Assembly: GCF_001447785.1 (NCBI RefSeq)
Contig: NW_015160859.1
Span: forward strand, 646,569 to 710,568
DNA from: Gekko japonicus
Lineage: Eukaryota
DNA: 64,000 nucleotides
Direction: 5' to 3'
The notes below the pieces were generated by a model, which had not been told where the DNA came from, made no database searches, and was given only the letters and a program-made list of their open reading frames with translations. Shown here one piece after another: positions 1 through 64,000 of this stretch (its first letter is position 1; every line of letters begins with the position of its first letter). A program made the translations under genes and the position numbers.

Positions 1-755
1 TCCTTCTTTTCCTTTGATGACATTTTGGGTGTAGAGATTGAGGCTGCTCTGGGTCTTGCTGCTGCGGCTGCAGACGCTTCTGAGCCTGTTCTTGTTCTTC
101 TAGTCTCCGTTTTGGCGAGTTACACTTTTTCACTTTTAAAATTTGTTTTGATTATAATGTCCAAAACCTTATGTGCGCACAGGCTATTCACCTTCTTTTC
201 GTTTACATCAGATAGTTTTAAAACCTTTAAAAAAGCATTTTAGTTTCAGGTCCTCCTCAAAATGTCGGGCGCAACTTCTCTATGGTTATCTGGGTAGAGT
301 AGGTCGGTTTTGCTGTTCCGGGTCCCATCTATGCGCTTGTGCTTACATCCGGTTCCCTGCTTGTCCTCTTCCGACTCCTTCTGGTTATTCCAAACCTCTC
401 TAGGAGCTGTGCTTGTTGGTAGTTTGCCGTCGGAAGAGATTTATTGGTACTCCGACCCCTTTTCTTCCCGCGATGTTTCTCGTCAGTTTCGTTTTTCAGT
501 TGCGCCCTTATCTCTAGCTAGCCGCAGGAATGTTCAACAATAGCGTTTTTCCCATTTTTAAAGCTTTAAATCAAATCGGGTTTTTTCCGGAATTAGTCTC
601 TGGGATCGTCTACTTGTTATCCGCTCAACCGCTCGGGTCAAATCGCGTTAAAATCAAGTTCAGGTAAGCAGAGCATTTAATTGTTATCAAGCGCGTCTAT
701 ACCGGGATTGCATTGCTTCTTTTAGTTCACACCAAAATTACAGTTTTATACACCA
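1..755 (-). mobile_element. Probable 5' end (5'UTR and start of ORF1) of a LINE, L1-like; runs off the left edge
   Basis: CpG-rich relative to flanks. The minus strand reads ...TRRTRTGSEASAAAAARPRAASISTPKMSSKEKK into the window edge, resembling a basic low-complexity ORF1 N-terminus. No diagnostic domain is visible. Confidence 0.4.
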
Positions 756-759
756 TTGT

Positions 760-1208
760 TCCTACTACTTTCTGAGGGTTTGCCTGCAAAAATGGTTGTT
801 TCTTTTGATAGCTAACGAGATCAATTAACTGTTTCTCAGAATTCATAAGCTTCCTTGAGCAGGACTCTGGCATAAAAATTCTCTTCATAAATAAATATAT
901 CTTAATATTTATTTAAATATTTGTAACTTGCCTTTACTCTTGCTTCAAGATGGCTTACAGATAATAGTTAAAATGTTACAGATTAAAACCATATTAAAAA
1001 ATCCCCCCCCAAGACACCTGCTGTTTGTTACCCCCATGAAGAGCCCTGGGAAGCAATTTTGCAGCACCTCCTGAAGATCTCCAGTGCAGGGGGTCCCCTC
1101 ACCTCTCCCGAGAGTCAGAATGGGAGACACAGCGGAAAAGGCTTAGGTGCCAGTTGATGCCAGAGATCTTTCATATGCTGAAAGAAAAATAAGCAGGGGA
1201 GTGAAGCA
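760..1208 (+). repeat. 449-bp direct repeat, copy 1 (copy 2 at 6643-7091)
   Basis: Base-by-base match at constant offset 5883 with about 3 substitutions. Also shown by the near-identical ORFs 945..1130 and 6828..7013. Confidence 0.95.
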
Positions 1209-2695
1209 TACACCAATTCTCAATTAGACAAGAAGCTTTAGAATGGGAAGCAAATATCAAAGAGATTCAGCATTCTGGCCTGGAGTTTATTGCCTACAGA
1301 ACTCCCAGTTGCTTAAAACAACAATTTGAGCCATCACTTTACATATGGAAATTGTGGGCTGCCTAAAAACTCACATAAGTCCTAACAGGCCCTGTGCCTC
1401 TGGTACTCAAGGATCAACATAGGTCATATAGAAAAACTTCTATACCTAAAGCTCACCACATAGCGCTTATTCTACTGGCACAAATAATGAATGCAGAGAA
1501 TGTGGCAAGTGGGAGTCGTAGGAAAAGAAAGCAGCTGTTAGGTATAGTTATGAGTAACCCAGGAGATCGTTTAGAAAATGCTAAAGGGGAATGGAAGGAT
1601 TTTTTCCGTCGTCAGGCCCTGGACAGAGAAGTTTAAATAAGTAACCCTGTAAATGTAATGTCTACTCTCCCATATCTGGCAGAATCAAATAAGGGGTCGG
1701 GCAGTATTTCCCAGTGAAATTGTTTGGAACTTGCTTCAGGTTTCACCTAGGACAATGGGAGCCAATCCACAACATAACACTCGCCAATTTGTAGCAAGAC
1801 TCCTAAAAACCAAAGAACTTAAATTCACTGGAACAGTTGAGCCTCATTCTCACAGGCATCACGGAGGATTCTGAGAGGGCTCAACAGTGCAAGTGTTTGC
1901 ACTTTGCTCTTCTCACATGTGCTCAAGCACAGGCTATGAAATAGGGTCTTAAAGGGAGTGGGCTGTTTGTACACCTTTTTCAAGCCCTCCTGCTTTGTCA
2001 GGGCAATTTACCTATGCTTAGAGAATGAGTAACTTGGAAAGGAGTTGTTTATTCTGTTCCAAGAGCACATGTGGGCCCACAAGACTTGCCCACCCCTCCC
2101 CCACTTTCTTACAGGGCCTATCATGGCTCCCAGGCTCTGCCACAGCCAGTAACAATCACGCTGGAGGTAGGTGCATTCTCTGTGCTTGCACAGAGATTAA
2201 TCTTTTTACTGGGGGGGATGTAACCATCCATATACTTCTTTAAGATTTCAGATTTTTCAGCAAACCTAGGAGTCTGACAAGTTTGCAGGAAAATCTGTTA
2301 AATGTTGTGCGGCCCCAATCCATGGATTTAGAGGTCCACAGATAGGGGACACACTTCACTATTAGATATACAGATTGCACACACTTCCCATCCCCACAGT
2401 GTTCCATCACAGTGCTTGCTGATCAGGACCTTCCACAAGGGGGAGCTATATGCACAACAGAAGTGAATCATAGGTGAATTGTTTTAAAGTATGATTTTAA
2501 GGTGGCAGGCAATCACATATTTGCTTAACTATAAGCTATATTGAATTCAGTGGAATTTACCTCTGAATAAATGCATGAAATCAAGGAGCACCAATGATTT
2601 TAGGCCTGATGTATGTCACTTACTAATGTATATATAAAGTGGAAGAAAACAGTCTAGTCAATACAAAATTAGTTTTAGAAGATTTTAATAAATGA

Positions 2696-3016
<321 letters not shown>

Positions 3017-3338
3017 TGAAATTTCTCGATGGGAAAAAAAGTTTACGTAACTTACTCCACAGTCAGAATACAAAGAATACAATATATAGCTCCATTGAAC
3101 AAAGGACATTTTTATATGGAAATAAGCTTCTCAGAGAGACTAACTAGGCTTGACATTTTACATATGTACACTTACAGGAACTCATAAGCATCATGTTCAT
3201 CTGGTTAGACCTAGACCGACTACTGCTGCTAAACAAACTGTCTGGTCTGAGGACCTTGGGGTTTGTTTATATGGATAAATGCAGTCACTCAGCAAAATAA
3301 ATTCTGGACACAAAGTTTTAAAAAGGACTAAGTACCCC

Positions 3339-6300
3339 ATTTATTTATTTATCAAATTTCTACCCCGCCCTCCCAGCCAAGGCTGGCTCAGGGTGGCTTA
3401 CACAGGAATAAACACATAAATTACACTAAAACATAAATTACAGTTAAAACAATTCTAAAGCCATCTAAACCTTCCGACATAATAAAGTGCTAGTAGTCAC
3501 TATTGTTAGTTTAGCGATGGCAGCCATTATTCAATACTCCCTTCTCACAGTCGGCTCCTAGACCTTCCTTTAGTTGTCCTATAGATGGCTGGCTCAGGCT
3601 GATATTGGAAAATTCCAGGGGGGCAGGGCTTTCTATCCGTCAGCTGTTAGTTGTTAATTGTTGGCAACAGCTCCAAAGGCCTGATGGAAGAGCTCCGTTT
3701 TACAGGCCCTGGGGAACTGTAAGAGGTCCTGCAGGGCCCTGATCTCTTCTGGGAGATCACTCCACCAGGATGGAGCTGCCACCGAGAAAGCCCTGGCCCT
3801 GGTTATTGACAGCCTGACCTCCTTGAAGCCCGGGAGGGCCAGTCGGTTCTGGGGAACATGTGGGGAAAGGCGTTCCTCAGATATGTAGGCCCCTGAACAT
3901 AAAGGGCTTTAAAGGTAAGCACTGGCACCTTGAAATGAATCTGGTATGCTATCAGCAGCCAGTGCAATGCCTTTCGGACAGGCTGGATGTGCTTCCAAAT
4001 AGGGAGTCCCATCAGAAGCCTGGCCACAGCATTTTGCACCAGCTGCAGCTTCTGGATTTGCGACAAGGGCAGCCCCATGTAGAGAGCATTAAAGGTAAAA
4101 TGTAAAGGTTTCCCTTGCTCGAAATCCAGTTGAATCTGGCTTTAGGGATGCAGTGCTTATCTCTGTTTCCAAGCCAAAGAGCCAGTGCTGTCCAAAGACA
4201 TTTCCATGGTCATGTGGCCAGCATGACTAGATGCCGAGGCGCATGGAAACCTTACCACCTAAGTGGTACCTATTTATCTACTTGCTTTCAAACTGCTAGG
4301 TTGGCAGGAACTGGGGCCAGAGACAGGAGCTCCCTCCATCACGTGGCACTAGAGTCTCGAACTGCTGAGCTACAGACCTTCCGGTCTGCAGTTCAGCATC
4401 TTAACCACTTGAGCGTTACAATATTCCAATCTCAAGGTGACCATCGCATGGATCACTGTAGCCAAGTCGTTGCATTAGAGGAAGGGAACCAACTGCCTGA
4501 TCAGCTGAAGATGGTAAAAGGCTGATTTGGCAGTGGCTGCCACCTGAGCCTCCAACGCTGACACCAGTGGTGCCCTATCGAAGGTCAGGAGCGGGATCCC
4601 TACCCTCAGGCTGCCCCGGCTAAGGCACAGGACCTCCATCTTCATCGGATTCAATCGGCTCAGCCTAAGCCAACCAGCCACGGCTTGTAATGCCCAGTCC
4701 AGATCTTCTGGTTTGGAGTCAGACTGGCCACCCGACAGCAGATATAGCTGGATGTCATCCGCATACTGGTGACATCCCAGCCCATGTCTCCGGGCAATCT
4801 CAGCAAGGGGGCACATATAGATATTAAAAAGCATCAGGGACAGCACTGCCCCATGAGGCACTCCACAACCCAGTGGGTGCCTTCGGGATAGCTGTTCCCC
4901 CAGTGCCACCCTCTGTCCCCAACCATGGAGAATGGAGGCAAGCCATTGCAAGGCCAGCCCCTGGACTCCAGTGTCAGCGAGGCACTGGATCAGTAGTTGA
5001 TGGCTGACTCTGTCTAACATTGTTGACAGGTCCAACAACAACAGCACTGCTGATCCGCCCCAACCCAGATGCCTCTGGAGGTTGTCTGTGAGGGTGACCA
5101 GTGCCGTCTCTGTCCCATGACCCAGGTGAAAACTGGACTGGAAGGGGTCTAAAATGGAAACATCATCCAAAAAGCCCTGTAACTAAATTGCCACTGCCCT
5201 CTCTATTATCTTGCCCAAATAGGGAAAGTTGCCCAAATAGGGAGCTGGCACCAATGGCGCCCCACCGAAGGCCAGAAGTGGGACCCCTACCCCCGTACCA
5301 CTCCAATTCAGGCATAGGACCTCCATCTTCGTCGGATTCAGTTTCAGTCGACTCAGCCTAAGCCAGTCCACTACGTCCCGCAGCGCTCGGTCCAGATCTT
5401 CCGGGTTAGAGCCAGACTGACCACCCAACAACAGATATAATACTCTCTTTACAGCTTTGACTGCCACCTCACAGGATCTCATAAATGTCCTATAAGATGT
5501 TCTTGTAGCTTTGTTGCGGGTGCACCGCCACTGTCTCTCTAGCCATCTTAGCCCTTGCTTCATCAGCCGCAGCTCCTTGGTAAACCATGGAGCGAGCCTA
5601 CAGTGAGGGCACAGAAGGCATTGGGGAGCAATCTCGTCAATGGCTGTCAAGAGTCAGTTATACCAATCCTCTACAAGCTCTTCTAACGAGCCACCAGGCA
5701 GCATCAGATTCCGGAGAGCCATCTGAAGTTGCAGAGGTTCTATTTGGCTCCACGGGTGAGCCAAAATGTACTTGCCGCCCAAACAGGTGGGGTGAAATAT
5801 TCAGACGGGCCTTCAAGGCAAAGTGGTCCCACCATGGTACCGCCAAAGCGGTAATCCAGTCCACTGTAACCCCCTCCACGAAGATCAAATCAAGCATGTG
5901 CCCAGTGGGTGGGAGTTGTTACATATTGGGAGAGTCCTAGTGCCACCATGGACAACTCCAGGTCCATTGCCTGAGTAGAGGCCGCATCATCAGCATGGAC
6001 ATTGAAATCACCCGGGACTATCAGTCTAGGTTGTCCTAATGCTCAGCATGATACGGCCTCCACCAGGGATGGCAGGCTATTGGCCGGTGCGTTGGCCAGT
6101 CAGTACACCAACCAAATCGCCACACTCTCCTCAGCTTCCCACACTAGGCCGGCCCATGTTCCTCGATGGTGGGAGTGCTCTGAAGGAGTAAGCCTCCTGG
6201 ATGAATAGAGCCACTTCTTCCCCCCTCCGCCCCCTAGTCCGCAATTGGTGAAGGACCGAGAACCCAGGAGGAGCCAACTGGGAGAAAGCTACTGTCTCCC

Positions 6301-6600
6301 CTTCTCGCACCCAGGTCTCGGTCACGCACACCAGGTCTACGTTCTGCTCCTGCAGAAAGTCCCGAATGACCATGGTCTTATTATTTATAGACCTGGTGTT
6401 ACACAATGCCAATGTTTGGGGGGGGGGGTGTCAATCATCCTAGTCCCACTACCTACTACCTTTGGGATGAGATGCAGGCTGGAAGGGGGCTGAGCTTCTC
6501 TACTTCTCCATCCCCTTCCCTTATCTCCATGCCCGGTCCAACCACTATACTTCCCCCTCCCCTGGAGCACTGGAATCCCTTGCCCGGTCATCATCACACC
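3339..6600 (-). mobile_element. L2-clade LINE, degenerate ORF2 (APE endonuclease + RT) with 3' tail
   Basis: APE motifs CNTRSINNK/VCVTETW (6131..6412); RT motifs GVPHGAVLSLMLFNIYM/YADDIQLY (4475..5170); C-terminal LQLVQNAVARLL (3803..4078); (TAAA)n-type tail near 3340. Confidence 0.9.
4092..4410 (-). mobile_element. Sauria-type SINE inserted in the L2
   Basis: Starts AAGGTAAAA..TAAAGGT (reverse of the ACCTTT tail) with body motifs GGTCATGTGGCCAGCATGACT and GTGGTACCTATTTATCTAC. Flanked by GAGCATTA/GAGCGTTA (4084-4091, 4411-4418), and the L2 reads through when it is removed. Confidence 0.85.
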
Positions 6601-6642
6601 TAATGATCTTTGCCAGCTACAAACCAGCTGTGAGCCTCAGAC

Positions 6643-7091
6643 TCCTACTACTTTCTGAGGGTTTGCCTGCAAAAATGGTTGTTTCTTTTGATAGCTAACG
6701 AGATCAATTAACTGTTTCTCAGAATTCATAAGCTTCCTTGAGCAGGACTCTGGCATAAAAATTCTCTTCATAAATAAATATATCTTAATATTTATTTAAA
6801 TATTTGTAACTTGCCTTTCCTTTTGCTTCAAGATGGCTTACAGATAATAGTTAAAATGTTACAGATTAAAACCATATTAAAAAATCCCCCCCCAAGACAC
6901 CTGCTGTTTGTTACCCCCATGAAGAGCCCTGGGAAGCAATCTTGCAGCACCTCCTGAAGATCTCCAGTGCAGGGGGTCCCCTCACCTCTCCCGAGAGTCA
7001 GAATGGGAGACACAGCGGAAAAGGCTTAGGTGCCAGTTGATGCCAGAGATCTTTCATATGCTGAAAGAAAAATAAGCAGGGGAGTGAAGCA
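6643..7091 (+). repeat. 449-bp direct repeat, copy 2
   Basis: Matches 760-1208. Confidence 0.95.
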
Positions 7092-7949
7092 GGACCTTCA
7101 GATCAACTTCAATCACTTGAACTTCAAGGAATGTATGCAAAGCAGAAAAAAACCCAGTAAAAGGCCAGGTCACTGGACCAATAAAATAAATAACTCACTT
7201 CTGTGAGGCAAGTTCTTAAAATGTCTATTATCGGGTTGAATTTAATCTCAGTCCCAGTTCATCATTTCAGTGCAGATTGTAGTCAGTCCCACCCTATGAA
7301 GCCTAAGGAGTAAGTGATTCAACTCACTAATTAACTCTTGTGAATAGATTAGGGAGGTTTCCAAGGACAATTCTCCACAATAAAAAAATCTTGCAGCTGA
7401 ATGTAGTTATGCTGTGAGCAGATTGCTTACAGTGACTCGCAAGGCTGGGTCCTGCTAAATTTATAACCCTTTCCGACCAGCAAACAAAATAAAAGCCTAA
7501 ACTACCTCCATTCCTTACACAAACATATACCATTTAGGAAATGATAAAGTGAAGCACCAGCCCTGTTGCCTGCTTTTCCCTCATTTCTCAGACATCAGCC
7601 ACAGGCTTTTTTTTCATTTCCCACCAGCTGATTCTCCTGTCATCCCTGATGCTTTGGTGGTGGGGGGGGAGGCTTGGCATTGCACTGCTGTCCCTTCCTC
7701 CATCTCTTGAGCTCCAGGGCATGCTTTATCCTTCCCCTTGTGGCCCACAGATTGGTTCATGAGTTGTAGGAGAGGAAAGAGGAGAATAGGCAGGGAACTG
7801 CATTATCTGTCCTTCCTACCTTCCTTACCTGATTTACCTTTGCTCTTAAAACTGTAAGTGGGTAAAGGGGGCAATCCTGTTTCAACCATTCATAAATCAG
7901 ATATGCAGAATACACAGCACATGTGGAATGCAGCTCCACATAACATTCC

Positions 7950-8913
7950 TGTTAAGGGAGCTTAGGTGATTTCTCCTACCATTCCCCTAGTGGCGAAACG
8001 GGGACCCGCCCTCAACCCTGGGAGACTGAGCAGCTGTTCTGTGGCTCGCAAGCCGGTTTTTGCCTTCCCACCCTTCCTGATGGGGCTGTTTCCCTTTGTT
8101 ACATGCTGCCACCACTCACTGGATTCACCCCACCTTCCTAGAGGGGCAGTGAGACCCCTCTGGCTGATTCCCCAACCTTGGGAAGTTGGTACCACAATCT
8201 TTGGGCGCCCCCTGGAGAGTTGGCAACCCCTCCCATTTGGCCCCGTTTGGGTTCCCTGGCCTCCCTTTTGTTTCTGGTAATGTGCCAAGTGAGGAGGACT
8301 AAGTGGTCAAGGCACCCCAGGTCTTAAACTCAAAAAAGGTTTATTTGAGCTATATACATATTAGGCACAGAACTTAAACACATGCACATCAACACAACCT
8401 GGGCACAGAAAATAAACAGGATTTAAAACACCATTCCTCTGTCCCCTACACACACCCTCTCTATCTCTGGAGGTTGTGGGCCTCAGGATGGGATTTACTT
8501 CCCCCCTCCTGTTTTTGTAGAGAAACCCCAGCCCTCTTCAGGACTGGTCACTTGCACTGTTACCCTCCTGGCTGTCTCCCAAGGTTTATAGTGGCCTGGA
8601 TGCCCTGAAGTCTGTAGTAACAGGAGCCCCACCTGTACACTCCCTTGAAGCTGCCGTTCAAGCTGAGCTGAAGGCCAGGCTAGGCTGAGGCTGAACCCCC
8701 CACTCAGGACCAAAGCCTTTTTCTCCCTGGCTCTGCCCCTGGGGTGTGTCCATATTTTCCCACACTTTTCCCTAAAGCTTCTGGGAACCGTAGGTAGGGA
8801 GGTATGGTAGCTCCATTGTTCCCTATGGAGTACCTCCCCCCTCCTAAGGACTACTAGGCTGGCATCCATTTTAAAATACCCTGCTGCCTCTGCATGGCAG
8901 CCATTTTGTTACA
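7950..8913 (-). mobile_element. Probable solo LTR (~960 bp)
   Basis: GC-richer block with TG...CA termini (TGTTA.../...TTACA). The minus strand has TATAAA (~8585) upstream of AATAAA (~8340). No clear TSD. Confidence 0.5.
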
Positions 8914-9827
8914 CCCTTCATCAACTTCAACAGCAATGGTGGCTCTAAGCAGACAGCCCTGACATGTCAGTGTACATATGTAAAATGTAACATCTGGTTA
9001 GACCCTTCGAATTGCCCTTTAGAAGTTTGTGTATTTATTTATTTAGAACATTTATTAGCCACATTTCTACCTTGTGGAACTCCAGGCCACTTACAATGTA
9101 AACAAAACATTTATTTATTTATTTAATTAATTAATTTATACCCCACCCTCCCCATGAAGGCAAGCTCAGGGTGGCTTACACAATTTGATACATAAACATC
9201 TATAAAAGAACACATATAAGACCACAACTGAAAGTTCCAATTAGGACTGCCAGTAAATAAAAACTAAATTAATCTCAATTGGGAAGTTGTCTCCAAATTA
9301 CAAAAGTATATTGCTTCAAGGGAAGTTTTACTGAGAGGTGTATGTGTAATGTTCATAAATCCTCCCTAATCCACTAAACAGGTGATGACTTTTAATAAGG
9401 AGAATAATCTTCAGAGTGTCTGTCTTCAGTTAGTGGAAATGAAGGGGTCACTATTAAACCTGTATTTTTGGTGGTAACATGCATGCATACTTGTCCACAG
9501 GTCCCTGTGCTAAAGTAGCTGTGGGTAGGGAAACATCCAACACCATGAGTAGATTTGCTATACTTAGAAGCTAAAAGGAAGGGGAAAGGTAGCAACTGGA
9601 TTGGCATGCTGTGGCATAGATCCAGTCATGGCAGCTCTTGCATGATAAGTTCAGGATAGCTAATAGGGGTTTGGGGAATCAGTAGTTATGCCTTCCCAGA
9701 AGCAGGGCAACTGGACCTCATTATAGTTCAACTGAGACCAAATGGCATAATATGCTGGAACCATACCAAACAGAGGGAAGGACATCAAAGAGGGTGTCAC
9801 ATATAGAAATTGTGTAATAAACTTGAA

Positions 9828-10110
9828 GGAGAGCCAGTTTGGTGTAGTGGTTAAGTGCGTGGACTCTAATCTGGGAGAACTGGGTTTGATTCCCCACTCC
9901 TCCACTTGCACCTGGCTGGATGACCTTGGGCAAGCCATAAGTCTGGCACAGCTGTTCTTGAAAAAGAGCAGTTTCTGTCAAGAGTTCTCTCAGCCCGACC
10001 TACCTCACAGGGTGTCTGTTGTGGGGAGGGGAAGGAGTTTGTAAGCCGCTCTGAGACACCTTTGGGTAGTGAAGGGCGGGGTATAAATCCAATCTCCTCT
10101 TCTTCTTCTC
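9828..10110 (+). mobile_element. tRNA-derived SINE (Squam3-like)
   Basis: Head GAGAGCCAGTTTGGTGTAGTGGTTAAG (box A) and GGGTTTGATTCCC (box B), (TCT)n tail; near-identical copy at 20388-20665. Confidence 0.88.
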
Positions 10111-10112
10111 CC

Positions 10113-10470
10113 ACACTGACCAGCTGACCATCTAAGACAAGCCCTGCTCTTTGCACCCCTGCCTTTGGAGGGGAGGTGGGTGGTGATGAAAGACAGCACT
10201 TTTTCAGTGGTGGCACATCACTTGTGGAATGTTTCTCCTTGAGGCTTGTCTGGCCCCTACACTACCCTCTTTTAGGCACCACAACAGAATGTTCAGGCTT
10301 TTAATTAAGGGGCTGATTTTTAAAGTCTGTTTTTAACCTGAGAAAAAGATTAATTTTAAGCTGTTCCCTATTTTATGCTTTGGCTGGGTTTTTAGTTCAT
10401 AATTTTTATGTTTTATGTTAGTTTTGTAAGCCACCTTGGGCAGGTTTCTTAGAGATGTGACATAGAAATT
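10113..10470 (+). mobile_element. Old L2 3' fragment
   Basis: Degenerate RAFSVVAxxLWN-like coding remnant and TGTAAGCCACCTTGGG 3' motif. Confidence 0.55.
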
Positions 10471-10554
10471 TTCCAAAAAATACATCTAAAATTGCACATT
10501 CAAATAATGCATCATATATAGAACCATTCTTCCTGGTGTAGATACCAGTAGGCA

Positions 10555-12485
10555 AGTGGTGTGAGAAAAAATAATAATTTTGGATCCAGGATTTAGAGAG
10601 GACACCCTTACATTTTATTTTTGATTTTCAGGTAGGATAGTACCCGTTCAGGATTCAAAGTCATGCTTTTCTCCCAAGCTCGTGGAATTCACAGGACTTC
10701 ATTTTAAAGGGAGAACCAAATCCAAGGGTCTGGGGCAGTTCTTTTTAAAAGATAATGGCACTAAATTTGCAAAGAATACGTCCGTCCCCCCTTAATCTAA
10801 GGACCCCCTAAGTTTCAAGCACAATGGACAAAGGGGTTCCATTGTAGAGACTCTTGAAATAAGTGCCTCTCAATGCACTTCTCTCCACTGTTTCTTATGG
10901 GGGGAAATGGAGTGTAGCCAAGTAGGAGAACACCTGCTGCTGCCATTAAATTTCTGGCCTCATCCTGTGTCTTTATGTACTCTTGCTGAATTGCATTTTT
11001 TTAACCTTTCCAATGAAAGTCTACATTTGCCACCCTTCCCTGTTGTGCTCTGTTGTCTTTAACAGAGTAAGAAAGTCTTTCTATGCAAAAAAAAATGCCC
11101 CACCCTATTACTGCAACCTTTGAAAACTGTTTAGATTTCTCAAAATGTGTGTGTGATTGCATGTGATGGATCAGTCATCCACTTGCTATGAGATAACATG
11201 TCTCCATGCTAAACTACTACTACAATTTAAAGGGTTCCTAGTGGGTGGAGTCTCTCATGCCTCTGAAAATGTCATCTGGCTCAGATCAGCAGCTGCAGGC
11301 CTTAAAAATTCCTTCTCTGGGGTATGTCTCCAATGATGACTGGTTGGGAGCACTCTGCTGAAACTTTGCAAGGGGCAAGTTGGAAGGGAGAAATGCCGTC
11401 ACCCAGGCAAGCGGGAGAATCAGAGAAAAACAATGCACCTGTTTTTGCTAATGCTAATAAACATATGAACACAAAAAACAACATGGATTTTTCTTGTGTG
11501 TGATTTTCTAATGCTTATGAATTTCAGGTTTGTGTTTACTGTTTCAGAAATCATGGTAATCACCTGGAACAGTGATTTTTGTGTATATTTTTAGTTTGGT
11601 AATTTCAGTGTGCACCCCCTTAGATGGGGGCAATTTTCCAGAATTGTTACAGAAATCTGGGATTCTTAGACATTACGAAACACACACACCAAAAAACTGT
11701 GCAGTTTTTCATGTTCAGATGCTTACAAATAGCTGCAAGTTTTTTTAAAAAATTCCCCTCTGAATTTCCCAGGCAGGGACCTCAGAAGGCAGCTCCTGTC
11801 CAGTGCAAGTCAGGCACAGGGCCCAGCAGAACTGCAGTTCTAGCTTGCTCCCTCCTTCCTTTTGGGAAGGGGTAGAGTCCTTTTTTCTCTTCAAGTAAGA
11901 TGGCTGGGGGCATGTTGTTCAGGGGCCCATAGAATTGGACCCCTTGGTCCACTTTGCTTGAAACTTGGGAGGGGGGGTGTCTTTAGTGGACAGGCAGCAC
12001 TAGTTCCCCTGAAATATTTGGTGCCATTTGGTTGAAAAACAGCTACTCCATCCCCTATGAAAAAGTGTCCCATCAAGAATAATGGCAGAGCTACAATTCT
12101 GGCTCACTAATTCTTCTTTCCCTTCTGTTCAGGGACTGGGGCCCTTTCCAGGGCTGTTCTTTCCTCCTTGTCTGCTGCTCTGCTAGTAGGATGGCTGGGG
12201 GCACCTTGTCTAATTATCTTGAAACCTGTGAGGTCTTTAGAGGGAAGACTATGATCTGTGCAAATTTGGTGCCATTATCTTTAAGAGCAGCTGCCCCCAG
12301 ACCCCCAAATTTGTTTCTCATTAAAAATAATGATCCTAAAAATCTGGAACCCTCCCCCCAAAAAAACAACAACCCCACACTGATTTGAAACTTGAACTGG
12401 TAATGTCCTGTTTGAAAACCAGCAATCATACTAAAGGTCTGTCCACTAAAGACCTGGATACAATTTTTCTTGGTGCATGCCCCCA
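10555..12485. mobile_element. Degenerate non-autonomous DNA transposon with long inverted arms
   Basis: 10580-10860 is a diverged reverse complement of 12210-12470 (e.g. GATAATGGCACTAAATTTGCA vs TGCAAATTTGGTGCCATTATC). A related internal unit lies at ~11910-12050. Confidence 0.55.
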
Positions 12486-12570
12486 CCCTGAAGAACTAGC
12501 AGAGAAAATTGTTTATAACAATAATGAAAGCAAATAACTATCTACATTTTTTTCTTTTCCCCCAAATCAG

Positions 12571-12797
12571 GAAAAGCCTTGAAGCACACAATACAAAGAT
12601 TCTTTGCTGTAGAAAATGGGGTACGCAAAGGGATTCCTAAAATCATTGTAGTTTTCATAGATGGCTGGCCATCAGATGATATTGAAGAAGCTGGCATAGT
12701 GGCCAGAGAATTTGGTATTAATGTATTTATTGTGTCCGTTGCAAAACCTGCACCTGAAGAACTTGGGATGGTTCAAGATGTTGGCTTTGTTAACAAG
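12571..12797 (+). CDS. COCH: Cochlin coding exon (vWFA1), 227 bp
   Basis: aaatcAG|GAAAAGCC...AACAAG|GTgagg. Encodes [12 protein letters not shown]...[34 protein letters not shown]...FVNK. Confidence 0.97.
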
Positions 12798-12874
12798 GTG
12801 AGGAGAGGATTTCCTCGTTTCCATTCTGTCTCTACTAACATAAGCAACAACCATATGCATGGCTTTGGTTTGAA

Positions 12875-13080
12875 CACATGAAACTGCCTTATACTGAATC
12901 AGACCATTGGTCCATCAAAGTCAGTATTGTCTGCTCAGACTTTCAGTTGCTCTCCAGGGTCTCACACATTTCATATCATACACCTACAGCCAGATCCTTC
13001 AACTGGACATGCCAGGGATTGAAACTGGGACCTTCTGCATGCCAAGCAGATAATGTGGCACCAAGCGTAGCCCCTTCCCA
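12875..13080 (-). mobile_element. tRNA-derived SINE (Squam2-like)
   Basis: Minus strand has a tRNA-like head (CTGCTTGGCATGCAGAAGGTCCCAGTTTCAATCCC) and a CR1-like tail (GGTCTGATTCAGTATAAGGCAG). Related copy at 59252-59460. Confidence 0.75.
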
Positions 13081-13838
13081 TGAGGCACCTCCACTAGATG
13101 AGTTTTTTGTCTGAAAAATTAATGGTAGCCTGAAGAGACTGCATGTATTAAGGGGAGAGAAGCATCCATTAAAGGCTGAGAAGTCTAAGAAAAAGGAATG
13201 GTACAAGATAGTGTAGGCATGCCAAGGGAATTGTGTCACATCACTAATTATGATACAGTAAATATCCAACTCAAGCCTATGACAAATTCCACACAGCAAT
13301 TACAGTAATTGTGATTGGGTGAGATACCTGGGGGAAGTAGCACATTTTCCCCATTGTTCTAAATACTGTGCTTTGGATGCTGTGAAAATGAACTATTTTT
13401 AAAATATTAAGGGAAGACACAGGCACACACACACCCACAAAACTCTGATTTGGGTCCATGAGTATGGCTCCCATATGGGGATTCCCCCCTTTAGCCCTTT
13501 AAAAACCACTTTCCCTTTCCCAGCCAATCTATGCTATATCTTGGATGTGTTGGAATGAGACGGTGAAGGGAATGGGTAGGGGCTTCAGGCCATGGGCAGC
13601 CTGGCATAATCAGCATTGTACAGCATTTTTGCAGATGCATTACAGAGGAAAGGGGGAGGAGTAAGGCATCATGCAGAGGAAAAATAGGTATGGATCTGGT
13701 TACTGCTTGTTACCTCTCCATTTGTGCTGCAACAATGGGTGCATGTTTTGGTGTCCTCATATAGATGCCTTAGATAAAATCAGTTCATTCTCCAGAGGTC
13801 CCCAAATCCATGGCTGTTTTGTTTGTTTTTATAAACAG

Positions 13839-14355
13839 GCTGTTTGTCGAAGCAATGGCTTCTTCTCATACAACATACCCACCTGGTTTGGTACTACAAA
13901 ATATGTGAAACCTCTCATTCAAAAACTGTGTGCTCATGAACAAATGCTCTGCAGCAAGACTTGCTACAACTCAGTCAACATAGCTTTCCTGATTGATGGT
14001 TCCAGCAGTGTTGGAGACAGCAACTTCCGTCTCATGCTTGAATTTATCGGCAATGTTGCCAAAGCATTTGAGATCACAGATATTGGTTCCAAAATTGCAG
14101 TGGTACAGTTTACATATGATCAGCGCATGGAGTTCAGCTTTACAGACTATATTACAAAAGAAAGGGTTCTTGCTGCTGTTCGAGGAGTTCGTTATATGAG
14201 TGGTGGAACTGCTACTGGAGAAGCCATTACATACACAACCAGAAATGTTTTTGGACCTGTGAGAAATGGACCGAACAAAAACTTCCTGGTGATTTTGACC
14301 GATGGCCAGTCTTATGATGATGTCAGAGGGCCTGCTGCTGTTGCTCATAAAGCAG
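13839..14355 (+). CDS. COCH: Cochlin coding exon (linker + vWFA2), 517 bp
   Basis: taaacAG|GCTGTTTGT...AAAGCAG|GTaaat. Encodes [11 protein letters not shown]...[26 protein letters not shown]...[20 protein letters not shown], with the DxSxS MIDAS motif. Confidence 0.98.
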
Positions 14356-14859
14356 GTAAATGATTCTAGAACAAATTTAAAATGTTAATACGTTCACAGA
14401 ACTGTAGGCAGACAGCTAGGTATGAAACCTATCATAAATTTAATGCATGAGAAGTTAACTCCGTGAATTAATGCATGAGAAGTTAACTCAATGAACTCAA
14501 GCTGGTTTTAAACCAGCACGACTGCTGTGACTATCCCCAAGCCTAACAATTGTCAGTTGATATGAGTATGTTAGGAAGTTTGAGAAAGCTACAATTCCCC
14601 AAATTTCCAACATTCTGGAAAATTCTGTTTCTGAATGCTTGTAGTCTGAGTGGATGTGCATGTCAGAAGAAATTTCTTCTAGTTGCTATATGCACTATTG
14701 TAGAATCATCCTTAAGATAGTTCCAGGTAGTCACCCGTGTTGGTCTGAAGCAGTAGAACAAATTTAGATTCCAGTGGCACCTTTAAGACCAACAAAGGTT
14801 TATTCAAGATATGGGCTTTCATATGCATGCACACTTTTTCTAATACATTAGAATGGAAG

Positions 14860-16285
14860 AGCGCTACTGTTGTTGCTTGATCTCACAGCAATGTTTGACA
14901 CAGTTGATCATGATCTTTTGACTCACTGCATTGCCAGTGTAGGAGTACATGGGGTGGCCTTTCAGTGGCTTTCCTCATTTCTCCAGGGTTGGGAACAGAG
15001 GGTGGTACTGGGTGAGGATGTGTCCTTTAGGCAACCCTTATTATGTGGGGTTCCTCAGGGGACACTCCTTTCCCCAATGTTATTTAACATCTATATGAGC
15101 CCCCTCGCCCAGCTGGCAAGGAGTTTCAGGCCTGGGTGCTATCAATATGCTGATGACATCCAGCTGTATGTTATTGGATGGATGGCTGACCCCGCCAACC
15201 ATCGCCCTGCCAAATCTGGCTGAGGGACTGGAAGCCGTGGTGGGATGGCTAAAAAAGAGCAGCCTGAGACTGAATCCATCGAAGACAGATATTCTGTGGC
15301 GGGGGGTGGGGCTTTGGGATTGGAGTTCAGGTTACCAACCCTTGACAGGGCCCCACTGACACCAGCACCATCTGTCAAGAGTTCAGGCATGACTTTGGAT
15401 ACCTCCCTATTGATGGAGGCCCAAGTCATGCATATTACCAGGCTGGCATTTTTCCACCTTTGTCAAGCTTGGCAACTGGCTCCTTTCTTGTCATGCCCTG
15501 ACCTAGCCACAGTAATCCATGCAATGGTCACCTCCAGGCTAGACTACTGCAACTCACTCTACACTGGCCTACCCTTGAGACTGATCCAGAAACTTTAGCT
15601 GGTTCAGAACGCAGTGGCGCGAGTCCTGATGGGAACATCGCAGATGGCACATATTTAACCAGTGCTGCACCAGCTACAATGGCTTCCAGTAGAGTACTGC
15701 GTCAGGTTCAAGGTTTTGGTATTGACCTTTAAGGCCTTGAGCAGTCTGGGACCAACGTACCTGCAGGACGACCTCCTCTGCTATGTCCCCCAGAGAGCCT
15801 TGCGGTTCACTGATAACAATTTGCTGGTGATCCCTGGCCCTAGGAATGTCCGGCCGTCCTCGACCAGGGCCAGGGCTTTTTCAGTCCTGATCCCAACCTA
15901 GTAGAACTCTCTGCCGAATGACACCAGGGCCCTGCAGGACCTTGTGCAATTCTGCAGGGCCTGTAAGGCAGATATGTGGCGCCAGGCTTTTGGTTGAGGG
16001 CTGCAATGGTTGGTTGCACTGGCTGGTACCCTTTCCCTCTCCCCGCTAGGTATATTTTGCTTAAGTTTCCCTCTCCTGCTCCCACCAAATGGCCAGGCAG
16101 TCCAGAATGGGAACAGAAAATTGTAAATCACCATCTGGGATCTTTTATTCTGGTTTTATCTCTTATTAACTGTATAGATATTTAAAATTTTGTATTTTAT
16201 CTTATGGCATTTTGCCTTTTGTACATCACCCAAAGCCTGGAATAACCCAGGATAGGACGATTAATAAATCGAATTAATAATAATA
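14860..16285 (+). mobile_element. L2-clade LINE, 5'-truncated
   Basis: RT motifs LLDLTAMFDTVDH, GVPQGTLLSPMLFNIYM, YADD; SRLDYCNSL; ends in a (TAA)n tail at ~16262-16285. Confidence 0.92.
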
Positions 16286-16654
16286 CTCTTTGTTGTGGTC
16301 TCTGTGCAGTCCCACAAATGGGTTGGACACCTGCGCACGACCTCGACCGGAGAATTTCCGAGCTTGCCTCAGGAGTCTTTTTGGCGAGCTCTCTTCCTGC
16401 CCTGGGGATCAGACATGCAGTGCGCATGCCTGGAGAGGGGGAGAGAGCCGCCTCCCACTCAGTTCTTCTTTGATCGCCTTCGTGTTCACACCTCGCTACC
16501 GTCGCGCTTCAATTTGCCTCAGCTGAGTATCTGCTTTGGAGCTCTTCGTCCTGGTTCTTCTCATTTCTTCTTTCTTACTTAAAAAAAACAACAGCAGTTT
16601 ACTATCTTTATTCACTTTCATTCTTACCCCCCCCCCCCTTTAGAAGGTGTTTGT

Positions 16655-18643
16655 ATGGGCCGCACCCTATTTTTCAAGTTGTGTCACCATTGCCCAGCCA
16701 AACTCCCATCTAACGACGGCCACGACCTCTGTTTGATTTGTTTGGGAGAGTTCCACCACGTTGATTTGTGCCCCCATTGTGCAAAGTTTACTCGTCAGGC
16801 CTGTAGAAATAGGGCAGCGCACCTCCGAATGGTTCTTTTAGAAGCGGCATTGCACCCTACAATGTCCTCAGTAGCTTCTCCGGCTTCTTCTGCCCTGCAG
16901 AAATCTTCTTCACGCCCCGACAATGCAAAATCTTCGAAGCATAAAGGTAAAAAGCGCGAAGAAAAACTCCCATCGAAGCTGAACTTGAAACCAAAAAAGA
17001 AGAAGAAGCTGAACTTGAAGCTATCAACGTTGGCTTAAACTCTGAAACTCGATCCTGTCGTGATCTCTGGTCTCTTGACGTCGACTCCCATCATATCTTC
17101 TGGAACGGCATCTTCTAAGGCTCACCTCCAGCCTCCCACTCCCCCGCCGACCTTGACCTCCCCGGCGGACCATATCCCACCTGGTCAACAATTGAGGTTG
17201 CCACTATGGAAGTCTTCTTCTCATCATGGTTCTCCTCAGTCGGCTTGTCAATCTCGGTGCCGTGACTCCCATATGCCTATCCACCCTTTGGATTACAGGG
17301 AGCCTTTTCTGTGACGTCGTTTTAGGTCGAGATCCCACTATGATCGAAGGGCATAAAACCATCAGAGGTCACCTTCTCGATCAAGATCCACATCTGATTA
17401 CAGGTCTTGGTCCCCAGATGTCAGGCACCAAAGAGCGTATTACCCATGCTCTTACTCTCGGTCTTCTACTCCACATGAAGACTGCTATGACTGGTTCCGG
17501 GATTCTGATCTCCAGAGGCGTCGGCTGACTCCGCCTTACTCCAAGCGCTCACAGTCTGTGGCCTCCATCCATTCCTTGGAGCTCGATCAGCCTCCAGATG
17601 CATTGATGTCAGTGGATGCCCCGAAGCATTCTCCCTTAGTACCTTGGTACCGCCCACCCACGGATGACCAGACACCTCTTATTGTCTCTCAACATCTTCG
17701 ATCACTGTCTCTGGACTCAGTGTCTGACTGTTCTGTCTCGGGTGACCTTGACCCTGACATAATTCCTATTGACAATGATCCTCGTCGTTTGGGCTCTGTC
17801 TCTCCAACTGAGGGCCCAAAGGCCTATTTGGAGCTTGTCGCATGGATGGCCACAGCTCTCCAAGTGCAAGGTTCTACCGACAGTCCAGCGGTAACCGATG
17901 TTGTTCATAAACTGCTGCAGGCAGACTTACCACCTTCGACAATCTTACCACTGCTTCCGGTCCACCTATCGGTGCTTAAAGAATCCTGGGACCATCCTGC
18001 CTCTGTCCCTCCAATATCAAAGCATTATGATGGCCTTTATAAGGTCCAAGAGGCCTCCAGAAAATTCTTCTTCACTCAGCCTCATCCGAACTCGATGGTT
18101 GTTCATTCCTCTTCAAAATCTGAACAGCATCGCCAATCTGCTCCTCCCGATCGTGAAGGTCATAAGATTGATGCTATCGCAAAGAAAACTTACTCTGTCG
18201 CGTCCATGAACATTAGAATTGATACCTACCTATCATACCTCTCCGCTTATGCATTTAACATAGCCACTGCTGTTCGTCCGGTTCTTGAATTTGTCCTACA
18301 GGAACACCGTCTTACACTGTCAGCTGCCCTGTCAGAAATCTGCACGATTTCTAAACAACAAATTACCTCAATTCGTCATGCTGTTACCTGCTCTTCTAAA
18401 GTCCTCGCTTCTTCCATCGCTCTTCGCCGTCATGCTTGGCTTAGGAGTACTTCTCTCCAGACGGATGTTAAATTTAAAACCGAGGATCTACCAATTGATG
18501 GTGAAGGACTTTTTCATTCCACTACGGATGAGACACTGAAAGCTGTCGATGACAGTAGGAAACAAGCTCTAAACCTTGGAGTCTCTACTTCCACACCGCG
18601 GCCTCGATACCACTCATGGAGGCCATACTACAATAAGCACTAG
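16655..18643 (+). pseudogene. DIRS gag-like ORF1 (Cys/His knuckle + LAP2alpha-like domain), interrupted
   Basis: FKLCHHC...DGHDLCLICLGEFH...CPHC; later ESWDHPAS...HPNSMVV...SIALRRHAWLRS...DLPIDGEGLF, typical of vertebrate DIRS ORF1. Confidence 0.85.
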
Positions 18644-18774
18644 CCATCCCCTGCTACCACCTAGCAGTGGAGGAAGAAATCCTACGATTCTCATCCATCT
18701 CAACGACCCTGGCAACAACCGCCTAAAAAGCCGCAACAGCCTAAGCCTGCCTCCACCTCCTTCTTTCACCCCTC

Positions 18775-20870
18775 CCATTGGGCTCTTCCCCTTCCTTCCA
18801 ACCTGGGAAGACATCACTACCAACTCCTGGGTCCTTACCATCGTATGGGTCAGGTACGCCATAGAGTTCATTTTGCCCCCAATGCTTCATCATCACACCC
18901 CCAGATCCATTACTTCGTCTAGAGGTCCGGACACTCCTTGACAAAGGGGCCATCGAGATCGTCCCAGAGGTGCAACGAACTCTCAGCTTCTACTCCAAGT
19001 ATTTCCTAGTTCCCAAACGGGACGGCAGTTTTTGGGCTATCATGGATCTTCGAGATCTCAGTCATTCTGTTCACTGCAAGAGGGTTTCGCATGGTCACCT
19101 TATAATCTATCCTTCCTCTCCTCCTGAAATCCGGCTGGCTGGCGTCAATAGATCTCCAAGACGTCTATTATCTTGTCACCATCCGCCCCCAACATTGAAA
19201 ATTCCTCCGTTTTGCCGTCGGAGACGCCCATTATCAATATCGTGTCCTTCCGTTCTGACTTTGTACGGCCCCCATTGTCTTTTCGAAAATTATGGCCGTA
19301 GTTGCCGCCGAGCTACATCATCAGGGGATTGTTCTTTACCTCTATATCAACTACTGGCTTCCTGTTGCTCCCACAGAGGCTCAACTTCTCCAAGACGTTT
19401 GAACCACCCTTGCATCCTACCTTGGGACTGTGTGTCAATCTTTTGAAATCTGCACTTCAACCTGTCCAGGTTCTACACTTCCTAGGAGCCCAACTCGATA
19501 CCATCTTAGAGATGGCCTTCCTTTCTGAATCGAGAGCCTCGGACATAATGGCCTTGGTGTCCACCTTCATGACATGTTCGCGACAATTGGCTTGATCCGT
19601 CATAAGGCTCCTGGGTTACTTCACGTCCACTGTCTTTGTGGTCCAACATGCCAGGCTGAGGATGTACCCTCTTTAGCTCTGGTTTTTCCGAGCCTTCAAT
19701 CTTCAAACCAGCACTTGGCACACAACGCTCTCGATCCTGTCCCTAGTGCTAGAATCCCTGTCGTGGTGGTCCGTCCCGCAGAATCTCCTATCGGGCATAC
19801 CGTTTCAACATCCACCTCCGGAGATCTACCTATCGACAGATGCATCCCTTTGGGGTTGGGGAGACCACTACGGGACTCTGTCTGTGAGAAGAAATTGGTC
19901 GCTCCGAGACAAGACTCTCCACATCAGTGCTTTGGAGCTTCGGGCTGTTCATCCAGCTTTGGTGTTGTTCCTCCCAATTCTTAAGGGCAAAATTGTCCAG
20001 ATTGCCTCGGACAACATCACAGCAGTCTTCTATATCAACAAACAGGGTGGGACCGCTTCAGTCTGCCTCTGTCACGCAGCCGTTCGTCTCTGGACCTGGT
20101 GTCTTCACCATGCAATTACGATATCGGCTATCCACATTCCAGGTGTTCAAAATGTCAACACCAATATTTTAAGCCGCTCGGTCCCGCAGGACAACAGATA
20201 GTCCCTTCATCCTCGATTGCTCTGACCCATCTTTCTAGAGTTCGGACTATCGACGGCTTTGCTACCCCAGAAAATGCTTGCTGTCCCCTCTTCTTCGCTC
20301 GGGGTCCACCATCTACTTGATCCCTCAGCAATGCCTTTCTTCACAAATGGAATGGGACCCTGCTTTATTTTTTCCCTCCCTTTTCTCTTGGTATAGTGGT
20401 TAAGTGTGCGAACTCTAATCTGGGAGAACCGGGTTTGATTCCCCACTCCTCCACTCGCACCTGGCTGGATGACCTTGGGCAAGCTGTAGTTCTGATAAGA
20501 GCTGTTCTTGAAAAAGAGCAGTTTCTGTCAGAGCGCTCTCAGCCCCACCTACCTCACAGGGTGTCTGTTGTGGGGAGGGGAAGGGAAAGGAGTTTGTAAG
20601 TCGCTCTGAGACTCCCTTGGGTAGTGAAGGGCGGGGTATAAATCCAATCTCTTCTTCTTCTTCTCATCTCGAGGGTTCTTCAGAAAATTGTGGCGGATGC
20701 CATATCCTGCATCCTCATTACTCCTTGGTGGCCACGCCAAGTGTGGTTCCCGCACCTGCTTTGTCTCTCCAACAGCCACTTTCTTCATCTGCCTCATATG
20801 CCCAATCTCCTCTCTTGAGATTGGGGCTGAGTTCTCCACCACAACCTGGCCTTTTTCAAGCTCACTGCTT
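18775..20870 (+). pseudogene. DIRS RT / RNase H / adenine-methyltransferase-like region, frameshifted and SINE-interrupted
   Basis: FYSKYFLVPKRDGS..IMDLRDL (RT); STDASLWGWG, HISALELRAV, SDNITAVFYINKQGGT, HIPGVQN (RNase H); IDGFATPENA and TPWWPRQVWFP (MT-like). Confidence 0.88.
20388..20665 (+). mobile_element. Squam3-like SINE inserted in the DIRS MT-like region
   Basis: Near-identical to 9838-10110; short TTCTC duplication at the junctions. Confidence 0.9.
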
Positions 20871-20889
20871 GGAGGGTTCTGCATTAGAC

Positions 20890-21900
20890 TTCCCACCTGA
20901 AGTGTCGGAAGTATTACTTAATGCGAGAAAACCGTCTACCCGGCGGAACTATTGTTTCAAATGGAAGAAGTTCGAGTCTTACGCGTCGCAACACTGCTTC
21001 GATCCTACCCAGTCTTCTCTATGAGATATCTTCTCTTACATGGTGTCTTTAAAGGACTCTGGTCTGGCATACTCTTCTCTGAGTTCACCTTGCTGCCATC
21101 TCCGCGTATCACCCTTTGATGCAGGGCTCCACTGTCTTCTCTCACCGCTTGATGAGGTCCTTTCTGAAAGGTCTCCTTTGTCTTTGTCCACTGAGAAAAC
21201 TGATGGTGCCTTCCTGGAGTTTGTCTTTAGTCCTCGCCCAACAGCTGGCTAAGCCTTTCAAGCCCATGGCTACTGTAGATCTTCGGCTCCTGTCATGGAA
21301 AACGGCCTTTCTCATTGGCATTACAACGGCTCACCAGGTGGGAGAGCTTGCTGCTTTCTGGGCAGACCCTCCATATACAATTTTCCACAGGGACAAGGTT
21401 GTTCTGCAGTCAGATCCCTCCTTTCTTCCTAAAGTGGTCTCTGCCTTTCATCTCTCTCAGTATTCTGGTCCTCCCTACTTTCTTTTCGAACCTGGCTGAC
21501 GCACCACAATGAGCCCTGCACTGCCTCGACGTCAGAAGGGCTCTTTCCTTCTGTCTGCACTGCACGCAGCCCTTTTGGAAATCTCCGAGGCTTTTTGTTG
21601 CCTATGCCTCCCCATGTAGGGGCAAGGCTATCTCCTCCCAGTGCTTGTTGAAATGGGTGACCTCGACCATAGCCCTTTGCTATGAGTTAGCCCATCAGCC
21701 CATACCTACCTCTGTCACTGCTCATTCCATGAGGGCAGTCTTGACTTCAACTGCCTTTCTGGCTGGTGTCCTGTTGGAAGACGTCTGTGCTGCTGCCACG
21801 TGGTCTTCGACATTGACTTTCATGTCCCACTATGCACTACACGTTTGAGCTTGACGGGATCCTGGATTTGGCCAGGCGGTGCTACGCTCTCTCTTCACCT
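20890..21900 (+). pseudogene. DIRS tyrosine recombinase, disrupted
   Basis: NARKPSTRRNYCFKWKKF; PSWSLSLVL; LSWKTAFLIGITTAHQVGEL; FLPKVVS; AHSMRA...AATWSS..TFMSHY. Confidence 0.9.
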
Positions 21901-22020
21901 GATGCTTCTGTTTCTTCAGGTAGGACCTGTAAATGGAAATGATATCCCTATGTCCTAACCTATTTATTGTTTCTTTTAGCTGCCAGTTCCCTCCTCTGAC
22001 TGGTTTAGCTCTTTTAATCA

Positions 22021-22117
22021 CCCATGTGTGGGATTGCACAGAGACCATGACGAAGATAAATAGGTTGCTTACCTGTAACTGATGATCTTCGAGTGGTCAT
22101 CTGTGCAGTACCACAAT
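22021..22117 (+). repeat. DIRS internal complementary region (ICR)
   Basis: First half is the reverse complement of the left end (16287-16322); second half is the reverse complement of the right end (22347-22404). Confidence 0.93.
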
Positions 22118-22777
22118 CCCACCTGACCTTCCCCACTGCTGGCATCTCCTGATCACTTACCTTGAGTTGATGGGACTTAACAGTAGCAGTCAAAGGAACT
22201 GAGTGGGAGGCGGCTCTCTCTCCCGCTCCAGGCATGCACACTGCATGTCTGCTCCCCAGGGCAGGAAGAGAGCCCACCAAAAAGACTCCTGAAGCAAGCT
22301 CTGGAACATTCTCCAGTCGAGGTCGTGTGCAGGCACCCAACCCATGTGTGGTACTGCACAGATGACTACTCGAAGATCATCAGTTACAGGTAAGCAATCT
22401 GTTTTTTATTATTATAGACAGAGGCTGAACAGCATATTTACATGTAACATGATTAAGATATTATCAGGTCAGGTTATCAGCTAAGGTTATCAGGTCAACA
22501 GTTGTTTTGATTTAATTAAGGGGGGCAATAAATATGTCAACATAGGAGATAAATGTGTAAAGGTATCTTTTCTAATTGTGGGAAGTAAACTGAGACTCTC
22601 CATTAGTCTCCTCTCAGGCGTGGAGGTAACTTAACAGCATTTTTCTTCTTCACTGAGGTGGGTGCAGTGTTCTATCAACAAAACATTTCAATATTCCCTG
22701 TATTACATTCAGTATTCAGATGTAGTATTCTGAAAAGGAAATACACTAAAATACAGAAGATGTATAGTCCTTCTTGT

Positions 22778-23020
22778 CAGGGGTCATTTCGTAGAAAAAG
22801 AGCTAGGGGAACTCATTAGCATAACTCATTAGCATATGCCACACCCCCTGACATCAGGGGCCCGGCGGTGGACCTGCAAGGCCAGCGGGAGTGCGAGGAA
22901 GCCCTGCCAAGGCCCTCCCTGGAGCCAGGCAGGCAGGGGTGGGGAGAGGCGGGGAGGAAGCAACTTACCCTCCCTCTTCTCCTGCCTCCTCCATGCAAGG
23001 ACTGGATGAGTTAGCATATG
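22778..23020. mobile_element. Probable MITE / non-autonomous DNA transposon fragment
   Basis: CAGGG start, ACTCATTAGCATA duplicated motif and GC-rich core interrupting the Penelope sequence. Confidence 0.45.
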
Positions 23021-23021
23021 T

Positions 23022-23352
23022 AATGAGAGAAGAAACCAATATCCCTCTTGAGTCCTGGGGAGGTTTTTGTTCCAAGTGTTGTAATAACTTGTAATTCAGC
23101 AATTTCCCTTTCCATTCTGTTCCTGAAGTTCCTTTGTAATAAAACAGCTACTTTGAGGCCACTCATTGAACGTCCTGGACGGTTGTTCTCCTACAGGTTT
23201 CTCAGTCTTGTGATTCCTGGTGTCAGATTTGGGTCCATTTATCCTCTGGCGTAGGGTTTGTCCTGTTTGCCCTATGTAGAGAACCACAGGACATTGTCGG
23301 CATTTTATGGCATATACAATGTCAGAAAATGAGCAAGTGAATGAGCCTCTGA
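23022..23352 (-). pseudogene. Penelope GIY-YIG endonuclease C-terminal remnant
   Basis: Minus strand: FTCSFSDIVYAIKCRQCPVVLYIGQTGQTLRQRING...EIAELQVI...PGLKRDIGF. Confidence 0.88.
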
Positions 23353-23795
23353 TGGTCTTAAAGGTGCCACTGGACTCTAAATTTAATCATCCTTAAGGTC
23401 ATGAACATTTCTGTGTGTTCTGGGTCAGCATGCCTCACTACAAATTTGGATACTGCAGTTGTTAAGACTAATTCAGGATCCATATTTTCTTCTTCCTGGT
23501 TCTGTGACATCATTCCACTGGTAGCATGTAGAAATCAGACAGGCTTTTTCAGGGACCCCATGAAAAGCAGTGTTGGCAGAAGCAGCTTTTGAAATACAAA
23601 CCTAGAAAGTCTTGTGGCACCATCAATAAAATAACAATAGGGCATATGAAAGTATTTTAAGTTAGCCTTTCAGGACCCAGAACATCTTCTCTTATTGTAA
23701 TGGACTAACACAGCTACTTCTGTTAGAATTTGAAATGAAGAATTTTGAACTTTAAATACGTTTCTAAGCAATGCTCCTTGACCAATTTGTCACAG

Positions 23796-23971
23796 GTATA
23801 ACTGTATTCTCCATTGGTGTTGCTTGGGCTCCACTGGATGATCTAAAAGATATGGCATCTGAACCAAAGGAAACACACACCTTCTTCTCAAGAGAGTTTA
23901 CAGGACTGGAGCAGATTGTTCCGGATATTATTCGAGCCATTTGCAGGGATTTCTTGGACTCTAATCAGTGA
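23796..23971 (+). CDS. COCH: Cochlin final coding exon (176 bp to the TGA)
   Basis: gtcacAG|GTATAACT. Encodes [58 protein letters not shown]. Confidence 0.97.
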
Positions 23972-25240
23972 ATAGGAGGCTCCAGGAGACCATTTTAAAC
24001 CACATCAGGAAAAGCAAGTTCTCTCTATGGTACAAATGTTCTGTTGTTCTAGCACACAAAGTTGCAAAATTTGGGGTTTGTTTATAAAGGGCTACTATTC
24101 TGCTTTCTTTAAGCAAAACTTCTACTGAAATCAGTGGAAGTCTTGCTTAAATAAGTATTGCAGAATTTATCCCAAAGCTTTCATCATATATATCATCAGT
24201 TAAAGTTATAGTTAAAGTTACTTGATATCCATTTTATGTATATAGAGAAAATACATGGCTGCTCCTGGCATTAAATGCTGTTTGCTACTTAAATCCTCTC
24301 TCAAATTAAAGTAATCTCAAATAACATTTCCTCTACTGTATATAATTCTTTATTCTAGAATGTCAGATTAAAAGGAAGTTTTGGTGCGTACGTAGGTATC
24401 AGAAACACACTGCCAACATTACATTTCTATAGGAACTACTTGGTGCCTTTTAGGAAGAGTTGTATGCAGGAAAGGTAGGTTACCAACCTACAGTTATTAA
24501 ATTGGGATGGGTAACCCTTTTTGAAGATACTTATCCTCTTTTCAAGTAAGCAATAAGGGGGTGTGTGGGGAGGGGAAATCTGTTTTTTCTTTTAAAAATA
24601 GTTTTGTTATTTCTGTTAATCCTCCCTACCCAACCTACCCCTTCTTCTCCAATCCAACTAGGCCTGCAGCATGATAGGGCTGCTATCTCTTCTCCCACTT
24701 CCAACTTCCTTTGGCATCTCATACATGTCTACAGTACTGCATCTTTCTGCACTGTGGGAAATTTAGTAGCCCCAGAGTATAGTGTTGCATTTTGGATATA
24801 TTAGAAGGTCCAGGGTGCCAGGGGAGGCCCACCAGTCCACATCATCCTGACTGGGCAGCAGCATATGCAGTAAATGGGAAAGGGCATGAGAAAAGTCTAA
24901 ATATTATCTCACCCCCTTCCTCTAGCCCCTAAGTACAGTAGGCAGCCAGAGACTAGAACAACAGTGGTTTTGTATTTAGTTATTAAATTCAGTAATATTC
25001 AAATGCACACTCCTACCAAAGAACTCACCAACTTGCTAAATTTGGATTTCAAAAGAATGACTTGGTTATGTTGATCTTGATATAATTAGTACTGTTTGAG
25101 AAACTACTTGATTTAAGGAAAGAATAATTTTATTATTACCATGTATACATTTTCATTTTTTAAAACTATTAAAAATATTTTAAAATGTTCACTTTGAAAA
25201 GTTAAAACAGAATAAATATGTATAAATGTGGGCTCTGACA
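23972..25240 (+). other. COCH: Putative COCH 3'UTR; candidate poly(A) signal AATAAA at 25211-25216
   Basis: AT-rich sequence after the stop codon. The true 3' end cannot be fixed from sequence alone. Confidence 0.35.
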
Positions 25241-27213
25241 ATGTTTATTACATTAATTTGAAACCCAATTTTCAGCACACACACAAAAAAGATCTCAGCC
25301 ACTTTTCACAAAGAATGCTTTGCATAATTTTGGTTATGGGCTAGAAGAGTAAGCCTGAGTAACTGGCAAGTTTGTTTTCAATGAGTCTGACTTTTCTTTT
25401 AATGCTTTATGATCTAGGTTTGTACAATGACACAAGTGAGGAGGTAGAATTTATCTCCCTGGTGCCAGGATCTAAAGCAAGATCCATTTGGCAACAGGGC
25501 TGTATGAATGAACCTGGGTATGTAGAACCTTCATGCTTTGTTTTCTTTCAGTTTTTTCTCTCTTTTATGCAACTGTATTGAATTAGTAGCATTTTACAAT
25601 TACTTTGCAAACATTAAACAAGATTCAGCATTTCATTGTGTGTGTCTGCTACATATCCAGTTGTGTTCAGTATTACAATGGAACTGTAGCTTTTCCTTGG
25701 TATATAGATGCTGTCTTGATCAGATAGGTACTCAGGCTTCCCTAAACGTAATTCTACATAATTAATCAAAGATGGCATAAAGGTGGAAGAGGTAGGTAGG
25801 AAAATGGTGGGGGTGCTGTATTTAAGCAACTCTGTTTAAGGCACTGGATCTCATATTTCAACCAAGTTTAAACGTTTATCAAATAGGTTTAAGTTTAGAG
25901 AAAACTGTTTCCAGTAATGTCTTCATCACAAAATTTTTAGTGTACTGTTAAGTTTTTAAGTAATTGGAAGTTACATATTGTGTCTAGTCTGCTTGAATAA
26001 GACATTTTATTCGGAAAGGTTATCAAACCTCCCATCTGATATAGTGTAGTTAAACTGAAGCATTGGAAAAACCACATTGATCCCTGAGTAAAAGGGGTGT
26101 TTTAATGGCAGTTGGACTTAATTTAAATTCAGGCCCTTCAGATTAAATTAATTATGGGTTATCCAGCCAAGTTTTTCATTTTACCTTGCCCAGTTCTCCT
26201 CCTTACATTAGCCCCTGCTGCAAATGGCTTCTGCTACAGAACTGGGGCTTTGGAGCAATTATGAAGGACAAGGAAAGGATTATGTGACTTTTAATCATGT
26301 AAAAATAATTTATGAGTGGCACTATTACCCTACATATGAATGGTAAGAGAACCTTGTATTTTTCTGTCCAGTTATTTTATCTGTCGCTGTACTATTCTGC
26401 TGCTGGTGTTTAAATCACCCAGGTACTCAAAGAAATAATACCGAATTCACTCCTATTACTAGACATTTACCAAGTGGGGGGGGGGGGGGACCCTTCTATT
26501 TATAAAAATTTTACAAGGGGGGGGGGGGGGGGACACATTTCCCATTGAAAATACATATTTTTTACAGAAACCTGAAAAATGCTGTTTCCGCATACTTTTT
26601 ATGACAAGATTTCATGAGATGTTATAAATCAATAAACCAATAACAAAGAATGCAGCTATTGGTATCATTAACTACATAATCATTACAATAAAGCAAGGAA
26701 AATTTAAATACTTATTTCTTTTCATGCTTTTTATTTTAAACCCTGCACTATTAAAGCTTTTGGGCTGTAAGAAAACAATCCCTACTACATAACATGAACA
26801 TTGCTGGAACTAAGGAGATCTGGGGGTACCTAGATAAGAGACCATCTGAGAGTAATATGTAAACTTATGTACACTGCTGTGAAGTCTACAGTAGAAAAAA
26901 GACAGGATATAAATGTAATAAAAAAATTAAATCATACGACCATGTAATGAGCTACAGATTGTAACCAATCAATTCATTATTTTATTCAGGTTCAATCACA
27001 ATTTTCCTTCTCAGATACGTTTTGTTTTTTTTTGAAAAAGTATGCTACTTTGGACATGACAAAAATTTGTCTGAAAGAAAAAACAGAAAATGTATGGGTG
27101 TGTGTGTATGAGAGTGAGAGAAGCTGGTGCCAGATTCCATCCTAAAGCTACTGTAAGCGTCTCTGCAAGGATGTATCCCTCAAAATCTCCTTGTAGGTAT
27201 CAAATATAAAAAG

Positions 27214-28075
27214 TAGGGGTGTGCGTTTGGTATAAACAGAACCAAATAAATATCTGGAAAATACCAATACGGCTCAGACTGGAAAAAGCAGATTTATTTT
27301 ATTTCTTTTAATTTTATATTTTTAAATTTTATTTGGGCTACCGATATGGCTCAACCTGAAAAAGCTGATTTCTTAAAATTTTTATTTTATTTGGGCGAGC
27401 CAGCCTCAGCTGAAGCAGCACAGAACTGTTGGGTGCGCGNNNNNNNNNNNNNNNNNNNNNNNNNNNNNNNNNNNGTTTAAACGACCCTGCAAGAGGAGCC
27501 AGCACAGGATTGGCTGGGGCAGTGGGAGCGGACAGCTCCACACTGCCCCAGCTGATCCTCCCTGGCAGCCCAGTTCAAACTGGATTGTCCAAAAGAGCCC
27601 TCCCAGGAGCAGATCCTGTAGGAAGAGCTCTCCCCAAGGCCAGCAGAAATGAAGGGGGGGGGAAGAGATCTGAGATATATTCCCTTCCTCTTGACAGTTC
27701 TGTACTGCCCCAGCTGATCCTCCCCCCAAAGCCAATCTGCCCACAACTTGGGAGTGCAAATAGAGGGACATCCCAGTGAGGTCTGCTGCCAGTTTGATGC
27801 TTCTAGCTTGCTCGGGGTCTGTTTGACACATTCCCTCCCCTTTTGCACAGTGGACCCTAGGATCTTCCCCCTAAGCCAATCTACACACAGCTTGGAGGAC
27901 AGGTAGAGGGGCACCCTGGGGAGGTCTGCTGCCAGTTTAATGCCTCTATCTTGGGGTGGGGGGGGCGTTTGACAGCCTCCCTCCCCCTTTTGCATATAAG
28001 AATGACCCTAGGATATCCCCCCCCAAGTAATTCTGCACACAACTTGGAAACGGTCCTGGGGTAGTGCATTAGCAT
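27214..28075. mobile_element. hAT-like non-autonomous element (TAGGGGTGTGC terminus) with internal sub-repeats; contains an N gap
   Basis: Left end is homologous to 63066 onward. Internal duplicated units CTGCCCCAGCTGATCCTCCC and GAGGTCTGCTGCCAGTTT...GACCCTAGGAT. Confidence 0.55.
27440..27474. other. Assembly gap (35 N)
   Basis: Run of N. Confidence 1.
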
Positions 28076-29877
28076 TCCAAGGGGGGAAAAGGTATTACAC
28101 AGTCACCTTGGATGCATTTAGATGACCAATTTACCATGACTTAGTTGAAATGACTCGCTCTTCCCTCCTTTCCTTCCCCATCTCATACAGAGTGTGATGA
28201 ATTAATTCCAGTTAGATACGGATTCTGGCTATCTGTGACATATGAATGCAGATGCTTGGTTTAACAGCAGTTAGTTCAGCACCATCTGTATCTGGTATTC
28301 TAAACCCTAAATTCAATTCAGGACCAGAATCCCAATTAGAAGGGGAAACGATCCCAGTAAACTGAATTAATATACCACTGCAAGTTGGAGTAAATGCATA
28401 AGATTTATTTCACTATACTCCACATGAGAAGGGGGAGGAGCAAGGCAGAAGCACAAGCTGGGTTCCTGCACATTTTAAGCTAACTGTGGTTAAATTTGCT
28501 GTACAAATGTAGGACAAATGCTGAGGAAACCTTTGAAACCCATAGAACAGGAGAACATGAAGGGTGAACAGCAAGTAAAGGCAAATGTAAGCCTACAAAC
28601 CTGAGAATATCTGGGGGAGAAAACACACTATATTAACAGTTTACTTTAGTTTTCATTTACAAAATATTCCATACATGAGGTGGGGGAAAGAAAGAATTTA
28701 AGGGAAGATCACACTATTTCTGAAGTTCCCCAAGGGCTCATGTGATCACCAAACCTCAAGCATCTAGTCTCCATTTACCTCTGGAGCTAAGAAATTCAGT
28801 GCCCTATTGTATTAGAATTTTCTATCATTATTAGTATGTCTAACAGGAACATGAGTGGGCAATCACAGGAAAAGCAAAAACAGACCACCTATGTTTGTAT
28901 GTACTTGGTGGACTCCACAGAAATGCATAAAAATATAACTTTGTAAATCACCCCTCAAAAAATCACACAAAATAGCCCATTGAGGACCCAGCATATTCCA
29001 AAAGGCAAGGAATACTGAGACCATTGGAATAAATAGTTCTTCCCCCACACCTCCCATTTGTTCCATTCTAATAGCAAACATCAAAAAGGCAGCAATAGAG
29101 GCCTCAGCTAAACAGAGTTGGGGGTAGGGATGTGCATTTAGATATTTCCAGTCAGAATGAATGAAATATACACACACACACGTTATTGGGATTTTCTGGA
29201 TATATTCAGGTGTCCAGATGATGTCCAGGATTTTTCAGTATACTGGGAAATGGGACCCAACCCCCCCCAGAAATATTTGGGAATAACGGGAGCCAACATT
29301 TTAAAGCTCCCGGGACTCTGTTTTCTTTAATTTTACTGTGCATCTCTATCTTGTCAGGGCTTAGTATCAGCATGCCATGTTGGTTTGGCATATATTAACA
29401 TACAGTCCAAGGTTTTGCTGCCAAAACTAGGATGGGGGGCAGTGGTCATTTGTGGCAGTACAAAACATGAGAGTAATGGGCATACCATGAAGACTGAAAT
29501 ACTGGTGCGAGACCATGAGAGATCAAGCGCCAAATAGTTATCCATATTTATTGTTTTGGATATGAGTAAACAGCAGAATTTGTTGGTGTTTGTCATCAGT
29601 CTTAAGCAGATTTACTCAGAATCTTACTGAATCTTGCTGAAGTCTATTCAATGGGGCTTACTGCCAAGAAAGTGTTCTCAGGCCAGGTGATCCAAGAAGG
29701 GCCAAAATTTCTTCCAAAAGTTGACTGGCATGATTCACCAACTCTGTACATTCTCTAGAGTAGTCATATTTTTCAGATTCTGGGCCAAAATGAGTCCAGA
29801 AAGGTAAAGGAAAGACAACATAATGGCAAACAAAACATTTTATGTCATGCTACTTGTCACTTCATCTACTTTTTTCT

Positions 29878-30078
29878 TTTTTTGCTGTCACTTCTTATCT
29901 GATGTATGGCAACCCCAGGTAGGGTTTTCAAGGCAAGAGACATTCAGAGGTGGTTTGTCACTGACTGCCTCCACATCATGGCCCTGGTATTCCTTGATCA
30001 TCTCCCATCCAAATACTGGCCAAGGCCAACTCTGCTTAGCTTCTGAGATCTGACGAGATCAGACTATCCTGGTCAGGG
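29878..30078 (-). mobile_element. 5S rRNA-derived SINE (SINE3) with RTE/BovB-like tail
   Basis: 30001-30065 is the reverse complement of a degenerate 5S core (GATCTCGTCAGATCTCAGAAGCTAAGCAG...TTGGATGGGAGA). The tail resembles the BovB 5' segment at 49419-49470. Confidence 0.8.
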
Positions 30079-30187
30079 CTCTGCTAGTCTAGGGGGATGA
30101 AAACTTCATTTTGTCTACTCAAGATATCTGATTGCATTGTTTTTATATTTTGTAATCTGTCTTAAGTCTCAGGAAGATAGTGGACTA

Positions 30188-30500
30188 TTAGAATCATAGA
30201 GTTGGAAGGGACCTCCAGGATAATCTAGTCCAACCACCTGCACAATACAGGAAATTCACAAATACCTCTCCCTACACCACCAGTGACCCTTGCTCCATGC
30301 CCAGAAGATGCCAAAAACAAGAAAGAGAACCCTCCAGGTTCCCTGGCCAAACTGGCCTGGAGAAAAATTGCTTCCTGACCCCAAAGTTGCCACAAGAACT
30401 AAGCACTGATGCAACCCTTCCTGCCCTCCCTTTCTTATGATCTGCCTAAGTTCACAGAATCACCATTGCTGTCAGATGGCCAACTAGCCGCTGTTTAAAA
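30188..30500 (-). mobile_element. CR1 3' end fragment
   Basis: TAGAATCATAGAGTTGGAAGGGACC is the reverse of the CR1 terminal hairpin/octamer seen at 44810-44834. Confidence 0.8.
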
Positions 30501-31018
30501 AAAACTCTTTTAATTTCAACCCATTTGCTCTGGTCAGACCAGAATGAAGTAAATAAATATACAAGTAAGCTGTACACTTATGTTCAAAAGTTTAAAGGCT
30601 TGGTTCTGAACATACTAAGGATTATTAAGGACAAAAAACTGTTTTTTAAGAATATTTGTTCTGGGATTTTTATCTCACAATAACTATGGCAATGTTATCA
30701 AAGTGATATACAATAAATAAGCACAGGGAGTTATGGTTTGGGGAGCTGCAGGATAGTACATAGGCACATACGTTTTTAACAGTAGATGGTGAGCTAATCT
30801 TCCCAACATACTTTCATTACTTTAAAAAAAAATAAAAATATTGTCGTGGTAAGCCATAGTAAACAGTGTTGCAGTTACCTGTAACTGTTGTTCACTGAGT
30901 GGTCTTCTATGCAGGCCCACATTGAGACTGAGTGTGTGCAGGCCAGATGCAGAAAAGATTTCCAAAGCTTTCTAACAGACTAGGAGTGCCCCTCCTCCCT
31001 CTGGCATTTTTCTGCCAA

Positions 31019-31542
31019 TTTCAGTACCTAAAAAGGTTAGTCAAGAATAGAAGAGGGCCAACTAAAAATCTAATTATGAAACATACAAAAATATACATGT
31101 ATTTATTAAACACAAATTAAAATAACAAATAAGGGCCCATTCATACCTCATATACAAATATAAAAATACAAAGGCTGATGAAATAGACCTAATGCGTTTC
31201 GGCCTTCACAGGTCTTCCTCAGAGGTCTAATGCAAATAGAACATATTGGCTAATATGTAAAAATATATACAATCAAACATATACAAAATATGAAATAAAG
31301 ACCAGAAAACAATTGTTCCAAAGTTTAACCACTGGGCAAAAATACAAATGAAACCTCCAGTGCAATCACATGTCCAGTAGTACTTCTCTCTGGTCAACTA
31401 TATATTCTCCTGAGATTGTATAGCCAAATGTTCCCAATGAAATATTCCTTAAGTTAAAAGCAGTGTTGCTCAAAAAAGTGTTGGACCTATACAGTAGATT
31501 CAGGATTATACAATCCTTAAAGGATGATGTGATCCTTACAGG
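31019..31542 (-). mobile_element. Non-coding hammerhead-bearing insert (retrozyme or Penelope pLTR-like) inside DIRS relic 2
   Basis: A-rich block interrupting the DIRS ITR, flanked by TGCCAA (31013-31018 and 31543-31548); contains the hammerhead listed next. Confidence 0.6.
31184..31229 (-). ncRNA. Minimal type-I hammerhead ribozyme motif (slightly mutated)
   Basis: Minus strand: UAGACCU-CUGAGGA-AGACC-UGUGAA-GGCC-GAAAC-GC-AUU-AGGUCUA. Perfect 7-bp stem I and both core boxes; ACGCAU where palindromic ACGCGU is expected. Confidence 0.75.
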
Positions 31543-32362
31543 TGCCAAAACCATCACATGAGCAGGAGGAGGGATGCTACTTCCTTTTCTCTCCATGCTG
31601 CTGCAGGAGACCCTGAAAAACCTAAGGTTCCAGAGAGTTCACAGTGGGGCGGGAAGGAGGGGGGATGTGTGCCTTGCACAGGAGACCACTTAATGAACAA
31701 CAGTTTTCATCGTTGTGGTATCTGTGAAGTCCCACATTGGGAGACTAGCAAGCTCACTGCATGAAAGAGGTGGGCTTGAAGTTCTCAAAGGAGGAGACCA
31801 TTGAGGACCACATTCCCAACAGCTGTTTAGCATCCCATATTGGTATTCACCCAGAGCTGATTTATAAAGGAGTATCTCTACAAGCGTCCCAACTGAAATA
31901 AATTCAGGAATGTGGCAAGGAAAACCAGTGCTCTGATGGAGAGCTGTGATACACAAAATGGTATTAAAGAGTCACGCACTCAAGAAAAAGTGTGATAGCC
32001 TCTACCAACCCACAAAGACAGGTTGTGTGAGGAAGCTGACAGTTGACCAATCCTTTGTGAAGCCTGAAAAACCAATACAAAGCATTATTAGGGCCCTATC
32101 GGACAAAACCCAAAGTCACATTCAAGTAATGTGAGGAGTGCACAGATGTTTGGCATCAATAACAAGTGTAAGAATAGCATTGTGAGACATGAGGACTGGG
32201 GACAATACCTGGGAATCCTGGCCAGGGCACAGGTTAGAACTACAATTTCCGCATTCCACCTAGAGGTGCAAGATATTGTAATGAAGGAGTGGCACTTGCC
32301 ACACTACCGCTACAATGCAGGAAATGAGTGGATCAAAACTACAAAAAACAGGAGTGAGCTAG

Positions 32363-35300
32363 AAACACTGGGCTTACCTGAAGGTTTCTTCTCTTCAGTG
32401 GGGCAAAGTCATCCAAGCTGGTTAGCTCACGCCTCCTCTTGCTCCAGGCAGGGCTATGCAAATCTTTGTGTGACCTACCTGGGGTGGACTGAGACCATCT
32501 CTCCAGTCGTTCCATACCCAAGCTTTAGCTAGCCTTTGACTTCCTATTAGTAGTTGTAGACTACACCTCTCTCTCTCCATTCCCTTTTTTTGTGTGAGGG
32601 GGAGTGGATAAATTCACCTCACTGAAGAGAAGAAACCTTTAGGTAAGTCCAATGTTTTGTTCTTTTTCAATGGGGGAAATCATCCAAGCTGGTTATATGC
32701 TGAAGTTATCTGATAGGGTGGGATGTATTAGCCAAGGCACTCCTTATTCCAGTTTCACACAACTACTTGCTGTAGCACTCGAATTGAATCTTGCTGGTCA
32801 ATCCTCTGGTGATAGCACTCTTCTCCCAAAGGCTGCTCAAATTGAATCTTGCTGGTCAATCCTCTGGTGCCTTATGAAGGTAGAAAAGAATGAGTAGGTG
32901 GGCTGCCCTACAGATCTCATCTATGGGAGCCCTGATGGAGAAGGCGGCTGAGGCAGCTGCCACCTGGTGGAATGGGCAGTAACACCCTGTGGTGTCCCCA
33001 AGCCCATGATCTCATAGGCTTTATGTATGCCAAGTTTTACACAAAGGGTGATGATAGCTCCTGGTTTAAATGGTAAGCTGAGTTTACTTTAGGAACAAAC
33101 GATGGGCCTGTTCTAAGTACTACAGAGTCCTTGTGGAACACACAAAACTCCCTTCTAACTGACAAGGCCCCCAGTTCTGCAATTCTCCTAGCGAAGGTCA
33201 CTGCCACCAGAAAGGCAACCTTTCACGATAGAAATCTTAGCACCATGGATTTTAGTGGCTCACACGGTGCTCTGGTGAGTGCTTGTAAGACTTTAGTGAG
33301 ACTCCAGGTGGGAAATCAATGTCTCACCAGGGGTGCTAGCTGCGCCATTCCCTTAATGAATCTCCTAACATACGTGTTAGCTGATAAGTTGTGCAACCCT
33401 CTACCTTCCAGGACTGCTGCCAGAGCAGCTACTTGTCTCTTTAGTGCATTTGGTTTTAGTCCTTGCTTTCAACCTTGGTACAAGAGAATAACATCCTTGT
33501 AGGACAGCTTTAAGGGTTCTACACTTTGGTTGCTGGCCCACTTCCTGAACGCAGACCAAGTATAGTTATAAATCCACCTGGTTGTTGGCTTCTTGCCTGC
33601 ACCATGACATTCACCACTTCCTTAGGGAAGACAAACTTTTCTAGTTCCCGCCTCTCAATCTCCATGCAGTCAGCTCAAGCCAGGCTGGGTCCAGGTGCAG
33701 TACCGGTCCCTGTGGCAGAAGGTCTGCCCTCACTGGGAGATGCCATGGGGCGTCCATGGACATCTTGACCACATCCAAGAATCATGGATGTCTTGGCCAG
33801 AAAGGGGTGATGACGATCACCTCTGCCCCCACACTTTGCACTTTGTTCAGCACCTTGTTGATCCATAAATTAAAAAAAATGGGGGTTGGAAGAAAGACAT
33901 ATAGCAAGCCCTCCAAGCCATTGGTGTAGTAGCACATCCTCGCCCTCTGCTTGTGGTTCCAGGAACCTGGGAACCAGCTGGTCCTGCCACAATGTCAGCA
34001 GGTCCATTATCGGGGTAGTGAAGCAAGCAGAGATCTCCCAAAAGGTGTTGTGGTTTCGTGCCCATTCTCCTGGGCCCAAGTCCCTTCTGCTCAGCCAATC
34101 CGCTTGTATGTTTGAGAGGCCTTGCAGGTGCTGCACTCTCATGCCTGTCTATAGGAAGAGGAGCACCTCCTTGTAAAGGGCGATGGCTCTGGTGCTGCCT
34201 TGACTGTTGTCATGTGCCTTTGCTGTCATTTTGTCAGTTTTCATCAGGACATTGATGTCTCTCAGTGAGTCCCAGAAGACAATTAGGGCTAGCCTGACTG
34301 CTTGCAGTTTCACCCAGTTGATGCTGTTCCCCATCTCTGAGGGGGACCACTTGCCTTTCGCCCATTGCAGTGTTCCCCAACCCCGTTTGCTTGCGTCCGT
34401 GGTCAGCATAATGTGGGATGACTGTAGGAAGAACACTCCCTTGATTATGTTCCTTTGTGAAGACCACCATTTTAGTGCTTTCAACACTGAAGGGGGGAAT
34501 TTGAACTGCTTGTGGCGCCTCCTGCTGATGTTCTTCTGGTGCAGTAGTAGCGCCCACTGAAGAGGTCTTGTGTGAAAGCGGGTCCATGGGACAAAATCTA
34601 TTGTTGAATTTAAGAGGCCCAGTGTTGCAGAGAGGTCTAACGCTTTTTGCTTGTGCATCCTTTTGATTGTATCCAAGATCTTCTGTTGTTTCTCTGATGG
34701 GAGAAAGACTCTTGCAGACACCATGTCTAGCCTGGCCCCCAGGTGGACTGGGTCCTTGGATGGGGTAAGCTGGCTCTTTCCTAGGTTTATCAGGAACCCA
34801 TGCTCTCACAGAAGTGGAATAGACTCTTCTGAGTCCCTTGCCACTGATCTGCTGTCCCTGGCCCTGATCAGCAGGTCATCTGATTAAGGATATATGTGGA
34901 TCCCCTGCTGTTTCAGGTAGGCCACAAGCACTACCAGAATCTTGAAGACTCTTGGCAAGGGTGACAAGCCAAACAATAGGGCCGTGCATTGGTAATGTTG
35001 ATCGTCCATGGAGAAATGCAAGAACTGCTTGGAGGATTGGTGTATAGGGATATGCAGGTAAGCCTCCTTGAGATCCAGCAACACCAAGTAGTCATCATCT
35101 TGTTGTATTATTTGGACAACTGAACGAAGTGACTCCATGTGGAACTTCCACTTTTTTATCCACAAGTTCAGTTTCTTTAGGCTGAGAACTGCTTTCCAGT
35201 CTCCTGACTTATTGGGCACCAAGAAAAGACTGAGTAGAACCCTGGAATCTCTCAGCAGTAGGCACCAGCTCAACCACCCCAATGGGCAGAAGATGCTCTA

Positions 35301-35475
35301 CAGATTCCTATAGCAGTTGTCGTTTTTCCTTTGATCTAGGTACTGGAGATGGGATGAACTTGCAGTGTGGTGGAGATGCGAACTCTATCACGTAACTGTG
35401 CTTCATGATGGAATGCACCCACTGGTTGATTGTAGTCTGTCTCCAGCCATGGGTGAAGTTCCGGAGTTCCCTATC
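32363..35475 (-). mobile_element. DIRS relic 3 (different family): RT, RNase H, MT-like, YR, ICR and right terminus; gag end missing
   Basis: LFLVPNKSGDWK..LDLKEAYLHIPI..LLFGL (34884..35282); TTDASKRGWG, INWVKLQAVRLAL (34149..34724); QADWLSR; YR remnants ~32880-33600. 32363-32400 is the reverse complement of 32620-32657. Confidence 0.9.
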
Positions 35476-35649
35476 ACTAAAACCATATTCCCTTTTTTTC
35501 TTAAAAAAACTGACCCCCCCCCCCCGCCATATCCTTTTAAAAATTGTTTTTAGAGTATATATGATCAGGAAAGGTTTTCTTGAACTTCTTACAGAAATGG
35601 TGCTGTCAGAAGTTGTTTACATTTAAAAAGTTAACAGATATTACAAGTA

Positions 35650-37295
35650 TTTAGAAGCAACACAGTTTATTTAAAATGTGCAGCAATAGGAAGAGTTTTT
35701 AAGGACAACTTTGCTAAAATGTAAAACTTCATTTTCCTAGTAGTTGGAAAATAAAACAACACAAACAAATAAAAATTTCAAAGCTAAAAATATAGCAAAC
35801 GCTAACATACAGGTACACCATTTAGTATTTATTATATGCATTTTATATACATTATTTTTAAACAGCTGTACTTTTGCTATGTTGTACAATCTTAAAAATT
35901 TGCTGATTCATAGTTTGTAAAACAAAAAACTTACAAAACTCATCAAAACTCGCAAACTGATCAGAAAGATTTTTTGTGGAAGACTAGAAAAAATACTTTT
36001 ATTGTCTTAATCATGCAGTTACACAAACAAAATCTTTTAGTTACACCATAAACTGAAGCACATCTGAAAAAAATAATTCAAAGCAAGGAATAACTATTCC
36101 GAACACGGCCAATTTCTGACTCCTGATTCAACTACTTTTCCATTCTATTTGAACTGCAAATAAAAACATTTTCACTCCAAAAGTTCTGAAATGACTTTCT
36201 GGAATCAATTTTACTCCAGACACGTAATTGGAAAAAAGTCTGTTGGTAACTTTTAAAACTATCACATGTCCCATTTTTAGTCTATTTTAGACTGTTTGAA
36301 GAGTGCTATAATAGATATACAGGGCCCCTTAACACGCTACATAAAAAGGATATAAAGACGAACAAAAAGTGAAATAAATAATAGGCCATTAGCCAGATGG
36401 GTAATCCTTGATAAATAAATCTTGTAAATACAGTAAGATGTACAAAATATCACATAGTGATAGGATGCCAAGATTAATTTTAAAAGTTCATTGGGGAGGG
36501 CTGGGGGCATTTTAAGTTCCTTTGTGTCTCATTTACACCCTTCTTTACAGTCCTTTAGGAAGCCAGTTTATGCAATGATGCATTAGCATCCTGATGTAAG
36601 GACTTAGCTGAGCTTTGTTAGGCAACAAAGGGAACCGTCTGGTTACAGGCTAGCGAGCTATCTGTGGTTTAGGGTACTATAATGCAGAAAAACATTATTC
36701 ATACAATCTTGAGCACTGTTGTGACAGGCTAAATATATAAAAGACATATAAAAACTAGAATTTTATCCAAATATTTTGTGCAACTAATGCTAAATATTTT
36801 AAGTTAATTCCTTTTTTTAAAAAGCAAAATAAAGGTTTAAAAGGGAAATCTGTGGCATTTGACTGATAAACAGAAGATACTAAAAATGCAAAGAAAACTA
36901 CTCTTGGAGCTCACTTCCCCCCACAAGAGCACCACATTCCTAACCCTAAGGCAGCACACAGAGTCCAAAATAAAAGTCTTTAATAAGATCCGACTCCACG
37001 TTCGTTGAAAGACACACCTAGAGAACAGACAAACGCTCAGTTCATATCCAGTCAAGGCTACAAATACTGGTTTGTTCCCCCCCCCCAATACAGTAATTAC
37101 ATTTACATAAATCAGCCCATCGTCATTCACGAGATCGTGATTTCACCAATTGATACCTGCCCCAAACACACAGTCTCTGCTGAGGCAGGTTGCATGTAGT
37201 GTCTCATCAGTAACCCTTTTAGTGATGGCAGTGACGTATTCCCTCTTTTTGTCCAGGCAAACCTGCTATATATGACGCAGGTTTGCTTTGCTGGG
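35650..37295 (-). other. STRN3: STRN3 3'UTR; candidate AATAAA signals at 35666-35671, 35828-35833 and 35998-36003 (TTTATT on +)
   Basis: Repeat-free AT-rich stretch of ~1.65 kb after the stop, ending shortly before DIRS relic 3. Confidence 0.65.
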
Positions 37296-37465
37296 TCACA
37301 CAAATACTTTGGCAAGGGCATCGGCGCCTGCACTGGCAATATATGCTTTTGACGGGTGAAAAGCTACATCATAAATGGATTCATCCAATTTTTTCCTATG
37401 GGCTGTTATTTCTTGCACACATGTTTTGCTGTCCAAATTCCATAATCGAATAGAACAGTCATGGC
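37296..37465 (-). CDS. STRN3: Striatin-3 last coding exon (WD40)
   Basis: catacAG|GC CAT GAC; (S)HDCSIRLWNLDSKTCVQEITAHRKKLDESIYDVAFHPSKAYIASAGADALAKVFV*. Confidence 0.97.
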
Positions 37466-37556
37466 CTGTATGGGGGGGGAAAGGAGAGAGGTTTAGACAC
37501 AACAAAAAAGCATTACAACAAAATCTGAAGGCAACACTGGAGGTGGTTTAGCTTAC

Positions 37557-37643
37557 TTCCAGACATCAAGTAGATTCCATTAGGGTCCACAGCTAAACTT
37601 GTGACTGCGTCCAAATGAGCCACCATAGAATGGATCATTTTAC
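37557..37643 (-). CDS. STRN3: Striatin-3 exon, 87 bp
   Basis: cccttAG|GT AAA ATG...GGA A|GTaagc; GKMIHSMVAHLDAVTSLAVDPNGIYLMSG. Confidence 0.96.
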
Positions 37644-38374
37644 CTAAGGGCAAGTACAGACAATGCAAGAACCATTAAACATTCATCGTTTGAAACGATA
37701 ACATAATCAGAGCACTGTTTGGCAGTAATACAATAAGAACTGCTTTTGGAAGCATCCAAAAAATGACAGTATTGTCTTGCCCAAAAATATGTCCTTAAAT
37801 CAAAAGAACTTAAAAACAAAATAAAATTTAAAGGGCCAGTAATCTGGATTCTTATATCCTATTGTTTGTGGATGTCATGCTAGTACACTTATCAAGTTGA
37901 AATTTTGGGTTGCTTGAAACTTGAGTTTATAGGTTTTCAAAACAAAACCAACAGCAATGAAACGTGATCTGTAATTCAAGCTGCACAAAATACAGAATAA
38001 GAAGAGAGGGAAATTAGTTGTTAACTTGAGGCAGTTGACTTCTCCACTTGTGGCTCCCAGTCCTCACATCCCAAACACAAACTTCAGCAACTTCACACTG
38101 CAGCTTCATAAGTGTGAAGTGCACCAGATGTTACATTTCTGTCTCTAGTTTAAGAAGCAAACATAGTTTGGTTGGCACTTGTTAGTAAATGAGCCCCCTC
38201 CCAATCACTTTCTGAAGTTACTGGTGGAAAAGCAGAGAGAGGAGCAAACCAAAGACTAGTGGGGGGGACGGCTGGAATGAGATTTGAATGTCAAGGGTGT
38301 AAAGTGAAGAACTGGAACAAAGGGGGGGGGGAACCTAGTTTAATTTCCAAAGCACTTTATTTTCATTTCCTTAC

Positions 38375-38482
38375 CCGTTTTATTGTCAAAAAATTTGATG
38401 TGTCGATCTTCATGAGCCGTTATTGTTACGGGTAGCGTTGGATGACTTACTACCCTGTTAATATGACTGTTTGACTGTAAAC
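38375..38482 (-). CDS. STRN3: Striatin-3 exon, 108 bp
   Basis: ttttcAG|GT TTA...ACG G|GTaagg; GLQSNSHINRVVSHPTLPVTITAHEDRHIKFFDNKT. Confidence 0.96.
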
Positions 38483-38833
38483 CTGAAAAAGTTGGTAACA
38501 CGTTCCATGGATTAAATTTCAAAATGCATAGTACTGAAAGTTTTCAAAATTACTGAAGTACACAACATATTATTTTGTTAGACAACATTGTGCTGGAAAT
38601 TACTAGTGAAGCTTTATAGCAGAACTGCCAAGAGCTGGATTCATCCTGAACCAACAGACACACTAGTACTGTAATAGAGAAATCCATCATTTGCTGATTA
38701 ATTGCTGTAATTAAGTGCTATCCAACCAACCATATGCGAATTTTCCTATGTATTCCCTTTTCCCCTAGCAGTGCCTTTCAACGATAAAAACACCATATCT
38801 GGAGTCATGGGATCTGAATGAACACATACATCT

Positions 38834-39021
38834 AAATAAAGTTTGATTCCAGTGGCACCTTTAAGACCAACATAGTATTATTCAAGGTATAAGCTTTTGT
38901 GTGCATGCACACTTCCTCAGATAATACAAAAGTGTATAGCTTGAATAAAACTTCGTGGGTCTTAAAGATGCCACTGGACTCTTCTGCTGCTTCAGACCAA
39001 CACAGCCACCCACCTGAATCT
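38834..39021. mobile_element. Penelope terminal-repeat hairpin (inverted pLTR fragments)
   Basis: Homologous to 14720-14850 in both orientations; 10-bp TSD ACATACATCT (38824-38833, 39022-39031). Confidence 0.8.
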
Positions 39022-39636
39022 ACATACATCTGAGTGAGCTGTGGTGAAGAAGGGATCAGGGTAAAAAGCCCCCTCTAAATTCCAGAGATCTACAAGCAAA
39101 AGAGGGAGGGAGTGATTCCACTTCATTCCCTTTCTGACTACAGCCTCCACTTGCCTTTTTTGTCTATGCAGGTTGCATAACTCCAGGAGTCATCTTTCCA
39201 AGGGTCAAAAAGAACACACAGGAAAAATTGCTATGTGTGGTACACTGGTGGTTGGCTGGATACAATTCATTAATTTTATTACAATTTGAATATTTTGGGT
39301 TTCATAGAGTATTCCAGGATGAAGGGCAATAAAAAGAAGGCAGAGGAAGAAAGGCATAAAACTGCCACTTGCAATCCTTTGACTAAGTTGTTTTTAAAAG
39401 CAGAGGTTCTCCTTGAGTCAGATTCTGAAGGTCCTAACTAGAAGATGACTGGGTAAATGAAGGACATTTAGTCTACAAAATGAACTGCAGTCTTTTTCTT
39501 GTTTATCCTCACCATGCCTCTTTAAAGTAGTACATCATAATTCCCCAATTTTACAGACAGGGATTCTCCCAGACACTTTCATGGCCACCCAGAGAGTTCA
39601 AAGCTGACTAAGGATTTAAAACTAACTCTCCCGGGG

Positions 39637-39667
39637 NNNNNNNNNNNNNNNNNNNNNNNNNNNNNNN
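39637..39667. other. Assembly gap (31 N) next to a poly-G run
   Basis: Run of N. Confidence 1.
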
Positions 39668-39963
39668 AGAATGTAGTGCGCGCGCTGGGGGGGGGGGGGG
39701 GGGGGATAACATTTTCATCAGAAGCATCTTTTGTTAGTTTGGCACGAATCTGGTCCAGAACAAAAACCGGCCCCTATGAGTAGCTCATATACATCACTGA
39801 AGTAAAAGACCTATTCAAGCAACTATATATTTTTGCAATGAGATTTAAATTGGACATTGTCATGAAATGAGGATTTGCCCTGTGCCTTTATTTCAAAACA
39901 TTTGTAAAATCAAATAGCAGCTACAGAGGTGAGGAACAAGCTATAAATTCAGGTTTAACTTAC

Positions 39964-40104
39964 CAGAATCTGTTTGTGAGGAAAGCATTACCAATGACTG
40001 GGATGTTTCCAAATCATAGATAACCGTATTGCCAGTACTAAATGATGTCACCATATGAGCAGGATCACAACCTATAAAGTCAATGGATGTGGGTATTCCA
40101 TACT
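39964..40104 (-). CDS. STRN3: Striatin-3 exon, 141 bp
   Basis: ctccAG|AG TAT GGA...TCT G|GTaagt; EYGIPTSIDFIGCDPAHMVTSFSTGNTVIYDLETSQSLVMLSSQTDS. Confidence 0.96.
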
Positions 40105-40918
40105 CTGGAGTAGAAGAAACAAAATGGCTTCTATTAAGAGAATTCTTCATCCAATTTCTACAACCAACTGACTTTTCTGATCATAAATATCCTTAACAGT
40201 ATTCCACTTTTCATCTGTATAATAATTAAAACCAACTGATGGATTTAGAAAAATCCAATTAATTTTTTTTTTGTCAATGCAGGTTGTATAACTATGCAGG
40301 TTGCATGGTTTGAAAGCAAACCATATCATTCTCAGACTACCAAACAGTTTCCGCTTAAAGGTTAGTGGACTTCTAAGAGATAGAGGAAGTAGCAAGTGTC
40401 TAGAACAGTCTTCTTAAACCCATGGGTCAGGTGCCCTTATACAGCATTATTTTGGGCTACCTTTGGACAGACCTGCAGCTACTGTACATGGGTAGACAGC
40501 TAGGGCATAACCCTCCTGACTCTTTCTAAGCACACTAAAAAGAACAGCAGGATAGCAAGAAGAAGTCACTCAATATAAAATGCTTTCATGGTTCTGGCTC
40601 TTGACTTGTTCCTCACTGGTGCTCATGTGGTGCTTTCTGTTCCCAGCTCTCTTGTTCTCCTGCCTATGGTCTTGAGCTTAACATCAATAAAGTCACGTCT
40701 TTCTGTCATGTGACTCTGATGCCACACTTTAGCAGCTCAGTGGGTCCCAGGGTCTAGAAAGGTTAAAGACCACTGATCTAGACAATTATTGCAAATATCA
40801 ACTTTAGATTGGCTTCTCAAAAAAACCTGATACTTGGTAGCTGATTTTTTACAAAATCTTTTCTTAATTACTTAATCTGACTTGCAATTGCTTTTAATTT
40901 TAAAAAGAGACACCTCAC

Positions 40919-41086
40919 CCCTGTTTCCATTATAAGTGCAAATGCAGGGCACTTTTTCTGGTGGATTCCATAATCTAACAGTGCCATCTGCTGAGCAAGA
41001 TAGTAAGTGATTCTTTACACCACTGTAAGCAAGGCCCCAGACAGCATCTGCGTGAGCAATTAATGTGCCAGCTAGAACATTTGGCT
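40919..41086 (-). CDS. STRN3: Striatin-3 exon, 168 bp
   Basis: ctacAG|AG CCA AAT...AGG G|GTgagg; EPNVLAGTLIAHADAVWGLAYSGVKNHLLSCSADGTVRLWNPPEKVPCICTYNGNR. Confidence 0.96.
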
Positions 41087-41201
41087 CTGTAGGGGGAGAA
41101 AAAGAAAACAAGACTAATCACTCTCAGATGAAAGCTCAACACTTCTATTTAGTGTTGCTAATATATTTAAACACATTATGATGTACATAAAGGATGCTTA
41201 C

Positions 41202-41323
41202 CATACGTATCATAAGGATCCACATTGGGGCTAGGCATATTCCACCACTGTATAGTTGCATCAATACCACCACTAAAACACTGTTCTCCATTAGAACTAA
41301 TTGCCAATGACAATACAGGTCCA
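41202..41323 (-). CDS. STRN3: Striatin-3 exon, 122 bp
   Basis: aaaacAG|T GGA CCT...TAT G|GTaagc; GPVLSLAISSNGEQCFSGGIDATIQWWNMPSPNVDPYDTY. Confidence 0.96.
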
Positions 41324-41590
41324 CTGTTTTAAAAAACACAGAAGCAGTACATTATGATTTAAAATATTAAGTACATTATATTATAAACCAAACTTCAGAA
41401 GTTAGACTTTGAAGTCTATACAGAGTATTGAGTGCATCTATCTATCAATATCATTTACTGTAAACATTCAGCCTAACTACGCAAGCAAAAATTGTTAAGC
41501 AGAAGCAACAGCCAATATGCCAAAACACTGTGCTGCAATCCTTTGCATTGGAACAAGTTCTTGTGAAATTTTAAACGTGGAAGTACTTAC

Positions 41591-41638
41591 ATGTGGGCTC
41601 TAAATGTGTAGATGGGTTCTACATCTAAAGAGGCACTC
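41591..41638 (-). CDS. STRN3: Striatin-3 exon, 48 bp
   Basis: tttcAG|G AGT GCC...CAC AT|GTaagt; SASLDVEPIYTFRAH. Confidence 0.95.
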
Positions 41639-41737
41639 CTGAAACACAGAAGCCAAAAGGTGATGACTGTGAGCACAATCTCAGCAAATGTTAAATTTAA
41701 GAGATCTCACAATATAAGTAGTTAAACATATACTTGC

Positions 41738-41913
41738 TTTTTGGCAGGAACTGTTTTTTGTAAGTTCCAAAGTTTTAAAGTGTGGTCCTCAGAGGCTGTA
41801 ACCAGCACAGGCTCTACAGGATGAAAAGCTAATGCCCGCACTCCATCAAAATGGCTGCGCAGCGTATACTTAGGATTCCATGTTTTCCGAAAGGCATCTT
41901 TATTGGCTGGCAG
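41738..41913 (-). CDS. STRN3: Striatin-3 exon, 176 bp (GC donor)
   Basis: gttatAG|CTG CCA...AAA AA|GCaagt; LPANKDAFRKTWNPKYTLRSHFDGVRALAFHPVEPVLVTASEDHTLKLWNLQKTVPAK. Confidence 0.95.
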
Positions 41914-42962
41914 CTATAACAGAGCAGGAGGTTAACAAATATACACACAGCCAAATAAAAAATCTTGTGGATTCTTCACTGGCATATATATAGCAAAACT
42001 AACAAGCTGTAGATATCAATATGGATATACTTGATATACAGTTTCCAGAAATCTTGTGGTTTTACAAGAATGCTGATAACCAAACCTTTTGATTAAAAAG
42101 TATCTTGCTGAGAGGAATCTTCAGGGTTCAACTATGCCTGTCAAAGCCTCACTGATCAGAAGCTACGCAAGGGGATTTCCAGAAGTCAAACAAGGATTTC
42201 CACATTTTGCAAGATTCTTCCACTACAAGTACTTTTTTCCTGCTCCCAAATTCCAACCTTTATTATACTGCAATATATCATACATCCCTGCTGTTTTTCA
42301 CATAATCATCTCAGTTTTTGCATGTTTTGGATTTTTTTTAAATCGAATTTTGATTACAAAACCATTTTCTAGGAGTCAACTATCTAGGAGAAAATAGTTC
42401 AATCCAATGAACCGTGAGCAAACAATTCTTTTTCCCAGACCTCTCCCTACTTCTTGCAGCCTCCTGTGTTCCTGGAAACGTTGGGGAAACCTCAGGAAAT
42501 GAGTGGGAAGGAGCACAGGGGACTGGGACCCAGAGACAATTGGCAGAAATAATCTCCCTCAGTTTTTCTGCAAGCTGTTCTGTGAATGGAGCAAGGGATC
42601 ACAAAAAGGTGCTCAGCCAATTCTGTCAATTACATCTTTCCGCTGCAATTCACCAAAGGGTCCCCATATACTTAGGAACAGCTTTTGGAAGGTGTCACAG
42701 CAGGCTGCGTGTTCCGTGATCCACTGAATCCAACTCACACAAGATATGAAATGCAAATATATTCTGTAAACATTTAAGTGCCAGCTACAACTTTTTTCTC
42801 ACTCATTTTCACATAGTAAAGAGCAAAATAAATATTTCCTCATGTTTCTTTAAACTTTTCATTTCATTTTGGAAACACCTTATTCTGATTATCTGCAATA
42901 ATATGTGTAGTTATTATCAAACCCAATTTTATACAGGAAGTTTTAAACAAATTTGCACTTAC

Positions 42963-43096
42963 ATCGTAACTGTAGTCTGCATCATTAGCTACTGTCAAGT
43001 CTGCAAGGTCTCCAAGGCCCAGTACACTTAACAATACGTCATCTGAACCCATAATAAATGACTTGCCTCCTCCAGATGGAAATGTTATTGGCTCAG
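42963..43096 (-). CDS. STRN3: Striatin-3 exon, 134 bp
   Basis: ttgtAG|CT GAG CCA...TAC GAT|GTaagt; AEPITFPSGGGKSFIMGSDDVLLSVLGLGDLADLTVANDADYSYD. Confidence 0.96.
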
Positions 43097-43769
43097 CTAC
43101 AAGAAATAAAGATAGTTTCTTAAGCCTGGGAGATAAAATGTAAGAATTTAATAATGACAAAGTATCAAGCTGAACAATTCACATGCCATTTTTTATTTAA
43201 AAAGACATTCTGTATTAGCTCAAACAGTATTTTACATTTATCTCAATAAATCTTTAATAGGTCTTTACCAGCTAATTTAAAAAAACTCTTAAAATAACAT
43301 TTATAAATATTCTAATGGGTTGAATATTTCATTTAGTCGGCCAAAAACCTGTAACTTGGATCCAGTGAATTACAAAAGAAACAAAATTTGCAAGACTGAT
43401 CTGTTTCAGCACTCTTGTGCTTCTCCAAAGTCCCAATCAAGAGCATTTTGAAAGGAAAAATCTATTTTTCCCAATTCCCTTTCCCACTGTAGCTCTCCAT
43501 ACCACATATGATGTCATTTCTAATGGTCCCAATTCTCAGGATAGGATGGAGGGTGATAGAAAGCTGCAGTGGGAAGAGATCTGTTGGAACCAAGACAATG
43601 CCTGTTTTATGCACCATGGTTATTTTATTCATTATCAATCACACAAAGGAAAGTAGTAAGGAATGTGGCATCTGAGTAACTGCAATTTCACTTCACATTC
43701 ACTTACCTTTTCAAACATTCATAAACTATTATTCAAAAGCCAGAGTGTCTCTTTTGCGAAGAATCTTTT

Positions 43770-44834
43770 ACCCCATATGACAGTTCGGTGGATAGGGAAT
43801 TGGTTAGAGGACCGCACCCAAAGAGCGGTGGTCAATGACATTTTATCAGATTGGAGGGAGGTGTCCAGTGGGGTGCCGCAGGGCTCAGTTTTGGGCCCAG
43901 TACTTTTCAATAGCTTTATCAATGATCTGGACGAAGGGGTACAAGCGCTACTCATTAAGTTTGCTGATGATACCAAATTGGGAGGAGTAGCAAACACCCA
44001 AGAAGATAAGAGTTAAAATTCAACAAGACCTGAATACTCTGGAGAAGTGGGCAGTTGCGAACAGGATGCAATTCAATAAAGATAAACGCACAGTGTTACA
44101 TCTGGGCCAAAAAAATGTCAAGCACAAATATTGGATGGGCAATACGTTTCTGGGGAGTAGTGCATGTGAAAGAGATCTTGGGGTAAGGGTGGACTGCAAA
44201 CTAAATATGAGCAGTCAGTGTGATGCGGTAGCAAAAAAGGCAATTTCAGTCTTGGGTTGTATTAAAAGGGCCATAGCATCGAAATTGCAGGAGGTCATAG
44301 TGCCTTTGTATACCGCCTTGGTCAGGTCATACCTGGAGTACTGTGTGTAGTTCTGGAGGCCTCACTTCAAAAAGGATGTGGGCAAAATCGAGAAGGTGCA
44401 GAAAAGAGCGACGAGGATGATCAGGGGTCTGGAGACTGAGCTCTATGAGGAAAGGCTAAGGGCCTTGGGAATGTTTAGTTTGGAGAAGAGGAGATTGAGG
44501 GGGGACATGATTGCTCTCTTTAAATATTTGAAAGGTTGTCATTTGGAGGAGGGCAAGGAGCTGTTCCAGTTGGCAGCACAGGATAGGGACCAAAGCAACG
44601 GGTTTAAATTACATGCAGAACAGTATCAGCTGGATATTAGGAAAAACTTTTTCACAGTCAAGAGTGGTTCAAAGGTGGAACCAGCTGCCTAGGGAGGTGA
44701 TAAGCTCCCTTTCACTAGCAGCTTTCAAGAAGAGGCTGGATGAATATTTGTCAGAGATGCTTTAGGCTGGTTCTGCATTGGGCAGGGGGTTGGACTAGAT
44801 GGTCTGTATGGCCCCTTCCAACTCTATGATTCTA
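43770..44834 (+). mobile_element. CR1 LINE, 5'-truncated
   Basis: [33 protein letters not shown]; ends CCTTCCAACTCTATGATTCTA. Confidence 0.95.
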
Positions 44835-44949
44835 AAACATAAAATAAGACAAACTAGTTTAATAAACTATCAAATACAGCTTTATTGAGGAACAGATTCA
44901 CAGCATGTGTTTTTGGTTGAGATGGTACCAATCTTAAGGTTTTACAAGA

Positions 44950-45175
44950 GAACAAAATTGAAATCCAGTAGCATCTTAAATACCAACAAATTTTCTAAGA
45001 TATAAGCTCATGAGAGACAACACTCACTTCATTAGATACTGATGGTATCTGACGAAGTCACCCTTGACTCTCCAAAAGCTTATACTTGGGGAAATTTTGT
45101 TGGTCTTTAAAACGCTACTGGATTTTTAATTTTGTTCTACTATTACAAACCAGCCACACACATGGAACTAACTTT
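44950..45175. mobile_element. Penelope terminal-repeat hairpin with decayed hammerhead
   Basis: Inverted arms homologous to 38834-39021; GGTATCTGACGA...AAAAGCTTATAC at ~45044-45086. Confidence 0.7.
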
Positions 45176-45407
45176 TAGAAGTTTTCTTTAGGAGATAATA
45201 GCCCAGATAAAGAGAGGCATGGATTCCTCCTCTAATTTCTATCTCACTTTCCAAGTTTGCACAAGAGAGCTAATTTTTAACTTTATCTTTGTCTACACCT
45301 TTATTTTACAAGCATGAACATCAGGCTAGTTATACCACAAACCACTTTTCAAGATAAACACTGTTTTATTTAATGCCCATATTATGTCAGCAGTAATTAA
45401 ATGTATA

Positions 45408-45606
45408 TTTGAATCCAGCAGAAGCTTAGAGACCAACAAAATTTTCAGGGTATGACCTTTCCAGAGTTAAGCTCCCTTCATCAGATCTGACTAAGGGTAT
45501 TTGATGAAGGGAGCTTTGTCCTTGAAAATCTTGTTGATTTCTAAGGTGCTATTGGACTCGATTCTAGCTGTTCTACTGCAGATCACAATGGCTACCCTCT
45601 AAAACT
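45408..45606. mobile_element. Penelope terminal-repeat hairpin with decayed hammerhead
   Basis: Inverted arms; minus strand reads CTGATGAAGGGAGCTTAACTCTGGAAAGGTCATACCC (45484 to 45448). Confidence 0.7.
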
Positions 45607-47838
45607 ACCTTAAATACGAAGATCTGGTACTGAGGCTAAATTCTTGTCACTGTAATTTTATGCATGCAAGACCAGGATATCTACAGTACTAGAAAGTGCT
45701 TCATCTCCTGTTTCCTAATTAGATTAATTCTAATTTTATCTGCCTCTTCTTATATTGAAGCTCTAGCAGAAACAAAACAATCCGTAAGTAGCCAATAGAA
45801 TCAGACTCACTATTCGAAACATACATGGCATTGTGACAGATAGTTTCAAGTTCCACCCTCCAGGAGCCTCAGATAATCACTTTCAAATGGTGGACAGGAA
45901 TGTGGAAAAGAATAAAGAGGAGGAGTTTGGCAGTTTAACTGCTGGCCAGCCAACAGAGTTGAGGGCTGTTGCACTTTAGATGAGGGAAGAATGAGGAAGT
46001 CTGCTGGTTAAGCAGGGAGTCCTTTAGGGACCTTAGGTATTTTGAAGATAGGTAGGGTTTGCATGGTGTACCTGGAAAAAAAACAGTTTAAAAGCCTATC
46101 TGCTGCATGTTATAAACATTTGGGTGCTATTCCTGTCAGAACCAAAAGCCTTTATGTTCCATGTTATAAGTTTGAATCAGTCAAACAAGAAATCTGCTTT
46201 GTAACTGTTGCACTTTCTCAGGCCCCAGCTCTCCATTAACTGTTTAAACTGTTAATACTGAAAGGACTGGAGAAAAGAAAAACTAAGAGACAACCAAAGC
46301 CACACATACCTGAAATAAACCTTTGTCTTAGATGTTTTTGTCAAGCCTACTATGCGGTTCCTTCAAGCCTACAGTCACCTCATAACAGGTCAAGTGGTAC
46401 CCTGAGTCTAGGCATTGTACTTACTGAGGACTAGGAGACTAAGCCTCAATTATAAAACTAAACATACATAAAAAGAAGTTTGTAGGGTGTGAAATTTAAG
46501 TTTCTAGGTCTGGAGACGGGTTGTCGCCACAGGCACACACACAGTAAGGCTACAATGTACAACTCTGAAATTCAAATTTATGGAATCACTGAATGCACAA
46601 AAAAAACCCCAAACACAAACATCTTGCCTTGTGTTTACTTGGCTATACAACTAGCAGTGGGAAAGGAACCCACAGTGAAGCTGAAGACAACATATTACGA
46701 TTTTCCACATTATGCAGCTTGCCAAAGAATTGGCAAAGAATTAGAGAAAACTTTCACAGGAGATATGCTCTGGTGAAAGAACGAGGCCACACATCCATTA
46801 CCTCTATTAATTTAAGCTGACCTATTTAGCAGCATTGAAGCTGTCCATTTCATAAAAAGAATTCTCCCCATCGATGGCTTATCTTCTAATAAATGCATAT
46901 GGAAAAATCAGAATGGGCAATGGTTTAAGGGCAGAGAGAAGCAAGTCTGTTCATACTTAGAAGTTAAAAGAGAAACTCCTATGATATTACATCACTTCCA
47001 CAAAGTAATGCTTGGGGTCCACCAGGGTTCCCAATAGAGCTCTTTTCCCAACAGTAAAGGATACCAGGCAAAGGATTTCAAAATGCTGAAACATTTCCTC
47101 ACAATAATGGCCATCACATGAATTCCAGGATGGAACAGGCTCTTCATTTTCAAGATGGAGCTCTGTTTAGGGTAAGATTATGCTTCACAAAGATTTTCAG
47201 GAGTGGAGTCTGGATGAAAGCGCTGCTAATCACTACAATGTATGTTTTGATACTTTTTCAGAAACTATTTTAAAATGACCTAACGACTCATCAGTTTTAC
47301 TCAGTGTCCTGGGAGATAGGAGTAGCACAGTACCACTCAACATTGATGTAACCAGATTTTGATAAGGTACTCACAACACACTAATATTAACAAAATTTAC
47401 AGAGAAGGTTATTGTTTAACAGCAGTTGCCCTTTTTATAATCCCTTTGATACTAAGAATATATTGTTTTGTATTTTCATATACAAATTTTCTTTTAACAA
47501 GATCATCTGAATAGATTCTTTGAAACAAGAGAAAGGCTGGATCCAGCATAGCACTTTTTTCCATTTAATAACTCTCCCTCCTGTAATACCTTGAAAATAT
47601 GGTTGGGGGGGGGATTTTGGGCTTTGTGAGAGGAGGAAGCTGCAAAAGTCATGTTCCACCAGCAAACGTCCTTGCACCCATGGAGATGCTGTGCTGGATC
47701 CAACCCAAAAGTTGTAGAACATAAAAGTGGTGGTAGTCTTTTACAGAACCAAGAGGCAAGCAACACTAGGGACTATGCAAGGATGTGGTTTTAAAATTAA
47801 ACCTTCTAAAAACAAGTAAGTAGGTGAACTTATTGTAC

Positions 47839-47979
47839 CTTCCTCTGCTCTTGCACCTTCATGATCAGTCATTCTAGAAGAGGGTGACCTAGATTGATTA
47901 ATGACTCCTGAAGGGATGTGGGGTAGCTCATCATCGCCCAGATCAGCTATCATGTCGTGCAGTTTTGTCCTGTTGACTC
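47839..47979 (-). CDS. STRN3: Striatin-3 exon, 141 bp (symmetric phase 1; equivalent to mammalian alternative exon 9)
   Basis: tttacAG|GA GTC AAC...GAA G|GTacaa; RVNRTKLHDMIADLGDDELPHIPSGVINQSRSPSSRMTDHEGARAEE. Confidence 0.94.
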
Positions 47980-48809
47980 CTGTAAATTAACGTCAGCAGC
48001 AAAGGTTCATTTAATTGCTACCGCATGACCTGATAGCCACTTATATGCCCAGTTTGCTAATCAATAAACTTATTTTAATGTGATCTTGTTAAAGACAAAG
48101 GATTCAGTGAAACACATATTGTTGCATAATAGTGTGTGGGAAAACGTTACAATTAAAATTAATCTTCAGGTTAAAAAAATTATTGAAACTTGAATTGTTT
48201 TAGTGTAATCTCTTTGTGCTATGCTTAAAGTAGAGGACAGGAAGCTTCAGTGTTTGGACTTCAAAAATATAATATCTGAACGAATGCACACAAATGATAT
48301 ATTTGCAACAACAAAAAAAATCTAGTGCTTATACTACAAGTTAACACTGCTGAGAAAGCATAAGGTTTGCTTACCAAAAGAGGGGGCAAAAATAAAAATT
48401 GGTGGCTAAGAGGCAACAAACAGTTTAACTTCCTTTTTCATTTTTTAAATAGACAATTTAAAAATATTAATCTTTACACTTACAAAAGAATCTTTACTAG
48501 TAACAATTTTTTTCCTATTTGAAAATTAGTATAATAGTTGCAGGTCTAAGTTTTAGAGATTTACGCAACATTTATAGTAAAATTATCCTATGAAATCATA
48601 AAATGCTTTGAATATAAATGATGCCCTAATTCCCATGTAGCTAATTCAAATAATAAACTTTATTAAAAGCTGGAAATAGGAAACAGAATTTAAACTGTTA
48701 AGAAGAAGCTCTTCCTTCTTTGGCAAAGAAATACTTTCTCCATCACAGGAATCGGTATTATCTCTCCCAATGAACTAATTCTCAACCTTCCTTTCTTTCT
48801 TAAATTGAA

Positions 48810-49215
48810 CTTGTTAGGCCACCCTTCCCTGCAAGCAAGGCTCAGGGCAGCTTACATCAAAACCAACATAATAACAACCTATTAAATAACACTGAAAACG
48901 ACTAAAATATATATTATCTTAATCAAACAATACATTACATTGTTTAAGATTACGAGAAACTTCTGTTCCCACCAACTCCCTGAGTAAAGGAAGTGCGACG
49001 AGGTGAGTAGGAGGGTATGAGTGCCTACCTTCGCTGTCCTCAACTGAATGCCTGGCGGAATATCTCTGTCTTGCAGGCCCTACAGAAATGTATTAAATCC
49101 CATAAGGAATAGATATTCTCTGGCAGAGAGACCCACCAGGTGGGGCCAGGGTTGAAAAGGCCCTAGACCTAGTTGAGAACAGCCGGACTTCTCTCAGGCT
49201 GGGGACCACAAGAAG
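48810..49215 (-). mobile_element. L2 3' fragment
   Basis: GGCTCAGGGCAGCTTACA 3' motif; CCACCAGGTGGGGCCAGG..GAAAAGGCCCT is homologous to ~3760-3800 and the reverse of ~15860-15900. Confidence 0.75.
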
Positions 49216-49283
49216 GTTCTTATTACATGTAAAAAAAAAGCTTGTAATACCACAATATCAATAACTTGCTACTACAAGACTTA

Positions 49284-52200
49284 TGGATCACTCATGGATC
49301 ACTGCCTTGTCGTGGCGAGGGGGCTTGCGTGGTTCAATGAAGCTGTGGGCTATGCCGTGTAGGGCCACCCAAGACGGACAGGCCACAGCAGAGAACTCAG
49401 ACCAAGAGTGATCCCCCTGGAGAAGGAAATGGCAACCCACTCCAGGTATTTTTGCCAAGAAAACCCCATGAACAGTATCAAAAGGCTAAAAGATATGATG
49501 CCGGAAGATGAGCCCCTCAGGTCGGAAGGTGTCCAATATGCTACTGAGGAAGAGCAGAGGGCAAGTACAAGTAACCCCAGAAAGAGTGAAGCGGCTGGGC
49601 CAAAGCCGAAAGGACCCTCAGTTGTGGATGTGTCTGATGGTGAAAGGAAAGTCCGATGCTGCAAAGAACAATACTGCATAGGAACCTGGAATGTAAGATC
49701 TATGAATCAAGGTAAGCTTGACGTGGTCAAAAATGAGATGGCAAGACTGAACATCGATATCCTAGGAATCAGTGAACTAAAGTGGACAGGAATGGGCGAA
49801 TTTAACTCAGAAGACCATTATATCTACTACTGTGGCCAGGAATCTCGTAGAAAAAATGGTGTGGCCTTTATAGTCAACAAGAGAGTGCAAAAGGCAGTAC
49901 TGGGATACAATCTCAAAAATGACAGAATGATTTCTGTCCGATTCCAAGGCAAACCATTCAACATCACAGTAATCCAAGTCTATGCCCCAACCACTGATGC
50001 AGAAGAGGCTGAAGTGGACCGGTTCTATGAAGACCTACAACACCTCCTAGAACTAACACCAAAAAATGATGTCCTCATCATCATAGGGGACTGGAATGCT
50101 AAAGTAGGAAGTCAAAAGGTAACTGGAATAACAGACAAGTTTGGCCTTGGAAAGCAAAATGAAGCAGGGCAAAGGTTAACAGAGTTTTGTCAAGAGAACA
50201 CACTGGTCATAGCGAACACCCTTTTCCAACAACCTAAGAGGCGACTCTACACATGGACATCACCAGATGGGCAACACCGAAATCAGATTGACTATATAAT
50301 TTGCAGTCAAAGATGGAGAAGCTCTATCCAGTCAGTAAAAACAAGACCTGGAGCTGACTGTGGTTCAGATCATGAGCTACTCATTGCAAAATTCAGACTT
50401 AAACTGAAGAAAATTGGGAAAACCACGAGGCCATTCAGGTTTGACCTAGATCGCATCCCTGATGAATATACAGTAGAGGTGAAGAATAGATTCAAGGGTC
50501 TGGATTTGATAGATAGAGTGCCTGAAGAACTATGGACAGAGGTTCGTGACATCGTACAGGAGGCAGCAATCACCACCATCCCAAAGAAAAAGAAATGTAA
50601 GAAAGCAAAGTGGCTTTCTGATGAGGCTTTACAAATAGCAGAGGAAAGAAGGAAAGCGAAAGGCAAAGGCGAAAAGGAAAGATTTACCCAACTGAACGCA
50701 GATTTCCAGAGAACAGCAAGGAGAGATAAGGAGGCCTTCCTGAATGAACAGTGCAAAGTAATAGAAGAAAACAATAGAATGGGAAGGACTAGAGATCTCT
50801 TCAAGAAAATTGGAGAAATCAAGGGAGCGTTCCATGCAAAGCTGGCCATGATAAAGGACAAAAACGGTAGGGACCTAACAGAAGCAGAAGAGATTAGGAA
50901 AAGATGGCAAGAATACACAGAAGAACTATACAAGAAAGACCTCGATGTCCTTGACAACCACGACGGTATAATCACTGACCTCGAGCCAGACATCCTGGAA
51001 TGTGAAGTTAAATGGGCCTTAGAAAGCATTGCTAACAACAAAGCTAGTGGAGGTGATGGTATTCCAGCTGAGCTATTCAAAGTCTTAGAAGATGATGCTG
51101 TTAAAGTGCTGCACTCCATTTGCCAGCAAATTTGGAAAACGCAACAGTGGCCACAGGATTGGAAAAGATCAGTATACATTCCAATCCCAAAGAAGGGCAA
51201 TGCCAAGGAATGTTCAAACTATCGCACAATTGCACTCATATCACACGCTAGCAAGGTCATGCTCAAGATCCTACAAGCTAGGCTTCAACAGTACGTGGAT
51301 AGAGAACTACCAGAAGTACAAGCTGGGTTTCGAAGAGGTAGAGGAACTAGAGATCAAATTGCCAACATTCGCTGGATTATGGAGAAAGCAAGAGAGTACC
51401 AGAAAAATATCTACTTCTGCTTCATTGACTATGCTAAAGCCTTTGACTGTGTGGATCACAACAAACTATGGCAGGTCCTTAAAGAGATGGGAGTACCAGA
51501 CCACCTCACATGTCTCTTGAGAAACCTGTATAAGGGCCAAGAAGCGACAGTTAGAACCGGATACGGAACAACTGATTGGTTCAGCATAGGAAAAGGAGTA
51601 CGACAAGGATGTATACTGTCACCTTGCTTATTTAATATATATGCAGAGTACATCATGCGAAATGCTGGCCTGGATGAATCACAAGCGGGAATTAAGATTG
51701 CTGGGGAAAAGATCAACAACCTCAGATATGCAGACGATACCACTCTGATGGCAGAAAGTGAAGAGGACCTCAAGAGCCTCTTGCTCAGGGTAAAAGAGGA
51801 GAGCGCAAAAGTGGGCTTGAAGCTCAACATCAAAAAAACTAAGATCATGGCATCCGGCCCCATCACTCCTTGGCAAATAGAAGGGGAAGTCGTGGAAGTA
51901 GTGACAGACTTCACGTTCCTGGGATCCCAGATCACCGCAGACTGTGACTGCAGCCATGAAATTAAAAGACGCCAGCTCCTTGGGAGGAAAGCGATGGCGA
52001 ACCTAAACAGCATGATAAAAAGTAGAGACATCACCCTGCCAACAAAAGTCCGCATGGTCAAAGCAATGGTATTCCCAGTAGTCATGTATGGCTGCGAGAG
52101 TTGGACTATAAGGAAGGCCGAGCGCAGAAGAATAGATTCTTTTGAACTATGGTGCTGGAGAAGACTCTTGAGAGTCCCTTGGACTGCAAAAAGATCAAAT

Positions 52201-52526
52201 CAGTCAATCCTAAAAGAAATCAACCCTGACTGTTCCCTGGAAAAGAACAAATCAGTCAATCCTAAAAGAAATCAACCCTGACTGTTCCCTGGAAGGTCAG
52301 ATAATGAAACTGAAGCTCAAATACTTTGGCCACCAAATGAGAAGGGAGCACTTACTGGAGAAGACCCTGATGCTGGAAAAGACTGAAGGTCAAAGAAGAC
52401 GGGGACGGCAAAGGATAAGATGGTTAGACAGTGTCATAGATGCAACGAACATGAAATTGAGCAAACTTCAGAGGATGGCGGAAGACAGGAGGGCCTGGCG
52501 GGAACTGGTCCATGAACAACAACAAG
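49284..52526 (+). mobile_element. Full-length RTE-clade BovB LINE
   Basis: 5' CATGGATCACTGCCTTGTCGTGGCGA; (CAA)n tail; 8-bp TSD AAGACTTA (49276-49283, 52527-52534). Confidence 0.97.
49408..52281 (+). CDS. BovB APE endonuclease-reverse transcriptase ORF (957 aa; C-terminus frameshifted, continues in the 52304 frame)
   Basis: IGTWNVRSM, ILGISELKW, GDWNAKVG, QIDYI, GSDH (APE); NYRTIALISH, FIDYAKAFD, GVRQGCILSP, LRYADD (RT). Confidence 0.95.
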   Translation: MIPLEKEMATHSRYFCQENPMNSIKRLKDMMPEDEPLRSEGVQYATEEEQRASTSNPRKSEAAGPKPKGPSVVDVSDGERKVRCCKEQYCIGTWNVRSMNQGKLDVVKNEMARLNIDILGISELKWTGMGEFNSEDHYIYYCGQESRRKNGVAFIVNKRVQKAVLGYNLKNDRMISVRFQGKPFNITVIQVYAPTTDAEEAEVDRFYEDLQHLLELTPKNDVLIIIGDWNAKVGSQKVTGITDKFGLGKQNEAGQRLTEFCQENTLVIANTLFQQPKRRLYTWTSPDGQHRNQIDYIICSQRWRSSIQSVKTRPGADCGSDHELLIAKFRLKLKKIGKTTRPFRFDLDRIPDEYTVEVKNRFKGLDLIDRVPEELWTEVRDIVQEAAITTIPKKKKCKKAKWLSDEALQIAEERRKAKGKGEKERFTQLNADFQRTARRDKEAFLNEQCKVIEENNRMGRTRDLFKKIGEIKGAFHAKLAMIKDKNGRDLTEAEEIRKRWQEYTEELYKKDLDVLDNHDGIITDLEPDILECEVKWALESIANNKASGGDGIPAELFKVLEDDAVKVLHSICQQIWKTQQWPQDWKRSVYIPIPKKGNAKECSNYRTIALISHASKVMLKILQARLQQYVDRELPEVQAGFRRGRGTRDQIANIRWIMEKAREYQKNIYFCFIDYAKAFDCVDHNKLWQVLKEMGVPDHLTCLLRNLYKGQEATVRTGYGTTDWFSIGKGVRQGCILSPCLFNIYAEYIMRNAGLDESQAGIKIAGEKINNLRYADDTTLMAESEEDLKSLLLRVKEESAKVGLKLNIKKTKIMASGPITPWQIEGEVVEVVTDFTFLGSQITADCDCSHEIKRRQLLGRKAMANLNSMIKSRDITLPTKVRMVKAMVFPVVMYGCESWTIRKAERRRIDSFELWCWRRLLRVPWTAKRSNQSILKEINPDCSLEKNKSVNPKRNQP

Positions 52527-53292
52527 AAGACTTAAAACTTCTGTTTCCTGGCACACACACCCTTTCAACCAATGTATTACTACACACACACCCTTTCCCC
52601 CAAAGTACTCCTACATGTACTCAAGAAAACATCCACTATCTATACAGATTGAACATTTGCTGAGCTTTGTTTGAGCACCCTTCATTAAAGCCAACTGTAC
52701 TTCCTCAAAAGGGTCACATCACAGACTTTGGCTTGGATCCACTATGAAAATACTCTGGAGAATTTTTACCCACAGAGCATGTCTTTCATCTCCTCCCATC
52801 CTGTTCCCCCTTAAAGGTCTTTTAGGCTGCACTGGGAGGGAGGTGAGAGTCATGCTCTGTAGGGCAATCCTTCTATTGGTAAAAATGCTGTGGCGGAATC
52901 AAGCCTCTCAACTGATCAGATGTATAAAATCCCTCCAGTAGGAATTGGAAGAATGGAGAAAAATTGATATATTTAGGATTAAAGTGCTCGGTGTAGCATA
53001 CATGCTATAAGTTTCGTGGTGCTCTTCCTCAGGCCAGAACTTTAAAAAAAATTGATCAGGAAGATATGCCAGTCTTAAGATGTAACTGTAATAGAGGCAG
53101 TTCTTCCAGACTAATTGTGTTAGAGTTCTACCTTGTACAAAATTTAGGCTGAAACAGAGAAGTAAATGGAGGAAGAACTGGAGCTTAATCTTGCTAAAAG
53201 GGAAGTGATGCTGGTTGGGTAAACTGAGATTCTGGAGATAGTTGTGATACACACTTTCGACTTTATTGTTAACAGACACAAAGCTTGGGAGT

Positions 53293-54474
53293 TAGAACAT
53301 AAGAACATAAGAGACGCCAATGTTGGATCAGGCCAAAGACCCATCCAGTCCAACACTCTGTATCACACAGTGGCCAAAAATACCAGGTGCCATCAGGAGG
53401 TCCACCAGTGGGGCCAGGACATTAGAAGCCCTCCCACTGTTGGCCCCCCCCAAGCACCAAGAAGACAGAGCATCACTTGCCCCAAAGTCCCTATCTATAC
53501 CTTGTGGCTAATAGCCACTGATGGACCTCTGCTCCATATGCTTATCTAATTCCCTTTTGAAGCCATCCATGCTTGTAGCCACCACCACTTCCTGTGGCAG
53601 TGAATTCCATGTGTTAATCACTCTTTGGGTGAAGAAGTACTTCCTTTTATCCATTCTAACCCGACCACTCAGCAATTTCATGGAGTGCCCACGAGTTCTT
53701 GTATTGTGAGAAAGGGAGAAAAGTACCTCTTTCTCAACCTGCTCTATCCCATACATTATCTTATAACCCTCAATCATGTCTCCCCTCAGTCTTCGTTTCT
53801 CCAAGCTAAAGAGCCCTAAGCGCTTTAACCTTTCCTCATAGGGAAAGTGTTCCAACCCTTTTATCATTCGAGTTGCCCTTTTCTGCACTTTTTCCAAAGC
53901 TATAATATCCTTTTTAAGGTGTGGTGCCCAGAACTGCACACAGTATTCCAAATGAGGTCTCACCATTGATTTATATAGGGGCATTATGATATTGGCTGAT
54001 CTGTTTACAATACCCTTCCTAATAATCCCCAGCATAGCATTGGCCTTCTTTATTGCAGTCACACACTGTCTCGACATTTTCAGTGAGTTATCTACTACAA
54101 CTCCAAGATCTCTCTCTTGATCTGTCTCTGCCAGTTCAGACCCCATCAATGTGTATTTATATTTAGGATTTTTGGCTCCAATGTGCATCACCTTGCACTT
54201 GGCCACATTGAACCCCATTTGCCATGTTGACGCCCACTTGCCCATCTTTGACAGATCCCTTTGGAGTGCCTCACAATCCTCACTGGTTTTCACCACCCTG
54301 AACAACTTCGTATCATCCGCAAATTTAGCCACTTCACTGCTTACTCCCAACTCCAAATCATTAACGAACAAGTTAAAAAGCAGTGGACCAAGTACTGATC
54401 CCTGCGGTACCCCACTGCTTACCACCCTCCACTGAGAAAATTGCCCATTTATACTCACTCTCTGTTTTCTATTA
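53293..54474 (-). mobile_element. CR1 LINE, 5'-truncated, with uninterrupted 316-aa ORF2 C-terminus (53508..54458)
   Basis: [31 protein letters not shown]; (TTCTTATG)n tail. Confidence 0.95.
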
Positions 54475-54619
54475 AATCCAGCCCTTCTGCTGAAAAAGCA
54501 GGCGAACCAGCTGGCAAAAAGTACTCCTTACCAATTTTATAGGGCATGGAAAGTCTCCTTTTTCAAATTCAGTGTATCACAGCTTTACTACCACAGCCAC
54601 ACTGATCTATGCTACAGTA

Positions 54620-55050
54620 ATACTGAGACTGGACTATGTATTCTATGTGGGGTTGTTTCTGTGCAGAATATAGCAGGTACACTGTTAATGGGGAATAAAC
54701 ATTTTAAACATGTTACCCCAGGTTTAAGATCATTACACTGAATGCCTGTTTACTTCCATGTTCAATGTAAGGAGCTGGTGTTAACTAAGACCCTTCCTGA
54801 CCTGCTACCCTCATATTTCTGAGCCCATCACCACCCATATGTGCCTACAAGCCAACTCCAAGCATTAGTACATCTCCCCCCCTTAGGACAACTAAGAAAT
54901 GTTTCTCTGGCTGTACCTATGCTATGGAATGGGCTTCCACAGGATGGTTTTGGAGGCTCCATAAAGCCAAGCCTTTTGGCCATGCCTTCAGAAGTTCATG
55001 AGTGAAGGCTCTTGCCTGCTTCTATTTGTATTTTTGCTGATGTTGTTTAT
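54620..55050 (+). mobile_element. Very old L2 3' fragment
   Basis: Degenerate RLDY..LYVGL, L..LHWxPV and FSxAVPMLWNGLP remnants. Confidence 0.5.
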
Positions 55051-58000
55051 AAATTTATGTAAGTCAAATCTATGTCTAGCACTTACTGAATTCTCCTGTT
55101 GTAAGACAAAGACATGGTAATTCTTATATTAGTGAAGCTGAAGATAAATTTTAGAAGTGTGCTCTGGAGCATCTTCATATACTAAAATTGGTGGCTATGT
55201 ACTAATAAGGCCCTGATCACTAAGAATCATGTGCAACCTTGGCATTTCCCTTTTCAATTTTCATACTGTTAATTTTGAGCTCTCAACTGAAACAGACAAG
55301 GAAGATATACACTTGCTATCAGCCAAGCCCACAGCTGCCCTGGCTAAGTAAAAATCACCATAACCTTGATGATTTTTTTGTGTCCAGTTACCATCAGAGC
55401 ACAGTGAGCAGAGAACAATGCACAGAAGGGATAAAAACTACAGAAAGAACAAATAGTAATACTTGAACATCCACCTGCATACTCTTCTTCTGGACAGGGT
55501 CCACCGATGCCAAAGCAATGTAAACTCAGCACAATTTCTCTCTCTACAAATCTGTCTGAGTCAGCACTGGATGCAGCTCGAACTAAGAAATTATCTGTCC
55601 ACAACAATATAATTTATGAACAGTCTTTGGATGAAAAAGTTCATCTGCAAAGCAACATGTAATTATGTATCAATGAAAGGAATAAAGATAGATGGCATGA
55701 ACTTGTATTATTGCACAGAGTTCAAATTCTTGTAATCCAGGACCTTTACTGTAATCATTCTCTCTTAAACTTGGCATCTCTCAGAATGTCCAATCTACAT
55801 ATGCTTTCAGAATCCTACTGCCTTCTTGTTTTGAAAATAAAAAACAGGCAGAAATTACATTTAGCATCTTGAGGTCCTGAACCTGATTTGGAGGCTTGGC
55901 TTTGGATTCAGCCACCAAAGATAATTTTCCAGATAAGGATTCTACCATGAAGCCTCAACCCTGAAAAATATTCCTCTACTGGCAGGTGGCTTGACAATCT
56001 AGCCTTACCTCCAAATGTTCTTATGGCATTTGGCTGACCACTGGTGCAAGGTGTGTTGCCCAACTGAAGTAATAACTTGGATAGTATGTGACATTTTTTA
56101 TATTATTTGGTTGTATAAAAATGCCCAAACACCACGTTCTAACAAGAAGAATGAATATTTATTTTAAATATTTATAGACTGCTTTTCTGTAATATACGCA
56201 AAGCAGTTTCCAGATGTACAAATAATAAACATTAAAGCCAAAAACAGATTCAAGCAATCATCACAACGTGCCAATTTCCAAAGGCCCCTTTAAAATAAAA
56301 TAATAATTAGTTTTTCCTAAAGATTACCGGAGATGACACTTTCTTCACTTCTTTAAGTAGCTCATCCCAAAAGACTGAACTGCCATTGCAGAAGCTCTAG
56401 CATGAACTGAAACTATCTAACCTCCCTTGCCAATTGCAAGGAGTCCCTACTGTGATATGTAGTGTTCTCCAGGGCTCACTCATTTTTAGTAACGAAAATT
56501 GCACTTCCATTTGGACTTAAGTTCAGTCAGTAAAAGGGTAAGACTTTCTGGACTAAATTAAGATGTTATCGTGCTGGTAGGAGTCAAAAGGCAATATCGA
56601 GCAAGGAAGGAACAATTCCTTGAATAACGTCTGGAATGTCAGTATTTGTATACAATGCTTAAGATGCAGTTCTAGACCTGAAGTAGTGAAGACTTCTGTG
56701 CCCAATATGGCCTATGCGAGGACAGAGAAATGTCCTATTACCATCATATATAGTATTTTATTTCTATGTATGCCTATCATAAAGCCTTTCTAGATGGCTA
56801 CAGGCTATTTAGCCTTAGCACTATAATTGTTTCATGTACCATCAGACTCTCTGGAGCCTCACCACTACTGGGATTGTAAACAAAGAACATCTCTGCACTG
56901 GTTCTACTACTTCTGTTTTGAAACAAGCCTTCAGGGAGGGGAGCACTACACACACCCTATTCTAAGTATAAATAAGAAATTATTTTTTATTTACTAAAAC
57001 AAATATTTTAAACTAACCAAGCCACAGCCATGTACAATACTTATCAGTTCTACCAAATATAAAAGCTTCTGTCACCTTTGTGCATTTAGGTAACTATTCC
57101 AGATAATCAGGTACTATTTATTCAAACCTACAAAGAGAAAATATTGGACAGTACAGAACTGGGAAAAGACAATACTCCTGAGTGCTATTATGATGAGTTT
57201 GGGACAGGGGGATGAAAGGCAATCACAAACTTACTCTAATAGCTTGAGAGTCAAAAGAGAACTATAATGCAATACCCTGCAGACCACAGATCTTAATATA
57301 AGAATGAATATAAACCTCTGCTAGCAGTGTCTGTCCTATTAAAACTAGAACCTGTAGTAACCATAAAACAGGACTGTGACCCTCCAGTTACAGAGCTGGA
57401 AGAGTTCTGGCAGCTGGCAGTTTTGGCTTTCAGTCAAGAAACAGCATGCATATACACAATTGTGGAAACTGTTATCAAAGGGAAAGAGCTGAATGGGTTG
57501 AGTACTGAATGGTAAATCACACTCCTGTTGCTAAGACTGCAGTTTTAATTTTACTTTGTCTGCTAGCATTAGGTATGAATGTAGTAGGATGCGAAGCCAG
57601 GGAAGAGAATGAAGACTCCAAAGATTAGGGTATTCCTAGTTAGCAACTCAAATTGCTGTGGTTTATAAATGAGACTTGAGATTTTGTATAATGTACTAGA
57701 TACTCTTTACTTTGAAAAATGTGATATGTTTAAATGTTCTCTGAAATTGTTATCAATTATGATATTTTATTTTGCATGTTTAGCTGCTTTATTCTGGGGG
57801 GGAAGACAATACTTATTTTAAATAAAATATTTTTTCAGTAATGAAAAGATACATTTTAGGAATGCATTCATTTTGCTCTAAATGTTAAGCATTTGCTAAG
57901 CTGGTCGGTTATGCTGATAGTTCAATGTCACGGGAATGTTAACAAACAGGGAAGTTGATTTTCAGGGACCAATGCAGAGATTTTATCAGCTAGCTGTTCT

Positions 58001-59251
58001 ACCCACCAAAAATCTTGCCAAACCTTCCCTTCTACATTTTTTTGCCTTCCAAAGTAACTGTACCATGTCCAATTTTCTCTATATTTCATCACATATATTC
58101 ACCTCCAATAAACATTTCTACTCATCTACATTTTATTTCTAAACTGATAGATTTCCAGTAAAAAAGTAAAATAAATCTTACATAGCTTGTAAGAGTTTAG
58201 ATTTATATGGCGAGTCTAATGCAAAACAGATTTGGATCCAGCTCAGCGATTCCTTGACTTCCTTGCTTCCCCCTTCCTGCTGCTCCTAGGGAAGAGGGAG
58301 CTGCATTGGGGGAGGGGGGTAGACTTTGGACTACAGTGGAAGGAAGGAATCAAGACAGTTCCACTCTGTGGGTAGACATCCTTCCACTCCGGAAACACTG
58401 TGCTGGATCTAAGCTACAGACTTCAAATCCAGCTAATTTACAACCAATACCTAAATACTGTCAGCATAAGGTAGAGCTCTATAGTGGACTAAGAGCATTC
58501 CCTAGTGTGGTAGAAAAGACTAATTCAGAAAACAACTTCAGAATAGGGTTAGGCAAGTAACAACAAGAACGTGCAACACTATTTTTAAAAATGCATTAAT
58601 CTATTCAAATGAATTTACACACAAAGCCAGACAAACATTAAGTGTTTTTTAAAACAGATAGCAAAACATTTCCTGTTACTGCCATACATCTGAGCCCTTG
58701 GATACTAGGAAGTAAACCTACCGATGTCCAAAATGTCAAATCTACAGACAAAGTACATATACTACAATTAAGTCTCTGCTCTTTCAAACCTACTTCTAAT
58801 GTTTATCCAAGCGTCTCTTCAAGGCAACCTCCCTCAAGATTTTTAAATCCATACCCTATTCTAATCTTACACTGCTTCCATGCCCTCCAATTCACTAACA
58901 GTCATCTATTGCAGCAAGCAAGTGCACAGAACCTTCGCACATGGCAACTTGCAACTGGGGCCCTAATAGCCTATGTGGCCAGAAACTCCCATATGAACCT
59001 TTGCTGCTCTTCAGCTTCCACAATCAGCATAGGTATTGAAAGCTATAATGCTAAACCACTGCTTTGGGTAGTGGTTTTCACTCTACTTGCTACTGGAATC
59101 TCTCTTTCCCTGAAAACATATACACCCTTCTAAAAGATGTGATTCACACAATAAAGCAAAACAAGGTTTCCTGCTAGATGAGTCAGCCTGGAGGATTCTT
59201 GAGATTGTATGCTCACTATGTCTTCGCCTCTCCTTAATGTGCAGCAAGATA

Positions 59252-59460
59252 AGGGACTGTGGCTCAGTGGAATAGCATTTGCTTTGCATGAAGAACGCCC
59301 CAGGTGCAACCCAAGATATCTCCAGTGAAATTAATCAGGCAGCAGATGATCTGAAAGATCACTACCTGAGACACCCTAGAGCTGCTGCTAGTACTGAATA
59401 GACAGTACTGACTTTGATGGATCAATGATCTGACTTGGTATAAGACATGTGTGTGTTCAT
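59252..59460 (+). mobile_element. Squam2-like tRNA SINE
   Basis: GTGGCTCAGTGG box A; homologous to the reverse of 12875-13080. Confidence 0.7.
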
Positions 59461-61195
59461 AAGTTATTTCTGGATCTGTGGCAAACTAGATTCCACACTG
59501 GGAACAAATCATTCTGGAATTCAAGTCTGCAGGACAAGCACAAACCACAGTTTGCCAGTACATGTGAAACAGCAAACTTTGTTTACCGTAAACGCAGAAA
59601 TCTTTAAGGGGAGGGAGAGGGGAAGTGCATAATCCCCCAGATTCATTCACACATTGTTATCTGAACCATGACTACCAATGCAATCCAACATGGAATTTCT
59701 TCCGTCCAAGCCCACTGAACAAAGGAATTTAGTCTGGAGAAATTCTGCATAGGATTGCCATGAGTGCTTTGAGAACAAGCACCCTGTATAAACTTTAAGG
59801 GAAACATGAAATAATATATGATATGATGTTACCATACATCCCTGACCTTACTCTACTTCACAGGCTGCTGCTTGTGGAAGTGAAGAAATACTGAGCACAA
59901 TGTCATGTTATGAGTCTCTAATTGCTAGCCGCTGCCATGCACCCCTACTGTGCAACTTCTAGTGTGAGCCTGAGTTTTTTTTTTTAAAGGGGAGGACACA
60001 CTAGAGTGGCCACACAAGGGTCAAAATGAATAGCAAAAAGAATAAAGATGGTGGTCAAGGACAGGAGATAGCAATGAGTAGCAACAACAACTTCATCTGG
60101 CACTAACAATTAAATGTTCTGACAGAACATATCCATTTCACCATTTCACAGAAAATTAATTTCACTAAACATTAAGCAAATATCTTCCTCTTAGCCCCAT
60201 GAAATTTGAGAATGATACTGTACAAAAAGGACAAGAATAATTTAAAAGATGACTGTGTATTAAGAAGTGTGAATCAAGCATGTAATTAAAAATTCAAGTG
60301 CGTAAATCAAAATTAAGCTTTAAAATTAGGTTTCAAGTCAAGTCATGGCTCCACAAAAGTAGTCATAAGGACACCAATACCAGCCCCCACCCCCCGCCCT
60401 CAGTTCTGCATGAATTGCATAGAACTCAGCACAGAAGTCAGACTCTCAGTTCACAGTGGCTGTGCAGAACCCCTGCATGAGAGAAAAGTATTGCTTCTGC
60501 CTTCCATAAAGAGTCAAACAAAACCTATTCCTCCCTGCCCCCCTGCCCAATCGTCCATATGAAAAATCCTTGGCACTCCCCATGCCCTATGCAAACAGTA
60601 GAAGACCTGAGAGCAAGGCTAGCTAGGTCTTGTTTCACTTGGTACAGGACGTTTGTATATGACAAGAGTAGCAAGGAGAGAAACAAGGTACAGGCCCTCC
60701 CTAGTCCTCTGCCATGCACAGACTTTGAGATGAAAATTTAATGGTGACTACAAGGCAATAGTTAGTAAGCCAGCCCAAAGTCTGTGGACCCCCCCCACTG
60801 GCTGATATCTTTGGCATTTACGAAAAAACTTTTCTAATCGGAGCTTTAAAAAAAACAATTTTATTAAAATTTGGCAAAGTTGATCAAAGTCAGAAACAAT
60901 ACTATTCATTTGTATTTAGCTCAGATTTTAAGTCCTCATCATCTTTATAATGTATTCCTAGGTGATAGTGAAGCAGCATAATTTTTTCTTTACCTCTTGC
61001 TGCCACCTGCAAGGTCCAAATTTAAAATTCAACTGCAGATGAAATTTTGATTTGCCAATTTATCAATGGAAAGTTAAAGTTAGTTGCCCCCAAGCCTGCA
61101 AAGTGTTAAAATGAAAAAAACAAAAACATGTTTTAAAAAACAACTGTCTTCCACATGGATTCAGAGTTGTGTCAAGATTCAGAATCTGCACTTAC

Positions 61196-61306
61196 TCTTT
61201 ACCCCTTTCTTCCCCTTTCGTTCCTTCTTGTATTGTTCCTTCAGTTTACTTATTAGTCCCTGGTCTACATCCCAAACCTCAGCAGTTGGGGACAGGTCAT
61301 CTTTGT
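61196..61306 (-). CDS. STRN3: Striatin-3 exon, 111 bp (symmetric phase 1; equivalent to mammalian alternative exon 8)
   Basis: tgcatgtAG|AC AAA GAT...AAG A|GTaagt; DKDDLSPTAEVWDVDQGLISKLKEQYKKERKGKKGVK. Confidence 0.95.
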
Positions 61307-63065
61307 CTACATGCAGCATATTATTGAAAGAAAAATAATCAGCAATTGGCAATGCAAGCTGCTGTGAGTGTTACAGGTTAATCATTAAAATAAAAAGTGT
61401 TATTCAATTACATTTCAGCATTTTAAAGGTGCAGTTTCAGTTCTTGTTTTGTAAAACACTTCCAATTTTGGTCATATCTTTTTCATACCCTTTCATTAGG
61501 ATAATTTGTCAACAATGAAAACGTTTTGATTACTTTCTATTCACAGAAATAAAAGAATTAACGGTTTGACTTTAGTGCATGAAATTACTGCATCTTTAGT
61601 AAGACAGTATTAAAAATTATCCAGCCAGCATTTAACAAGCAAATAAATATAGCTCATGCAATATCATTCATTAAAGTGCAAACTGAAATAAGTGTCAGCA
61701 TCATTTTGTTTACAAAACCACCATGCATTCTCTTCCACTTTATTCTACATGCAGTAAAATCTAGTAGCTATAGAAACAGACCAAGATACAACACAACTTA
61801 AAGGGTAAGTCTATTAGATTATTGAAAATATAGATGCAAGTCAAGACAGTTTGGCATACCCTTAAACTTCTTCAGGCTTATATTTGTTTGCCTTCTTCTT
61901 TTTCATGTTTTTATTTTTAAAAGAGCATGAACTCAAAGTCTACAAACCCTGCGCCACATCCCAAGAACCCATTACTGTTTTTTGGGGGGAAACAATGGCA
62001 GGAGGGTTGGTCTGCCAAAAACTGTAGTGGTGGGAATTCACGCCAGATCATAAACACATTACATGGAAGTTCCACTGAAAACAGTAGGTCTTGCATGAAA
62101 TATCCTTAGGTACAATGTTCGTAATTTTAAATAAATTTAAGCACCCTTAATTCAGTAAAGGTTACAGTACAAACCAGACACTTGAATAGCAATATCATGG
62201 ACAGATGCTTTGAAAATATGATGAATATTTTAGTGTACTTGCTAGTAAGCATGACTCAAGAAACTCTTTTTTAAAACTGTACCTGAAGTCCTGTGCCCAC
62301 TTACTTAGGAGTAAGCCTGTTGAAATGAGGGAGTGCTACAAGCTTGCATAAAACTGGGCTGCAACTTTGAAAATATTTCCAAAAAAGCTGTTCTTCTAGT
62401 CAGCAGTCTTCTTGATATAACATATATAAGAAATTGATGGTATTTGATTTCTGTTCTAAGCAACACATTTTTAACTGATTGCATTCAATTGTGCACTTGT
62501 TCACACAGTTTGCATCTCCAGAAAAATTCCTATAGCAAATACTCCCTTCCCCTGCAGGGACAAGCTACCTCATTAACTGGGAAATCCTGCAAATAGTTGA
62601 ATGGGAGACCATTCTGACCCTCTGATATAAGATTTGGCTCCATTCTGTTCACTCTGCCTCTTCTTTGTAAAAATAAGATGGCAGAAGAAGGAAACATAGG
62701 ACCCCCCCCCCTTACTCCAAGAGCCACCCCAAGGGTTTGTAATACCCATCCCACTATCGAATTATACAGCATAATTTCTGGTTCAAAAGGACAAGCTAAG
62801 CCTCTCTGTTTCTCTTCATCTAGAGATCAACCATTAAATATGATGATGATCCAGAAAAAGGGTATGAAAAGGTCTGAATGTGTGAAACTTTGCATATTCA
62901 CAGCTGGCCATGGGAGTTCTGTGAAGAAAATCCCATGGCCAGCTGTGAATCATGTTTTAACTGTGTTTTAGCTGTGAATCATGTTTTAATAGAAGAAGAC
63001 TGTGAATTTACAACGGGCTGAACAGAACGGATTATTTTTAAACATAAAACCAGCATTGTAACAAC

Positions 63066-63610
63066 TAGGGGTGTGCACTCGGTATATACCAAGCCAAATA
63101 AATATCCGAAAAATAGCTTATCTGTAATTTTGGGGTACTTATTCAGTCGAATACAAATTAGAGATCTGTACTCAGCTACTGAAGTAGCTGCGCCAGAATA
63201 AAAGCCAATATTAACCAGCTTGTATTCAGATGCATTTAGAAAGCATTTAAACAGACCATGGTTTCTTTAAATGCCTTCTGAGTTCAGTTCACTTGCTGAG
63301 TCACACTGCTGTGGCAGCGCGACTTGGTGAGTGAGCTCAAAAGGAATTTAAACTTTAAATGCTTGCTGACTTTACTCACAGAGTTGCATCGCCACCATGG
63401 CATGACTTGGAGAGTGAACTCAGCAAGCATTTAAAATTTAAATCCTCCATTATACCCTATGGGGACAGTCCCCATTGGGTATAATGGAGCCAAATAAATT
63501 CAGCAATCCCGATTATTTCCCAAATAATTTGGGGAAATCAGGAAATAATGATATTTTTCGGTTTCAACACACTCGAACCCAAAAAATACTGATTTTTTTT
63601 GCACACCCCA
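63066..63610. mobile_element. hAT-type MITE
   Basis: Termini TAGGGGTGTGCA / TGCACACCCCA; 8-bp TSD GTAACAAC/GTAACCAC (63058-63065, 63611-63618); internal hairpins. Confidence 0.85.
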
Positions 63611-63854
63611 GTAACCACTAATACAGAGTCATAAATAATAATTTCTATCCTTCCTCCTGCTAACCTAATACACAGACAAATGCCTCTATCCCAAACTCAT
63701 GTCCCAAATGGGGACACAGAGGACTTCTCTCCATTTTAGCCTTAAAACTAGTACTATTTAAAGCTAGAATGAAAACTGAACTAGCTATAAGTGCAACATA
63801 ATCCTAACAGTGCAATCAAAAGGCATCACTCTGGCAGTTGCAAATATGGCTCTA

Positions 63855-64000
63855 TATTTATTAACTTCATTTAAAACGTACCTTTCTCCCCAGTGGGGAT
63901 CCAAAGCAACTTGCACTGTTCTTTCCTCCATTTTATCCTCACAGCAACCCTGTAAATTATGCTGAGAGTGGGTAACTGGCCCAATATCACCCAGCAAAAT
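63855..64000 (-). mobile_element. SINE 3' half (Squam3/CORE-like), runs off the right edge
   Basis: CCTCCATTTTATCCTCACAGCAACCCTGT...TGGCCCAA..TCACCCAG is the reverse of the CORE-like motif in 9920-10030. Confidence 0.65.

Follow-up and report, generated by a model that had tools for sequence, protein, structure and literature searches.

A spliced solo pLTR of a Neptune-type Penelope-like element in the Gekko japonicus genome

The insertion locus

The window analysed here, 64,000 nt of Gekko japonicus DNA (assembly GCF_001447785.1, contig NW_015160859.1), contains a short insert on the minus strand, lodged in the terminus of a DIRS-like element (table 1). The original prediction, made from the sequence alone, had described the insert as flanked by TGCCAA repeats and located in a DIRS inverted terminal repeat (ITR), and the host paralogues confirmed both points. 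We examined 19 paralogues from the best 40 scored of 568 host candidates in the genome: in 18 the sequence runs uninterrupted with one TGCCAA or a close variant, and in the remaining one the site is deleted. Because the paralogues show one hexamer at the unoccupied site, the TGCCAA repeat represents a genuine target duplication. The element shares four letters with it (GGCA on the minus strand), a case of microhomology.

A host paralogue aligns with the 3' end of the DIRS-like element of the window (22027-22394; 64% over 370 nt, E 2e-20), which places the insertion point within the ITR-homologous part of a DIRS-like 3' terminus. This host terminus has an ICR and an inverted terminal repeat homologous to the DIRS 3' end, and no recombinase ORF was found adjoining the host copy at the insertion locus. 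The DIRS-like element of the window (16287-22404) is decayed and has a left ITR, an ICR and a right ITR; it also has fragments that, from the DIRS layout as we assume it to be, we take for RT/RNase H and recombinase-like. A second DIRS-like terminus lies at 32363-32657, and upstream of it on the minus strand there are recombinase- and RNase H-like fragments (~33043-34454).

Table 1. Features of the insert and its host in window coordinates
Feature	Position	Strand	Basis or remark
Solo pLTR of a Neptune-type Penelope-like element, spliced and without the tail (almost certain)	31019..31542	-	Family identity and alignment with intron-bearing copies
TATA-box position	31486..31493	-	Family motif TATATAGG; older subfamilies have TATAAAG; window copy mutated; putative promoter role
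Initiator-like CA	31464..31465	-	Probable main transcription start of the family, from the start cluster of spliced copies at 76-94 and the conserved CACTG
Exon junction 1	31387..31388	-	GT-AG intron of ~80-100 nt removed exactly; alignment with longer copies
Exon junction 2	31315..31316	-	GTAAGT...CTAAT...YAG intron of ~90-105 nt removed exactly; alignment with longer copies
Minimal type I hammerhead, extra A before stem II (predicted)	31184..31230	-	Substitutions at 31213 and 31193; cleavage site would be 31191/31190
AATAAA	31102..31107	-	Also in older subfamilies; possible poly(A) signal, putative role
Target-site duplication TGCCAA, left copy	31013..31018	+	Single hexamer at the empty site in 18/19 host paralogues
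Target-site duplication TGCCAA, right copy	31543..31548	+	Microhomology at the 5' junction, the element sharing 4 nt
Host, DIRS-like 3' terminus, distal part (right ITR and extension)	30870..31012	-	Host paralogue comparison
Host, DIRS-like 3' terminus, proximal part (remaining ITR-homologous segment and ICR)	31549..31755	-	Host paralogue comparison

Identity of the insert

As previously proposed, the insert is non-coding (six-frame translation gave no ORF of note) and U-rich on the minus strand (41% U). The best 40 scored places among 1784 first-look genome candidates are 94-100% identical to it, with 94-98% for the 39 others. Longer copies of the family are continuous with an upstream ORF, absent from the window copy itself, that encodes RT followed by GIY-YIG (PF00078 at 27.9-29.6 bits, cut-off 29.6; PF01541 at 21.7 bits, slightly under its cut-off of 22.6). 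This result favours one of the two branches left by the original prediction, namely a Penelope-like element (PLE) family with adjacent RT ORFs.

In the copies L061, L063 and L072, the GIY-YIG domain is preceded by a CxxCxxC linker that reads CGSCEVC. According to the accessible portion of Craig et al. (2021, PMC8557442), a CX2-5CXXC linker in this position marks Neptune or Nematis, and the available part of a recent preprint (bioRxiv 10.64898/2026.07.22.740005) reports that vertebrates hold Neptune and Poseidon. The linker motif and this reported PLE content suggest that the family belongs to the Neptune clade. In two related copies the tail stops 22-27 nt short of the ATG of the ORF, so the repeat is a pLTR. 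This pLTR-ORF junction was taken from older relatives of the window's family; for the window's own family, the search found no full-length copy in which an upstream pLTR runs into the ORF start.

The copies have the anatomy of EN+ PLEs, with a type I hammerhead in the pLTR, 5' truncation accompanied by an inverted pLTR piece, an optional tail and variable target duplications. Among 61 junction-anchored copies, 31 have an inverted 5' piece and 12 have duplications of 11-20 nt. Their 5' starts vary. Two clusters stand out among the 59 readable 3' ends, one of 10 copies at 521-529 and one of 25 at 566-575 of the insert; the remaining ends are cut or rearranged. The gap between these two preferred ends corresponds to the optional 3' tail of ~50 nt, which the window copy does not have. 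The window insert is almost certainly a spliced solo pLTR of a Neptune-type PLE; taken by itself, it is an unremarkable dead representative of a class already described.

Three other identities were considered and rejected. A 59-codon open stretch is not the end of the endonuclease, which stops ~126 nt upstream in the longer copies. A solo LTR of a retrovirus or Gypsy would show TG...CA ends inside the duplication, and there are none. A MITE with a short terminal inverted repeat was discarded because the family extends past both ends, so that the apparent match vanishes.

The hammerhead ribozyme

The motif reads as the original prediction described it, with stem I UAGACCU/AGGUCUA, the core CUGAGGA plus one A, stem II GACC/GGCC, and GAAAC-GC-AUU. 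A strict motif scan gave one match in the window and none in 100 mononucleotide shuffles, and an Rfam scan gave no hammerhead model match at E<=5. Comparison with family copies confirmed the two substitutions formerly suspected, GGCC to GACC in stem II and GUU to AUU, the latter being a CpG change. Neither the palindrome nor one of the stem II pairs survives in the window copy, and its duplex reaches -2.3 kcal/mol versus -7.5 for the canonical one. In agreement with the earlier suspicion, its ribozyme is thus predicted by folding to be inactive.

Fully canonical motifs account for 32 of the 71 matches in family loci, and a canonical copy co-folds as a dimer via its ACGCGU palindrome. Stem covariation, suggested earlier as a check, was found: the stems are 96% paired, with two-sided changes in 6/15 pairs among 17 sequences whose relatedness inflates this figure. 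Of the other hammerhead-like motifs in the window, which are decayed, two have an AGCU-type stem III, in line with the contrast drawn in the original prediction. These decayed motifs belong to other PLE repeats and lie at 45049 (+), 38920 (-), 53032 (-) and 45484 (-).

The family shares several features with the minimal metazoan PLE hammerheads described in the accessible portion of Cervera and De la Pena (2014, PMC4209133): the extra nucleotide between 9 and 10.1, G10.1-C11.1, a palindromic stem III, a dimer-type organization and mostly dispersed single copies. It differs from them, as far as that portion goes, in having a stem I of 7 bp and a stem II of 4-5 bp and in the location of the ribozyme, which is unaltered by splicing because it lies wholly in exon 3.

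Exact intron loss

Two segments present in the longer copies are absent from the window copy, a feature missed in the original prediction. Each opens with GT, contains a branch-like motif and closes with a pyrimidine tract plus AG, and the window copy is in both cases the exact exon-exon join. Genome-wide exact matches gave 414 spliced versus 33 unspliced copies at junction 1 and 416 versus 50 at junction 2; these counts are lower bounds, and reversed-pattern controls returned 0-1 matches. Spliced copies therefore represent about nine in ten of the junction-covering copies, approximately a tenfold excess over those keeping the introns. We sampled the first 62 of the 414 spliced junctions in contig order and removed the window's own, which left 61 copies, 60 of them measurable; intron 2 was spliced in 47 of the 61 and could not be determined in 14. 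Splice donors and acceptors are kept in subfamilies with pLTRs 63-71% identical.

The insert is thereby shown to derive from the spliced sense RNA of a PLE pLTR, and the hundreds of exactly spliced copies show that such RNA was reverse transcribed in the germ line. It is extremely improbable that the introns were instead lost at the DNA level after insertion, through deletion or cDNA-driven conversion. Intron 1 is bounded by a 2-nt AG repeat that could have favoured such events, but intron 2 has no end repeat, and both introns are gone together at exact splice sites in hundreds of copies, as well as in two families of different sequence (see below).

Copies linked to the ORF behave differently from the window copy and most short copies, which do not retain the introns. 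A search anchored on the ORF end gave 46 candidates, including 21 close-family loci. Intron 1 is kept in 17 of these, lost in one and uninformative in three, that is, 17/18 informative copies keep it, and intron 2 is lost in none of the 21. The exception (L067/L223, C4551), which stands alone among the ORF-linked copies seen in lacking intron 1 while retaining intron 2, indicates that the introns of a 3' pLTR can be spliced.

In RNA-seq data, GT..AG joints were present at both introns in two raw-read runs. They are probably passive transcripts of intron-less genomic copies and no proof of current splicing, since the libraries look unstranded and reads of a related family (family A, below) never cross into the ORF. 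Just beyond window position 31019, the family tail (L210, L254) ends in a pyrimidine tract and YAG resembling a splice acceptor. No sign of a third intron ending there was found: the internal deletions of the copies are not GT-AG and no RNA joint supports it.

Copy starts and linkage to the ORF

The 5' ends of the 60 measurable spliced copies span positions -5 to +144 of the insert, with 32 concentrated at 76-94 and 12 upstream of 76. The TATA box and the CACTG ~30 nt downstream are kept in subfamilies 63-71% identical in the pLTR. The window copy, with its start at about -4, precedes the main start cluster by 83 nt and belongs to a minority class. Such upstream starts, shared to varying degrees by the 12 copies mentioned, imply either that the start site is not unique or that some templates were read-through RNAs.

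None of the 60 spliced copies reached the ORF, whose stop lies at about -126, versus 14 of 33 unspliced copies (Fisher p 5.5e-8). The unspliced set comprises all 33 junctions, 31 measured and two read from flanks, one across an N gap. The 19 unspliced copies that fall short of the ORF include some that retain the TATA region.

Two further young families

A protein search uncovered further young families that share 37-43% identity in the N-terminal part and have near-identical tandem units. For two of them, the distant Neptune families A and B, we used exon-3 queries blind to the splice state and analysed the best 30 by identity of 214 and 291 candidates, respectively, some loci being arms or units of one insertion. 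Exact GT..AG losses were found in 15/30 family-A loci and 6/30 family-B loci. The ORF was reached by 0/15 spliced versus 11/15 unspliced loci in family A (p 5e-5) and by 0/6 versus 17/24 in family B (p 0.003). In family A, the starts of the doubly spliced copies fall at 4370-4386 (one at 4407), ~30 nt after TATATAT; in family B they fall at 1407-1417, at CACTG. RNA-seq of family A gave no reads spanning the pLTR into the ORF.

These data bear on the possibility that the insert is an ordinary 5'-truncated copy of an mRNA 3' end whose 3'-UTR introns had been spliced. The upstream start of the window copy and the ORF-linked copy devoid of intron 1 would agree with it. Nevertheless, spliced copies that reach the ORF are missing from all three families (0/60, 0/15 and 0/6), and the 5' ends pile up after the TATA box instead of being spread. 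We regard this origin as already disfavoured and quite unlikely.

Upstream pLTRs followed by the ORF were spliced in 0/7 cases in families A and B. Nonsense-mediated decay as the sole cause of intron retention was rejected on this basis, as it predicts full-length copies with a spliced upstream pLTR, the sample being weak.

Two family-B insertions combine a spliced inverted arm with an unspliced direct arm, and mixed splice states were found in 0/11 insertions of the window's family (eight spliced/spliced, three unspliced/unspliced). One of these two, L361 (C9076), has its head-to-head inner junction in common with another family-B insertion, L362 (C1150); the short arm is spliced in L361 and unspliced in L362, which hints that the ORF arm was copied from antisense RNA. 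In L366 (C11794), two arms run from the putative start site, one doubly spliced and one unspliced. The loci L281-L294 (e.g. C13427:1060977-1069062 and C2384:13000-20000) hold young Neptune-type families with near-identical tandem units, with periods of 3993 and ~3655 bp; their hammerhead-like motifs are atypical or without GAAA, even though the copies are 99-100% alike.

Recurrent origin of the spliced copies

A tree was built from exon sequence, using the copies covered to 85% or more (45 spliced, 23 unspliced). Along it the splice state switches 19 times, against a shuffled mean of 19.4, and a clade of spliced copies is rejected (AU p 2.9e-6); the window copy itself groups with an unspliced copy. 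Since the spliced copies do not form a clade, they must have originated repeatedly from intron-bearing sources.

The original prediction had also raised the possibility that the insert is a retrozyme. A non-LTR retrozyme is a self-propagating, non-autonomous element cleaved as a dimer and giving circular RNA. The dimer-type hammerhead with covarying stems and the abundance of the intron-less form would be in accordance with such an element, and the preprint cited above, in its accessible portion, ties retrozymes to pLTRs. On the other hand, no head-to-tail hammerhead arrays were found among 61 plus 7 targeted loci, although short-read assembly may collapse arrays. An extra direct piece occurs in only 1/61 loci, and the close same-strand pairs that we fetched are partial or flank-including duplications. 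The unit, from the start cluster or copy start to the tail end, measures ~490-570 nt versus 170-400 nt for a non-LTR retrozyme, and the hammerhead is minimal only, not canonical. Along with the continuity with the RT/GIY-YIG ORF, the inverted pieces in 31/61 copies and the lack of a spliced clade, these results led us to abandon this part of the prediction, and we consider a retrozyme very improbable. No back-joint was present in four RNA-seq runs aligned to L064, runs that are ill-suited to showing circles. Based on the available portions of PMC7229834 and of the same preprint, the insert family resembles non-LTR retrozymes in being non-coding, AT-rich and pLTR-related and in having a type I hammerhead; in contrast, it is longer and not tandem, and it is not self-propagating but part of an autonomous PLE.

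A probable route to spliced solo pLTRs

We consider it likely that the element's RT initiated within a spliced sense RNA, immediately ahead of the ORF, and that the leader alone was copied. Transcription would start ~30 nt after the TATA box, with both introns in the leader, and reverse transcription would start internally at the pLTR-ORF junction. A unit-length mRNA offers a single junction of this kind, that of the leader, so that short spliced solo pLTRs without the ORF would be produced. ORF-less and mostly TATA-less, they would be dead ends. ORF-bearing copies would need a second junction on a longer RNA, either unspliced (nascent read-through) or antisense, and as only ORF-bearing copies propagate, the introns would seem to persist in the lineage. 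Through its ACGCGU palindrome the hammerhead would work in dimeric form, and it would not be needed to explain the window insertion.

In vitro data on a Poseidon element point to similar steps. Its RT primes at two internal sites that define the tail and needs ORF 5' sequence downstream, and hammerhead cleavage is unnecessary for insertion (Frangieh et al. 2024, PMC11167929); internal initiation was thus shown for a Poseidon, not a Neptune, element.

Alternatively, the spliced template may have been a short transcript of intron-bearing solo pLTRs, equipped with a promoter, introns, a hammerhead and a priming site of their own, and mobilised in trans by the PLE protein. Unspliced copies short of the ORF, some with the TATA region, are in fact common (19/33), and the interleaved tree and the start cluster would fit equally well. 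Yet solo pLTRs do not have the ORF 5' sequence that the RT requires downstream of the priming site (PMC11167929), and the copies end at two fixed 3' positions and do not run into flanks, which makes such a template rather unlikely.

Returning to leader copying, PLEs in general could run two template routes, one abundant, in which spliced leaders are copied into dead ends, and one rare and productive, in which unspliced or antisense RNA comes from tandem or inverted sources. We advance this only tentatively, at somewhat less than even chances. If it holds, priming inside the RNA at the pLTR-ORF junction would account for intron retention, for solo pLTRs, for inverted ends and for the tail alike, and the L361/L362 pair would represent genomic evidence of an ORF arm copied from antisense RNA.

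Relation to known Penelope-like elements

With the Neptune PLEs of PMC8557442, in the portion of that paper available, the family shares RT with a C-terminal GIY-YIG and a CxxCxxC linker, a hammerhead in the pLTR, inverted 5' pieces and the optional tail. Two 5'-UTR-type introns in the pLTR and the spliced state of about nine in ten junction-covering copies set it apart from the elements described there. The same portion describes PLEs as retaining introns and calls the significance unknown, and the available part of PMC3846280 leaves open whether antisense or unspliced sense RNA is the PLE template. In our data, intron retention, the trait by which PLEs stand out from other retroelements, is confined to ORF-linked copies, and the question of retention becomes testable.

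According to the accessible part of Schostak et al. (2008, PMC2377424), Penelope from Drosophila virilis has an intron 46 nt after the transcription start. The gecko family would share with it a pLTR promoter, a short intron soon after the start and mostly spliced RNA; D. virilis Penelope, as described there, has one intron and a TATA-less promoter, whereas the gecko family has two introns, a TATA/initiator arrangement and abundant intron-less genomic copies. The Poseidon of Anolis (PAc; PMC11167929) also has two adjacent 3' ends defining a tail and a hammerhead in the pLTR region. In PAc, however, the hammerhead overlaps the ORF start and priming occurs inside the ORF, introns not being discussed, whereas in the window's family the hammerhead lies ~210 nt before the tail end, which sits just before the ATG.

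What distinguishes the PLE family of the window is the large excess and fixed anatomy of its spliced copies. No report of spliced PLE copies was found in the literature searched; subscription papers, supplements and Repbase entries lay outside this scope, and a prior mention is possible. The spliced copies offer a genomic read-out of PLE start, splice and priming sites that ties in with internal initiation in vitro, and leader copies of this kind may account for many of the dispersed "monomer retrozymes".

Other features of the window

At 29973-30086 (-), a 5S rRNA-like sequence scores 30.6 bits, below the Rfam cut-off, and is perhaps a 5S-derived repeat or pseudogene. The open frame at 13665-14363 (+) contains a von Willebrand factor A domain and is probably a host exon. 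Finally, a 972-codon open frame at 49363-52281 (+) contains the endonuclease and RT domains of a non-LTR retrotransposon.
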